Part shown: piece after piece, positions 1 through 64,000 of the stretch | How positions within the stretch are numbered: the first letter of the stretch is position 1 | How the letters are laid out: each line of letters starts with the position of its first letter | Assembly: GCF_964188315.1 (NCBI RefSeq) | Contig: NC_135656.1 | Span: 107,136,001-107,200,000, forward strand | Source of the DNA: Podarcis muralis | Lineage: Eukaryota | DNA length: 64,000 bases | Direction: 5' to 3' | Translations under genes and position numbers: made by a program | The notes under the pieces: generated by a model | The model's input: only the letters and a program-made list of their open reading frames with translations | Told to the model about the DNA's origin: nothing | Database searches by the model: none

Positions 1-458
1 ATTAGAGACTGGGTAGCAATTTTCTAAAGCCTCTGAACCCATGAAGACCTCTTCAAAAGGGGCCACACTACCACCTCTTTCAAGGCAGTGGGCATAACTA
101 CCTCCAATAGCAAGGCATTAACCACAATGGACCATCCAGTCATTACTTCCCACAAGACTTTACCAGCCAAGATTGACAGGGATCAAGAAGGTGCGTAGCC
201 AGCCCCCTGTCAGGGGTTCCCTACCCCTGAACAACAATGCTCAATAAGACTGAAATATTAACTTACAAAGGCCTTGTAATCTGAAGCATTCTGACAAGCA
301 TTCTATCCATATACTGTGATTATTACTACCATTATAATACTGTGATTACAAAAATAATGATAGGATATATTGAAACTGAAATATAGACCTGGCTAAAGAA
401 ATAAGTACAATCACTCCATTAAGTCAATCTAGAAATATCTCATATCCAAACTAAATGA

Positions 459-912
459 TGTTCAGTTTCTGTTTCAGTTTCTGTTAATTGGTTCTCGTGG
501 GAAACTTGCAGATTCTAGCTTCACACAATTAACTCAAGCTGGTGTCAATTTACTCTTGGCAGAAAGCCCAGGTCTGCCTGACCTAGAAACTACTCACTCT
601 GATTGGTTAACGACCAGCACTCTGCTCTGTTATCAAGGGTTTGCTAGCTCAGCTTGAGGTGAGGTGTTGTTAGGAGTAGAAGTGCTGTGTATGGTTTTGA
701 GAGAGAGAAAGAGAGGATTTATTTTGCTTTTATTTGTATGCAGAAACTCTGCTGGTTTTATTTTCTCCTTTTAATAAATCCTGTAAATAGTTATTCTGAG
801 TCTAGCTGACTAGTCATTACCGCCGCAACTAGCTTCTTCGCTGTGCAGGAAAACTCTGCTACGTTTGGGCTAAAGCCAATAGGGCTATGCCTGACACTCC
901 AAAGTTCCATGA
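459..912 (+). repeat. 5' LTR of copia element
   Basis: Starts TGTTCAG, ends TTCCATGA, contains AATAAA (about 773); direct repeat of 4739-5192. Confidence 0.95.
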
Positions 913-936
913 GGTTATGGGCATTGTGCTGCCAGC
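913..936 (+). promoter_or_regulatory. Primer-binding site, half-tRNA-iMet type, partial/interrupted
   Basis: GGTTATGGGC immediately after the LTR matches the first 10 nt of the copia-type PBS GGTTATGGGCCCAG, complementary to the tRNA-iMet anticodon arm. Confidence 0.65.
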
Positions 937-1140
937 CTGAGTTGCGGTGGTGTCAGCATCAACGGCGTTGGTTCCAGTAGTTCCAGAGGTTGTTGTTCCT
1001 GGCTGGTTCCTGACCGTGGTGAGCTGGTGACGCAGCGGACACAAGGACAACAGCTGCAGCGTGTGAGTGCTGGGGTTCCTGTTTTCTCTCTCGGTGGTCG
1101 TGAGTAGCTGGTTCCGGGTTCCAGGGACATCGCTCTCAAG

Positions 1141-3825
1141 ATGGCCTCACAACCAGTTCAGATGGCTTTTGAGCGTCTGAATGACTCAAATTACTTGCTG
1201 TGGTCGGAACGCATGCAGGCAGTGCTGCAGAGGGATCGTCTCTGGCAAGTGGTGAGTAAGTTTCCTGCGAAGCCTGATGATGAAGACCTCGACAAAGACC
1301 AAAGAGCAAGGGCCACAATTGTCTTGGGGCTGGAAGATTCCCAGTTGCCGTATGTGAGGGGAATCAAGACAGCTAGAGGTGTGTGGCAAGCACTTAAAGA
1401 ACTCCATGTGCGTGAGACAGCGGTTTCCAAGCTGTTCATTCGCAAGGCATTGTACAAGGCAATGTTACAGCCTGGGGTTACAATGCAGGAACACCTACAC
1501 AGTTTACAGTTAAAGTTTACTGCGCTACAGGAAAGAGACTGTGCGTTAGACCAGCAGGAGAAGGTGGCTATTATTTTGAGTTCTCTCCCGGAAAGCTGGG
1601 ATAATTTAGTTTTGTCTCTAGAAGGCATGCAGGAGCATGATTTATCAGTCAGTTACGTTACTGGGCGTTTGATTGAAGAATGGCAGAAGAGGCAAGAAAG
1701 GTCGTTGGCTGCAGAGGCTTCTACAGGCGGGCGGTTTGGAAGGAGTTCTCATGCCGTGCCAGAGGTGGAGCGAAAGCAGCGTGCCGGTGAGGAGTCAGCG
1801 TTTGCTGTTAGGCGTTGTTTCCGATGTGGGTCTTCAGCGCATCTAAAACGACAATGTCCGGAGTTGGTCAAGTCTCAGTTGCCGGTGCAGGAGCAGAGAC
1901 GAGATCAGCAGCAGCAGCAGCAGCGTAAAAAGAAATTCTTCAAACGAAAACAGTCGGCTCAGCTGGTGACCGGCGAGGTCAAGATTGCTGATGAGAAACA
2001 AGCGGTCTGGGTGGTCGATTCGGGAGCATCTCGCCACATCGTAAATTCAGATGAATTGTTTGTTTCCAAGAACTCAGCACAGCGCAGCCAGGTGGCTTTA
2101 GCAGACGGAAGTACTTCCGAAGTGATTTCGGGGGGTGCAGTTTTTGTTCCTTGTCATCGTGAATGCCTGCAAAATGTACTTTGTGTGCCGTCATTAAGGA
2201 GCAATCTGATGTCTGTAGATTGTTTGCTAAAAGCTGGGTTTAAAGTGTATTTTGAAGGAGACAGTTGCATTATTAAGAAGGCTGGTGAGATTTTAGGCAC
2301 TGCTAAGTCAGAGGGAGGCTTGTTTTGGCTTAAAGCAGGATCTCAAGTTGCAGCAGTAGTCAGTAAATCTCAGCCTGCAGTGAATAACAAAGCTATACAT
2401 GACAACTGTGTGCACTTATTGCATAGGAAAATGGGGCATGCTTGCTGGAAAAGTGTACTAAAAATGTCTGAATTGGCTGATGGGGGTAATTTAAAGAGTT
2501 GTAACAAGTACCTTGATTGTAATGTGTGTAAAAAGGTTAAAACCCACAGAGTCTCTTACCCCAGAAGTGACAGAGTTAGTGAGGCACCGCTACAGCTGGT
2601 TCACATGGACGTAATTGGCCCATTTGCTGTAAGCAGGGGTGGATCGCGCTTTTCATTAACAATTGTGGATGACGCCACACGTTATTCCTGGGTTTTTCCC
2701 ATGAAGAATAAGGGTGACGTGTTCACTAAGTTTAAAGGCTGGGTGGCATCTGTGGAAAGATTTCTGTCCATTAAACTTAAAAGGATTCAGACGGACAGAG
2801 GTGGCGAATTTATGTCAAATGCTTTTAAAGATTGGTTACAAAAGCGTGGCATTGGGCATAGAAAAACGAACGTTTTTTCCCCAGAGGAGAATGGCGTTGC
2901 AGAGCGAAAAAACAGATCTTTACAAGACATGATGTTTGCCATGCTTGAGGATGCTGATTTGCCCATGTCTTATTGGGGGGAGAGCATGCTCACCGCGTGT
3001 TATCTCCAAAACAGGCTCTTTCATCAAACAATAGGTACAACCCCGTACTTTAAATTGTTTCAGAAAAAACCCAAAATTGACCATTTGCATGTGTTTGGAT
3101 CAAAAGCCTGGGTATTAATTCCAAAACAAATGAGGAAGAAGGGAGATCCTAAGACCAAACAGTTAGTGTTTGTGGGTTACCAGGAGCTGGGAAAAGGTTT
3201 CCGCTTTGCTGAAGGGACAAATGGCATTGTGATCTCCAGGAATGCCAGTTTTTGTGAACACAGTGGCTGGGAGAGACTACATGCCAATACTGAGGTTTGG
3301 TTTGAACCTTCCCAGGAGCTTCATGACTCTGAAGATAAACATAGAGAATCAGAGTCTGAGGGGGAGGAAACTTCAGATAAGAGCTCTCAAGAAAGTGGTG
3401 TTAGCCAAAGACCAGTTGCTATGCAACAAAAGAGAGGTCGCAGTTCTGAAGAGGAAAGTGGGTCAGAAGAAAAATTTTCTCCCAGAAGATCTAAAAGACA
3501 AAACAAAGGAGTGCCTCCGGTGCGTTTTTCCCCAGATACTGCAAATGTGTTTAGTGTAATTGCAGAACCCAAGAGTTTTCAGGAGGTGTTAAAGTTACCA
3601 AAAGAGGAGGCAGAGCGCTGGAAACAGGCAATGGAGGAAGAGATGTCCTCTCTGAATGAGCACAAGGTTTTTACACCAGTAGCAGCGCCTGAGGGGGCAA
3701 AGATTGTAGGCTGCAGGTGGGTGTACAAACTTAAACCTCTGGTGACAGGAGAGTACAAATACAAAGCTCGTTTAGTGGCTCAAGGATACTCTCGGAGGCC
3801 TGGAAAAGATTATGACGAGACCTAG
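1141..3825 (+). CDS. Copia Gag-Pol polyprotein, truncated in RT (894 aa)
   Basis: Copia Gag N-terminus; zinc knuckle CFRCGSSAHLKRQC; protease WVVDSGASRH; integrase HHCC (H..H..CNVC) and DDE core (HMDVIGP, DRGGEF, NGVAERKNR); RT start WVYKLK..KARLVAQGY, then a premature stop. Confidence 0.93.
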   Translation: MASQPVQMAFERLNDSNYLLWSERMQAVLQRDRLWQVVSKFPAKPDDEDLDKDQRARATIVLGLEDSQLPYVRGIKTARGVWQALKELHVRETAVSKLFIRKALYKAMLQPGVTMQEHLHSLQLKFTALQERDCALDQQEKVAIILSSLPESWDNLVLSLEGMQEHDLSVSYVTGRLIEEWQKRQERSLAAEASTGGRFGRSSHAVPEVERKQRAGEESAFAVRRCFRCGSSAHLKRQCPELVKSQLPVQEQRRDQQQQQQRKKKFFKRKQSAQLVTGEVKIADEKQAVWVVDSGASRHIVNSDELFVSKNSAQRSQVALADGSTSEVISGGAVFVPCHRECLQNVLCVPSLRSNLMSVDCLLKAGFKVYFEGDSCIIKKAGEILGTAKSEGGLFWLKAGSQVAAVVSKSQPAVNNKAIHDNCVHLLHRKMGHACWKSVLKMSELADGGNLKSCNKYLDCNVCKKVKTHRVSYPRSDRVSEAPLQLVHMDVIGPFAVSRGGSRFSLTIVDDATRYSWVFPMKNKGDVFTKFKGWVASVERFLSIKLKRIQTDRGGEFMSNAFKDWLQKRGIGHRKTNVFSPEENGVAERKNRSLQDMMFAMLEDADLPMSYWGESMLTACYLQNRLFHQTIGTTPYFKLFQKKPKIDHLHVFGSKAWVLIPKQMRKKGDPKTKQLVFVGYQELGKGFRFAEGTNGIVISRNASFCEHSGWERLHANTEVWFEPSQELHDSEDKHRESESEGEETSDKSSQESGVSQRPVAMQQKRGRSSEEESGSEEKFSPRRSKRQNKGVPPVRFSPDTANVFSVIAEPKSFQEVLKLPKEEAERWKQAMEEEMSSLNEHKVFTPVAAPEGAKIVGCRWVYKLKPLVTGEYKYKARLVAQGYSRRPGKDYDET

Positions 3826-4685
3826 GCCCGGTTAGGACATATCTAGGGTTGGAAGTGTGCTGGGCCCAAGATGGCAGCTGCCTAATTAGTCAGCAGAACA
3901 AAGTTAAACAACTACTGACTACATACAGGATGCAGGATTGCAAAGGGGCAGTGGTGCCTATGGATCCAGGTTTCATAAAAACACTTCATATAGATGAGAG
4001 TCCTGAATTTGAACATCCTGATGTATATCATTCTGTAATTGGAAGTTTATTGTATCTAGCACAGTGGTCCAGACCTGATATTAGCTACGCAGTAGGCATA
4101 TTAAGTAGATTGGTCTCAAAACCCACACTAAATGCCTGGAAAGGGGTAAAACAAGTTCTGAGGTATCTCAAACAGACAATTGGCTATATGTTACAATTAA
4201 ATTCTTCAGAGGATGAAATGTTGAGTTGCTACTGTGATAGTGACTGGGGAAATTTGCCGGATAGAAAATCTGTCACAGGACTAGTCATAATGGTTGGTGG
4301 AGCTTTAATCAGCTGGCGGTCACGCAAGCAAGACGTTGTAAGTGTGTCATCAACGGAATCAGAGTACGCCGCATTGAGTGAATTGTGCAACGAGGTGATT
4401 TATTTCAAGCATTTGTTAGCAGATTTAAATGTAAATTGTGGAGAACCAGTACAAGTTTACATTGATAATCAAGCTTGTATAACCTTAAGTAAAACAGAGG
4501 GTTTCAAATCGCGTTCCAAACATATCTCTGTAAAATACCAAAATGTACGTTGCTGTGTACAAGACAATGTAATCACCTGTACTTATGTATCAAGTGAAGA
4601 AAATGTAGCAGATGTATTAACTAAACCATTGGCAAAGATAAAGAACAAGCGAATGTGCAAGGGTTTAGGTTTGCTGGAAAAATAA
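3819..4685 (+). pseudogene. Out-of-frame RT C-terminus plus RNase H of the same copia element
   Basis: Frame reads DLGPVRTYLGLEV..., RPDISYAVG, YCDSDWG, SSTESEY, ADVLTKPL; joined out of frame to the upstream ORF by a deletion. Confidence 0.9.
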
Positions 4686-4731
4686 TCTCCTACATAGGTG
4701 TATTTGGTGTTAATTGTTCAGCAGAATCTGT

Positions 4732-4738
4732 GAGGGGG
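4732..4738 (+). promoter_or_regulatory. Polypurine tract
   Basis: GAGGGGG directly abutting the TG of the 3' LTR. Confidence 0.8.
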
Positions 4739-5192
4739 TGTTCAGTTTCTGTTTCAGTTTCTGTTAATTGGTTCTCGTGGGAAACTTGCAGATTCTAGCT
4801 TCACACAATTAACTCAAGCTGGTGTCAATTTACTCTTGGCAGAAAGCCCAGGTCTGCCTGACCTAGAAACTACTCACTCTGATTGGTTAACGACCAGCAC
4901 TCTGCTCTGTTATCAAGGGTTTGCTAGCTCAGCTTGAGGTGAGGTGTTGTTAGGAGTAGAAGTGCTGTGTATGGTTTTGAGAGAGAGAAAGAGAGGATTT
5001 ATTTTGCTTTTATTTGTATGCAGAAACTCTGCTGGTTTTATTTTCTCCTTTTAATAAATCCTGTAAATAGTTATTCTGAGTCTAGCTGACTAGTCATTAC
5101 CGCCGCAACTAGCTTCTTCGCTGTGCAGGAAAACTCTGCTACGTTTGGGCTAAAGCCAATAGGGCTATGCCTGACACTCCAAAGTTCCATGA
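4739..5192 (+). repeat. 3' LTR of copia element
   Basis: Identical to 459-912. Confidence 0.95.
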
Positions 5193-5863
5193 ATGAAGCC
5201 TCTAGATCAAATAAATTCAAATTACACCCAACACAACCATATGATAAAGAGAAACAAAGAAACGTATGATGAATGTGCCCAGCATATTTTAGCATATGTG
5301 TTCTCCAGCGAAAAGATTGCTTCAGAAATACATACCACATTTCTGGACATCTGTTCCTGCAATGATTATTTTTGTCCTTTCACAGGTCTCAGGCACTACA
5401 TGCACAACTGGTCCCTGTCTCTGAATGACTGCAGTTAACCGATACAGGAAAGCACCCAGATCTACTACAGGGTGTATTCAAAAGGCCCTCACATCCTTCC
5501 TGTTGCAACAAGATTCAATTACTGCGAAGGGTTATGTGTGCCTAGCTAATTGGCAGTTCTACACCAAGTATAAATTGTGAAAGGCAAACAGATGCAAGCA
5601 AGTCTGCTTAACTTGCCTACTTTATTAGGAAAGAAATGGGTCACTACAGACATTAAGGACAAGAGGTACATGAAATCCTACCTACTCACATAACCTATCA
5701 AGCCCAGATTTCAACAGATTAAAGGTAAAAAACAAGGGATTTGATTCATTCACTTCATACTTACACTTTCATAACTGAACACATAGTGCATGACATCCAA
5801 ACAGAATATGGTTACAGTGCAAAACAAGTGTAAGCTTTGAGTGAATTGCACCTAACTACTCAC

Positions 5864-5969
5864 CTGGAAGGTGTCATATTGCCATAGATATAGGGTGGCC
5901 AGCCTAATGTTCTTCTCTCCTGGGGGAGGGGGGTCTCTTGGCACCCCCCTCCCCCTTCAAAGACTCCAC
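5864..5969 (-). other. Candidate exon of the unidentified minus-strand gene
   Basis: Minus strand: pyrimidine-rich acceptor TTTCTTCAAG, strong donor CAG|GTGAGT at 5864/5863; an alternative internal acceptor CCCTCCCCCAG also exists. Splice signals only. Confidence 0.4.
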
Positions 5970-6519
5970 CTTGAAGAAACAGTAGAGTGAGATAAGCCAG
6001 AAAAAGTCTTCTTTCTTCAATTTCTTACACAGACCCCACTATGCTTAAAGGTAGGGGTGAAATGTTCCTGCAGCCTTAGCCACCACTAAAACAAATGGCA
6101 GCATGGTCTTCTGGTGCCAGGATAATCCCCTTCAAGTCTTTTTTAAGGCTTGTGTGGAATCTTCCATTTCACAAAGGGGAAGTTCAGTCTTCACAATTGA
6201 TCATAAACTCCGCTACAGAAAACCCATGGAGCAAAGCACTCTCATTGTCCTCAGTGTCTAGCTGTTCTTCTCAGTTGTCCTTAAGCCTGGTTCCACATCT
6301 CTTAGTACTGTAGATTTTTTTTAGACAAAAAAGACACAAGTTCTTGCTGGATTTAAACAATGCCAGTAGGATTCCCTGGCCGGAGGCACAACACTGCGTC
6401 GCCGATTGTTCTCGCCTCAGTCACCATGCCCCTGTGTAGCATATAAAACTGGATTAAACACCTTCTGCCTTTCAAGCAACTCATTCCTACATAAGCCTTG
6501 ATCACTACCACTAATAATA

Positions 6520-6605
6520 ATTATTTATTTGTACCCTGTCCATCTGACTGGGTTGCCCCAGCCACTCTGGGTGGCTTCCAACACTTATAAAAACATAATA
6601 AACAC
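6520..6605 (-). mobile_element. L2-like LINE 3' end fragment
   Basis: Reverse complement of the GGAAGCCGCCCAGAGTGGCTGGGG tail also seen at 17240-17345 and 40590-40680. Confidence 0.7.
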
Positions 6606-6784
6606 AGACTGAGACCGGAACTTTCCCGTGAATAACTCTGTTGCTTTCACGCAAACCCGGGAGGGCAGTCATCTAATCATTTCTCTAAAATGTAACCTCT
6701 TGCCCGACGCTGAAGGACAGATGGGACCGCTTGTCACACACCTTCCCTCGCATAGATTGCAGGGGTCACATAATTAATTGGTGT

Positions 6785-6850
6785 TTTGATTTGTTGGAAG
6801 CTGCCCAGAGTGGCTGGGGGAGCCCAGTCAGACGGGTGGCTTATAAATAA
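6785..6850 (+). mobile_element. L2-like LINE 3' end fragment
   Basis: GGAAGCTGCCCAGAGTGGCTGGGG...TATAAATAA, same family tail. Confidence 0.7.
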
Positions 6851-7034
6851 ACTCTTATTAATAATATATTATTATAAACAGTGCCAAAATAAGTTTCTTT
6901 ATTAGGTACATATCTAGCCCACCCTTCATCACAACAGATCCCAGGTCAAAATAAACACACACACACACACACACGTATATCTCGTGTGTGTGTGTGTGTG
7001 TGTATGTGTATATATATATATACACACACACACA

Positions 7035-7247
7035 CTCGGGTTAAGTACTTCGTTCCGGAGGTCTGTTCTTAACCTGAAACTGTTCTTAACCTGAAGCACC
7101 ACTTTAGCTAATGGGGCCTCCTGCTGCCACTGCACCACCAGAGCATGATTTCTGTTCTCATCCTGAAGCAAAGTTCTTAACCCGAGGTACTATTTCTGGG
7201 TTAGCGGAGTCTGTAACCTGAAAGGTATGTAACCCGAAGTACCACCG
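7035..7247. mobile_element. Tc1/mariner-pogo-type MITE with eroded ends, flanked by (CA)n/(TA)n microsatellites
   Basis: Internal sequence matches the copies at 14702, 19934, 32464 and 60581. Confidence 0.8.
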
Positions 7248-7334
7248 TGAGTGTGTGTATGTATATGTATATATATATATGCAGGTTTTGGTGTCCTCGG
7301 GTGTCTTCCCGTGTAAAAGTTGGGGTGTCTAGGC

Positions 7335-7368
7335 GACGTTTCGACGAGGTCTCACTCGTCATCTTCAG
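7335..7368 (-). ncRNA. Mirror copy of the putative minimal hammerhead motif
   Basis: Exact reverse complement of 7763-7796. Confidence 0.55.
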
Positions 7369-7762
7369 GCTGGTGCTTTCGGCTTCTTGTTACTGGAACA
7401 GAGCAGGATCTCAGTGTTTGAGTTCCTATAAATACTGTTGAGGGGTGTGGTGTATAGCCTCCAATGTTCTGGGCCGAGAGGAAGTTCCCAGGCTAGTGTG
7501 CCTTTTCTTCTTTTGTTCCTTAGTTGCTTGAGGGATATCTTGAGTGATTTCTTGAGTGATATGCAAACATATCACTCAAGAAATCACTCAAGATATCCCT
7601 CAAGCAACTAAGGAACAAAAGAAGAAAAGGCACACTAGCCTGGGAACTTCCTCTCGGCCCAGAACATTGGAGGCTATACACCACACCCCTCAACAGTATT
7701 TATAGGAACTCAAACACTGAGATCCTGCTCTGTTCCAGTAACAAGAAGCCGAAAGCACCAGC

Positions 7763-7796
7763 CTGAAGATGACGAGTGAGACCTCGTCGAAACGTC
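7763..7796 (+). ncRNA. Putative minimal type I hammerhead ribozyme motif
   Basis: CTGAAGA-T-GACGAG(tgagac)CTCGTC-GAAA-CG-TC: conserved core, perfect 6-bp stem II, palindromic ACGT stem III; stem I has only 2 bp. Confidence 0.55.
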
Positions 7797-7878
7797 GCCT
7801 AGACACCCCAACTTTTACACGGGAAGACACCCGAGGACACCAAAACCTGCATACCTATACCCGTGAAAATCTACGAAA

Positions 7879-7927
<49 letters not shown>

Positions 7928-8029
7928 AACAAACAAACACCAGTGCAGCTTTTAAGAGTTGGGGCAGCTACTACCTGTGAGCGAAAACGATACTGGGCTA
8001 CCCAGTACCAGGCAGCCTCTTGTGCTCAC

Positions 8030-8069
8030 CTATATATTGTAAGGACATTGCTGCTTATCTGCGCTCTTA
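8030..8069 (-). other. Candidate 40-nt noncoding exon 2 of the minus-strand gene
   Basis: Acceptor CCCTTCCCCTGGTCAG and donor TAG|GTGAGC on the minus strand. Confidence 0.4.
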
Positions 8070-8129
8070 CTGACCAGGGGAAGGGAGGTCCTATAGGGAA
8101 GAGGTCTCCCCTTTAAAAAGTCAAGTGAC

Positions 8130-8960
8130 AGGGCCTTTCGCGGCTCCTTCTCTGCGCCCCCCCCTCCCGGCCGACTGCGAGCAGCCCCTTCGCTTCCCTC
8201 AGGCTCGCTCCCTAAGCCCAGGCGCTACTATATACTCGGATAAATAGGGCGCGGGGCGGAGAAGGGCTGCCCTGCTCCCTCCCTCGTGTCCTTCGGTTCC
8301 CCCTCCCCTCCGTCCCTTCCCCCTCCATACCCCTCTCGGTCCCTCTCTCCCCCGCCCGCCTCACTCGGGGGGGGGCCCGCGCTGCCCCCCAACTCCTCCG
8401 GCGAGAGGGGCGCCCCCCGCCTCCCCGCGCACTGACCGAGGGCAACGGCAGCAATCGGCAGCCAGCAGCAGAATTCCAGCCACTTCCGCCAGGCAGCGCC
8501 GGAAGCGAACCCATGGCAACCAGCCGTCCCGCCCCCCCTCACCCCACCCGCTTTCGGATTGAGGCCACGCCTCCCTTCCCTCATGCGAGGGCGGAGACTG
8601 GAGGGCGGTTTCTTCAGGCGAGCCCTTCCTCGCCGGAGGCCACGCCCTCCTCCCTCCCTCCGCTCTCCTAACCAACTCACGACTCGCAAGGCCGTTCGAT
8701 CCGGCGCCGGCCACGCCCCGCTCGCCCTTGACCCGTCGCGTCAAAAGCGTCACCGCTTCCGTAAGGAGGACGGGGGAAGCGCGGCGGGTGACGTCGCTCT
8801 CGCCTCAGAAATATGTATATGCATGCGCGCACGCGCTTGCAGAGACGTAAAACGACGTAGGTAAGACTCGTCGCCCCTCCCCTTTTGCTTTCCTCCAATC
8901 CGCCGCCCAGCAGCCCGCACCAGACACGCCCACATTTGGGAACCCCCCCCTTCCAACTTC
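8130..8960. promoter_or_regulatory. CpG-island promoter, probably bidirectional
   Basis: Very CpG-dense; GC boxes, ETS sites (CACTTCCG 8481, CCGGAAG about 8499), CCATGGCAAC (8511-8520), TGACGTCG (about 8789), NRF1-like GCATGCGC (8821); divergent donors CCGA|GTGAGG (minus, 8365/8364) and TAG|GTAAGA (plus, 8860/8861). Confidence 0.85.
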
Positions 8961-9480
8961 CTACTTGGTTTCAAGGCTGGTTTTTCCCTCCAGTCTCGTC
9001 TCCGTCCGTGTGTCTCTTGCGCCCCCTGGCGGTTCAGAATAATCATTTGAAAACCAGAGCTTCCTTCAATTGTCCCTAGAAGAACTCTGTGTTTGTATAT
9101 CCAGTTGTGGCCGCATGGTGTATATTCCCATGCATACTAAACATTTACTGGCACGCATCACAAGCCTCCAAATTGTACCGATGGCACTGGCTCCCACTGT
9201 CCCTGGCATCTGTGTCCCTTTTCTCTCCTCCCTGCCTATCCATAAGGAACTCTGGAACTCGAGAGACACCATGTCTCACAGAGGACCACAATTTCTCTCA
9301 AACTGCAGACGCTCCAAGTATCCCTATTTTTCAGGTTCAGGTAGGTAGCCGTGTTGGTCTGACGCGGTCGAAATAAATAACAAAATTAATTTTTTATTTA
9401 TTTTCCAGGCAGGGACAGTCCTGGATTTATAGAAGCCATCCCAAGTTTCTGATTTGATCCCAGAATGTCCCACTTTTCCT

Positions 9481-9787
9481 TAAAGGTAACGGGACCCCTG
9501 ACCATTAGGTCCAGTCGTGGCCGACTCTGGGGTTGCGGTGCTCATCTCGCTTTATTGGCCAAGGGAGCCGGCGTACAGCTTCCGGGTCATGTGACCATCA
9601 TGACTAAGCCGCTTCTGGCGAACCAGAGCAGCGCATGGAAACGCCGTTTACCTTCCCGCCGGAGCAGTACCTATTTATCTACTTGCACTTTGACGTGCTT
9701 TTGAACTGCTAGGTTGGCAGGAGCAGGGACCGAGCAACGGGCAAGTCCTAGGCTCTGTGGTTTAACCCACAGTGCCACCCGTGTCCC
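9481..9787 (-). mobile_element. Sauria SINE, internally deleted
   Basis: Reverse complement of GGGACRCGGGTGGCRCTGTGG...GGGGTCCCTTTACCTTTA. Confidence 0.9.
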
Positions 9788-11239
9788 ATCCCTTTTCCTT
9801 AGGACGTCGCTATTTTCATCAGAGAAATATTGGAGGGTATGGAGTTATCCAACTTGGAGTCATCTGAAGGCAGCCCTGTATAGGGAAGTTTTTTTAAAAA
9901 ATATATTAATGTTTTATCATGTTTTTTATATATGTTGGAAGCTGCCCAGATTGGCTGCGGTGTTTGACCTATGTCTGCAAAGGTAGCAAGGCTCTGTACA
10001 GTGTGTTGCACATTGACACCTTTTTAAATAAAGTGCTAGAACTGGCCATTCTGGCGCTTTTGACATCCTTCTTTGGTTTCCCTGCATCAAACCACTCCCA
10101 CAAGCCCTAGAGTCACCACCATCATGTAGACCTGGGACCCTAGGACACGGTTACATGCATAGGATTGCACTGTCAGTCTCTGACAAGTACAATCAAAAGA
10201 TACAACTCTTAACACTGCATGGCATCAGATTAACAGTAATCTCACATCAACACGCTTATGTATTTATTTATTGTTAGCTTCCTTTTCAAAATGCAACATT
10301 TTCCCAAAGTGGCTTATGATATTTGATAAAATCACTGGAAAGCATGTACAATATTACAATTAGAAATGCAGCAATAAAGAGCAGGAGGCAAGGAATATCA
10401 AATTATTTCAAGCTCATTCCAGCACAAACACTTAAAACGGGGCTGCTGGAGATGGAAGGATCTGTCTATTTCGGTCCTCCCAGTTTCTCATTTTTCAAAT
10501 CTTAAATTCAGTTCTCCACATCTTTGCAGCAAATTTGCGATTTATTTATTTTTTGGCAAGCAGTTCCCCCAATATAACACATTTTGTATGTTGTTGTTTT
10601 TTACAAAAATATTCATTTTTTAATGCACACTTTCCCCATACAATCTGCACTTTTGTCAACTTTGGTTGGTTGGAAAAGTACGCCACAGAATTCAGGTAAC
10701 TGTGAATTTCAAAGGATGGCCTTGTTTTGGTTCTCACTTTGTTCCTCAGAACCGCCCCCCCCCCCCAATTAACTAATTTTTAAATGTCCCCCAGGGACAA
10801 AAGTGAGATGTGACCATAACTAGAAAAGTGGGACAACTCAGGAATAAGAAGAGAAGCAGGGCGGAACCAAATTAGGGCTTGGCATGTTTCTTGGACGTGG
10901 CCAGGATTTATGTTAGGGGGCAGGCTTTATGTTGAGGGTAGCAGAACCCCAGTTAGTTAAGTATTTTTATTGATTTATTTGATTGGGGGCAGCTGCCCCA
11001 CTCCCCCTTTGGCTATGCCCATAGCATGTTTGTTGCACAGGGATTGTTCCTTCTGTCTATTGGTCATATTTGTAAATGAAGGCATGACTCCGAGATATTG
11101 CGGGGTTCTGTTCCTGACCACCGCAGTAAAGCGAATATTGAAATAAAGCAAGTCGCATAATTCCCCCCACCAACGCATATAAAAGTTACGTTTACACTAT
11201 ACCGTAGTCTGTTAAGTGCGCAATAGCACTATTTTTTGG

Positions 11240-11368
11240 NNNNNNNNNNNNNNNNNNNNNNNNNNNNNNNNNNNNNNNNNNNNNNNNNNNNNNNNNNNNN
11301 NNNNNNNNNNNNNNNNNNNNNNNNNNNNNNNNNNNNNNNNNNNNNNNNNNNNNNNNNNNNNNNNNNNN
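11240..11368. other. Assembly gap (N run)
   Basis: Run of N characters. Confidence 1.
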
Positions 11369-11429
11369 CTCCAGTCCTTCATTTTGTGTGTGTGTTTTAA
11401 AAGCAATATCCGTGAAGCGCAATAAAGCG

Positions 11430-11570
11430 CTTCCAGCGTAGAGCTGGAAGGGACCATGAGGTCCAACCCCTTACAATGGAGGAATCTTCTTTCCCCCGTG
11501 GGGCTTAAAAATGCAAACCCTGAGATTAAAAGTGTCTCATGCTCCACCAACTCAGCTATGGAGGCTGCTC
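11430..11570 (-). mobile_element. tRNA-Lys-like SINE with CR1-like tail, nested in the Tigger-like element
   Basis: Minus strand ATAGCTGAGTTGGTGGAGCATGAGACACTTTTAATCTCAGGGT resembles tRNA-Lys(TTT), followed by GGGTTGGACCTCATGGTCCCTTCCAGCTCTA. Confidence 0.65.
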
Positions 11571-11595
11571 ATTAAAATGAGGTATGCCTGTAATG

Positions 11596-11731
11596 CAGGC
11601 ACCCCCAAACGTGGCCCTCGGGCTGTTTTGGGACTACAACTCCCATCATCCCTAGCTAACAGGACCAGTGGTCAGAGATGATGGGAATGGTAGTCCCAAA
11701 ACAGCTGGAGGGCCGAGTTTGTAGATGCCTG
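11596..11731. mobile_element. hAT-type MITE
   Basis: Imperfect TIRs CAGGCACCCCCAAAC / GTTTGTAGATGCCTG; 8-bp TSD CTGTAATG (11588-11595, 11732-11739). Confidence 0.85.
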
Positions 11732-11815
11732 CTGTAATGTGTTCAGAAGGAGCCTGATGCAGGGAAATCTGCAGCTGAACTTACAATATTCTGTTTTGTA
11801 AAATAAATTTTAAAA

Positions 11816-12184
11816 AAGGCAAAGGACCCCTGGACGGTTAAGTCCAGTCAAAGGTGACTATGGGGTTGTGGTGCTCGTCTCGCTTTCAGGCCAAGGGAAC
11901 CGGCGTTTGTCCACAGACAGCTTTCCGGGTCGTGTGGCCAGCAGGACTAAATCACTTCTGGTGCAATGGAACGACATGGCGGAAACCAGAGCTCATGGAA
12001 AACACCATTTACCTTCCCGCCACAGCAATACCTATTTATCTACTTGCATTGGTGTCCTTTTGAACTGCTAGGTAGGCAGGAGCTGGTACCGAGCAACGGG
12101 AGCAATGGGGATTCAAACCTCCGACCTTCTGATAGGCATGCCCAAGAGGCTCAGTGATTTAGACTGCAGTGCCACCTGCATCCC
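11816..12184 (-). mobile_element. Sauria SINE
   Basis: Sauria body and tail in reverse orientation. Confidence 0.9.
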
Positions 12185-12252
12185 TGTTTGTAGCAATAGT
12201 CCTTCTTTGCAATGGCAAACTTAAAGTTGCCATCTAGTAGTCCCTAGTAGTA

Positions 12253-12597
12253 GGGACATGGGTGGCACTGTGGGTTAAACCACAGAGCCTAGGACGTGCC
12301 GATCAGAAGGTCGGCGGTTCGAATCCCTGTGACGAAGTGAGCTCCCGTTGCTCGGTCCCAGTTCCTGCCAACCTAGCAGTTCGAAAGCACATCAAAGTGT
12401 GAGTAGATAAATAGGTACCGCTCCGGCAAGGAGGTAAACGGTGTTTCCGTGCACTGCTCTAGTTCACCAGAAGCGGCTTAGTCATGCTGGCCACATGGCC
12501 TGGAAGCTGTATGCCGGCTCCCTTGGCCAATAAAGCGAGATGAGCGCCGCAACCCCAGAGTCGGTCACGACTGGACCTAATGGTCAGGGGTCCCTTT
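12253..12597 (+). mobile_element. Sauria SINE, full length
   Basis: GGGACATGGGTGGCACTGTGG head with tRNA-like A/B boxes; ends GGTCAGGGGTCCCTTTA. Confidence 0.92.
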
Positions 12598-13309
12598 AGT
12601 AGTCATTGGCTCTGGCGCCACCTACTGTTGGGCTCCCTGCCCACCACCCTACCAGTTTCAATGGACATCAGCCAACAAACGGGCATATGTCTAGCTGGGC
12701 GGGCGGGCAGGTTAGTGGCAGCAGCAGGGGATGGGGAAGGGAGCTGTTGCCTTCTTAGAGGCATCTAGTTAGCCGTTGTGGAAAGTTAGGCTGTTTCTTT
12801 ACCAGAGGGACCTTTCATGTGGTTGCACAGAGCCCCACAAGGGATGCAGCCACAGTGTGTTTGCCCTCTCTCAAAAAGGAAAAAAAAATTGGCACAGGTT
12901 TCTCTCCTTGGATATGGGAGAGAGCCTCTAACAAGACAGGTGTTTTTAATTGAACGGATGATTGCTAGCAGAAGCTTTTGCAATGGAAAAGTCAGGCTGG
13001 CTTCTTCCCAGTGAACCCGTAGAGTGATACCAGAGTTTGCAGTGGCCCATGAAACCAAAAGCTTAATCTCAGCTATTATTCTTCGTTAACTATGTGCATG
13101 GCTTAACTCTGTGCATTTTGCAGTTCTGGGGATATTGTTTTTAAAGCCGTTTGACAAACTTCCTTTGGATCAATGGGCGGGAACAGCTTTTGTCTGTGGG
13201 GCTTTTTAGTTTAGAGAAAAGACAACAAAGGAGGGGTTGATGGGGAGAGATGGGCTTATAAATCTATTTGTGGTTGTTGGGCAGAGGAGGGGTGCAGGAC
13301 AGAGAATGC

Positions 13310-13362
13310 CTTCCTTCCTTCCTTCCTTCCTTCCTTCCTTCCTTCCTTCCTTCCCTCCCTCC
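13310..13362. repeat. (TTCC)n microsatellite
   Basis: Direct reading. Confidence 0.95.
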
Positions 13363-13519
13363 TTCAAAATCCTAGGCAGCCAACTGGCACAAAAAGATGG
13401 TGTTTCTTATGTGTAATGGTCACACCACCACCATTTAAAGCACGTTTGAAGGGCCTGGCTTCTCCCAAAGAATTATGGGAACTGTAGTTTGTCAAGTCTG
13501 TTGGGAATTGCAGTTCCTG

Positions 13520-14195
13520 AGAGGAGCCCAGACCCCACGTGATTGGAGGGATCCCCGGCCACGTCACCCCCTGGCCAGCCAATTGGCTCTATTTAATGCA
13601 GGCGTGGCCGGGGATCTCCCTCTTTCCCCACCTATCAGCTGTTCCTGTTTCCCACCCTCCTGCCCTTTAAGGTTTACGTTCCTTGACCTTGCTATGGACC
13701 TTGGTTGGTCGCCGTTGTGGGGCCTGGTAGGAATTTTTCTACTTGGCGAATTGGCACCAGCCACTTGTTTTTCGCCTACCTCGTAGCAAGTCGTCACAAC
13801 TTTCTTGGTATTGGTGGTTAGGCATTGGTATTGTTTTGTAGATGGAATAGGGGAGGAAGCGCCATCACCTGCCCCGCATATTGAAGGGTAATCCGATAAA
13901 GGATTCTGGAGGGCGTGGCCCTGCCCAAAGCCTATGGAGGTGAGGGCCTAAGGCACGCCCCCGAGCGGTGACCCCGGGGGAGTTCCTAGTTGATGTGCAT
14001 CAGCAGGACTCCCCCTACTGGTGGTTAACCCTTCCCGGACTTCAAGCGGATGGGCTGAAGCTGGATATAGCCGGTTAGGACCAATGCCTAAGCCAATACA
14101 GCTCATCACCTGTAACCAATAAAGTTGTGGCCTTATTTAGTCCATTAACCTTAATAATTGTGTCATGTGTCTTTGTTTCCACTGGGGGGGGCAGG
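13520..14195 (+). mobile_element. Isolated terminal repeat of a DIRS/Ngaro-like (tyrosine-recombinase) retroelement, or an LTR-like remnant
   Basis: CCAAT plus TATTTAA promoter-like start; 3' motif CCAATAAAGTTGTGGCC..GTCATGTGTCTTTG resembles recalled DIRS/Ngaro repeats; no TSD found. Confidence 0.5.
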
Positions 14196-14701
14196 AACTC
14201 GCCACGCAAATGGAACCTCCAGCGACGACTCAGCCTCTTGATTAGGGATGGTCAATCTGTGGACTTTGAGATGTTTTTGGGCTCTGATTCCCCTCAGCCC
14301 CAGCCAGCATAGCCCATTGTCATGGGTGACAGGAGTTGTAGTGTAACAACATCTGGCCGGCCCCAGCTCTAACCTGCATGCTAGGAACAATGAGCATCAC
14401 TCTTTGGGGATGCCCAGAACCTTCTGGCTGGCCAGATGGGTCTTGGTTGGACCCAACAGGGCAAGTCTTTATGTTCTTTTAAGGCTCGTGGTTGGATGAT
14501 TGCGGTATGAAGGAAGGAAGGGACCTCCCTGCACCTTTATAGCAGAGGGATGAGAGGGCCCTGTAGCTCTTCAGATGTTGCGGGGCAACTCCCATCATCT
14601 CTGACCATTGGTCATGCTGGCTGGGGCGGATGGCAGATAGAGGCCAGCAATGTTGGAGGGGGCTGGACTAGATGACCCTGGGGGCCTTTTCCGATTCTGT
14701 A

Positions 14702-14943
14702 CAGTGGTACCTCGGCTTAAGTACCTAATACGTTCCGGAGGTCCGTTCTTAACCTGAAACTGTTCTTAACCAGAAGCACCACTTTAGCTAATGGGGCCTC
14801 CTGCTGCCGCTGAGCCGCCGCCACACGATTTCTGTTCTCATGCTGAAGCAAAGTTCTTAACCCGAGGTACTATTTCTGGGTTAGCGGAGTCTGTAACCTG
14901 AAGGGTCTGTAACCTGAAGCGTATGGAACCCGAGGTACCACTG
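14702..14943. mobile_element. Tc1/mariner-pogo-type MITE
   Basis: TIRs CAGTGGTACCTCGG / CCGAGGTACCACTG; TA TSD. Confidence 0.92.
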
Positions 14944-15169
14944 TAATTCTATAAATATCTGCAATCCCTTTGGAGGAACCTTCTGGGGTTACCACATTCC
15001 AGGTTGTGGGCAGGGTCAAATGCAAAAGTGGGGTGTGTGATGGATGTTATTTTTGTCCTTTGTACAGTAGGCGACTTCCTTCACGGTCAAACACCCCTCT
15101 CTGTTTTCCATCAGGCAAGCAGGAAGCACGAGAAGGGTTCAAGGACTCATTCCAACCAGGCAAAAGCTA

Positions 15170-15700
15170 ACAACAACAACAACAACAACAACAAAACAAC
15201 AACAACAATAATAATTAATAATAAACTTTTATTTATATCCCGCCCTCCGCGGCCGAAGTCAGGCTCAGGGTGGCTAACATCAAATATATAACATTAGTAT
15301 AAAATCAAAGAATAATTAAATTACCTCCTAAAAACAGGTCAAAATCAAATTAAAGTCTAATTAGATGGCTTTTGGCAGGGTTAGGGTTGGGAACAGTCAG
15401 TACTCATCGGCCCAACTGTTTACGCTGATCTTATATGGGCCTGTGAGAATGCTGGGAGGTCTCTTTCATATTAGTTCTTATACAAAAAGAAAAGGGGAGT
15501 CAGGCTGAGTCCTGACCAAAGTTCCACCAGGCCGGGGCCAAGGCCAAACAGGCCCTGGCCTTGGTCGAGGCCAGCCTAATCTCTCTGAGGCCCGGGATCT
15601 CCAAGGTGTTTTTATTTGTAGACCGTAAGGTCCTCCGTGGGGCGTACCAGGAGAGGCGGTCCTGTAGGTACGAGGGTCCTAGGCCATATAGGGCTTTAAA
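15170..15700 (-). mobile_element. L2-like LINE 3' fragment with microsatellite tail
   Basis: Minus-strand 3' end GGGCGGGATATAAATAAAAG plus (GTT)n tail; upstream CTTTAAAGCCCTATATGGCCTAGGACC coding remnant. Confidence 0.75.
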
Positions 15701-15890
15701 GGAAGTGGGAGAAGGGTGTGGCTCAGGAGGGTGTGCCCTGGGGAGAGTCCCAAGGGCCAGACAGAGAAGCAGAGGGGGCCAAATCTAAGGTTCCCCATTC
15801 CTGCTTTAACAGGATCCTGAAGCACAGGAATTGAACAGGCCAGGCTTCCCCCACCGTCCCACCCCTTGTTCTCATGCCAGGAAAAGTTTC

Positions 15891-16364
15891 TCTTTTTTAA
15901 AAAAAAAATATTTATTCAAAGTTTTTTACATTTATCACCCAACACATATAATCCCATCCCCAACAATACAATAAACAAACAAAAAAGAAATATCAGAAAA
16001 AAGACATACAAAAAAAGAGAAAAAAATTATAACATCAAATCCAAATTCTTAATGTTCATACTTTCCTCACTTTTGGACTTCCTCACATCTTCCGTTCCTG
16101 CTTTCCAGGTTTATAAAATTCTAAGCAGCAAATTATCACCTTGTTTCAATTTCTTATTTGTATTTTCCCCATATTATGTCTCTAAATTTAAGTTTATTTT
16201 CCAAAAGCTTGAATACTTAATTAGGCATAATATTAACCAAAAAATTAACTTTTTCTCAAATTTCACCTATTCTCAAATTCTTATCAACTAACTTACTGAT
16301 TCCACTTTTATTTTTACTCTTGCATCATCTTAACACTCATACAATTTACAATGTTTTTGTAAAT
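15891..16364 (-). mobile_element. L1-like 3' end insertion
   Basis: A-rich tail and AATAAA on the minus strand; 16-bp TSD TGCCA(G/A)GAAAAGTTTC (15875-15890, 16365-16380). Confidence 0.7.
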
Positions 16365-16744
16365 TGCCAAGAAAAGTTTCAGCCGCTTGATTTCTCCAGA
16401 TTAAAGTAGCCTACGACAACATGGCAGAAACCTGAACATGGAGGCTGCAGGGGATGTTCTTCTGGAAAGCACTCAAATTTGGTTCTTCAGTTGTGTGTAC
16501 ATATAAGGGAGTCTCTCCTGTTTCGGAGTGCCTGCTTCAGTTTTGGAACCCGTTAAGTGTCAAGAGAGGGCAGCTAAACTACCCGTGACTAAGCTTTCCC
16601 TGGCAGGCTTCCTAAAGCAGCATGGGTTTAAGGGTTCTTCTGGCGAACAAGGAAAGTACCTACAGAAAGGAAGGAAGGAGCAGTTTCCCCAGAAGCCACT
16701 CCTTTCCATATGCTCCATAGGTTTGCGTCCAATGAAGGAGGTGT

Positions 16745-17302
16745 TTTCTCTCCCGCTTGGACTACTGCAACACGCTCTATGTGGGGCTACCTTTGAAGGT
16801 GACCCGGAAACTGCAACTAATCCAGAATGCGGCAGCTAGACTGGTGTCTGGGAATGGCCGCCAAGACCACATAACACCGGTCCTGAGAGACCTGCATTGG
16901 CTCCCAGTAGGTTTCCGAGCACAATTCAACGTGTTGGTGCTGACCTTTAAAGCCCTAAACGGCCTCGGCCCAGTATACCTGAAGGAGCCCCCATCGTTCA
17001 GCCCAGACACTGAGGTCCAGTGCTGAGGGCCTTTTGGCAGTTCCTTCACTGTGAGAAGCCAAGTTACAGGGAACCAGGCAGAGGGCCTTCTCAGTAGTGG
17101 CACCCGCCCTGTGGAACAGCCTCCCATCAGATGTCAAGGAAATAAAAAACTATCCGACTTTTAGAAGACACCTGAAGGCAGCTCTGTTCAGGGAAGCTTT
17201 TAATGTTTGAAGTTTTATTCTGTTTTCATTGTTCTGTTGAAAACCGCCCAGAGTGGTTGGGGAAACCCAGCCAGATGGGCCGGGTAGAAATAAATAATAC
17301 TA

Positions 17303-17343
<41 letters not shown>
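16745..17343 (+). mobile_element. L2-like LINE, 5'-truncated, (TAT)n tail
   Basis: Encodes LDYCNTLYVGLP..LQLIQNAAARL..LHWLPV (L2 ORF2 C-terminus), then 3' UTR and TAT repeats. Confidence 0.88.
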
Positions 17344-17345
<2 letters not shown>

Positions 17346-18097
17346 CTACAGAAGCTCCTGCCACAATAAATATGTTAGGCTGGTCTTTAGATTGTCACAG
17401 AGATCTTGGCTTTTTTTTGCGATGGCAGAATTAGTGTGGTGTTGAAGGAAAAAATCTGTATTTTCAACCATTCTCCATCAATTAATGAGATGAGAACTTG
17501 TGTTTGAAAATGATTAGAAGGGAGAGAAGAATTTGCTGAAGTCTTTATGGGCAGGAGACAGGTTCTCACTTCCTCACCCTGCGCTTACCTTCCTTCTGAG
17601 ATGACCAAGGGGTGTTTGCCAATGTTCTTTCTCCTATTCTGCAAATCATCTCATCACCGTTCTGTGTTCGGCAGCCTTCCTAGGTGTTTGTGTTTTAGTT
17701 GAAAGGCCAGGGTGGAGGGGCTTTTTTCGATTAGGAAGTGCAGGCAGCCAGGGTGGCTGCAAGTGCTGGAGAAACAGAAGGGAAAAAACACACACCACCC
17801 TCAGCCACCCACCTCCCAACAACAGGGTACCCTGAAAATCCTGCACCCACCAAAATGTGAATGGAATTTGCATGTGCCGTGAGAATCAGTTAGAACCTCT
17901 TTCACAGAGGAATAAAACTTCAGAGGAAATTGGAGGACAGATTGCAGCACATTAACATTGTAGAATATAGTGGGCATACTTTGGGCAAATATCTCCAGAG
18001 ATCCCCCCCCCCCCCCAGTGTAAGGTGAGGCTGTGGCAAGGGGGTTCCATTTCATCCTTCCTCTTCTCCCTTGCATTCTAGCCCGTCCGCATGGGAC

Positions 18098-19243
18098 TTA
18101 ATTTTTTCCCCTGGGGAGGACAAGGTCTTTCGTCAAATCTGTCTGCTCCTCCTCTGATGCAGCTGGCTTGTAGCCAAAGACTTCCATGGCTTCCTTGCAG
18201 ATGCTTTGAACGTCTTGCACCTCCTGGAAGCTGAGGTGCTTCCTCCAAGCTTGGGAAGCTACCTTGGCATTTTTCTGTATCTCCAAGGGGTCCACGCTGG
18301 AGATGCCAGGCTTCTGGTCACTGTTGGCGGTGGGCCAGTGAGTTATGTTATAGACCCAGGACTCGAGCCTATGGGAGGAAGTCAGGCCGGTGAACTGGTA
18401 CCACTTGGCCAGGTGCTCCAGAGGGTCCCTCACCAGGTCTTCATACCGTGTCAGGAGGTATCGCCCCCTCAAGGCCGGAGGCATGCGGTGCAAGGCCGTG
18501 AGGTACATTTCGGCCTGGGCGCGGCAGACCCTGTGCATGACTCCGAGGGTGCTGGGAGTGCCGTTGACGCCGTTGCCGATGACCAGGTCATCGGGGTGAA
18601 GAGACACGGCCTGGCGGGATGCGTACACGGCGCGAGGGTCCCTGACCAAGTGGATCACCCAGAGGCGGAGGGAGGGATCTGTCAGGAGCGGGTAAAGCGC
18701 TTCCATCTGGAAGAAGCGGACGGCTTTCACCACCACGTGGCTGTAGGTGGCACAGGCCTCAGAAATCTTCTCAAAGGGCGTTTGGCCACAGCGGGACTCG
18801 CACTCCTTCACCCCGATGATGTCAGAGCGTCGGAAGGCCTCGCAGGCTGGAGGGGAGCAGAGCGCCCTGCTCATGGGCCACATGAAGAGCTGGTAGACCA
18901 TGCTGGGCTCCTCAATGTAGGCAAGGAGGGCCCCCATGTCGCAGAGGAAGACGGAGCGCAGCAAGTCCCTCAGGGGCCCCTGGAGGAGTTCGGGGCTGCC
19001 CCAGGGCAGGCGATGCCACACGTGCTTGGCTGGCTCCATCATGTAGAAGACCGAGGGGTTCTGGCTGAAGAGCTGCCCTGCAAAGGTCGAGCCGGAGCGC
19101 CAGCTGGAAAGGATCAGCACATGGGTCTGGGTGGGAGCCGAGACTCCTTCCTGGGGCTTGAGCCTTCTCCAGGATGAGAACAAGAGCAGCAGCAGCAGCG
19201 CCAAGACAATGAGGAACTGGGCGGTGTTGATTCTGATGAGCAT
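18098..19243 (-). CDS. CHST6-like: Carbohydrate (GlcNAc-6-O) sulfotransferase, CHST4/5/6-like, 381 aa
   Basis: N-terminal signal anchor; 5'-PSB SSWRSGSTF; YMMEP..HVW; SRALCSPPAC; 3'-PB HLVRDPRAV; RYEDL; C-terminal DLVLPRG. Acceptor CCTCTCACCTCCAG at 19268/19267 favours the ATG at 19243 over the ORF-track start at 19288. Confidence 0.92.
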   Translation of the reverse strand: MLIRINTAQFLIVLALLLLLLFSSWRRLKPQEGVSAPTQTHVLILSSWRSGSTFAGQLFSQNPSVFYMMEPAKHVWHRLPWGSPELLQGPLRDLLRSVFLCDMGALLAYIEEPSMVYQLFMWPMSRALCSPPACEAFRRSDIIGVKECESRCGQTPFEKISEACATYSHVVVKAVRFFQMEALYPLLTDPSLRLWVIHLVRDPRAVYASRQAVSLHPDDLVIGNGVNGTPSTLGVMHRVCRAQAEMYLTALHRMPPALRGRYLLTRYEDLVRDPLEHLAKWYQFTGLTSSHRLESWVYNITHWPTANSDQKPGISSVDPLEIQKNAKVASQAWRKHLSFQEVQDVQSICKEAMEVFGYKPAASEEEQTDLTKDLVLPRGKN

Positions 19244-19494
19244 TTTTGCTGGTGGAAGAGAGGGACCTGGAGGTGAGAGGCGGAACAAGAGTTAGAGACA
19301 TATGAAAGGAGGGGGGGGGGGCTTGCAACAAAATGTTGCAGTGTGGAGTGCTTTGCATTTGGGGGATCTAGGCAATCGATTTCACTCACCCCGCCCCAAT
19401 TTTCCTCTTTGCCCTCCTCTGTCAGCCAACCAGCATTCCATGCACACTGAGCATGCTCAGTTTCCATTGGACTGTTTTGGGGTTCACCTTCTGT

Positions 19495-19862
19495 TTAGGT
19501 CAACAAAAGAGGTTTAAAGACTGTCTCAAGGCATATCTAAAAAAATGTAGTATATACACTGACAACTGGGAAACACTGGCCTGTGAGCGGTCCAATTGGA
19601 GAACAACCTTTACCAAAGGTGTCATGGGCTTTGAAGACACTCAAACTCAGGATGAAAGGGAGAAACGTGCTAGGAGGAAGGCACGCTTGGCAAACCCTCA
19701 CCATGATCAACTCCTGCCAGGAAACCAATGTCCCCACTGTGGAAGGTCGTGTGGATCCAGAATTGGCCTCCGCAGTCACTTTTGGAGTCATTGTTAAAAC
19801 CGTGTTTATGGACGACAATCTTACTTGGCTACTAGTGATCGCCGAAGCAGCAGCAGCAGCAG
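19495..19862 (+). mobile_element. RTE-clade LINE 3' end with (GCA)n tail
   Basis: GQQKRFKDCLKA..CPHCGRSCGSRIGLRSH; same family as 60836-61885. Confidence 0.85.
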
Positions 19863-19933
19863 AAAGTGGTTTCTCTCTTCATTTTGAGCTAGGAGGGTTT
19901 ACTAATCAACACATTTATGCCCAGTGACAGATA

Positions 19934-20129
19934 CAGTGGGACAGGTTACAGACTCTGCTAACCCAGAAATAGTACCTCGGGTTAAGAACTTTGCTTCAGG
20001 ATGAGAACAGAAATCGTGTGGCGGCAGTGGGAGGCCCCATTAGCTAAAGTGGTACCTCAGGTTAAGAACAGTTTCAGGTTAAAAACAGACCTCCAGAACG
20101 AATTAAGTTCTTAACCCGAGGTACCACTG
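19934..20129. mobile_element. Tc1/mariner-pogo-type MITE, left-deleted
   Basis: Right TIR CCGAGGTACCACTG plus TA; body as at 14702. Confidence 0.85.
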
Positions 20130-20820
20130 TACATTGAAATGATTTATGTGGCCACATCTCACTTTTGTCCCTAGGGGACATTTAAAAATAACATTATCAG
20201 TGCAGACCAGAATAGGACAATGAGATGGTTTTCTCTCTACCCTTTGGATATCTACATGTCTCTTCCTGTGTTCCCTCCTTCCAACAGTGTCAGCAGTAAA
20301 CCACTCTGACCATGTTGGAGTTTACTCTTTATTATCAAAAACAGGATCTACATGATCTCGTCTCTCTCCTACTTAGACTTTTGAGTCCCCCCACCACCAC
20401 CTAAAATAGTGCAGCAATGACTAAAGGTCTGTCCCTACTTTTCCTGGGATAGATAAGGGAGCCAGTTTTACCTTCTGTTGCAGCTGCTTCTACCTCTCTC
20501 AGATGGCTTTCGTTCCTGTTTGAAGAATGAAGCTCCCCTTGAAGAGGACTATTGCTTCCTTCTCTCCCTCTCTGTGTGCTCAAAGGGTGTGCTCAGCCCT
20601 GAAGGAAAATGATAATCTGGGGCCATGCAGGAAAAACAAACAAGGATGCTCCGGGCATCTTCAAAACAATGTCTGGAACAGCTACAAAAACAAAAAAAAC
20701 CCTATCAGTGTCACCCATAAAAGGAAGCATCTTGGTTTCTAATATCTACAGGGCCATGGGTTATAGGAACAATTCAATATTGGTCTTTCCTGCCCATCCT
20801 CTACATGCTCTCAGTCTAAG

Positions 20821-21153
20821 GTAAAGGTAAAGGGACCCCTGACCATTAGGTCCAGTCGTGACTGACTCTGGGGTTGCGATACTCATCTCGCTTTATTGGC
20901 CAAGGGAGCTGGTGGCCAGCATGACTAAGCTGCTTCTGGCGAACCAAGCAGTGCACGGAAACGCCGTTTACCTTCCCGCCAGAGCGGTACCTATTTATCT
21001 ACTTGCACTTTGACGTGCTTTCGAACTGCTAGGTTGGCAGGAGCAGGGACTGAGCAACGGGAGCTCACCCCGTCCCGGGGATTCGAACTGCCAACCTTCT
21101 GATCGGCAAGTCCTAGGCTCTGTGGTTTAACCCACAGCGCCACCCGCGTCCCC
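20821..21153 (-). mobile_element. Sauria SINE
   Basis: Head-to-tail copy with a small internal deletion; TSD CTCAGTCTAAGGTA (20810-20823, 21154-21167). Confidence 0.93.
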
Positions 21154-22096
21154 CTCAGTCTAAGGTATCCAGGTGCAAAAGAGGACAAGGGGTTCCTGCA
21201 CCTTTAGCAGTTGCGCAGTTCTCTCTTTCGTATTTGGCCATCCTAGGTGGTTGCAGCTGGGGATGTCCAACGAAAAGAGAAATAGGAAACTGCTGACGCC
21301 TGCAGATTTGTCCCATATCCAGAATGGAAATCAATCAAGCAAATACAATCGGTATCTATTATTCAGACCTGAACCCGAGGTTCTCCCCGCCCCTACTTAA
21401 GAGCTGCGTTATCAGGGGACATTTTCTCCATCGCTCCATGCAGTCCTTGAGTGTGCTGGAGTTTTTCTGGGTACTTGTAGAAGTGCCAGCTCCCCTATGG
21501 ATTCCCTGAAACTTTGCTGCAACACTCTCTGACTTTGTTACTTCTTGGCTCTCCCTTTGGGGCTCATCAAGAGACTCCCGCTTGCTAAAGAACTGAATGC
21601 TTGTTTACCGTCTCCGTTCTCATAAATAGCAAGCGGCATTAAGAAGAAACAGGGCTCTCCGGTGTTGCCATCCCCAACAGAGAGACACTAACAAGGCCCG
21701 CTGTGCCACATGGTGGCAATTAATGAGGAATGGTGGGGTGCAGTGATGGCTTCCAGTAGGGACCAGGATCCCTTGGACGGCATTTCACTCCCAGCTCATT
21801 CAACCTTCTCTATAGACAGTGATGGCCTAAACAGACATGGCTCTGGAGACCTGTCATTGGACCGGCAACATCTCAGATATTAATTTAATAGGAGAAGAGA
21901 CATTGGGGGGTATGTTTGTTAACTCCTTCCTGTTGTGCTGTTTCTGCAGCCTAAATCGCCATTGTTGATGCTGCAGATACCCGTCTCTTTAGTCCATGGA
22001 GCTGTTTAGATCAGTGAATTAAAGGAGGGCAGGAATGGGCAATCTCTAGCTCCCCCCACTTGTTGAAGGCCACGTTCATGCAGGGCCCACATGCCA

Positions 22097-22250
22097 CAGA
22101 ATCATCGAATTATGCAGTTGGAAGGAACTCTGAGAGTCATCCTAGTCTAACCCTCTGGAACGCAGGAATCTCAACCAAAGCATCCATGACAGGTGGCTAT
22201 CAAACCTCCACTTTGAAACCTTCAAGGAAGGAGAGTCCATCACCTCCTGA
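22097..22250 (-). mobile_element. CR1 LINE 3' fragment
   Basis: Reverse complement of the CR1 tail (..CCAACT....ATGATTCT). Confidence 0.7.
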
Positions 22251-22467
22251 GTAGCCTACAGTCTTTTAGGCGCCATACTTAAAATCATTTTACACCCTTG
22301 GGCTTTTGGCAGCTTATGATATGTCTGGGGTCCTGAGACTGCGGCCTTTGTATGTGTTTCCTAAGGAGATACTGGAGATATTTAAATGCACCTCCTCAAA
22401 CTGGGGGAGCGGGGAGGGGGGAGAAACCTGGCAGATGAAAGTCAAGGCACTTACAAATGGCTTGTTT

Positions 22468-23214
22468 TGTTGAGCCTTCATCCTGCTTTATTTGCAGGGA
22501 GATTAGACCATGTTGGCTATTTAGTGAGCATTCATCCTGATCTGTTTGCCGGGAGGTCAGATGATGCTGTGTCAAAGCAAGTGTTAACCCACACTTCCCC
22601 ATTTGCCTTTCCAGATCTGTCAGATGATGATGTGGTTGCTCAAGAGCAAACAGGCAAGACTCCGACTTGCCTTTTCCAGGCTTTATTCTTAGTGCAAAAT
22701 ATTTACAGTGAAGAGCGTCACAAGTTCATGTCTGGCTCAGTCGCTAGCAGAATCTGGGAGTGGTCCGTCCTTGTACCTCCCCCAGCATAACAGTCGCTTG
22801 ATCCCCAACCTTCTCCTCCCCTCCCTGTGCCGAAACCTACTGTGCAGAGTGGGCGCTGGCAAAGGGGTGCTTCCCTTCTCTCCAGCTTGCTCAGGGTCAG
22901 TGTTGAGGCTCTCCCTAGCATCCCCTGGTCCCACCACCTCCTCCCCGCTGGAGGTGGGGCTTTCCTCCTCACCAGAGGAGGAACTGCTTCGCAAGACTTT
23001 CGGAGGTTCCCTATAACACAACTGCCCTTCAACCTCTCGCGTCTGGGCTGATGGCAGTTCCCTGACAAAATCCATTCTGGGTCTTCCTTCTGGACTCTGG
23101 AGCAAATTAGTGGGGAGATGAAAGGGAGGGGAGTTTTGTTGCGCAAGCGGAAATCCTTGCACAAACGGAACAGGGTGGTTGGCGACGACCCCACAGAGTT
23201 CCCTAAATGCAACA
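22468..23214 (-). mobile_element. Probable solo LTR (Gypsy-like)
   Basis: TGTTG...CAACA termini; AATAAA near the 3' end on the minus strand; no clear TSD. Confidence 0.5.
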
Positions 23215-23405
23215 CATTGCAGTTGTAACTATGGTGCTGCTTCCAGATAGATGCTTACCAAGGGATTGGTGCTTCTCATCTATGCAAAAATATTTTTGAA
23301 GTGTAGATGCCATCAAAACACCAGGCCAGGAGAACTGCAAGTCCAGTTACAGAGGTTCAGTTGAGGCTGTTGCCACCTTGTGGCAAAATGCAAATGACTG
23401 CTGGT

Positions 23406-23902
23406 TGTCAGGGGCAGGACTGAGGAGGAATAGTGGGGGCCGACCCCCTTCTCCTGAACCTTCCTAAGGGCAGGAAGACAGTATTGATTTAGAACAGTGG
23501 TTTGCAGAGGGGCATAGTCCAGAGGGGAAAAGCTGGGAAATACTGGGTGAGGAACAGCTAGAAGAGGAAACACCAGGAGAGAAAGCTGGCAGATTAAGTG
23601 TCCTTGGAAAGCATTCCTGACCCGCCCCCGCCCCTTTTGCCTAAGACTAGACAGCCGTTGAGAGTGATAGAACAGAGAACTCAGCTGTAACAAGCTCAGA
23701 TTACCTGATGTAGGAGTGACGTAGATTAAGGGGGACGGAGGGGGTGAACCTGTACTGGGAGCAATGCCATTTCTAGAGAGAGATGCATTCCTTTGTCTCT
23801 CACTGTGATTATTAAAGAAACTAACTGGTAAGAACGCTCCTTTCATTTGATCTGCTTATTTACTGCCACTGGGGGAGAGATCCGATTGCCTGAAGCCTGA
23901 CA
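23406..23902 (+). mobile_element. Solo LTR (497 bp)
   Basis: TGTCAGG...CCTGACA termini; 5-bp TSD CTGGT (23401-23405, 23903-23907); ATTAAA signal. Confidence 0.88.
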
Positions 23903-24319
23903 CTGGTATGTGAGGAGCATCTAGGAGCCTTCCAGAACGGCGGCCTTTTGCAGGTGTATCCTGCAACTTGTCCACACGATAATGTGGTTGCTTTGATACT
24001 TGAGAGATTTTAGGACCCACCCTGAGAACATGAGAAAAAGCCTCTAGTCCAGCATCCCATTCTCACAGCGGCCACCCAGATGTCCCACAAGCAGGGACTC
24101 AAGCACAAGAGCACTCCACCTCCTGCAGCTTCCAGGAAATGGCATTCAGAAGCATTACTGCCTCTGAACTTTGAGCCAGAGCGTAGCTGTCATGGCCAGC
24201 AGCCATTGATAGCCTTCTTGGGGCTGTAATTTGCTTTAAACTGTGTTCTGTCTCCTAGTTTTGGTGCATGTAGAAGAGTATTCCTCCCCCTCCTTTTCTC
24301 TCCTCTCTTTTCCCATATA

Positions 24320-24571
24320 CAGTCATACCTCATGTTACGTTTGCTTCAGGTTGCGCGTTTTCAGGTTGCGTCCCGCGGTGACCCGGAAGTACCAGGAAGG
24401 GTTACTTCTGGGTTTCAACACTTCTGCATGTGCAGACACGTAAAATGACATCACGCGCATGCACAGAAACGGCGGATCATGACCCACACATGCTCAGACG
24501 CGGGTTGCATTCTTTTCAGGTTGCAAACAGGCCTCCGGAATAGATCCCGTTCGCAACCAGAGGTACCACTG
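24320..24571. mobile_element. Tc1/mariner-pogo-type MITE (second family)
   Basis: CAGTCATACCTC ... GAGGTACCACTG; TA flanks. Confidence 0.8.
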
Positions 24572-24649
24572 TACTCCCCCTGCATACTCCTAATGTAAAG
24601 TCCAGCAGTTTTGTTCTTCCTTTACCCAGCTACCCTAAGTTTCTCTCTC

Positions 24650-25200
24650 AGTGAATTGCAACTCCTATGCAAAGAAAAACCTCATATTAATATCTCCCAG
24701 ATTATGTTGAGCAGAGGCAGCAGCTAAAATTGAACTCAAGTTGGTTTCGGATCATTCCTCTGTTGATGCTCGATGGACAGAATGGAATTTACACCGAGGA
24801 GAAATAACTTGTCATTTTGACCTTGCTATAGTGGATAAAAGAGAAGCTAGACAACAGATTCAGAGGGAAATACACGAATATTTCAGACTTGATTGTGGAT
24901 GATACAACTCTGTATATTGTGGAGTGCTTTCAAACCAGTGATACGTAGGATTATTGTAGTTGCAGGGGGGAAAGAAGAAACATGGGGGGGGGGGGGAGAA
25001 AGGGTTGGGAAAAGAGATTATGGATTTGGAAGCACAACACAGATGGGACCATCTTCCCTCCATTTATTATCAACTATTAGTGACCAGGGCTAGAGTTGAT
25101 CTGCTTGATATAATCAAAGCTGAGAAATCTATGTGGTATGAACTGGTTGGATGCAGAGAAATGGTGGTGGGGAACCAGCTGCGGAACCAGCAAGAGAATA
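24650..25200 (+). mobile_element. Degenerate L1 ORF2 fragment
   Basis: VSDHSSV (endonuclease SDH motif) and ILWSAFKPVIR (LWDAFKAVIRG-like), with stops and frameshifts. Confidence 0.55.
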
Positions 25201-25619
25201 AGGATCGGGTCCCAGGGAGTGGTGGTAGGACAATGATAAGTGGACAGAGGAGAAGACTGGGAGGAGGAAGCATCAGAAGTTGAAGAGGTAACAGGGCTTA
25301 GTGAGCAGGGGCAATAAATGCTGGGAATGCCAAGTTGAGAATTTGGAGATCTTTGGGTTTGGGGTAATCACATGGGTAGAGGACTGCTGAACTCAAGTCC
25401 TGCATGTTGCCTTCCCACAAACATATGGTTGCCTCATAGAACTTCCTAGAAGGACTTTAATCGCAATACACAATCCAGCCTAATTCATTGGATTCAACTC
25501 TGGGTGGTACAAAATAAATAGGAAGCTTTGTACTGTAAACAGCTCCAAGCAAGTCATCGACAAGGAATCTTTATTTTTAAAAAGAAAAACAGCAGAACCT
25601 CTTAATGAAGCTGGGTGCG

Positions 25620-26564
25620 TTAATTCCGCTTCACTACTCTTCTCAGAGCTTTGTGTACCTCTTTGTTCCTCAGCGTATAGATTAGTGGATTAAACATGGT
25701 GACAACAAATGTATAGAAAAGGGAAACCATCTTGCCCTGATCCCGGGAGTAGTTGGACGGGGGCTGGAGGTAACTGAAAATGGCCGTCCCATAAAACAGG
25801 GACACCACGATTAAGTGAGAGGCACAGGTGTTGAAGGCCTTTTGCCTGCCCTCCGCTGAGCGGATTGCCAGCGCAGCAACTACAATGTAGCCGTATGAGA
25901 CCATAATGAGTCCTAGTGGTACTACAAGGAACACTACGCTGGAAGCAAAGAGCACAGCCTCATTGAGAGAGGTGTCAACACAGGCCAACTTGATTAAGGC
26001 TGGCACCTCGCAGAAAAAGTGATCCACCCGGTTTTGTCCACACCGCGGGAGGCGAAGAGTCATCACCGTCTCCACCACTGAGGTGGTTAAGCCACTAATC
26101 CAGGAAACGGCAGCCATTTTGAAGCATAGGGATTGGCTCATAATGGCACCGTAGCGCAGCGGGTGGCAAATGGCAGCATAGCGGTCGTAGGCCATGAAAG
26201 CCAAAAGAATACATTCTGTGGAGCCCAGAGCAAGGAAGATGTAGAGCTGGGCCACACAGGCACCATAACTGATGGTCTTGCTTTTCCTCCAGAAGTTCAC
26301 CAGCATCTGAGGGCCCACACTGGTGGTGAAGCAAAGATCAAGGAAGGAGAGGTTGCTGAGGAAGAAATACATGGGGGTGTGGAGACGGGGGTCCAGCCGC
26401 GACACCACAATGATGGTCGTGTTGCCTAGCAGGGTCATCGTGTAGCAGATCAGGACAAGACCAAAGAGAAACATCTCCAAGTGTGGGCGGTCACCCATTC
26501 CCAATAACACAAATTCTGCTTGGAAGCTGTGGTTACCTTCTTCCCATACTGCTCCCCCGTACAT
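25620..26564 (-). CDS. Olfactory receptor, family-2-like (OR-1), 314 aa
   Basis: NHS glycosylation site; [46 protein letters not shown]; acceptor TTCCAG 3 nt before the ATG at 26564. Confidence 0.95.
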
Positions 26565-27217
26565 TATCTGGAATAAGATGCAAAAAGAGTAACAAAAGAC
26601 CATTTCAAAATGGAAACTGGTATGAGCAGCTGACACAAGAGCCATAGTGACACATTTCTAAGACTGAGGACCCAATAACTGTACGAATACGATCCAGGAA
26701 TCACACACATGAGGAAAGAACACATGCTACACTTGATTCGTACAGGGGTGAGGAACCTTTAGCCCTCCTGACGTTCCTGAACCACAGCCTCCATCAGTCC
26801 TGAAAGCATAGCCAATGAATAGCAAGGGATGATGGGAGTTGTCTTTTAGAAACATCTTGAATCCCACATGTTCTGGTTCAGTTTCTACACTAAGGACCAA
26901 TTTAGGAAGGTGGTGCTTGGAGAGGCTACTGCTCAGTTCACCCCGCCTTGCTATAGCAATCTTTGAGAAAAACAACCTGGCACATAGCTCTCCAGAGGTT
27001 CTGTAGGTCTTTCGTTAGGTCTACCTACCCTGTTCTTCATTGTCTTAACTGTTTTCACTTGGCTGGGATGTGCCCTTGAACTCTACTGGGTGGAAACTAG
27101 ACACATATAAAAAAAACATTGTGAAAATGCTTTTTTTAAAAAAAAAGTTTTGAAAAATATATGGAATTTGCCATAGCTCACCATCGCCATCTAGAGTCGC
27201 ATTTGTATAATGCACTT

Positions 27218-27414
27218 TAAAGGTAAAGGGACCCCTGACCATTAGGTTCAGTCGTGGCCGACTCTGGCGGCACTCATCTCACTTTATTGGCCAAGGGAGC
27301 CGGCATACAGCTTCCGGGTCATGTGGCCAGCATGACTAAGCCGCTTCTGGCGTTTACCTTTCTGTCGGAGGGGTACCTATTTATCTACTTGCACTTTGAC
27401 ATGCTTTTGAACTG
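27218..27414 (-). mobile_element. Sauria SINE, 5'-truncated
   Basis: Tail and body only. Confidence 0.85.
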
Positions 27415-27852
27415 AAGGCTTTTCCTACTAAAAAGATCTAAAAAGAAATGGGTTCCTTTTAGTTTAGAAAAGCTTAAGAGATTATTAATGACCTGACTAC
27501 GTATTAGCTGCAAACTCAAGTAACAGAAACACAAAGGTGCTTTTGTTTGTTTGTTTAAAGGGAAACTTCAGAAGGGAGCATTTTGCAATAAAGATGCTCA
27601 ATCAGTGTTCCACCTCAAGCTTCAAAATCCCCTCTCCAGAGGCTTTTCCAGGCAGGAGGAACAGTGAAGAAGTGTGGCTGGGCTAAGATAGTACAAGACC
27701 GCCTAGCCTCAAAAAACCTGACAACAGATATCTTTGTATTACCTGGAATTAAAAGACTGCTATTGGATTTATAAACAGGATAACGAGCAAGACCTATCTT
27801 TAACCCATATCTCAAAAATTTCCTACTGGTACCACTTTCTGAAATGTAGCCA

Positions 27853-27954
27853 TGTTGTTGTTTAGTCGTTTAGTCGTGTCCGACTCTTCGTGACCCCATG
27901 GTCCAGAGCACACCAGGCACTCCTGTCTTCCACTGCCTCCCGCAGTTTGGTCAA
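27853..27954 (-). mobile_element. BovB (RTE) LINE 3' tip
   Basis: Reverse complement of ..CATGGGGTCACGAAGAGTCGGACACGACTAAACGACTAAACAAC. Confidence 0.85.
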
Positions 27955-27969
27955 AAAATCTAGCTATAA

Positions 27970-28197
27970 GTAAAGGTAAAGTGACCCCTGACTGTTAGGT
28001 CCAGTCGTGGCTGACTCTGGGGTTGCGGCACTCATCTCGCTTTACTGGCAGAGGGAGCCAGCGTACAGCTTCCGGGTCATGTGGCCAGCATGACTAAGCC
28101 GCTTCTGGCGAACCAGAGCAGCACACTGAAACGCCGTTTACTTTCCCGCCAGAGCCGTACCTATTTATCTACTTGCACTTTGATGTGCTTTCAAACT
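27970..28197 (-). mobile_element. Sauria SINE, 5'-truncated
   Basis: Tail and body only. Confidence 0.85.
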
Positions 28198-28390
28198 GGT
28201 ACAGCTGCTGGCTCTGCTACAGGGACAGACCCCTGAAGTGAAAATATGCCGCCTCTTATCTGACTGTGATCCGCTTGTCACATATAAAACAGCCTTATTT
28301 GCTAAAGTCGCCAAAAGTATTTGTGCTATTTTCATTAAAGACAGTGCTGTAGACTGTGCAGGGATTCATTGATTTGGTTTATTGCAAATA

Positions 28391-28656
28391 CAGTGGTACC
28401 TTGGTTTGCAAATAGCCTAGTTTACAACCATTTTGGGTTACGACCAAGTCAAACTCAGAAGTGCGCATCCCGGTTTGTGAACTTTTTTTTGCATTACAAA
28501 CAAACCATTTTTTTTGGTTTACAAACAATTTTGGGGGGATTACAAACAACTTTTTTTGGAGGCCCCATTGGCGAAAACATGCCTTGGGTTACGAACTGTT
28601 TTGGTTTACGAACGGACCTCCGGAATGGATTATGGTCGTAAACCAAGGTACCACTG
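28391..28656. mobile_element. Tc1/mariner-pogo-type MITE (third family)
   Basis: TIRs CAGTGGTACCTTGGTTT / AAACCAAGGTACCACTG; TA TSD. Confidence 0.9.
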
Positions 28657-29864
28657 TATATACATTCCGGATCTCTTTTAACAGGTTTTATTTTTATTCT
28701 ATTTGTTGGATCTGTAATTGGATTGTAATGTCTTTTAGCTAAATACAATAAAGTGTTGTTGTTCATTTCCAGGCAAATGCCTCGAAAATATGGGGGTGAG
28801 AAACTTTAGGGAGGGAGACAAGAAAAGCAAATAACTCACTGAAGTATTGTGAAAGGTGCTACAGTACATCCCATGAATTGAGAACATTGAATATGTAATC
28901 TCTGCTCTGCTCTTCATTTCGTTTCATTTTATAGCTCTTCTTTTCTTCATTTCACATTCATCCATTCTATAATTTATGGCCCCTTTATTTCTCAAGTAGA
29001 CACTCCTCACACTAACTCACCCCTGTCTCAGTAAGAAGCACACTCATTATGCCTAGGTCAGTTTTGCACACTGGTAAATGATATCTATTTATTTAAAATG
29101 CATATACCCTGCACTCCATTCTGAGATCTCTGGACAGGGGACAATAAGACATAATCCGTTTGCGATAAATAAAATTAGCATAAGCCATTAATCTCATGGA
29201 GTCGTCCACAGGTTGGCCTCTTGGTCTGCTATGAAGGTCTTTGATAGGGAAGCAGGTTCCTCAACCCTGGGCCCCTGAAACTCTTACAGGACTGACTGTG
29301 GATGGAGTTCTGTAGACCAGAGATGGGCCAATGTAGCCACGAGGCTGCAGTGAGGAAGACACCCTGAGGAGATATGTGAACCAAGGAAGACAGGAAACTG
29401 CCTTATACAAAGTTAGAGCATTAGTCCACCTATCTCAGAACTATGCCGACGGGCAGCAGCTGTCCATGACTGCAGACATGTTTTTGCCAAGCCCTTTCTG
29501 GAGATGGTAGGCAGAGCATGGAAGAGGAGTGGTGCGGTTGGAAAGGGAAGGCTTGCAGGAGTTGAGGGGAGTTGTTCAAAACGCTGGGAGGGCAGCACAC
29601 TGGGAAAGGCTGCTTTACACCTTTCTATTCTGTCTGTGCAGAAGGAGCTGAAGCAGATGGAGGTTGAAAGTGAATAAACGAAAAGTCTTTAAAAAGTGGA
29701 AAGAGCATTAACATTTTTGGGTGTCAAGGGGAGGGGGTAAAGGGACAGAACAGGAGACAGGTGGAGGCAGCGGAACACAATGGCATACGTTTGGAATCAG
29801 CTACATCATGTTTAATGTAAAGGATGGGGGTGGGAAGGAAAGGATTTCGCCCATCAATGCTTAC

Positions 29865-30370
29865 CTTGGTTTGTTGTTGTTGTTTAGTCGTTTAGTCGTG
29901 TCCGACTCTTCGTGACCCCATGGACCAGAGCACGCCTTGGTTGGTCTGCCTCATTCAGCCTTGACTCTTCTGGCTTAGCATCATCTCTCATAGTATCTGC
30001 ATACTTCTGGACATATACATGGGCACCCTAGCATGGTTGCTCTAACTCAAAAGGGGCCTGGTGGGGTCAGGGGAGCTTATTTTATGATTTCTTCCTGAAG
30101 GAGGACGACAAAGCTGCCTCCCCACTTTTCAGCAGCTCTCCGATGGAGTCCCAGAAGGACCAGAGCTCAGACTGAATAATTAGGGGAAAGCTACATCTTA
30201 CACTGCAGCAATGAGCAAGGAAGCCTCAGAGATCCGTCCTCCTCCTCCTCCTCCACACAATTTCCTCAGGAGAGGGTGCCTTGCACCAGAGAAGAGATGG
30301 GAGGGAAAGGACTACTTCACCCCTTAAGGAAAAGGGAGGAAGAGTGTCTCTGCCGTCTTTGAACCAACAA
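29865..30370 (-). promoter_or_regulatory. Putative promoter and noncoding exon 1 of OR-1
   Basis: Paralogous to four other upstream modules; donor CCAAG|GTAAGC at 29865/29864; TAATTA site. Confidence 0.6.
29872..29934 (-). mobile_element. BovB 3' tip inserted in the putative OR-1 exon 1
   Basis: BovB tail; 8-bp TSD CCTTGGTT (29864-29871, 29935-29942). Confidence 0.85.
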
Positions 30371-31394
30371 CCAATGTGGACACTTAGAAAGTTGCTTGAA
30401 GAAATTTATTTTATTGCTTATTAATATTCAGAGTAGTCCAAATTGCTGTTTGGAAATATGGAGAGGTGTAGCAGTTAGAGAACAGGATTTGGTCCAAGGG
30501 AACATCTGGGTTCATGTCACCACTCAGTCACAAAATTCACTAGGACAAAGGTTTTTGACCTTTTTGACTTCCCCGCTCCCTTGAGCAACTACTACACCCC
30601 TGTGGGGCTCAGCAGCCCAGTTATGTCACCCCTTGCCTGCAGAGCTGGCAGCCTCTCACCCTTTTTCAAACACCCTCCCTTGTGGAGGGCTCCCTCAGCC
30701 TCCTCTCCTCTCCCCTCTCTTTGGGAGTCCTATGGACAGCCGCTGCTGCCGCCCCAGTTTCTGAGCTGCCCTTCCCCCCCCAAAGAGAGGCGCCTCCTAG
30801 AGGCATCATTCGCCAGGGTAGCTTGCACCCAGGGCTGCTGCAATAAACAGCTGTGCAAGCCTTTGAGAGGCAGAGAAGTGAGAGGGCATCAGAGGAGGGA
30901 GGGAAGGAAAGAGAGAAAGAGGCCAATGTTGCCCACAGAACCTCTGACCATCATTCAAGACATCCCAGGGTGTCATGGCACACTGGTTGAAAACCATTGC
31001 ACTAGGAGATGATTCACATCAGGGTTCCTTCCCCCTCTTCCATTGCTTGTCTCCTTGCAATGCATACGGCACAGTTCACTCCCCCCCCCCCCTTGTGTTG
31101 ATCCTGCTACTCAGAGCCCTTCCAGTTATTTTCTATTGTTCTTCAACACGTTCCTGACACAATAATTGTGCATTAGTGGTGGATTTATTCTGCTTTAGTT
31201 TGTTCTACGATGCCTCCTTGGTGCTGCCACATTAATAATTCTCATTATAGGCTAATTTGTTGGATTATTGTGTGGGTGATGACAAAAAAAGCAGCTTTCT
31301 GTGATTACTGTCATAGAAGTGATTTCATTGAAGGGTTTTTATTATTATTAAAATAAATTGTGGAACCTCTGAATGAAGCTGGGAGACATTGGGT

Positions 31395-32339
31395 TTAAGT
31401 TCTCTTCATCAGTCTTCTTAGAGCTTTGTGCACCTCTTTGTTCCTCAGGGTATAAATGAGTGGATTGAGCATAGTGGTGACAAATGTATAGAAAAGGGAG
31501 GCCATCTTGGTCTGGTCATGGGCACTGTTGGACGGGGGCTGGAGGTAGGTGAAAATGGTTGTCCCAAAAAAGAGCGACACCACAATCAAATGGGAGGCAC
31601 AGGTGTTTAATGCCTTTCGCTTGCCCTCAGCTGAGCGGATTGCCAGCGTGGCAACTGCAATGTAGCCGTAGGAGACCACAATGAGGCCTAGTGGTACTAC
31701 AAGGAACACTACGCTGGAAGCAAAGAGCACAGCCTCATTGACTGAGGTGTCAACACAGGCCAGTTTGATTAAGGCTGGCACCTCGCAGAAAAAGTGATCC
31801 ACCCGGTTTTGTCCACACCGCGGGAGGCGAAGAGTCATCACCATCTCCACCAGTGAGGTGGTAAGGCCACTAACCCAGGAGACGGCAGCCATTTTGAAGC
31901 ATAGGGATTGGCTCATAAGGGCACCATAGCGCAGCGGGTGGCAAATGGCCGCATAGCGGTCGTAGGCCATGACAACCAAAAGAATACATTCTGTGGAGCC
32001 CAGAGCAAGGAAGATGTAGAGCTGGGCCACGCAGGCACCGTAACTGATGGTCTTGCTTTTCCGCCAGAAGTTTAACAGCATCTGAGGGCCCACACTGGTG
32101 GTGAAGCAAAGATCAAGGAAGGAGAGGTTGCTGAGGAAGAAATACATGGGGCTGTGGAGACGGGGGTCCAGCCGCGACACCACAATGATGGTTGTGTTGC
32201 CCACCAAGGCCATCATGTAGCAGGGCAGGAGAATTGCAAAGAGCAACATCTCCAAGCGTGGACGGTCAGCCACTCCCAATAAAATGAATTCTCCTTGGTA
32301 ACTGTGGTTACCTTCTTCCCATACTGCTTTCCTGTACAT
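31395..32339 (-). CDS. Olfactory receptor, family-2-like (OR-2), 314 aa
   Basis: Canonical OR motifs; acceptor TTCCAG 3 nt before the ATG at 32339. Confidence 0.95.
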   Translation of the reverse strand: MYRKAVWEEGNHSYQGEFILLGVADRPRLEMLLFAILLPCYMMALVGNTTIIVVSRLDPRLHSPMYFFLSNLSFLDLCFTTSVGPQMLLNFWRKSKTISYGACVAQLYIFLALGSTECILLVVMAYDRYAAICHPLRYGALMSQSLCFKMAAVSWVSGLTTSLVEMVMTLRLPRCGQNRVDHFFCEVPALIKLACVDTSVNEAVLFASSVVFLVVPLGLIVVSYGYIAVATLAIRSAEGKRKALNTCASHLIVVSLFFGTTIFTYLQPPSNSAHDQTKMASLFYTFVTTMLNPLIYTLRNKEVHKALRRLMKRT

Positions 32340-32463
32340 TATCTGGAAAAAGGAAAACAAGGAAAACAGTGAAACACAAGTTCAAAATTGAGCTAGTATA
32401 AACAGCTGACAGAAGAAGATTAGTGGTATCGTTCTAAGCCTATGATCACCCAAGATTCCCATA

Positions 32464-32721
32464 CAGTGGTACCTCAGGTTACATACGCTTCAGGTTACAT
32501 ACGCTTCAGGTTACATACGCTTCAGGTTACCGACTCCGCTAACCCAGAAATAGTGCTTCAGGTTAAGAACTTTGCTTCAGGATGAGAACAGAAATCGTGC
32601 TCCGGTGGCGTGGCAGCAGCGGGAGGCCCCATTAGCGAAAGTGGTGCTTCAGGTTAAGAACAGTTTCAGGTTAAGAACGAACCTCTGGAACGAATTAAAT
32701 ACTTAACCCGAGGTACCACTG
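32464..32721. mobile_element. Tc1/mariner-pogo-type MITE
   Basis: TIRs CAGTGGTACCTC / GAGGTACCACTG; TA TSD. Confidence 0.92.
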
Positions 32722-33332
32722 TACTTGAAAAGAAAATAGATCTTCACATTCTATTCTAGGGTTGCGTTTTTGGCAATGTTGTTGAGCTTTGTTCGACATT
32801 TTTGAGCTATTTTAAAGGGAAATCGGCAAACACAAAATTGCTGACGTGTTTCCCAAACATTTTGCCCAGATACTACTTCTGATGGAAGGATTCTGTGTAT
32901 GTCCGGGAAATTTCAACGTACGGCAACCCTACCATATTCCATGTCCAAGCTCTAGTAAGTGCCACCTCTGTCAAACAACTGCTGAATCTATGAATATGAA
33001 CCAGAAACCATGTGTACAAGAAGAAAACATTCTTATTTCCACATGGCTTAACCATGGTCCTCTAGATGTTGCCAAGCTACAGCTCCTGTTAGCCCCTGCA
33101 AGCATGGCCTATAGTTATGGGTGATGTGAGCTTTTCTTCAGCAACATCTGCAGGGCCAGTGATTCCCCTGCTTTAATACATCACACCTTGCTGTAGTAAT
33201 GTGTGGGGAGAAACCCCACACATGACCCCGAGGTGATTCTTTAGCTCTTCTGACTGGTTTTCCTACCCAGACCATAGCTACCGGATGAACTATATCCTCA
33301 AGGGTTACAGAAGTCAAGTCCATGCTATAGTG

Positions 33333-33562
33333 CATAGGTAGGCAAACTAAGGCCCATGGGCCAGATCCGGCCCAATCGCCTTCTAAATCCGGCCTGCAGA
33401 CAGTCCAGGAATCAGCATGTTTTTACATGAGTAGAATGTGTCCTTTTATTTAAAATGCATCTCTGGGGCACAGGAATTCGTTCACCCCCCCCAAAAAAAA
33501 TAGTCCGGCCCCCCACAAGATCTGAGGGACAGTCTCCTACTGAAGAAGTTTGCTGACCCCTG
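33333..33562. mobile_element. hAT-type MITE
   Basis: Imperfect TIRs CATAGGTAGGCAAACT / AGTTTGCTGACCCCTG; 8-bp TSD CTATAGTG. Confidence 0.88.
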
Positions 33563-34249
33563 CTATAGTGCATAATACATAGTTGAGGATAGCTATGTTT
33601 GTGCATTACTGGGGAGAGGGTGATGCAGAGGTAAGAGTAAGATGAGACCATGGCTGAATCTAGACATATATAAAAAACGCTGCAAAAATGCTCTTAAAAA
33701 AAATAAATTAACATATATATTGAATTTCCCATTAGCTCACTATCTAATGTCACATTTGTATAATGCAATTAAAACACATATAAAATGTTATATTTGCAGC
33801 TGTGTAGCTGAGTCCCATTTGACCAACTAAACCAGGGTTGGGGAACCTCATGCCCAGCAGTGAAAGGCAGCCTTCCAGGTCTCTTCAGAGTTTTCCCCAC
33901 TGTCTCTGCTTTGCCCCCCAAGTGTTTCTCCCTGGCTGGAATCTGCCCTTGAATTCCGCTACTGTCTCTTGCTTGAGGGTAGGGTGTGTAGAAACTAGCC
34001 TAACATATGAAAAGGAAAGCTTACATTTGCTGTTCCACCCACTTTTGCCCTTGGCCCCTCCCACTGATGAGTGGTCCTCAGAAGGTTGCCAGAAGGAATA
34101 TGTCTTTGGGTGAAAAGTCTTCCCCACCCCAGAACTGAGCAGTCACAAGGAATGGGGCGAAATTTTCGCTTCTCATGGCACTGGATGATATGCTTTCCCC
34201 ACCTTTTATTGTATTGGTTTCCTTAACATCCAGCCTCATTTAGAGGTCT

Positions 34250-34608
34250 GATGAGGAGGTTAAGGGGTGATATGATAGCCATGTTCAAATATATAAAAGG
34301 ATGTCATATAGAGGAGGGAGAAAGGTTGTTTTCTGCTGCTCCAGAGAAGCGGACACGGAGCAATGGATCCAAACTACAAGAAAGAAGATTCCACCTAAAC
34401 ATTAGGAAGAACTTCCTGACAGTAAGAGCTGTTTGACAGTGGAATTTGCTGCCAAGGAGTGTGGTGGAGTCTCCTTCTTTGGAGGTCTTTAAGCAGAGGC
34501 TTGACAACCATATGTCAGGAGTGCTCTGATGGTGTTTCCTGCTTGGCAGGGGGTTAGACTCGATGGCCCTTGTGGTCTATTCCAACTCTATGATTCTATG
34601 ATTCTATG
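34250..34608 (+). mobile_element. CR1 LINE 3' end
   Basis: [32 protein letters not shown]; (ATTCTATG)n tail. Confidence 0.92.
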
Positions 34609-34802
34609 ACCCACAAAGCCAACTCGTTTTTTCATGATCATTAGTTGCCATTTTATTGTTCCCCTGTTTCTTTTAGGCATTGAAGCTCAGCCCCTCTCCT
34701 TGTTCTTGCAGGTGCTTCCAGATTGAGGCTTAATATCACAAATGGGTCAAGATATCACAAATTCATTGTTAGAAAGTTACTGGATTTGAAGCTCTTCTAG
34801 AC

Positions 34803-35317
34803 CCTGTCTATCTTCTCTTTCGAGATCCTTCCAATTTCTCCCACTGTTTTGGATATATTGTAGTACTCCAATAATTTGGCAAGCCACTCTATCTTTGTTG
34901 GTATAGTACCACAGGGACAGGGACTGGGAGGTGTTTAAAGGATACTTGCAAAACCATATTGAAAAATCAGAACTCCTATTAGAATAAAAAAGTTCCGTCT
35001 TAAATACTGAAATACTAAATAAGATGGATAACAATGTGTAATAGAAAAAGAAGCATGAAATTAGGTTAAAGGTGTGTTAAAGAAAGTAATAGAAGTGGAA
35101 AGAAATTGCAATTGAGTAGATTGGAAGTCTAACACAAAGGTGGGGTGAGGAGTGGTGGATGGTGATGGGCAAAGGAATTATCTGTGGGATTGAGTGTAGG
35201 TATGTTTGAATATTTTTAAGGATTGTATGAAATGTATGTTTGCATGCTTGTATATTCACAATATGTGTGTATTAATGCTGAATTATTTTAACAATAAAAC
35301 CTTTTTTTAAGAAAGAA
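34803..35317 (+). mobile_element. L1 insertion with 5' inversion
   Basis: 15-bp TSD GAAGCTCTTCTAGAC; inverted ORF2 segment 34803-34910; sense segment DRDWEVFKGYL..stop, 3' UTR, AATAAA and A-rich tail. Confidence 0.85.
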
Positions 35318-36133
35318 GAAGCTCTTCTAGACTAGGAAAATCTAAGAGTTTGGATTCCTTTTAGTTTAGAAAAAACAACAGATTATTGTTGTTGTGAAAG
35401 ATTATTATTGACCTAACTACGCATTAGCTGCAAACTCAAGTAACAGAAACACTAAAGCTGTTTTTAATAAAGATATTCAATCTGCTCCCCACCTGCATTT
35501 TCAAGCTACCTTCCTATGACACGTTTTTTCTATTCATTCCCGAGCACATGTCTCAAAAGTGGGATGGTAAGAAACTTCAGGGAGGAAAGCAAATACACAC
35601 CAGGATATCATGAAAAGTGCTACATCCCATGAATGGAAAAATATTTCATTTCTGCTAATCTCTTTTATTCTATCATTCACAGCCCCTTTCTTTCTCAAGA
35701 CGTTCCTCACACTACCTCACCTCTGTCTCAGTGAGAAGCAGATCCCTTGTGTCCAGCTTAGTTTTGCATGTGGGCTACGGGTATCATTTAAATTCTTTAA
35801 AATGTGAGTAGCCTGCACTGCATTCTGAGATCTCCGAGATAGTCTGGGTGGGGGACGATTGAAGCATGGAAACCCAAGCCATTTGCAATAAAGAAAATTA
35901 AGAAGAACTTAAGAAGAAGAGCCCTGCCGGGTCAAACCAATGGCCCATTCAGTCCAGCGTCCTGTTTGCACAGTGGTTCACCAGATTTCCTATGGGAAAC
36001 CCACAAGAGTGTGGAGGTAACACTCCGCTTCTGCTGAGGCACACCTTGCACCCGGCATGCAACAGTGTGCCAAGGAGTCTTGTGCCCACGCTCCTTGAAC
36101 TCCTGCCCCCTGGCTAGAAGACAGAATATTCCC

Positions 36134-36390
36134 GGACACGGAGCAATGGATCCAAACTACAAGAAAGAAGATTCCACCTAAACATTAGGAAGAACTTCCT
36201 GACAGTAAGAGCTGTCCGACAGTGGAATTTGCTGCCAAGGAGTGTGGTGGAGTCTCCTTCTTTGGAGGTCTTTAAGCAGAGGCTTGACAACCATATGTCA
36301 GGAGTGCTCTGATGGTGTTTCCTGCTTGGCAGGGGGTTGGACTCGATGGCCCTTGTGGTCTCTTCCAACTCTATGATTCTATGATTCTAT
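36134..36390 (+). mobile_element. CR1 LINE 3' end
   Basis: Nearly identical to 34355-34608; TSD AATATTCCC. Confidence 0.92.
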
Positions 36391-36802
36391 AATATTCCCC
36401 CTGACCTTTTATCCTTTCATAAGATCTGTTTACTAGACAGAACGCTTGGTTGAAGCATGACAAGGAACACAGACACAATCCACTTTTGCAACATCTGCAG
36501 GAAGCACCTGCTGACGTGTATTAGCTAACGTTTAAAATGTGCTTAGATGGAATGTGTTAAAAGTTCAGAGTGGTTTCACTACCTCTTTTCCAACTGTATT
36601 TTATCCAATAAAAAGAGGCTCCACGAATTTGCCTTTCAGCTTGCTCCTGCACAGCTCACTTGCATCCAACCTCCTGTCGTCCTCATTATTCCATAGTTTT
36701 GTCTCTTGGTCTGCTAGGAGAGCCTTTGTTCAGGGAGCTGGTGGCTCAACCCTGGGCGAATGAAGTTCTCACTGGACTAACTCTGGATAGAACTCTCAGG
36801 TC

Positions 36803-36950
36803 AGCCTGGGTGGCTCAGTTGGTTAGAGTGTGGTGCTGATAATACCAAGGTTGCAGGTTTGATCCCTGTATGGAGCAGCTGCATATTCCTGCCTTGCAGG
36901 AGATCCTCAGAGTCCCTTCCTGCTCTACAGTTCAAAGGTTCCATGATTCT
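36803..36950 (+). mobile_element. tRNA-Ile-like SINE with CR1-like tail
   Basis: GGCTCAGTTGGTTAGAGTGTGGTGCTGATAATACCAAGGTTGCAGGTTTGATCCC head followed by a non-tRNA body. Confidence 0.75.
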
Positions 36951-37890
36951 GCAGTCCATAGATAGGTCTGTGCAGTCATGAGGCTACAGTGAGGAGGATT
37001 CCAGAGGTATCTTAGGTGTGCCTATGGAGCAAGAAGATAGAAACCTGCCTTCCACCACGTTAGAGCGTTAGGCCATCTGTCTCAGTATTGTACCATGTTC
37101 TTCCACCTTGCATCCTCAGATGTTGTTGGACCTCAACTCCCATCATCTCCAGCCACCTTAGCTGATGGTTGCACTTACAACCCAACAACATCTGGGGACC
37201 CAAGCTTGAAGGACATTGGTCTATACTGATGGCAGCAGCTGCCCAAGGTTGCAAGCCTCTCCAAGCCCTTCCTGGAGATGCCAGCGATTGCGCCTGTATG
37301 CAGAGCAGATGTTCTGCAACTGAGCTACAGCCTTCCCTGTGTGACTAGAAGCAGAGGGGCAGAGAGAAAAGACAAAGGCTGTGGGAGACACCCAAGTGAG
37401 GGGGAGCCAAGCAAAGGAGGAGACTGTGTAGACGGATCGAGGCAAAGAGATGGAGAGAGAGAGAACTAAAGCAGAATGGAACAGTGGGAAAGGGAAGGCT
37501 TTGAGGACGATGGTAGGGAGAGAAATCCGTCAGGCTGATGATGGGGAGAGGGAGGGAGGAGTGGACCTAGTTTAGATTTGCAAAGAAAATCACAGCATTC
37601 AACACATAGCCTTCCGTCCTCAACCTGGTGCCCTCCAGATGTTTCAAGCACAACAATCCCATCCTCCCTGATGATTGGCCATGTCAGCTGGGCTGATGGG
37701 AACATCTGGAAGACCCCATGCCAGGGAAGGCTGATTGACACCTCTGTGCTATGTACAGAAAGAGCTGAAGCAGATAAAAAATGGAACTGAATGCAGAGAG
37801 TCGAAATGCCATGCATTTTGAGTCAGCTTCGTAAGGATCGATGATAGTGGGACAGAGGGAGGGAAGGAGAGTTCCCTCGCCAGCTCTTAC

Positions 37891-38350
37891 CCTGGTTGGC
37901 CTTCCTAATTCAGCCCAGCGCCTTGGCTCCTCTGGCTCAGCATTGTCTTCAAGAGTACCTACATGTACCTGTGCACCTGCATGGGTGCACTAGCATGATT
38001 TCTCTAACTCAAAAGGGGCCTGTGGGGTCAGAAGAGATGATTTTATTATGACATTGCGGAGAAGGGCAGTAATGTCTCTTCCCACTTTCCAGCAGCTCTC
38101 CTGTTATGGGGCCCCAGAAAGACCAGAGCTCAGACGGAATCATTAGGGAGAGAAAATATACACATTATAATGAGAAAGGAAGTCCCAAAGACTTCCCCCC
38201 CTCCTCCTCCTTTGCACAGCATCCTCAGGAGGGGTTGACTTGCACCAGAGAAGGGATGGAAGGAAAAGAGCTGCTTAACCCTTTAAGGGCAAAGGGCAGT
38301 GGAGGAGTGCCCTTCCAGTATTTAAATCCTCAAGCAATAAGTAAACTTTA
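37891..38350 (-). promoter_or_regulatory. Putative promoter and noncoding exon 1 of OR-2
   Basis: Paralogous module; donor CCAGG|GTAAGA at 37891/37890. Confidence 0.6.
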
Positions 38351-39352
38351 AAAGTTGCTAGAAGACATTGATTTTCCCGAGTACTCCAAATTAGTTTTTG
38401 GAGACACCTACATCCACCCCAAAACATTTGTGCTTTAAAAAGTTACGGGACTGTAGCAGGAAGTTATGGGATCTGTACTGAATGGGGATGAAGCAGTGTG
38501 AGTTCTCCCAGGTACAAGCCGTATTGAAAGTGGGATTGCACCACGGGCATAGACAGGCTTTATGGGTTTTTTGAAGGGGGAGGGGGGAACTGAGTTATCT
38601 GCGACCTGATTGGTCAGTTAGATAAGTATTTTTATTTATTGACTTCATTTCGGGGCACAGCTGCCCCCAGCCCCCCCCCCTGCAATGCCCATGGATTGCA
38701 CATAACGCCTGCTCATAGCATCCTGAGCACAAACAGTTATGGATGTGTAATAAAAAGAGGCATCTGGAAGGGCCCACAGCTCCAACCCTTTGTTCCAGGA
38801 TATATCGGACTTGCTTTATGGCAACTGCATTGGGACATATTCAGAAGACCATTGTATCACAAGAAGTTACATGCAATGTTCTGAAGATTTCCCCCTTGAA
38901 TGCCTTCAGAAGTGCCCAGGCATAGGCTGGGCCTAGCATTTGCAGCCTTGTAGAGCACAGCTCTCTAAGAATAATTTGCATTAATTGTTACCTTTAAGAG
39001 ATACGTTAATCTTTAATAGATAGGTTTTAATTCTATTAATGTTTATTAATCTCTGTCTCCTCTTCCTTCATTCTTTATTTTCCTCATCCTGTTAATAAAA
39101 CCCATGAAAGAGCAATTTTGATGGTCTTTGTTGTCCAACTGAATCCTAAAGGTCCACTGTCTTAGGCAGAACACCAGCCTTTTTTCAGTTAATGCATCTG
39201 ACTGGAGCAAGTCAGCAGTAAATCACACTGAGCAAGTTGGAGTTAACTCTTTACTAGCAAAAATAACCATTATAATACATTCTAGAATTCAATGAGGACT
39301 TTTTATTAAAATATACTGCAGAGCCTCTGAGTGAAGCTGGGAGACATTGGAC

Positions 39353-40297
39353 TTAAGTTCTCTTCATCAATCTTCTTAGAGCTTTGTGCACCTCTTTGTT
39401 CCTCAGGGTATAAATGAGTGGATTGAGCATAGTGGTAACAAATGTATAGAAAAGGGAGGCCATCTTGGCTTTGTCATGGGCATTGTTGGACGGGGGCTGG
39501 AGGTAAGTGAAAAGGGCTGTTCCAAAAAAGAGAGACACCACAGTCAAGTGGGAAGCGCAGGTGTTGAAGGCCTTCCGCCTGCCCTCAGCTGAGCGGATCC
39601 TTAACACAGCAGCCACAATGAAGCTATAAGAGACGACAATGAGGCCTAGAGGTGTTACAAGGAACAGCACACTGGAAGTAAAGAGCACAGCCTCAGTGAG
39701 TGAAGTGTCAGCGCAGGCCAGTTTGATTAAGGCTGGCACTTCACAGAAAAAATTGTCTATTCGGTTCTCTCCACACCGTGGGAGCCGAAGAGTCATCACT
39801 GTCTCCATCACTGGGTTGCAAATGCCACTAACCCAGGCAGCGGCAGCCATTTTGTAGCATACAGAGTGGCTCATAATGGTAGTGTAGCGCAGCGGGTGGC
39901 ATACGGCAGCATAGCGGTCGTAGGCCATGACAACCAAAAGGACACATTCTGTGGAGCCCAGAGCAAGGAAGATGTAGAGCTGGGCCACACAGGCACCATA
40001 ACTGATGGTCTTGCTTTTCCTCCAGAAGTTCACCAGCATCTGCGGGCCCACACTGGTGGTGAAGCAAAGATCAAGGACAGAGAGATTGGTGAGGAAGAAG
40101 TACATGGGGGTGTGGAGATGGGGGTCCAGCCGCGACACCACAATGATGGTTGTATTACCCAGCAAGGTAATTGTGTAGCACACCAGGACAAGACCAAAGA
40201 GCAACATCTCCAAGCGTGGGCGGTCAGCCACTCCCAGTAAGATGAATTCTCCTTCATAGCTCTGATTACCTTCTTCCCACAATCCTTCCCTGTACAT
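39353..40297 (-). CDS. Olfactory receptor, family-2-like (OR-3), 314 aa
   Basis: Canonical OR motifs; acceptor TTCTAG 3 nt before the ATG. Confidence 0.95.
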   Translation of the reverse strand: MYREGLWEEGNQSYEGEFILLGVADRPRLEMLLFGLVLVCYTITLLGNTTIIVVSRLDPHLHTPMYFFLTNLSVLDLCFTTSVGPQMLVNFWRKSKTISYGACVAQLYIFLALGSTECVLLVVMAYDRYAAVCHPLRYTTIMSHSVCYKMAAAAWVSGICNPVMETVMTLRLPRCGENRIDNFFCEVPALIKLACADTSLTEAVLFTSSVLFLVTPLGLIVVSYSFIVAAVLRIRSAEGRRKAFNTCASHLTVVSLFFGTALFTYLQPPSNNAHDKAKMASLFYTFVTTMLNPLIYTLRNKEVHKALRRLMKRT

Positions 40298-41785
40298 TAT
40301 CTAGAAAAGGAAGAAACAAAAATAGCAAAGCACCTACTCAAAATGGAGTTGGGATAAACAGTTAGTACAAAAGCAATAGTGGCATGGTCCAGCACCGAGG
40401 GCCTTCTGGCAGTTCCCTCGCCGCGAGAAGCCAAGTTACAGGGAACCAGGCAGAGGGCCTTCTCGGTAGTGGCACCCGCCCTGTGGAACGCCCTCCCACC
40501 AGATGTCAAAGAGAAAAACAACTACCAGATTTTTAGAAGACATTTTTAGGGAAGCTTTTAATGTTTGATGTATTACAGTATTTTAATATTTTTTTTTTGG
40601 AAGCCGCCCAGAGTGGCTGGGGAAGCCCAGCCAGATGGGCGGGGTATAAATAATAAATTATTATTATTATTATTATTATTGCAAGGCTGTGATCACCCAA
40701 TGATTCTCATTCTTGGACATGAGACTAGTCCCCGTTCTCCAAATCCAAGCTCCAGTTAAGTGTAATATCTACCCAAACTGCTTCTGAATCTTTACAGTAT
40801 GAATATGAACCAGGAACCACGTGAACAAGAAAACCGTCTCATGTTTACATGACTTAACATTCAGCCCTCCAGATGTTGCTGAAGCACAATTCTTTTCAGC
40901 CCCAGCAAGCATGGCCAAATACTGGGATGATGCGAGTTGTAGTTCACCAACATCTGGAGGGCCAAAGGTAATCTACTATTTTTTAAAACAACAAGAACAA
41001 CATTTAAACCAGATGATTGTCAGAAGAATAGGGTGCAGACTTATATGCAGTTTTATACACATTACTTGGCTGGAGAGCTGTGCTGTGTGAATTTCAAAGA
41101 ATGGCCATGTTTAGGTTAGCATATTTATTTCAGAAGGAGCAAATTACGTAAATTCTTTTCAAATTACAAGCTCAGTCTAATGTCTCCTCCATCCCCGGTC
41201 AATACACATTTAATCAACATGAAGACATGGTGTAGCTTTGCTTTCAACAGTATTGGTGCATGCCCCCTGAATATTCAAAGGGTCCCATATGCTTACCCAG
41301 GGTTCAGTTTCCTTGGATTGAGGGACAGCGGAGACGGTGGTGTCTTTAAGAGAGATGGTTTCTTTGCACATATATACCACCTGGGCCTATGATGGAGGGG
41401 TTGGCAGCATTACACTCCAAGAGGGTCTTCCTTCTCCCATAGCCACAGCCTTGGATTCCAGTAGAAATCAGGTATGACTCTCCCTCTGTCTTTCTAGCCT
41501 GTAGCTTTTTCTCCAGCTTCTAGCTCTCCTAACTCAATTCTGCACTCTGGCCTTGGTCTCCCTGGCTAGCAGGTAGTTTAGGGAGGGAGGCTCACCCAAT
41601 TGCCCAGAGCCACTCCTTTAAATCCTACGTAGCAGGCCATTACCAGGCTGGTCTAGCTAGTCCAAGAACTGAATCCATGCTGGATCCAGGAATTAGAAGG
41701 GGCCCAGGCATACAGCCTGTCCCCCCTCAAACTCATAACAGTATTTTCATAGAATCATAGAACTGTAGTGTTGGAAGGGACCCCT
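40297..41785. repeat. Segmental duplication, near-identical to about 45877-47485
   Basis: Long stretches match by eye apart from the L2 insertion (40385-40680) and the SINE at 47011. Confidence 0.9.
40385..40680 (+). mobile_element. L2-like LINE 3' end with (TTA)n tail
   Basis: Same family as 16745-17343; absent from the paralogous site near 45965. Confidence 0.88.
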
Positions 41786-41899
41786 GTGGGATGTGAAGGT
41801 ACAGTAAAGTTCAACATTCCGACAGAGGACTAACGACCTCCATGTTCTAACCGGTTGCTGTGACAATCAGTTTGGCGGTTGGTGCTAGTTTTGAGAGAT

Positions 41900-42545
41900 A
41901 ACTGCTCAGTTGCATGACTTGATTATTGCTACAGCAAATTAAAGAGGCTATGCACATCTTAGCAAAGAAGTGGACATCAAGGAACTGGGAGATGTTCAGT
42001 ACTACCTCGGGATTCAAGTTGAAAGAGAAGAAGACGGCTCGTTTCTTCTCAACCAAAGGCAAAAGATCCATGAACTAATTGAAAGCATGCAGATGCAAGC
42101 TGAAAACGCAGTTGCTACAGCCATGGCCACTGGCTTCTTAAAGAATCAGCGGAGTTCAAACCCGTTGCCAGACAACAATATCGGTCAATGATTGGTAAAC
42201 CTTTGTATTCAGTTACCACATGTAGACCTGACATAGCCAATGCCATGGGGATACTTAGTAGAAAAGTAAATGCCCCCACTGAAAATGATTGGGCAGGAGT
42301 TTAAAGGGTGGTGCAGCATCTAAAGGGTACTATATATTCTAAATGAAGGTTAGCACTGTCAGTAATCCTGGTTTGATTGGGTATACTGGGGCAGATTGGG
42401 CTGGCGACTATGCTGATTATAAATCCACAAGTGGATAGGTGTTTATGTTCAGGGATGGACCTGTTTCATGGGGTAGTTATAAACAGAACTGTGTAGCATT
42501 ATCTTCCACAGAAGCAGAGTATGTTGCAGCTACAGAAGCATGCAG
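41900..42545 (+). mobile_element. Degenerate copia RT/RNase H fragment (different family, no LTRs)
   Basis: Frameshifted V-D-D-LIIA remnant; DIKELGDVQYYLGIQV; RPDIA; ADWAGD; ALSSTEAEYVA; with stops. Confidence 0.85.
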
Positions 42546-42685
42546 AGAGGGGGAGAGTGGCAAGGGAGACAGCTCCAAGCAGGAGACAGGGATGCGGAAT
42601 CTCATATGTTTGGAGACATCTGCATAATGATCAATGCAAAAGGTGGAAGAAAAAGGGAAATGCTCCCCCCAAAAAAAACTCTTAC

Positions 42686-43100
42686 TTGGGTTGGCTTGCC
42701 TAATTCAGTCCAGCGCCTGGGCCCTTCTGTCTCAGCACTGTGTCCCATAGTATCTGTTAGTATCTGCACATCTACATGACTGTAGTAGCACGGTCTCTCT
42801 CAAAAGGGGCCTTCTGGAGTCAGGAGAACTGATTTTGTGATGTTATCCAGCAGGGAGGTGGTGGAGTGAGCTGCTATCCACCTCCATCTTCAGCAGCTCC
42901 CTGAAGAACCATCATGGAGCCCCAGAAGGAACAGAACTCAGACTCAATAATTAGGGGAAAATTTTACGAAGGCTCAAAGGACTCTCCTCCTCCTTGCTTG
43001 CATAATGTCCTCTGGAGGCTGTGACTTGCATGAGGGAAAGCATGGAAAGAAAAATACTACTTAACTCCTTAGGGAGCAAAAGTCTTTGAATTAACTAGCT
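42686..43100 (-). promoter_or_regulatory. Putative promoter and noncoding exon 1 of OR-3
   Basis: Donor CCCAA|GTAAGA at 42686/42685; TCCTTAGGGA (43066-43075); TAATTA and GAATTA sites. Confidence 0.6.
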
Positions 43101-43490
43101 ATATGGGAATAGGCAAGGTGCTGGTCAATACTTCCATAGAGTGTATAAGGTCCAAGCCCACCAAAGGGAATCTCATTGCAGACCTTCCTGTAGACCCGTT
43201 TGACTCGTTGCCGGCCCAAGAAGGGGGAGTCTCCAGCAATAGATGTGGCCATAAGATATTGTCTGTCTCCTCTTCCTTCGTTCTTTATTTTCCTCATCCT
43301 GTTAATAAAACCCATTAAAGAGCAATTTTGATGGTCTTTGTTGTCCAACTGAATCCTAAAGGTCCACTGTCTTAGGCAGAACACCAGCCTTTTTTGAGTT
43401 AATGCATCTGACTGGAGTGAGTCAGCAGTAAATCACACTGAGCAAGTTGGAGTTAACTCTTTACTACCAAAAACAAGCTCTGTGGAGGAG

Positions 43491-43977
43491 TGTCAGGCCT
43501 AACGAGAACAGCAACTCATCTCCAGTGGGTCTTGCTCCCATGAAGCAATTGCAAAGTCTCCTCATAGCTGCCTAAGTCCCCTCTTCACCCGGATTACCCC
43601 CCCAAGCAATCTGAGACTGCGCCTGGGTGAAGCTAACTTCTTCTCTGCCCTTGTCATACCTCTCCTGGTTATGTGAAACCAGCAGGAAGGGGAGCTCATC
43701 ACAGCAGGTGGGGGAGACACCCATGCCTCTTCACCAGCCAGAGACTCATCCCTACCTTGTGGTGTCCCTCTTTTCTTGCTTCAGCTCCTTATTCTGGACT
43801 TCTCTCTGCTACAGGCTCCTCTGAGTCACTAAGCCCTGCTACCTCTTCAGCTACCAACACCTCCTCCCAGTCTTCTCCCTCTTCTCCCTTTGACCACTCA
43901 GTGTTGTCCCACCACCAATCCCCAAGCTCTGAGCTGTGTCCTCCCACCATTCCTCAACTTCAAGCCAGTCTATGACA
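43491..43977 (-). mobile_element. Probable solo LTR related to 23406-23902
   Basis: TGTCA...TGACA termini, similar length and composition; no TSD. Confidence 0.5.
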
Positions 43978-44397
43978 GCGTTTTACTATGGCTGATCATG
44001 TCATGGGAACCAAGAGTGTTGTATTACTGCTGGTGGGAGCAGCTTCAGTACCGCAGAACCAATTTGGCACTGTTTCCCCTCTCCCCAACCTGCATCTTTG
44101 GCCTTACAGTGGATCTTTGGGAAGGAAGATTGATCCTCCATTTTTATTCCCATCTACCTAATGGTCAAATTAATGACAGTCAAACTGAAAGAAAAAATAA
44201 CGTTTTAGGCAAGTGAAGAGTACCACAAAAGTGATCAATGATGGTTTTTATTATTATTAAAAGATACTATAAACATGCACAGCCATTGTGTTGAGGCTTT
44301 AAATATCAGTTGACAAGATCCAAAAGTGAGGAGTGTGCTTAGGTCTTGCTTCTGGCTAGACATCTTATTGGTCATTGTGAAAAAAGGATGCTAGACT

Positions 44398-44694
44398 TAG
44401 GGTTGCCATATTTCAAGAGGTAAAAATCCGGACACAAAAATTTGTTGAGCTTTTTTAGGGCAATCGCCCGATAGCACCTCTGCTGCCGCTGAGCCCTAGA
44501 CACCTATGCCAGAGCCTGAGTCACCAGCGCCAGAGCCTGAGTTTGAACCAGTGTCACCAGTGCACATTTTTTCTCAACCCCCCCCCCCCCCAAACCAGGA
44601 CATATGCTTTAAGATGTAAAATTCCCCCCGGATGGGCATGTAGGACCCCCAAAAGAGGGCATGTCCGGGAATTCCCAGACATATGGCAATGCTA
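44398..44694. mobile_element. hAT-like MITE
   Basis: TIRs TAGGGTTGCCATAT / ATATGGCAATGCTA. Confidence 0.7.
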
Positions 44695-44932
44695 GACTAG
44701 ATAGGATTTTGGCTTCATCCAGTTGGCTCATCTTAAGCAACTTGTAGTCGGCCTTTGGGAATAACCGTTATAATAATTGCTGAAAGAAACCTAATTCATT
44801 GGATTAGTCTGTGGGTGACTAAAATGAAAGGGGAGCTTTGAAAATTTGAACAGTGCCATATAAGTGACCAATGAGGACTTTTTATTAAAATATAACCACA
44901 GAGCCTCTGAATGAAGCTGGGAGACATTGGGC

Positions 44933-45877
44933 TTAAGTTCTCTTCATCAATCTTCTTAGAGCTTTATGCACCTCTTTGTTCCTCAGGGTATAAATGAGTG
45001 GATTAAGCATAGTGGTAACAAATGTATAGAAAAGGGAGGCCATCTTGGCTTGGTCACGAACATTGTTGGACGGGCGTTGGAGGTAAGTGAAAAGGGCTGT
45101 TCCAAAAAAGAGAGACACCACAGTCAAGTGGGAAGCACAGGTGTTGAAGGCCTTCCGCCTGCCCTCAGCTGAGCGGATCCTTAACACAGCAGCCACAATG
45201 AAGCTATAAGAGATGACAATGAGGCCTAGAGGTGTTACAAGGAACAGCACACTGGAAATAAAGAGCACATTTTCAGTGAACGTGGTGTCAACACAGGCCA
45301 GTTTGATTAAGGCAGGCACCTCACAGAAAAAATTGTCTATTCGGTTCTCTCCACACCGTGGGAGCCGAAGAGTCATCACTGTTATTATCACTGGGTTGCA
45401 AAGGCCACTAACCCAGGCAACAGCAGCCATTTTGTAGCATACAGAGTGGTTCATAATGGTAGTGTAGCGCAGTGGGTGGCAGACAGCAGCATAGCGGTCA
45501 TAAGCCATGGAAACCAAAATAATACATTCTGTGGAGCCCAAAGCAAGGTAGATGTAGAGCTGGGCCACACAGGCACCGTAACTGATGGTCTTCCTTTCCC
45601 GCCAGAAGTTCACCAACATATGAGGGCCCACACTGGTGGTGAAGCAAAGATCAATGATAGAGAGATTGGTGAGGAAAAAATACATGGGGGTGTGGAGATG
45701 GGGGTCCAGCCATGACACCACAATGATGGTTGTATTACCCAGCCAGGTAATCGTGTAGCAGGTCAGGACAAGACCAAAGAGCAACATCTCCAAGTGTGGG
45801 CGGTCAGCCACTCCCAGTAAAATGAATTCTCCTTCATAGCTCTGATTACCTTCTTCCCACAATCCTTCCCTGTACAT
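44933..45877 (-). CDS. Olfactory receptor, family-2-like (OR-4), 314 aa
   Basis: Canonical OR motifs; closest paralogue of OR-3. Confidence 0.95.
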   Translation of the reverse strand: MYREGLWEEGNQSYEGEFILLGVADRPHLEMLLFGLVLTCYTITWLGNTTIIVVSWLDPHLHTPMYFFLTNLSIIDLCFTTSVGPHMLVNFWRERKTISYGACVAQLYIYLALGSTECIILVSMAYDRYAAVCHPLRYTTIMNHSVCYKMAAVAWVSGLCNPVIITVMTLRLPRCGENRIDNFFCEVPALIKLACVDTTFTENVLFISSVLFLVTPLGLIVISYSFIVAAVLRIRSAEGRRKAFNTCASHLTVVSLFFGTALFTYLQRPSNNVRDQAKMASLFYTFVTTMLNPLIYTLRNKEVHKALRRLMKRT

Positions 45878-47010
45878 TATCTAGAAAAAGAAGAAACAAA
45901 AATAGCAAAATACCTACTCAAAATGGAGCTGGAATAAACAGTTGGCACAAAAGCAATAGTGGCATGGTTGCAAGACTGTGTGTGATCACCCAATGATTCT
46001 CATTCTTGGACATGAGACTTGTCCCCGTTCTCCAAATCCAAGCTCCAGTTAAGTGTACTCTCTACCCAAACTGCTTCTGAATCTATGCAGTATGAATATG
46101 AACCAGGACCATGTGTACAACGAGAAAACCGTCTCATTTTTACATAGCTTAATGTAGGGATGGGGAACATTCAGCCCTTCAGATGTTGCTGAAGTGCAGT
46201 TCTTTTCCGCCCCAGCAAGCATGGCCAAATACTGGGATGATGGGAGTTGTAGTTCACCAACATCTGGAGGGCCAAAGGTAATCTACTATTTTCTGAAAAA
46301 CAACACAACAACATTTAAACCAGATGATTGTCAGAAGAATAGGGTGCAGACTTATAGGCAGTTTTATACACATTGCTTGACTGGAGAGCTGCGCTGTGTG
46401 AATTTCATAGAATGGCCATGTTTAGGTTAGCATATTTATTTCAGAAGGAGCAAATTACATAATTTCATTTCAAATTACAAGCTCAATCAAATGTCTCCTC
46501 CATCCCCGGTCAATACACATTTAATCAACATGAAGACATGGTGAAGCTTTGCTTTCAACAGTATTGGTGCATGCCCCCTGAATATTCAAAGGGTCCCATA
46601 TGCTTACCCAGGGTTCAGTTTCCTTGGATTGAGGGACAGCGGAGACGGTGGTGTCTTTAAGAGAGATGGTTTCTTTGCACATATATACCACCTGGGCCTA
46701 TGATGGAGGGGTTGGCAGCATTACACTCCAAGAGGGTCTTCCTTCTCCCATAGCCACAGCCTTGGATTCCAGTAGAAATCAGGTATGACTCTCCCTCTGT
46801 CTTTCTAGCCTGTAGCTTTTTCTCCAGCTTCTAGCTCTCCTAACTCAATTCTGCACTCTGGCCTTGGTCTCCCTGGCTAGCAGGTAGTTTAGGGAGGGAG
46901 GCTCACCCAATTGCCCAGAGCCACTCCTTTAAATCCTACGTAGCAGGCCATTACCAGGCTGGTCTAGCTAGTCCAAGAACTGAATCCATGCTGGATCCAG
47001 GAATTAGAAG

Positions 47011-47349
47011 GGGTGGCGCTGTGGGTTAAACCACAGAGCCTAGGGCTTGCTGATCAGAAGGTCGGCGGTTCGAATCCCCGTGACGGGGTGAGCTGCCATT
47101 GCTTGGTCCCTGCTCCTGCCAACCTAGCAGTTCGAAAGCACGAAGTGCAAGTAGATAAGGTAGGTAGGTAAGGTAAACGGTGTTTCCGTGCGCTGCTCTT
47201 GTTCACCAGAAGCGGCTTAGTCATGCTGGCCATATGACTCTGAAGCTGTATGCCGGCTCCCTCGGCCAATAAAGTGAGATGAGCGCCACAACCCCAGAGT
47301 CATCCGCGACTGGACCTAATGGTCAGGGGTCCCTTTAACTTTACCTTAA
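47011..47349 (+). mobile_element. Sauria SINE with 59-bp flanking duplication
   Basis: Slightly 5'-truncated SINE; direct repeat 46955-47013 = 47350-47408. Confidence 0.93.
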
Positions 47350-47701
47350 CAGGCTGGTCTAGCTAGTCCAAGAACTGAATCCATGCTGGATCCAGGAATT
47401 AGAAGGGGCCTAGGCATACAGTCTGTCCGCCCTCAAACTCATAACAGTATTTTCATAGAACCATAAAACTGTAGTGTTGGAAGGGACCCTGAGGGTCATC
47501 TAGTTCAACCTCTGTAATGTAGGAGTCTCAACTAAAGCATCCGTTTGGTTTGGTTTGGTTTGGTTTGGTTTGGTTTGGTTTCTTAAACAAAATCTCTTAC
47601 AAAAGGCTCTTTCAAAAGCTGAACATAAGTGATTTCTTTGTAAGTGGACTGGAATCAGAGATAATTGTATGGTTATCTGTTTTGGTATTTGTAGGTGTGA
47701 A

Positions 47702-49203
47702 GTAGTGAAGTCAAATGGGCCTTAGAAAGCACTGCTAATAACAAGGCCAGTGGAAGTGATGATATTCCAGCTGAACTATTTAAAATTTTAAAAGATGATG
47801 CTGTTAAGGTGCTACACTCAATATGCCAGCAAATTTGGAAAACTCAGCAGTGGCCAGAGGATTGGAGAAGATCAGTCTACATCCCAATCCCAAAGAAGGG
47901 CAGTGCCAAAGAATGCTCCAACTACCGCACAATTGCACTCATTTCACACGCTAGCAAGGTTATGCTTAAAATTCTACAAGGCAGGCTTAAGCAGTATGTG
48001 GACCAAGAACTCCCAGAAGTGCAAGCTGGATTTCGAAGGGGCAGAGGAACCAGAGACCAAATTGCAAACATGCGCTGGATTATGGAGAAAGCTAGAGAGT
48101 TCCAGAAAGACATCTACTTCTGCTTCATTGACTATGCAAAAGCCTTTGACTGTGTCGACCACAGCAAATTATGGCAAGTTCTTAAAGAAATGGGAGTGCC
48201 TGATCACCTCATCTGTCTCCTGAGAAATCTCTATGTGGGACAAGAAGCTACAGTTAGAACTGGATATGAAAAAAATGATTGGTTCAAAATTGGGAAAGGA
48301 GTACGGCAAGGCTGTATATTGTCTCCCTGCTTATTTAACTTATATGCAGAATTCATCATGCGAAAGGCTGGGCTGGATGAATCCCAAGCCAGAATTAAGA
48401 TTGCTGGAAGAAATATCAACAACCTCAGATATGCAGATGACACAACCTTGATGGCAGAAAGTGAGGAGGAATTAAAGAACCTTTTAATGAGGGTGAAAGA
48501 GGAGAGCGCAAAATATGGTCTGAAGCTCAACATAAAAAACCCCGAAGATCATGGCCACTGGTCCCATCACCTCCTGGCAAATAGAAGGGGAAGAAATGGA
48601 GGCAGTGAGAGATTTTACTTTCTTGGGCTCCATGATCACTGCAGATGGTGACAGCAGCCACGAAATTAAAAGACGCCTGCTCCTTGGGAGAAAGGCGATG
48701 GCAAACCTAGACAACATCTTAAAAAGCAGAGACATCACCTTGCCAACAAAAGTCTGTATAGTTAAAGCCATGGTTTTCCCAGTAGTGATGTATGGAAGTG
48801 AGAGCTGGACCACAAAGAAGGCTGATCGCCGAAGAATTGATGCTTTTGAATTATGGTGCTAGAGGAGACTCTTGAGAGTCTCATGGACTGCAAGAAGATC
48901 AAACCTCTCCATTCTGAAGGAAATCAGCCCTGAGTGCTCACTGGAAGGACAGATCCTGAAGCTGAGGCTCCAATACTTTGGCCACCTCATGAGAAGAGAA
49001 GACTCCCTGGAAAAGACCCTGATGTTGGGAAAGATGGAGGGCACAAGGAGAAGGGGACGACAGAGGACGAGATGGTTGGATAGTGTTCTCGAAGCTACCA
49101 GCATGAGTTTGACCAAACTGCAGCAGGCAGTGGAAGACAGAAGTGCCTGGCGTGCTCTGGTCCATGGGGTCACGAAGAGGCGGACACGACTAAACAACAA
49201 CAA
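47702..49203 (+). mobile_element. BovB (RTE) LINE, 5'-truncated 1.5 kb
   Basis: RT motifs NYRTIALISH, GFRRGRGTRDQI, GVRQGCILSP, RYADD; frameshift near 48540; CAA-repeat tail. Confidence 0.93.
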
Positions 49204-49596
49204 GCTATGAAGTACGGTATTCAGAATTGCAAAACTGTAAGCAGAGATCTCCAGAGGGAATCTCTCCAGGCTTCACTGGGGAGATTCATGTCTAGGATGA
49301 GTTTGACTAGTGCAGCAGCTGCAGAATACATGGCTACAATATGAGGAGGATATATCCACCCCTTCTTTCCACCTATACTTATGGGCGATGTGAGCTTTAG
49401 TTCGGCAACATCTGCAGGGCCAGTGATTCCCCTGCTTTAATACATCACATCTTGCTAGAGTAATGTGTGGGAAGAAACCCCACACATGACCCCGAGGTGA
49501 TTCTTTAGCTCTTCTGACTGGTTTTCCTACCCAGACCATAGCTATGGGATGAACTATATCCTCAAGGGTTACAGAAGTCAAGTCCATGCTATAGTG

Positions 49597-49855
49597 CCTA
49601 GGTAGGCAACCTAAGGCCCGGGGGCCAGATCCGGCCCAATCGCCTTCTAAATTGGGCCAGCGGACGGTCTGAGAATCAGCGTGTTTTTACATGAGTAGAA
49701 TGTGTCCTTTTATTTAAAATGCCTCTCTGGGTTATTTGTGGGGCATAGGAAATCATTCTCCCCCCCCCCCCCAAAAAAAAATATATAGCCCGGCCCCCCA
49801 CAAGGTCCGAGGGACAGTGGACCAGCCCCCTGCTGAAAAAGTTTGCTGACCCCTG
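49597..49855. mobile_element. hAT-type MITE at the same site as 33333-33562
   Basis: Same left flank CTATAGTG and TIRs; right flank replaced. Confidence 0.85.
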
Positions 49856-50734
49856 GATTATGCCCTAGCCCCCTCCGCACAGCTCTGAGGTGGGCCAGTG
49901 ACGTCTGCGTTGCCTGCTCAGGTCAGCACCAGCGCCATCCAAACCAGCCAAATACAGGCTCAATCAAACTGGAAGGATGAGAAGCGTGCATGGGTGCCTG
50001 TGTTGAAGGAGGTGGCTAAATGGACACGGGAGGGGGGGAGTTTAAGTTGCGGGGGGAAGGAAAATGGAGGCAAAAGTTCTCTCTCTGAGAAGCCAGCAGG
50101 AGCGCGCTCCTCTCCGTCTGCGTACCCCTCCTCCTCCCGCCTCCTGCCTCAAGCCGGCTCACTTCTCGTTCTCCTTCTGCCTTTGTTAGGCGCGTGCGTC
50201 ATTCTAGAGGAGTGTGCTGCGCTCTCTCAGGCTGCCTCACAGAGAAGTTGGGCTGCGATCGACAGATATCAGTCAGATGATCTACGAGTTGATCGCGGTC
50301 GACCTGTTGGGCAGTGCTTACACTGTGAAAGAAAGGCCTAAGGGAGGATGCCAGGGAGATGAAATTATAAGGCTGACTCGGAGAGGGGAGAGCGAGCAGT
50401 TCACCTAAGTTTAGATTTGCAAAGAAAATGAATGAATGAAACATTTAGCCTTGACACCCTCCTTGTCCAAACCCGATGCCCTCCAGATATTTAAGACTAA
50501 AACTCCCTTCCCTCTTAACTCTTAGCCTTGTCAACTGGCATTGATGGGAGTTGTTGCTGAAAACATCTGGCAGGCACCACACCAGGGGAGGCTGCTTTGC
50601 TTCTGTTCTGTACAGAAATAGTTGAATCAGATGAAGAATGAAATAAGATTGAATGAATAGAAAGAGCATTCAGGGGGAGAGTGTCAAGGGAGACAGCTCA
50701 AAGCAGGAGACAGGGATGCGGAATCTCATATATT

Positions 50735-50922
50735 CATAGCTTTCAACCTTCCCCTTTTTTGCGGGAAATTCCCTTATTCCAGCGCTGTTTCCCGCTGCTT
50801 CCCGCTGCTATCCCGGATTGTTAGATATCCCGTAGACTGTCCCCGGGACAGGTGAGGCTGCTGATCCCTTATTTTCGAGGCTGCTGATCCCTTATTTTCA
50901 AATCTGAAAGTTGACAGCTATG
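50735..50922. mobile_element. hAT-type MITE
   Basis: TIRs CATAGCTTTCAAC / GTTGACAGCTATG; 8-bp TSD CATATATT; empty paralogous site at about 42603. Confidence 0.88.
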
Positions 50923-51003
50923 CATATATTTGGAGACATCTGCATAATGATCAATGCAAAAGGTGGAAGAAAAAGGGAAATGCTCCCCCCAGAAAACTCT
51001 TAC

Positions 51004-51440
51004 TTTGGTTGGCTTGCCCAATTCAGCCCAGCGCCTGGGCCCTTCTGTCTCAGCACTGTGTCCCATAGTATCTGTTAGTACCTGCACATCTAAATGACCA
51101 TAGTAGCACAATCTCTCTCAAAAGGGGCCTTCTGGAGTCAGGAGAACTGACTTTATGATGTTATCCAGCAGGGAGGTGGTGGAGTGAGCTGCTATCCACC
51201 CCAATCTTCAGCAGCTCCCTGAAGAACCATCATGGAGCCGCAGATGGAACAGAACTCAAGACTCAATAATTAGGGGAAAATTTTATGCTGCAGCCATGAG
51301 CAAAGAAGCCTCAAAGGACTCTCCTCCTCCTCGCTTGCACAATGTCATTTGGAGTCTGTGACTTGCATGAGGGAAGACCTGGAAAGAAAAATACTACTTA
51401 ACTCCTTAGGGAGCAAAAGTCTTTGAATCAACTAGCTATA
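51004..51440 (-). promoter_or_regulatory. Putative promoter and noncoding exon 1 of OR-4
   Basis: Donor CCAAA|GTAAGA at 51004/51003; TCCTTAGGGA (51403-51412). Confidence 0.6.
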
Positions 51441-51884
51441 TGGAAACTGTTGGTCGGATAAATTTATTTCATTGCATATTGATATTTCTGAGTACTCCAA
51501 TTTGCTCTTTGGGCACTTCGTGTTGGTGTCACATTTAGAGAACTAGTTATAGTCCAAGGGGGGGGGGATCTGGGTTCACATCATCATACAGCCACAAAAT
51601 TCGTTAGGAATTGATCCACATTTGGTCTTTCTACCCCTTGGCTTTTTGTCTTCTTGCTATGCATACGACACAGTTCACCCCCCCCCCTTGTGGTGATGTA
51701 CTGCTAGTCAAGGCCCTGTCAGTGATATTCTGCAACATGTTTTTGACACCATCATTGTGTATTAGTGGCAGTGCTTTTTCCCTCCTAAAAAACTGTTTAG
51801 GGGTACTCTCATTTTCCTACTCATATTGAAATACTCCCCCTCAATGAGGCCAAACTTAGATTCACAAAATGTTTAGGGGTATGC

Positions 51885-51887
<3 letters not shown>

Positions 51888-51916
<29 letters not shown>

Positions 51917-52226
51917 TTATTATTTATACCCCACCCATCTGGCTGAGTTTACCCAGCCACTCTGGGCAGGTCCCAATCAAGTGTTAAAAACAGTACAGCG
52001 TTACATATTAAAAACTTCCCTGAACAGGGCTGCCTTCAGATGTCTTTTAAAGGGAAGATAGCTGCTTATTTCCTTCACATCTGAAGGGAGGGTGTTCCAC
52101 AGGGCGGGCGCCACGACCGAGAAGGCCCTCTGTCTGGTTCCCTGTAGCCTCACTTCTTACAATGAGGGAACTGCCAGAAGGCCCTCGGCGCTGGACCTCA
52201 GTGTCCGGGCTGAACGATGGGGGTGG
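51888..52226 (-). mobile_element. L2-like LINE 3' end
   Basis: Reverse complement of the 16745 family with a TTA-repeat tail. Confidence 0.88.
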
Positions 52227-52643
52227 AGCCCCCCCCAAAAGCACTGATTAGTTGTAGCATAAAGAATTTGCTTCGGGTTGTTCTGTGATGCTTCCTCAGT
52301 GTTACCACATAACTGCTGGGGCTACAGCATAACAAATGTGGGAGAAACCCCCTACACCAAACATTTGTGGTATAGAATATTTCAACAGGAAGTTTGAAAT
52401 GAATGGAAATGCAGCACTGCCCCCCAAATTCTGCAGGTGCAATCAGCATGGTTTGGGCAGCCCAGCCAGATGTGCAGGATACATATAAAATTGTTGTTGT
52501 TGTTGTTGTTGTTGGATTGTATGTGACCACCCCAAAAGCATCCTGAGCACAAAGAGCTATGAATGTGTGTTTAAAAGGACAGCTGCAGGGGCCCTTAATT
52601 TGACTTTGCAATCCAAGATCTTTCGGCTTAGCTGTCTGCCAAT

Positions 52644-52674
<31 letters not shown>

Positions 52675-52860
52675 CACACCAACACACTACTTTTCTGTTT
52701 AAAGAATTTTACGGCTGCTGATTGTCATTGTGTCATGTGAACCAGCCATGTGGCATTATTGCTACTTTGGTGGGGGTGACTTCCATCCTGCAGAACCAGT
52801 TTGACACTGTTTTTCCCACCTTCCTTCCCCTCCCATCTTTGGCCTTACAGTAGATCTGTA

Positions 52861-53210
52861 AAGGTAAAGGGATCCCTGACCATTAGGTCCAGTTGTGACC
52901 GACTCTGGGGTTGCGGCACCCATCTCGCTTTATTGGCTGAGGGAGCCGGCGTACAGCTTCTGGGTCATGTCGTCAGCATGACTAAGCCGCTTCTGAAGAA
53001 CCAGAGCAGCGCACAGAAATGCCGTTTACCTTCCCGCCGGAGCGGTACCTATTTATCTACTTGCACTTTGACGTGCTTTCAAACTGCTAGGTTGGCAGGA
53101 GCAGGGACCGAGCAATGGGAGCTCACCCTGTCGCGGGGATTCGAACTGCCGACCTTCTGATCGGCAAGTCCTAGGCGCTGTGGTTTAACCCACAGCGCCA
53201 CCCGCGTCCC
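52861..53210 (-). mobile_element. Sauria SINE, full length
   Basis: TSD TACAGTAGAT(C/G)TGTA; empty paralogous site near 44105. Confidence 0.93.
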
Positions 53211-53659
53211 ATACAGTAGATGTGTAGGAAGGACATTTTATCCTCCATTTTATTCCCATCAACCCAACGGTCGTATTAATGGCAGTCTTTTTTATCTTTA
53301 TTTTTTTTAAAAGGATATTAGTTCTCAATGCACACCTCCAAATGTAACTTCTCAATAAATAATGCTGCTAGGGATGAAGGAGAACTTGGATTTTGTTCCC
53401 ATGTTAATAAGAAAGTACCTAATAGGCACCAGCAGTTACCATTCAACCTTAAAATGAATGCACCTGAACTCTGAAGGTGAATGTAGACATTACACTGAAC
53501 ATGGTATTCAGGGTCTAAATATCAGTTGCCAGGAACCGCAACTGGAGAGGGTGGTTGTTGTGCTCTCTTTGAGCTTATCCACTTTTAGCTTTCCTCCACG
53601 CTTTCCAGACACAAAGTTTTAAAACAAGGACATGTGCCTGGAAAGAACGGGGCAAGCCC

Positions 53660-54001
53660 ATTGTACCTCAGGATATAAATTAGTGCATTAAGCGTGGTGA
53701 CAACAAATGTATAGAAAAAGGAAACCATCTTGAGTGGTCACAAGAATAGTTGGACCGGGGCTGAAGGTAACTGAAAATGGCCACCCCATAAAACAGCGAC
53801 ACCACAATCAAGTGGGAGGCACAGGTGTTGAAGGCCTTTTGACTCCCCTCAGCTGAGTGAACCTAACACAGCATCATAGTGTAGTTATGAAAGTCCATAA
53901 TGAGACCTAGGGGTTCTACAGGGAATACTACACTGGAAGCAAAGAGCACCACCACATTCAGTGAGGTGTCAGAACAGGCCTATTTGACTGAGGCTGGCAC
54001 C
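53660..54001 (-). pseudogene. OR pseudogene fragment (ECL2 to TM7)
   Basis: Degenerate [38 protein letters not shown] with indels; 5' two thirds missing. Confidence 0.85.
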
Positions 54002-54239
54002 CAGGGCCAGACCTATCATCGGGCAAACTAGATAACTGCCTAGGCCACAGACCTCAGAGGGGTGCAGTACAGACTGCAGTGTCCAGCCTGATTCATTGGC
54101 ATATCCGGCAGTCAATTCAAAATTAAAAAGAAGCTCTGGTTAAGACAAAAAGTGCCACATAAGTGATCAGTGAGGTTTTATTTATTTTTTATTAAAATAT
54201 AACCACACAGCCTCTGAACGGAGTTGGGAGACATTGGTC

Positions 54240-55184
54240 TTAAGTTTTCTTCGTCAGTCTTCTTAGAGCTTTGTGCACCTCTTTGTTCCTCAGGGTATAG
54301 ATTAAGGGATTGAGCATGGTGACAACAAATGTATAGAAAAGGGAAACCATCTTGCCCTGATCACGGGAGTAGTTGGACGGGGGCTGGACATAGCTGAAGG
54401 TGGCTGTCCCATAAAAGAGCGACACCACGATCAAGTGGGAAGCACAGGTGTTGAAGGCCTTCTGCCTGCTCTCTGCTGAGCGGATCCTCAACACAGCAAC
54501 CACAATGTAGCAATAAGAGACCATAATGAGGCCTAGTGGTACTATAAGGAAGACGGCACTAGAAGCAACAAGCAAAGCCTCATTGAAGGAGGTGTCAACA
54601 CAGGCCAATTTGATTAAGGCTGGCACCTCACAGAAAAAATTGTCTATTTGGTTCTCTCCACACCGTGGGAGCCGAAGAGTCATCACTGACTCCACCACTG
54701 AGGTGCTTAGCCCACTAATCCAGGCGACGGCAGCCATTTTGAAGCATACAGAGTGGCTCATAATGGTAGTGTAACGCAGTGGGTGGCAGACGGCAGCATA
54801 GCGGTCGCAGGCCATGACAGCCAAAAGAATACATTCTGTGGAGCCCAGAGCAAGGAAGATGTAGAGCTGAGCCACACAGGCACCGTAACTGATGGTCTTG
54901 CTTTTCCTCCAGAAGTTCACCAGCATCTGCGGGGCCACACTGGTGGTGAAGCAAAGATCAAGGAAGGAGAGGTTGCTGAGGAAGAAATACATAGGGGTGT
55001 GGAGATGGGGGTCCAGCCGTGACACCACCATGATGGTTGTGTTGCCCAACAAGGTCATCGTGTAGCAGATCAGGACAAGACCAAAGAGCAACATCTCCAA
55101 GTGTGGGCGGTCAGCCACTCCCAGTAAGATGAATTCTCCTTCATGGCTCTGATTATCTCCCCACATTGCTTCCCTATACAACAT
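54240..55184 (-). CDS. Olfactory receptor, family-2-like (OR-5), 314 aa
   Basis: Canonical OR motifs (MACDRY variant); acceptor TTCCAG directly before the ATG. Confidence 0.93.
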   Translation of the reverse strand: MLYREAMWGDNQSHEGEFILLGVADRPHLEMLLFGLVLICYTMTLLGNTTIMVVSRLDPHLHTPMYFFLSNLSFLDLCFTTSVAPQMLVNFWRKSKTISYGACVAQLYIFLALGSTECILLAVMACDRYAAVCHPLRYTTIMSHSVCFKMAAVAWISGLSTSVVESVMTLRLPRCGENQIDNFFCEVPALIKLACVDTSFNEALLVASSAVFLIVPLGLIMVSYCYIVVAVLRIRSAESRQKAFNTCASHLIVVSLFYGTATFSYVQPPSNYSRDQGKMVSLFYTFVVTMLNPLIYTLRNKEVHKALRRLTKKT

Positions 55185-55942
55185 CTGGAAAAGAAAAAAA
55201 GATAAATAGCAAAATACCTACGCAAAATGGAGCTGGAATAAACCGCTGGCACAAGAGAAATAGTGGCATCTTGGTATGGCTGAGATCACCCATGTACCAT
55301 GTGTACAATGAGAAAACCTTCTATTTTTTACATGGCCTGATGCAGGGATAGGGTACCTGCACGTAAGGGTTGGGATGCTTACTGAAAATGATAATATTTT
55401 GTAGTGATATAAAGAAGGCAAATTAGAGTTGAAAATAATTACCGTAGATTGAAATAAAGTACCAGCTACCACATGCTCATATGTAAACCAGTGGTCAGCC
55501 ACACTTTGAATACTGTGTACTATTCTGGTGGTCAAATCTCAGAAAAATGTAGACTTGCGGTTAAAAATACGTAAAGACAAAGTGTATACAATAAAATGAT
55601 CCAGGGTTGGAGACCTCCCTTATAAGGAAAATCTGTTTAGAGAAACTTAACAAAGGTTGAACTACCTAATTGTATCAGCTGCAAATGCAAGTAACAGAAA
55701 CACAAAAGCTGCTTCGCCTCCCCCCCCCCCCCGGGATTTAAAAGAAGAATCAACTTAAGGAGGGAGGAGGAATCTGTGATAAAGATGCTTAATCTGTCCC
55801 CCAACTTCAGCTTAAAATATCCGTCCCAGGCACTTTCCCCATATACATTTCCAAGTACATGTCTCAAAACTTTGACGGAAAGAACCTTTAGGAGGAAAAA
55901 TTGCTTACCAGCATATCGTGAAAAGTGTCATGTCCTATGAAC

Positions 55943-56090
55943 TGAAGAAGAAGAAGAAGAAGAAGAAGAAGAAGAAGAAGAAGAAGAAGAAGAAGAAGAA
56001 GAAGAAACAAACAAACAAACTTTTATTTGTATCCCGCCCTCCACGGCCAAAACTGGGCTCAGGGCGGCTACTATCATATAACATTAGTAT
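55943..56090 (-). mobile_element. L2-like 3' tip with expanded (CTT)n tail
   Basis: About 20 AAG units, then the same tail family as 15170-15700. Confidence 0.8.
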
Positions 56091-56225
56091 AAAATCAAAC
56101 AATAATTAAATTACCCACTAAAAACAAGTGTATTCAGTATTATATCTCCATTCTTCTCTTCATTTCACATCCATCCTATAATTTATGGTCCCTTTCTCAA
56201 GCTGACACTCCTCACCCTACCTCAC

Positions 56226-56596
56226 TAGGGCATGTCATTTTAGGGGGTGAAACTTAATTTTAGCAAATTTATTCAGTGAGGGATATTTCTGAGTGTGAGG
56301 AATTCAAATCTGCTATTATTTTTTGTGACTGGACAACATTTAGTTTGATGTTAACGTTTGATGAAGAAGCACATAAACTACTTTTGGGAAACCAAATAAT
56401 ACTTAATTTTATCATATATATAACTGCAAGTACTTGGCAATCAATTTTCATAATATACATGCAATCTTACACCCATTTTACTTACCAAGCAAAACGAAAT
56501 TGTATTAATTTAACCTTTGAATTCCCAAGACATATTAAAACTTTTTTGTACCCCACATTTTTGGAATTTAAAAGTTGAAGAATTCAATATACCCTA
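56226..56596. mobile_element. Unclassified AT-rich non-autonomous DNA element
   Basis: TAGGGCATG / TATACCCTA termini; 9-bp flanks CTACCTCAC / CTATCTCAC; absent from the paralogous site at about 29020. Confidence 0.6.
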
Positions 56597-57599
56597 CTAT
56601 CTCACCTCTGTCACAGTGAGAAGTGAATTCATTATGTCTAGGTCAGTTTTACACACCGGATATTCTTTTATTTATTTAATATGTGTATAGCCCACACTGC
56701 ATTCTGGCTGGGGAAAATAAAATAAGATTTGCAAAGAAGAATATTAACAACAACAAAAATCTATCCCATGGAGTGGTTCTGCTATGGTCTTGGTCTGCTA
56801 TGACAGTCTGTATTGAGAGAGCAAGTGGCTCCACCTTTTCTTCTCTTCATTTCTCTTCCATCCATCCTATAATTTGTGGTCCCTTTCTCAAGATGACACT
56901 CCTCACACTACCTCGGAAGGGCGTGTCATTTGAGGGTTGAAACTTAACTATTGCAAGGTATTCTTGAGTGTGAGGAATTCAAATCTGCTATTATTTTTGT
57001 GACTGAACAACATTTAGTTTGGTAAGTTGACGTTTGATGAAAAAGCACATAAACTACTTTTGGAAAACCAAAAAAGTTTGATATTATCATATAAAATATA
57101 TAACTGCAAGCATTTGGCAATCAGTTTTACACCCTTTACTTATCAAGCAAACCAAAATTGTATTAATTTAACCAAAATATATTTTGAATTCCTGTCATGA
57201 TAGAACTTTTAGCACCCTTCATTTTTGGAATTAGCTCACCCCTGACTCTTGGTCTGCTGTGACAGTCTGTGTTGAGGGAGCAAGTGACTCCACCTTGGGC
57301 CAAGGAAACTCTCACAGAGCTCAGTCTGGATGCAACTCCGTAGTCCAGATCATCAAGAGGGTACTCTGTGGAAAATACTAGGGGTAGCCTGGAGCAGTCA
57401 TGAAATTGCCTTATAGCCAATAAGAGCATTAGTCCAGCTATCTCTGTATTACACAGTATTCTCCATACTTGAGTTGCTGGGTTTTGTTGGACTACTACTC
57501 CCATCACCCCTCAGACACCTTAGCCAATGGTGACGGATGACGGGAGTTGCAGTCCAACAGCTCTGGGGATTGAAGCTTGAAGGATACTGGTCTAGTCTG

Positions 57600-57722
57600 A
57601 CAGGCAGCAGCTGTCAAGATTGCAGTCCCAGCTCTCTGCAAGCCCGTTCAAGAGATGTCAGAGTTTGAAGCTGGAACCTTCTGCATGCAAAGCAGATGCT
57701 CCACCACTGAGCTATGGCCCTT
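57600..57722 (-). mobile_element. Old tRNA-Ala-like SINE
   Basis: Minus strand GGGCCATAGCTCAGTGGTGGAGCATCTGCTTTGCATGCAGAAGG; degenerate paralogues near 29490 and 37290. Confidence 0.6.
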
Positions 57723-57980
57723 TCTATGTGACTAGAGGGGGGGCAGAAGGGAAGATGGCGACTGGGGGAGACACCCAGAGAGGATGAGCCAAGCAAAAAG
57801 AAGCACACACTGAGCCACACTGATAAGAAATCTTTTTTAAAAAGCAGAGAGTAAGAACATCCAGTATGTGTACGAGTTTGTGAAGGGGAGAGGGTCAAGG
57901 GGGAAAAGACAGGAGGAGACTGAAAGAGAAAGAGATGCAGATTCTGTTACACTCCATAATGATCAATGTAAATCGTGGTA

Positions 57981-58343
57981 AAGGTAAAGTAAAGGTACCC
58001 CTGCCCGTACGGGCCAGTCTTGACAGACTCTAGGGTTGTGTGCCCATCTCACTCAAGAGGCCGGGGGCCAGCGCTGTCTGCAGACACTTCCGGGTCATGT
58101 GGCCAGCGTGACAAAGCTGCATCTGGCGAGCCAGCGCAGCACATGGAAACACCGTTTACCTTCCCGCCAGTAAGTGGTCCCTATTTATCTACTTGCACCC
58201 GGGGGTGCTTTTGAACTGCTAGGTTGGCAGGCGCTGGGACCGAGCAATGGGAGTGCACCCCACCGCGGGGATTCGAACTGCCGACCTTTCGATCGGCAAG
58301 CCCTAGGCGCTGAGGCTTTTACCCACAGCGCCACCCGCGTCCC
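57981..58343 (-). mobile_element. Sauria SINE (GGTACCTTTAC-tail subfamily)
   Basis: TSD TAAATCGTGGTA (57969-57980, 58345-58356). Confidence 0.93.
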
Positions 58344-58387
58344 ATAAATCGTGGTAGCTAAAGAGAAATGCTCTCCGCAACTCTTAC

Positions 58388-58835
58388 CCTGGGTGGCTTG
58401 CCTAATTCAGTCCAGCGCCTTGGCTCTTCTGCCTCAGCATTGTGTCCCATACTATGTGTTGATACCAGCACATCTACATGACTTTAGCAGTCTGATCTCT
58501 CTATCTCAAAAGGGGCCTTCAGGGGTCAGGATAAATGATTTTATGATGTTATCCAGGAGGATGGGAGAGGTGGAGGAAATTGCTCTCTCTCCCCTTCTTC
58601 AGCAGCTCTCTGAGGAACCATCATGAAGCCCCATAAGGGCCAGAACTCAGACTCAATCATTAAGGGGAAACTACATATTACCCTTCAGTCATGAGCAAAG
58701 AAGCCCCAAATGACCTGCCTCCTCTTCCCTTGCACAGCGTCCTCTGGAGGCTGTGACTTGCACCAGGGAAGGGATGGAAAAGAAAACACTACTTAACTCC
58801 TTAGGGAGCAGAAATCTTTGAATTAACTAGCTATG
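58388..58835 (-). promoter_or_regulatory. Putative promoter and noncoding exon 1 of OR-5
   Basis: Donor CCAGG|GTAAGA at 58388/58387; TCCTTAGGGA (58798-58807); GAATTA. Confidence 0.6.
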
Positions 58836-59471
58836 CAGAAATTTTCAAAGTTGGTAGGAGAAATTTATTTCATTGCATATGGATATTTCTGGGTATTCCA
58901 ATTAGCTGTTAGGAGACCTCATGTGGTGTCACATTTAGAGAACTGGATTTAGTTCAAGGGGAGATCAAACTATGGGCATGGGGTCCATAGGCTGGTGATT
59001 ACTGTGAGATAAAAAAACACTGGTTCTGGAGACCCTTTAAAACGAATTCTGAACAAAATTGGTGAAGTAGCCAAAAGGGTTATTGAAAGAAAAACATCAT
59101 TTCAAGATAGGTGACCAATGCAGGCACACATTGTTCAGGGAGTCACAAGCATTTTATCCTTTCCCTGAGCGCAAAAATTCCTCCTCTACACGCCCACCAG
59201 GAAGGGGCGTGCAAAGTTTACAGCCTAACGCGTCCGCCTTATTAACATATAATCATCCTACTTCCCCTTGCTAATCATTGCACAGATATGGTCAGAAGCC
59301 CCATTACAAAAATCTATTGACGTGAGCAGTATCTATTTTCTTTACACAAGCTGTCCTATTTACACGTGTTAACCATTTTATTTCTTCTTAATGCGAGCAC
59401 AAGCTAGTTTCATATCTGATGAAGCTAAAATGGCAAATCACAATTTGCTTACCAAAGGTTCCAGTCCTAGG

Positions 59472-60179
59472 TGTAAGAGGGTCTTTGCTTCTGGGTCCTA
59501 ACCACAAGCTATATTGAAGAAATGGGTTTCTGTGCAGTCAGTCTGAAACAGGACCCAAAATCCCCATTTTTCCTCCTCCAAGGGAGCATTTCTAAAATGC
59601 ATTAACTTGAGCTCTTGAGTCAATGTATAAACAGAAAGCCAGATGTATAAACAAGTGCTCAAAGCCCTCTCCTTTATCAGTCCGTGACAGCAATGGATGG
59701 CCTTGCCAGTTCCAAGTGGGGCAGGGATGGCACGTCTGGGTCTTATCTTACATCCTGACCACAAAGACGCACAGACCTTGTCAGGTCTGACAAGAGACCT
59801 GGGAACGGTGCCAGGAGTGCTCTTAGAGTTGGTGACCTCCTGCCCCAAGATAAGAATATAGGAACAGGAACAACCTTTTATGGTCAAGAGTACCGGAACA
59901 GGAACATCTGTTTATGGTCATGGATGTCAACTTAGGTGTATAAGCTGACGTGGTTGGATTCCTGGGGAAGGGGGGAGAGGGTGCCTGGAGGATATATATA
60001 CTGCATGAAATTTCTCATTTCTTTGGACTTGCTGTGGACTGACCACGCAAGTGCCTTCTGCTATCCGGAGAGCAGAATAAACCTTTTCTCTGAACCAAAC
60101 CTCGGTGTCATTTGACTTCCTTTCTCCCTCCCGGGAGCAACGCAGACTCCACCAGTTGGTAAAGTCTAAGAAGGCTACA
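59472..60179 (+). mobile_element. Probable solo LTR (ERV/Gypsy-like)
   Basis: TGTA...TACA termini; TATA-like GATATATATA (about 59992); AATAAA (about 60076); no TSD. Confidence 0.55.
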
Positions 60180-60580
60180 ATATGACTTTCCGAGCATTCT
60201 AACCACCAGTTTTGCTAAATGTGTATATAGCTATCTGTAGCCATTTGTGGTTAACACGAGCTCGGCTAATTTTGCAAACCTTGTCAAAGTCCATGCATCC
60301 ATTTGTTCTACTAGGCAGCTACTAATTTGCAACTCTTATCAGATTGTATGTGTCCTAGTTCTATCAGGCAGTCATCATCATCATCATCATCATTTATTTG
60401 TATGCCGCCTTTCCATAGCTAAAACAATGCTCCAGGCGGCTTACAGCATGACAAGATTTACATAATTCCCAACATAACAAAAGTCATAAACAATAAATAA
60501 AACACATCAAAAAGTACACAACCAAATGGAAAACTATTTCCACATGAATAATAAAATCTAAAACTAAGAATACAGCATTA

Positions 60581-60793
60581 CAGTGGTACCTCGGGTTAAG
60601 AACTTAATTCGTTCTGGAGGTCCGTTCTTAACCGGAAACTTTTCTTAACCTGAAGCACCACTTTAGCTTATGGGGCCTCCCGCTGCTGCCGCACTGCCAT
60701 GGCTCGATTTCTGTTCTCATCCTGAAGCAAAGTTCTTATTTCTGGGTTAGTGGAGTCTGTAACCTGAAGCATCTGTAACCCGAGGTACCACTG
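60581..60793. mobile_element. Tc1/mariner-pogo-type MITE
   Basis: TIRs CAGTGGTACCTCGGGTT / AACCCGAGGTACCACTG; TA TSD. Confidence 0.92.
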
Positions 60794-60835
60794 TAATGAG
60801 AATCACAATTTAAAATGACATAGATAAAAAATCTC

Positions 60836-61885
60836 TTCTCTTCTTCTCTTTGGCGATCACTCGTAGCCGAGTAAGATTGTCTTCCATAAACACAGTTTTA
60901 ACAATGAGTCCGTAATGGAGGCCAATTCTGGATCCACACTTCCTTCCACAGTGGGGACATTGGTTCCTGGGCAGGAGTTGATCACGGTGAGGGTTTGCCA
61001 AGCGTGCCTTCCTCTTAGCACATTTCTCCCTTGCGTTCTGAGTTCGAGTGTCTTCAAAGTCCATGACACCTTTGGTAAAGGCTGTTCTTCAATTGGAGTG
61101 CTCGCAGGCCAGTGTTTCCCAGTTGTCAGTGTTTATACTACATTTTTAAAGATTTGCCTTGAGACAGTCTTTAAACCTCTTTTGTTGACCACCAGCATTA
61201 TGCTTTCCATTTTTAAGTTTGGAATAGAGTAGTTGCTTTGGAAGACGATCATCAGGCATCCACGCAACATGACCAGTCCAACAAAGTTGATGTTGAAGAA
61301 TCATTGCTTCAAAGACGGTGATCTTTGCTTCTTCCAGTACTAGTTCGCCTGTCTTCCCAAGTGTTGTGTAAAATTTTTCAGAGACACCATTACTGGAATG
61401 TTTCGAGGAGTTTGAGGTGGCGTTTATTAGTGGTCCATGTTTCACAAGCATACAGTAAGGTTGGTAGTACAATAGCTTTGTAAACAAGCATTTTGGTTTC
61501 CCTGCGAATGTCCCGGTCCTCAAACACTCTGCACTTCAATCGGGAGAAAGCCGCACTCGCAGAGCTCAGGCGATGCTGGATTTCGGCATCAATGTTGACC
61601 CTTGTGGAAAGATAACTGCCTAGGTAGGAGAAGTGATTGACATTTGCCAACGTTACACCATTGAGTTGGATTTGTGGCACTGCAGAGGGGTTATTTTATA
61701 CTTGTTGGTGCAGCACTTTGGTTTTTTGGATGTTAAGCAACAGGCCAAGCTTTTCGTAAGCTTCTGCAAAGATATTTAGGGTGGTTTGGAAGTCATCTTC
61801 TGAGCGTGCGCACACTACGTTGTCATCAGCATACTGAAGCTCTATGACGGAAGTTAAGGTAACCTTACTCTTTGCTTTCAGCCTG
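60836..61885 (-). mobile_element. RTE-clade LINE, 5'-truncated, disrupted
   Basis: ELQYADD, FSYLGS, VLPTLLYACETW, GQQKRFKDCLKANL on the minus strand. Confidence 0.9.
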
Positions 61886-61928
61886 CTCATATAAGCAATT
61901 AAAAAAACAAAAATGGAGATCTCTCTGC

Positions 61929-61970
<42 letters not shown>

Positions 61971-62049
61971 ACACTCCTTTATGGAGCCTGTCAGGTCCCT
62001 TCCCAAGCAAGGTGGAGAGAAGCAGGGCAGGGCCCTTCAGGCTCCCAGC

Positions 62050-62745
62050 GGGTCAGAAAAATCTGGATAATGATGAAATAAAACTATTACAAGAAAAGAT
62101 AGGCCTAGATTTTGTGAAAAAAGTCAAGTATTTGGGTGTGAATCTGTCTGGGAAAAACTTGAACTATGGAATAAAATTAAGAGAGACCTAGAGATATGGT
62201 CAAATTTAAAACTGTCATTAATGGGCCAGATTTCAGTGGTTAAGATGAATGTATTGCCAAAGATGTTATTTTTGTTTCAAGCCCTCCCAGTCATAGACAA
62301 TGTGAAATGCTTTAAAGAATGGCAGAAAGCTTTATCTAGACTTATCTGGCGGCGGCGGCGGGGGGGGGGGGGCGGACCCAGAATTAAATATAAATTACTT
62401 ACGGATTCTAAAGAAAGAGGGGGATTCTCCCTGCCAGATTTGAAAATCTATTTTGAGGCAGCTGCTTTTTGCTGGATTAAAGAATGGATACAACTAGAAG
62501 GCACTGATGTTTTAGATTTAGAGGGATTTGATAATTTGTTTGGATGGCATGCATATCTATGGTATGATAAAGTAAAGGCCCATAATGCTTTCAAAAATCA
62601 TGTAATTAGGAAATCTCTGTACAACGTATGGATAAAATATAAAGATCTCTTAGAAAGGAAGACACCCAGATGGCTTTCACCAATGGAGGCGAAGGCCCAG
62701 AAAAAGTTAAATATGGATATCAAGTGGTTGAGGTATTCAGATTTA
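62050..62745 (+). mobile_element. L1 ORF2 internal fragment
   Basis: VKYLGV..KMNVLPKMLFLFQALPV..GGFSLPDLKIYF; no tail. Confidence 0.85.
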
Positions 62746-62754
62746 TAGTTGGAA

Positions 62755-62832
62755 GTAGCTGGAGTAGCTGGATGGAGGTTGGAGGTCACTGAAAATGGCC
62801 ATCCCATAAAAAAGTGACACCACAATCAAGCG
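62755..62832 (-). pseudogene. Short OR TM6-ECL3 fragment
   Basis: Matches [14 protein letters not shown] of the paralogues; position equivalent to the 53660-54001 fragment. Confidence 0.7.
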
Positions 62833-62950
62833 CAGGCAATCCAACATAAAAAAGAAGCTCTGGTTGCCATATAAGTGATCAGTGATGTTTTATTTATTTT
62901 TATTAAAATATAACCACAGAGCCTCTGCATGGAGTTGGGAGACAATGGTC

Positions 62951-63895
62951 TTAGGTTCTCTTTGTCAGTCTTCTTAGAGCTTTGTGCACCTCTTTGTTCC
63001 TCAGGGTATAGATTAGGGGATTGAGCATGGTGACAACGAATGTATAGAAAAGGGAAACCATCTTGCCCTGATCGCGGGAGTAGTTGGATGCGGGCTGGAC
63101 GTAGCTGAAGATGGCCGTCCCATAAAAGAGTGACACCACGATCAAGTGGGAAGCACAGGTGTTGAAGGCCTTCTGCCTGCTCTCTGCTGAGCGGATCCTC
63201 AACACAGCAACAACAATATAGCTATAAGAGACCATAATGAGGCCTAGTGGTACTATAAGGAACACTGCGCTAAAAGCAACAAGCAAAGCCTCGTTGAAGG
63301 AGGTGTCAACACAGGCCAATTTGATTAAGGCTGGCACCTCACAGAAAAAATGGTCTATTCGGTTCTCTCCACACCGTGGAAGCTGAACAGTCATCACTGT
63401 GTGCACTAGTGAATTACTGAAGCCAAAAAGCCAGGCGATGGCAGCCATCTTGAAACATAAAGAGTGGCTCATAATGGTAGTGTAGCGCAGTGGATGGCAG
63501 ACTGCAGCATATCGGTCATAGGCCATGACAGCCAAAAGGACGCATTCTGTAGAGCCCAGAGCAAGGGAGATGTGCAATTCAGCCACACAGCCACCATAGG
63601 AAATAGACTTCTTCTTCTTCCAGAAGCTCACCAGCATCTGTGGTCCAAGGCTGGTGGTGAAGCAAATATCAAGGAAGGAGAGGTTGCTGAGGAAGAAATA
63701 CATGGGGGTGTGGAGATGGGGGTCCAGCTGCGACACCACAATGATGGTTGTGTTTCCCAACAGGGTCATTTTATAGCAGGTCAGGATAAAGGCAAAGAGG
63801 AACATCTCCAAGCGTGGGCGGTCAGCGACTCCCAGTAAGATGAATTCTCCTTCATAGCTCTGATTACCTTCTTCCCACAATGCTTCCCTGTACAT
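62951..63895 (-). CDS. Olfactory receptor, family-2-like (OR-6), 314 aa
   Basis: Canonical OR motifs; acceptor TTCTAG 3 nt before the ATG. Confidence 0.95.
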   Translation of the reverse strand: MYREALWEEGNQSYEGEFILLGVADRPRLEMFLFAFILTCYKMTLLGNTTIIVVSQLDPHLHTPMYFFLSNLSFLDICFTTSLGPQMLVSFWKKKKSISYGGCVAELHISLALGSTECVLLAVMAYDRYAAVCHPLRYTTIMSHSLCFKMAAIAWLFGFSNSLVHTVMTVQLPRCGENRIDHFFCEVPALIKLACVDTSFNEALLVAFSAVFLIVPLGLIMVSYSYIVVAVLRIRSAESRQKAFNTCASHLIVVSLFYGTAIFSYVQPASNYSRDQGKMVSLFYTFVVTMLNPLIYTLRNKEVHKALRRLTKRT

Positions 63896-64000
63896 TATCT
63901 AGAAAAGGAAGAAACAAAAATAGCAAAATACCTACTCAAATGGTGCTGAAATAAACAGTTGGCACAAAAACAATAGTGGCATGGTTGCAAGACTGTGATC

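What the first reader, a model, noticed from the sequence alone, without database searches (positions are those of the whole stretch)
7278..7853. Perfect 286-bp-arm palindrome next to a housekeeping-type promoter: candidate hairpin-RNA locus
Seen: 7278-7563 and 7568-7853 are exact reverse complements with a 4-nt spacer, about 280 bp from the CpG island and downstream of two predicted minus-strand donors. Established: Penelope-like elements often leave inverted terminal copies; long near-spacerless palindromes extrude cruciforms and are unstable; long intronic dsRNA is an ADAR, Dicer and MDA5 substrate. Inference: a very recent fold-back insertion that would put a 286-bp dsRNA stem in the pre-mRNA, a potential endo-siRNA source against the family or a modulator of host splicing.
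Basis: partly seen in the sequence, partly recalled or inferred. Interest (0 to 1): 0.8.

Follow-up and report, generated by a model that had tools for sequence, protein, structure and literature searches.

The report
Fold-back Penelope retrotransposon insertion in (TA)n
The perfect 576-bp palindrome is real in the assembly, but it is best read as a very young, 5'-truncated Penelope-like retrotransposon fragment that was copied back on itself as it inserted into a (TA)n microsatellite, a known habit of these elements, and nothing here shows that it makes a hairpin RNA.

Summary
Window 7278-7563 is the exact reverse complement of 7568-7853 (286/286), with spacer CAAA, and there is no other copy in the window.

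- **Identity:** Each arm carries a minimal hammerhead ribozyme core of the type described for Penelope-like elements (PLEs), reading outwards from the centre. The two copies therefore lie head-to-head.
- **Family:** Public-run contigs show the arms belong to a high-copy family. Other copies of that family continue past the centre with different sequence, so both arms are 5'-truncated at the same nucleotide.
- **Site:** The centre (GCAAAC) does not match the family sequence at that point. Only the right arm has a 27-nt terminal "tail". The insert sits in a (GT)n(AT)n(AC)n microsatellite.
- **Precedent:** Published PLE anatomy includes 5' truncation, head-to-head inverted copies with palindromic junctions, a one-sided tail of about 30 bp, and (TA)n targets.

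Most likely mechanism (inferred): the cDNA snapped back and primed synthesis on itself during target-primed reverse transcription.

The hairpin-RNA reading is untested. One sampled RNA-seq run gave no reads on the unique flank or CpG island, and no small-RNA data were available.

I could not get independent read support for the central junction, because microsatellites break the short-read contigs.

First readers of this scan noted dozens of similar PLE palindromes elsewhere in this genome; those notes are unchecked.

Verdict: a new member of a known kind, of low to moderate interest.

The parts
7278..7563 (-). Left arm: a 5'-truncated copy of the 3' region of a Penelope-like element, with the sense strand on the minus strand (3' end at 7278, truncated 5' end at 7562). 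It lacks the 27-nt tail.
   Evidence: Exact reverse complement of 7568-7853. The hammerhead core lies on the minus strand. A family contig diverges after 7562 (loose end 'behind 7562').
7563..7568 (.). Centre GCAAAC. It is not element sequence: a 4-nt loop CAAA closed by a fortuitous G-C pair, read as untemplated nucleotides at the snap-back point.
   Evidence: 18 contigs of X36 (agreement 0.98) and 2 of X25 match from 7569 rightwards and carry a different sequence before it. X2 shows the reverse complement of that sequence after 7562.
7568..7853 (+). Right arm: the same 5'-truncated PLE 3' region with the sense strand on the plus strand (truncated 5' end at 7569).
7854..7880 (+). One-sided 27-nt terminal extension ('tail') present only on the right arm, between the arm and (AT)n.
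   Evidence: Read from the sequence; it is unique in the window. The right outer bin 7815-7895 is about 10 times deeper than the mirrored left bin in family contigs, which suggests the tail belongs to the family's 3' end. It matches the 30-40 bp one-sided tail described for PLEs (PMC8557442; 31 bp in PMC3846280).
7335..7368 (-). Minimal hammerhead (min-HHR) core in the left arm: CUGAAGA, one extra U, a 6-bp helix II, GAAA, palindromic ACGU, and the GUC cleavage triplet.
   Evidence: Pattern search: 2 matches against 0.00 expected by chance. The features are those listed in PMC4209133.
7763..7796 (+). The same min-HHR core in the right arm.
7246..7279 (.). Left target remnant, (GT)n(AT)n microsatellite. 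The junction with the left arm lies in TA microhomology.
7881..7943 (.). Right target remnant, (AT)17(AC)n(AAAC)3 microsatellite.

Best explanation
The palindrome is a single, very young insertion of the 3'-terminal ~312 nt of a high-copy Penelope-like retroelement (PLE) family into a (TA)n tract. The proposed sequence of events is as follows. The element's endonuclease nicked the (TA)n tract. The minus-strand 3'-OH at about 7881 primed reverse transcription of the PLE RNA from its 3' end, copying the tail and then the arm from 7880 to 7569. Synthesis stopped after ~312 nt and a few untemplated nucleotides were added. The cDNA 3' end then snapped back on itself and the polymerase copied its own cDNA outwards (7562 to 7278). 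It stopped 27 nt short of the cDNA's start, and the end was joined to the other side of the break through TA microhomology. Filling in the complementary strand gives a perfect head-to-head palindrome with a 4-nt loop. It is therefore a by-product of PLE retrotransposition and not a dedicated hairpin gene. If transcribed through, it would form a 286-bp dsRNA in which each hammerhead is locked against its antisense. Shown: the palindrome itself, the PLE-type hammerhead and its orientation, 5' truncation of both arms at the same nucleotide, a centre that is not family sequence, the one-sided tail, and the microsatellite target. Inferred: the order of events and snap-back self-priming.
For: (1) The arms are exactly complementary over 286 nt with spacer CAAA. 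(2) A min-HHR core with all four diagnostic traits of PLE hammerheads is present: an extra nucleotide after A9, a G10.1-C11.1 pair, a long helix II, and palindromic 15.2-16.2 with no loop 3. It occurs once per arm and points outwards (criteria from PMC4209133). (3) The arms are a high-copy family, with word depth of 1e4 to 2.5e5 against 8-16 on the unique flank. Family contigs run on past 7562/7569 into a different, shared sequence in three runs, so both arms are truncated at the same nucleotide and the fold-back is not a property of the family. (4) At 7523 every laid family contig has A where the window has G. By symmetry both arms carry this private variant, as expected if one arm was copied from the other. 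(5) The 27-nt extension occurs on one arm only, and both flanks are TA-containing microsatellites. (6) The literature describes exactly this anatomy for endonuclease-positive PLEs: strong 5' truncation, an adjacent inverted 5'-truncated copy, a 30-40 bp tail at one end, and (TA)n bias (PMC8557442). [quoted passage not shown] Snap-back 5' junctions have been observed experimentally for another target-primed retroelement, R2 (PMC11331408). (7) First-reader notes report many PLE palindromes of varied arm length in (TA)n in this genome; these are unchecked leads.
Against: No full-length family member with RT and GIY-YIG could be fetched, so PLE identity rests on the hammerhead and the insertion anatomy. 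Rfam's hammerhead models do not hit, even at E up to 10, and helix I has only 2 contiguous base pairs. No read or contig shown bridges the centre, so the junction lacks independent confirmation. Snap-back is inferred from a single end product; a later replication template switch would leave the same product. PMC3846280 favoured self-priming on an antisense template, which is a different variant of the mechanism.
Confidence: 0.72

Rival explanations
1. Functional hairpin-RNA locus. The palindrome lies in the first intron of a minus-strand housekeeping gene, is transcribed, and yields a 286-bp dsRNA that Dicer or ADAR processes into endo-siRNAs against the PLE family or that alters host splicing. 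This is compatible with the origin given above; the claim at issue is function.
For: The hairpin would be perfect, at -596 kcal/mol. A CpG-rich block lies 150-250 bp away, and GT donor-like sites can be read on the minus strand. There is a precedent in Drosophila melanogaster strains transformed with Penelope: rearranged copies with long inverted repeats coincide exactly with the siRNA-producing regions (PMC3681739). RNA runs show an A>G plus T>C excess over the stretch, but this is mostly on the neighbouring MITE.
Against: There were zero RNA-seq reads on 7896-9000, including the CpG island, in the sampled 12% of run X23, and 'RNA?' contigs do not cover the unique flanks. Arm-mapping reads are mostly 90-99% alike and so come from other copies. 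No small-RNA data exist here. The host gene and its exons were not identified. As one of apparently many such palindromes, it has no sign of selection.
Confidence: 0.1
2. Assembly or sequencing artefact: a fold-back chimeric read or a mis-join at (TA)n created an inverted duplicate of a genuine single-arm PLE insertion.
For: No independent contig shown bridges the centre. Independent runs of the same species hold no more of the palindrome's words (0.55) than a relative whose unique flanks differ at roughly one base in twenty (0.55-0.57), while the probable source sample holds 0.83. PLE inverted structures are known to trouble assemblies (PMC8557442).
Against: The inverted segment is bounded precisely by element ends. 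It has different unique flanks on its two sides, and those flanks are also found in the relative's contigs (records 17-24). It has an untemplated centre, a one-sided tail and a TA-microhomology junction; these are features of PLE integration and not of read chimeras, which invert everything beyond a breakpoint. Short-read contigs drop rare variants next to repeats, so the low word share is expected in any case. Similar structures are reported across the genome only for PLEs (unchecked).
Confidence: 0.08
3. Post-insertion inverted duplication. An ordinary 5'-truncated PLE copy inserted first; later a replication-fork template switch or hairpin-mediated repair at the (TA)n tract duplicated it in inverted orientation.
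For: (TA)n tracts form hairpins and stall forks. The end product would be identical.
Against: No (TA)n or other target sequence sits at the centre, so the switch would have had to occur exactly at the element's truncated 5' end. The 6 central nucleotides are neither family nor flank sequence. PLE-specific recurrence, if the scan notes hold, points to the integration step.
Confidence: 0.08
4. Foldback or MITE-type DNA transposon whose long terminal inverted repeats are the arms, flanked by a TA target-site duplication.
For: TA dinucleotides flank both arm ends, and there are long inverted repeats with a tiny loop.
Against: Family copies do not share the fold-back: contigs of three runs continue past the centre into a common different sequence. 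The arms carry a strand-specific PLE hammerhead. The flanking TA is simply part of the microsatellite.
Confidence: 0.02

Closest known systems
Complex tandem/inverted insertions of endonuclease-positive Penelope-like elements (Penelope/Poseidon, Neptune), as described by Craig et al. 2021 (PMC8557442) and Arkhipova et al. 2013 (PMC3846280)
   Same: It shares 5' truncation, a head-to-head inverted copy, a palindrome at the inverted junction, a one-sided ~30-bp tail, (TA)n target preference with no readable target-site duplication, and a minimal hammerhead in the terminal repeat.
   Different: There is no ORF-bearing unit between the inverted repeats: the whole insert is just two equal 285-nt 3' fragments. 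The host is a squamate-like vertebrate. The tail is 27 nt against the 30-40 nt described. RT/GIY-YIG of the family could not be examined.
Minimal hammerhead ribozymes of metazoan PLEs (Cervera and de la Pena 2014, PMC4209133)
   Same: It has the CUGANGA and GAAA cores, a bulged nucleotide after position 9, a G10.1-C11.1 pair, a 6-bp helix II, a palindromic ACGU in place of helix III (dimer-type), and a GUC cleavage triplet.
   Different: Helix I has only 2 contiguous pairs here. Activity is untested. In a read-through transcript the motif would be sequestered by its antisense arm. Rfam hammerhead models do not detect it.
Snap-back 5' junctions of target-primed reverse transcription (R2 PRINT insertions, PMC11331408) and classical hairpin self-priming of second-strand cDNA (the latter from my own knowledge)
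   Same: Reverse-complemented cDNA is fused at the cDNA 3' end, with a few extra nucleotides at the turn.
   Different: For R2 these are rare events seen in an engineered system. Here the enzyme would be a PLE RT, for which no in vitro system exists, and the self-copy runs almost the whole length of the cDNA.
L1 5' inversions by twin priming (from my own knowledge)
   Same: It is an inverted arrangement created during target-primed reverse transcription.
   Different: Twin priming joins two different, adjacent parts of the RNA. Here the two arms are the same part, truncated at the same nucleotide, which twin priming on one RNA cannot give.
Hairpin-RNA / endo-siRNA loci derived from inverted Penelope copies in Drosophila (PMC3681739)
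   Same: A long inverted repeat of PLE sequence could give dsRNA.
   Different: No transcription or small RNAs have been shown here. The activity of a somatic endo-siRNA pathway in reptiles is not established (my own knowledge).

Membership tests
Penelope-like element insertion (EN+ PLE) | Minimal or canonical hammerhead motif in the terminal repeat, on the sense strand | tested here: met
   one motif per arm against 0.00 expected by chance. The traits were checked against PMC4209133.
Penelope-like element insertion (EN+ PLE) | Family encodes a PLE-type RT fused to a GIY-YIG endonuclease | not testable with these tools
   The arms are non-coding 3' fragments and the host genome cannot be searched. 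No GIY-YIG was found in the window ORFs scanned, and no other copy of the arm is present in the window.
Penelope-like element insertion (EN+ PLE) | 5' truncation, with an adjacent inverted 5'-truncated copy (head-to-head) | tested here: met
   loose ends at 7562 and 7569, together with the outward hammerhead orientation.
Penelope-like element insertion (EN+ PLE) | A 30-40 bp tail at one end only | tested here: inconclusive
   There is a 27-nt one-sided extension at 7854-7880. That it belongs to the family is suggested only by the depth asymmetry.
Penelope-like element insertion (EN+ PLE) | Microsatellite, especially (TA)n, target | tested here: met
   (GT)n(AT)n lies on the left and (AT)17(AC)n on the right.
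Hammerhead ribozyme (Rfam Hammerhead families) | Match to a curated covariance model, and self-cleavage | tested here: not met
   No hammerhead family was listed at E up to 10; this is expected for motifs without helix III. Cleavage cannot be tested here.
Hairpin-RNA / endo-siRNA locus | Transcription through the inverted repeat | tested here: inconclusive
   One search gave no reads on the unique flanks in one sampled RNA-seq run. Arm reads cannot be assigned to this locus, and only one tissue/run was examined.
Hairpin-RNA / endo-siRNA locus | 21-23 nt small RNAs from both arms, and A-to-I editing | not testable with these tools
   No small-RNA run was available.
Foldback / MITE DNA transposon | Family copies share both inverted arms and the same centre | tested here: not met
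   family contigs continue beyond the centre into a common unrelated sequence.
microRNA precursor families (MIR7996, MIR837, mir-9 and others) | Score at or above the Rfam gathering threshold | tested here: not met
   all hits fall below the gathering score, occur on both strands, and reflect only the generic perfect hairpin.

The most novel reading that the evidence does not exclude
PLE reverse transcriptase in this lizard-like genome may routinely snap back on its own cDNA. That would make perfect palindromes of any length a regular product of PLE integration and would explain the long-unexplained inverted pseudo-LTR architecture. This particular copy, if it sits in the first intron of a CpG-island gene, might also be transcribed into a 286-bp dsRNA that feeds small-RNA silencing of a still-active PLE family in a vertebrate.
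Probability: 0.1. Interest if true: 0.55.

Novelty: new member of a known kind. Interest (0 to 1): 0.25.

Why it matters
On its own this locus is an ordinary product of Penelope-like element activity, and it should not be catalogued as a hairpin-RNA gene. It has three modest uses.

- **PLE activity:** A perfect 286-bp palindrome is expected to be unstable, so its intact state marks very recent PLE activity in this genome.
- **Mechanism:** The exact symmetry of the inner ends, the centre that is not family sequence, and the one-sided tail are a clean natural record of a PLE integration intermediate. No in vitro system exists for PLE integration. A genome-wide census of such copies could discriminate snap-back self-priming from other models.
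- **Fragility and dsRNA:** Long spacer-poor palindromes next to promoters are candidate fragile sites and possible dsRNA sources, which makes presence/absence typing in populations worthwhile.

Tried and rejected
- **Rfam scan at permissive E-values.** It returned only sub-threshold miRNA-precursor hits on both strands, which reflect the generic hairpin, and no hammerhead family. I rejected the miRNA reading.
- **Other copies in the window.** I searched for further copies of the arm, the tail or the centre, and for other short-spacer palindromes. There are none.
- **PLE coding sequence in the window.** The RVT_1 ORF at 47809-48651 has no detectable GIY-YIG neighbour and no similarity to the arm. 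The copia element at 1141-4685 is unrelated.
- **Exact-match scan of metagenome contigs with the hammerhead core.** It gave 0 hits.
- **The search of earlier findings by sequence.** The result was blank.
- **Read laying.** It could not show a contig bridging the centre or linking the palindrome to the unique flanks. Contigs break at the microsatellites (6943-7042, 7243-7287, 7872-7944) and Logan contigs drop rare variants, so neither presence nor absence in other animals or in the related species could be established. A 6819-to-8150 joint in X36 has only 21 nt on its shorter side, and X36 contigs cover both flanks, so I disregarded it.
- **Foldback/MITE reading.** Rejected on the loose ends.
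- **Inverted duplication of the host flank.** Beyond the compound microsatellite the two flanks are unrelated (extension string).
- **Hammerhead cleavage as the cause of the shared 5' end.** Rejected, because the cleavage site (after 7796) is 228 nt from the truncation point.

Full report
**1. Observation**

Window 7278-7563 is the exact reverse complement of 7568-7853 (286/286), separated by CAAA. The match runs to 292 nt at 99% because both outer ends abut TA repeats. It is the only long, short-spacer inverted repeat in the 64-kb window, and blastn finds no third copy of the arm there. Either strand would fold as RNA into one uninterrupted hairpin of -596 kcal/mol. A GC- and CpG-rich block lies at about 8000-9000.

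**2. Setting**

The window is vertebrate and squamate-like.
- It holds a cluster of single-exon olfactory-receptor ORFs, a sulfotransferase ORF and a copia-type LTR element.
- Immediately left of the palindrome (7036-7245) is a copy of a very abundant element. Alignment with four other copies in the window shows it to be a Tc1/mariner-type MITE with terminal inverted repeats. Its 5' repeat is missing here.
- The palindrome itself lies inside a compound microsatellite: (GT)n(AT)n on the left and (AT)17(AC)n(AAAC)3 on the right.

**3. What the arms are**

Each arm contains the following, in order (two matches, 0.00 expected by chance):
- CUGAAGA;
- one extra U;
- a 6-bp helix (GACGAG/CUCGUC);
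- GAAA;
- the palindromic tetranucleotide ACGU;
- a GUC triplet.

The traits that Cervera and de la Pena list for the minimal hammerheads of Penelope-like elements (PLEs) are all present. [quoted passage not shown] Helix I is weak, with two contiguous pairs. The paper reports equally short helices I for the Drosophila virilis element.

Rfam's hammerhead models do not report the motif even at E up to 10. I read that as a consequence of the missing helix III. It still means that membership of the curated families was tested and not met.

The motif is on the plus strand in the right arm (7763-7796) and on the minus strand in the left arm (7335-7368). The sense strands therefore diverge from the centre, giving a head-to-head arrangement with the 3' ends outside.

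**4. Family evidence from public runs**

Twenty runs from eight studies hold part of the stretch. I laid four on 6600-9000:
- an independent DNA run of the same species (X2);
- a DNA run of a related species (X36);
- a set of contigs guessed to be RNA (X25);
- one raw RNA-seq run (X23).

The arms carry summed word depths of 1e4 to 2.5e5, against 8-16 on the unique flank in X2, so they belong to a high-copy family.

Family contigs do not turn back at the centre. Eighteen contigs of X36 (agreement 0.98) and two of X25 match from 7569 rightwards and carry a common, different sequence before it. One contig of X2 shows the reverse complement of that sequence after 7562. Three conclusions follow:
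- both arms are 5'-truncated copies, cut at the same nucleotide;
- the fold-back is private to this locus and not a family feature, which rules out a Foldback/MITE transposon;
- the six central bases GCAAAC (7563-7568) are neither family nor flank sequence.

Every laid family contig has A at 7523 where the window has G. By symmetry, both arms carry this private difference.

The right arm is followed by 27 nt (7854-7880) that the left arm lacks. The right outer bin is about ten times deeper than its mirror image, which suggests that these 27 nt are the true family 3' end.

**5. Comparison with what is known**

Craig et al. 2021 (PMC8557442) describe PLE insertions as:
- highly 5'-truncated;
- often having an inverted 5'-truncated copy adjacent, forming inverted repeats;
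- having a 30-40 bp tail at only one end;
- biased towards microsatellites, (TA)n among them, which hides target-site duplications.

Arkhipova et al. 2013 (PMC3846280) describe a 31-bp tail on one of the inverted pseudo-LTRs. [quoted passage not shown]

Every structural feature of this locus fits that description. It differs only in being reduced to the two short 3' fragments, with no ORF-bearing unit between them.

**6. Mechanism (inferred)**

A single continuous minus strand can account for everything.
1. The minus-strand 3'-OH in the right-hand (TA)n primes on the 3' end of a PLE RNA.
2. cDNA is made from 7880 to 7569.
3. A few untemplated nucleotides are added.
4. The end folds back, with one G-C pair closing a 4-nt loop, and the polymerase copies its own cDNA (7562 to 7278).
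5. It stops 27 nt before the cDNA's origin, and the end is joined to the left-hand (TA)n through TA microhomology. The arm ends in GCATA and the flank is (TA)n.

Snap-back junctions of this kind have been seen directly among R2-mediated insertions (PMC11331408). Classical twin priming on one RNA cannot give two copies of the same segment. Two separate RNAs would not be expected to stop at the same nucleotide. The hammerhead cleavage site is 228 nt from the truncation point, so self-cleavage does not define the shared end.

A later replication template switch at the (TA)n tract remains possible. It would, however, have had to occur exactly at the element's truncated end, leaving no target sequence in the centre.

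**7. Age**

There are zero differences in 286 paired positions, including nine CpGs per arm. The copy also shows few shown differences from the family contigs (most difference rows were not displayed). Both point to a very recent event. With a neutral rate of the order of 1e-9 to 2e-9 per site per year (my own knowledge, approximate), the 95% upper bound is a few million years, unless conversion between the arms homogenises them. Long spacer-poor palindromes are generally unstable (established knowledge), which argues the same way.

**8. Artefact question**

I could not show a contig or read that bridges the centre in an independent sample. Contigs break at the flanking microsatellites, and Logan contigs drop rare variants beside repeats. 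Independent runs hold about the same share of the palindrome's words (0.55) as the related species (0.55-0.57), whereas the probable source sample holds 0.83. That is what one expects if only family-shared words survive in contigs, so it is uninformative.

Several features argue against an artefact:
- the inverted segment has precise element boundaries;
- the two flanks are different unique sequences, and both are also present in the relative's contigs;
- the centre is untemplated;
- the tail is one-sided;
- the junction uses TA microhomology.

First readers also report similar PLE-specific palindromes of many arm lengths across this genome. Those notes are unchecked. I put the artefact at about 8%.

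**9. Function**

In Penelope-transformed Drosophila melanogaster, siRNAs map precisely to the inverted regions of rearranged Penelope copies (PMC3681739). Nothing supports it at this locus, though.
- The sampled 12% of RNA-seq run X23 gave no read on 7896-9000, including the CpG island.
- The "RNA?" contigs do not cover the unique flanks.
- Reads on the arms are mostly 90-99% alike and come from the family at large.
- No small-RNA run was available.

The tool warns that depth dips are not findings, so this is absence of evidence only. In a read-through transcript both hammerheads would be sequestered in the duplex.

**10. Verdict**

This is a real (about 90%), very young, head-to-head fold-back insertion of a PLE 3' fragment in a (TA)n tract. 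It is a new member of a known kind. It is not evidently a dedicated hairpin-RNA gene. Its main value is as one clean data point for the PLE integration mechanism and as a marker of ongoing PLE activity.

Noticed in passing
window 7036-7245 (other copies at 14711-14919, 32504-32712, 19942-20120, 60590-60791): This is a very high-copy element, with summed word depth in the millions in DNA runs. It is a Tc1/mariner-type MITE with terminal inverted repeats beginning TACAGTGGTACCTCGG and internal ~17-23 nt repeats, not a SINE. The copy next to the palindrome has lost its 5' terminal repeat to an (AC)n tract.
   Followed up: partly
window 6600-9000, mostly 7005-7247 (read laying): RNA runs show more variant places of type A>G plus T>C than of type G>A plus C>T (X23 49 against 25; X25 28 against 15). 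DNA runs do not (X2 17 against 20; X36 19 against 32). This may be an ADAR-editing signature on MITE-containing transcripts, or a bias in which copies are expressed.
   Followed up: no
window 6951-7035: A compound, itself palindromic microsatellite, (AC)n...(GT)n(AT)n(AC)n, lies just left of the MITE. It draws sub-threshold mir-297/mir-466-type Rfam hits. It has the same (GT)n(AT)n(AC)n grammar as the tract that received the PLE.
   Followed up: no
window 6512-6601 and 6774-6863: A 90-nt inverted repeat, 74% complementary and 172 nt apart, is made of another high-copy repeat (the depth peak at 6762-6842). It is unrelated to the PLE arms.
   Followed up: no
window 7569 leftwards in other family copies (loose ends): The family sequence just upstream of the truncation point contains a ~13-nt stretch that is the reverse complement of the MITE's 3' terminal repeat (CCTGAGTACCACT against CCTGAGGTACCACT). 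This could be chance or a MITE fragment nested in the PLE master copy.
   Followed up: no
window 1141-4685: A copia-type LTR retrotransposon ORF (gag, integrase and the start of RVT_2) is interrupted near 3825-3849.
   Followed up: no
window 11240-11368: A run of 129 N (an assembly gap or masked stretch). I left it untouched.
   Followed up: no
window 8000-9000: The CpG-rich block carries a minus-strand ATG at 8514 followed by a GT donor-like site after about 26 codons. The gene was not identified, and no RNA-seq reads were seen in the one run sampled.
   Followed up: partly
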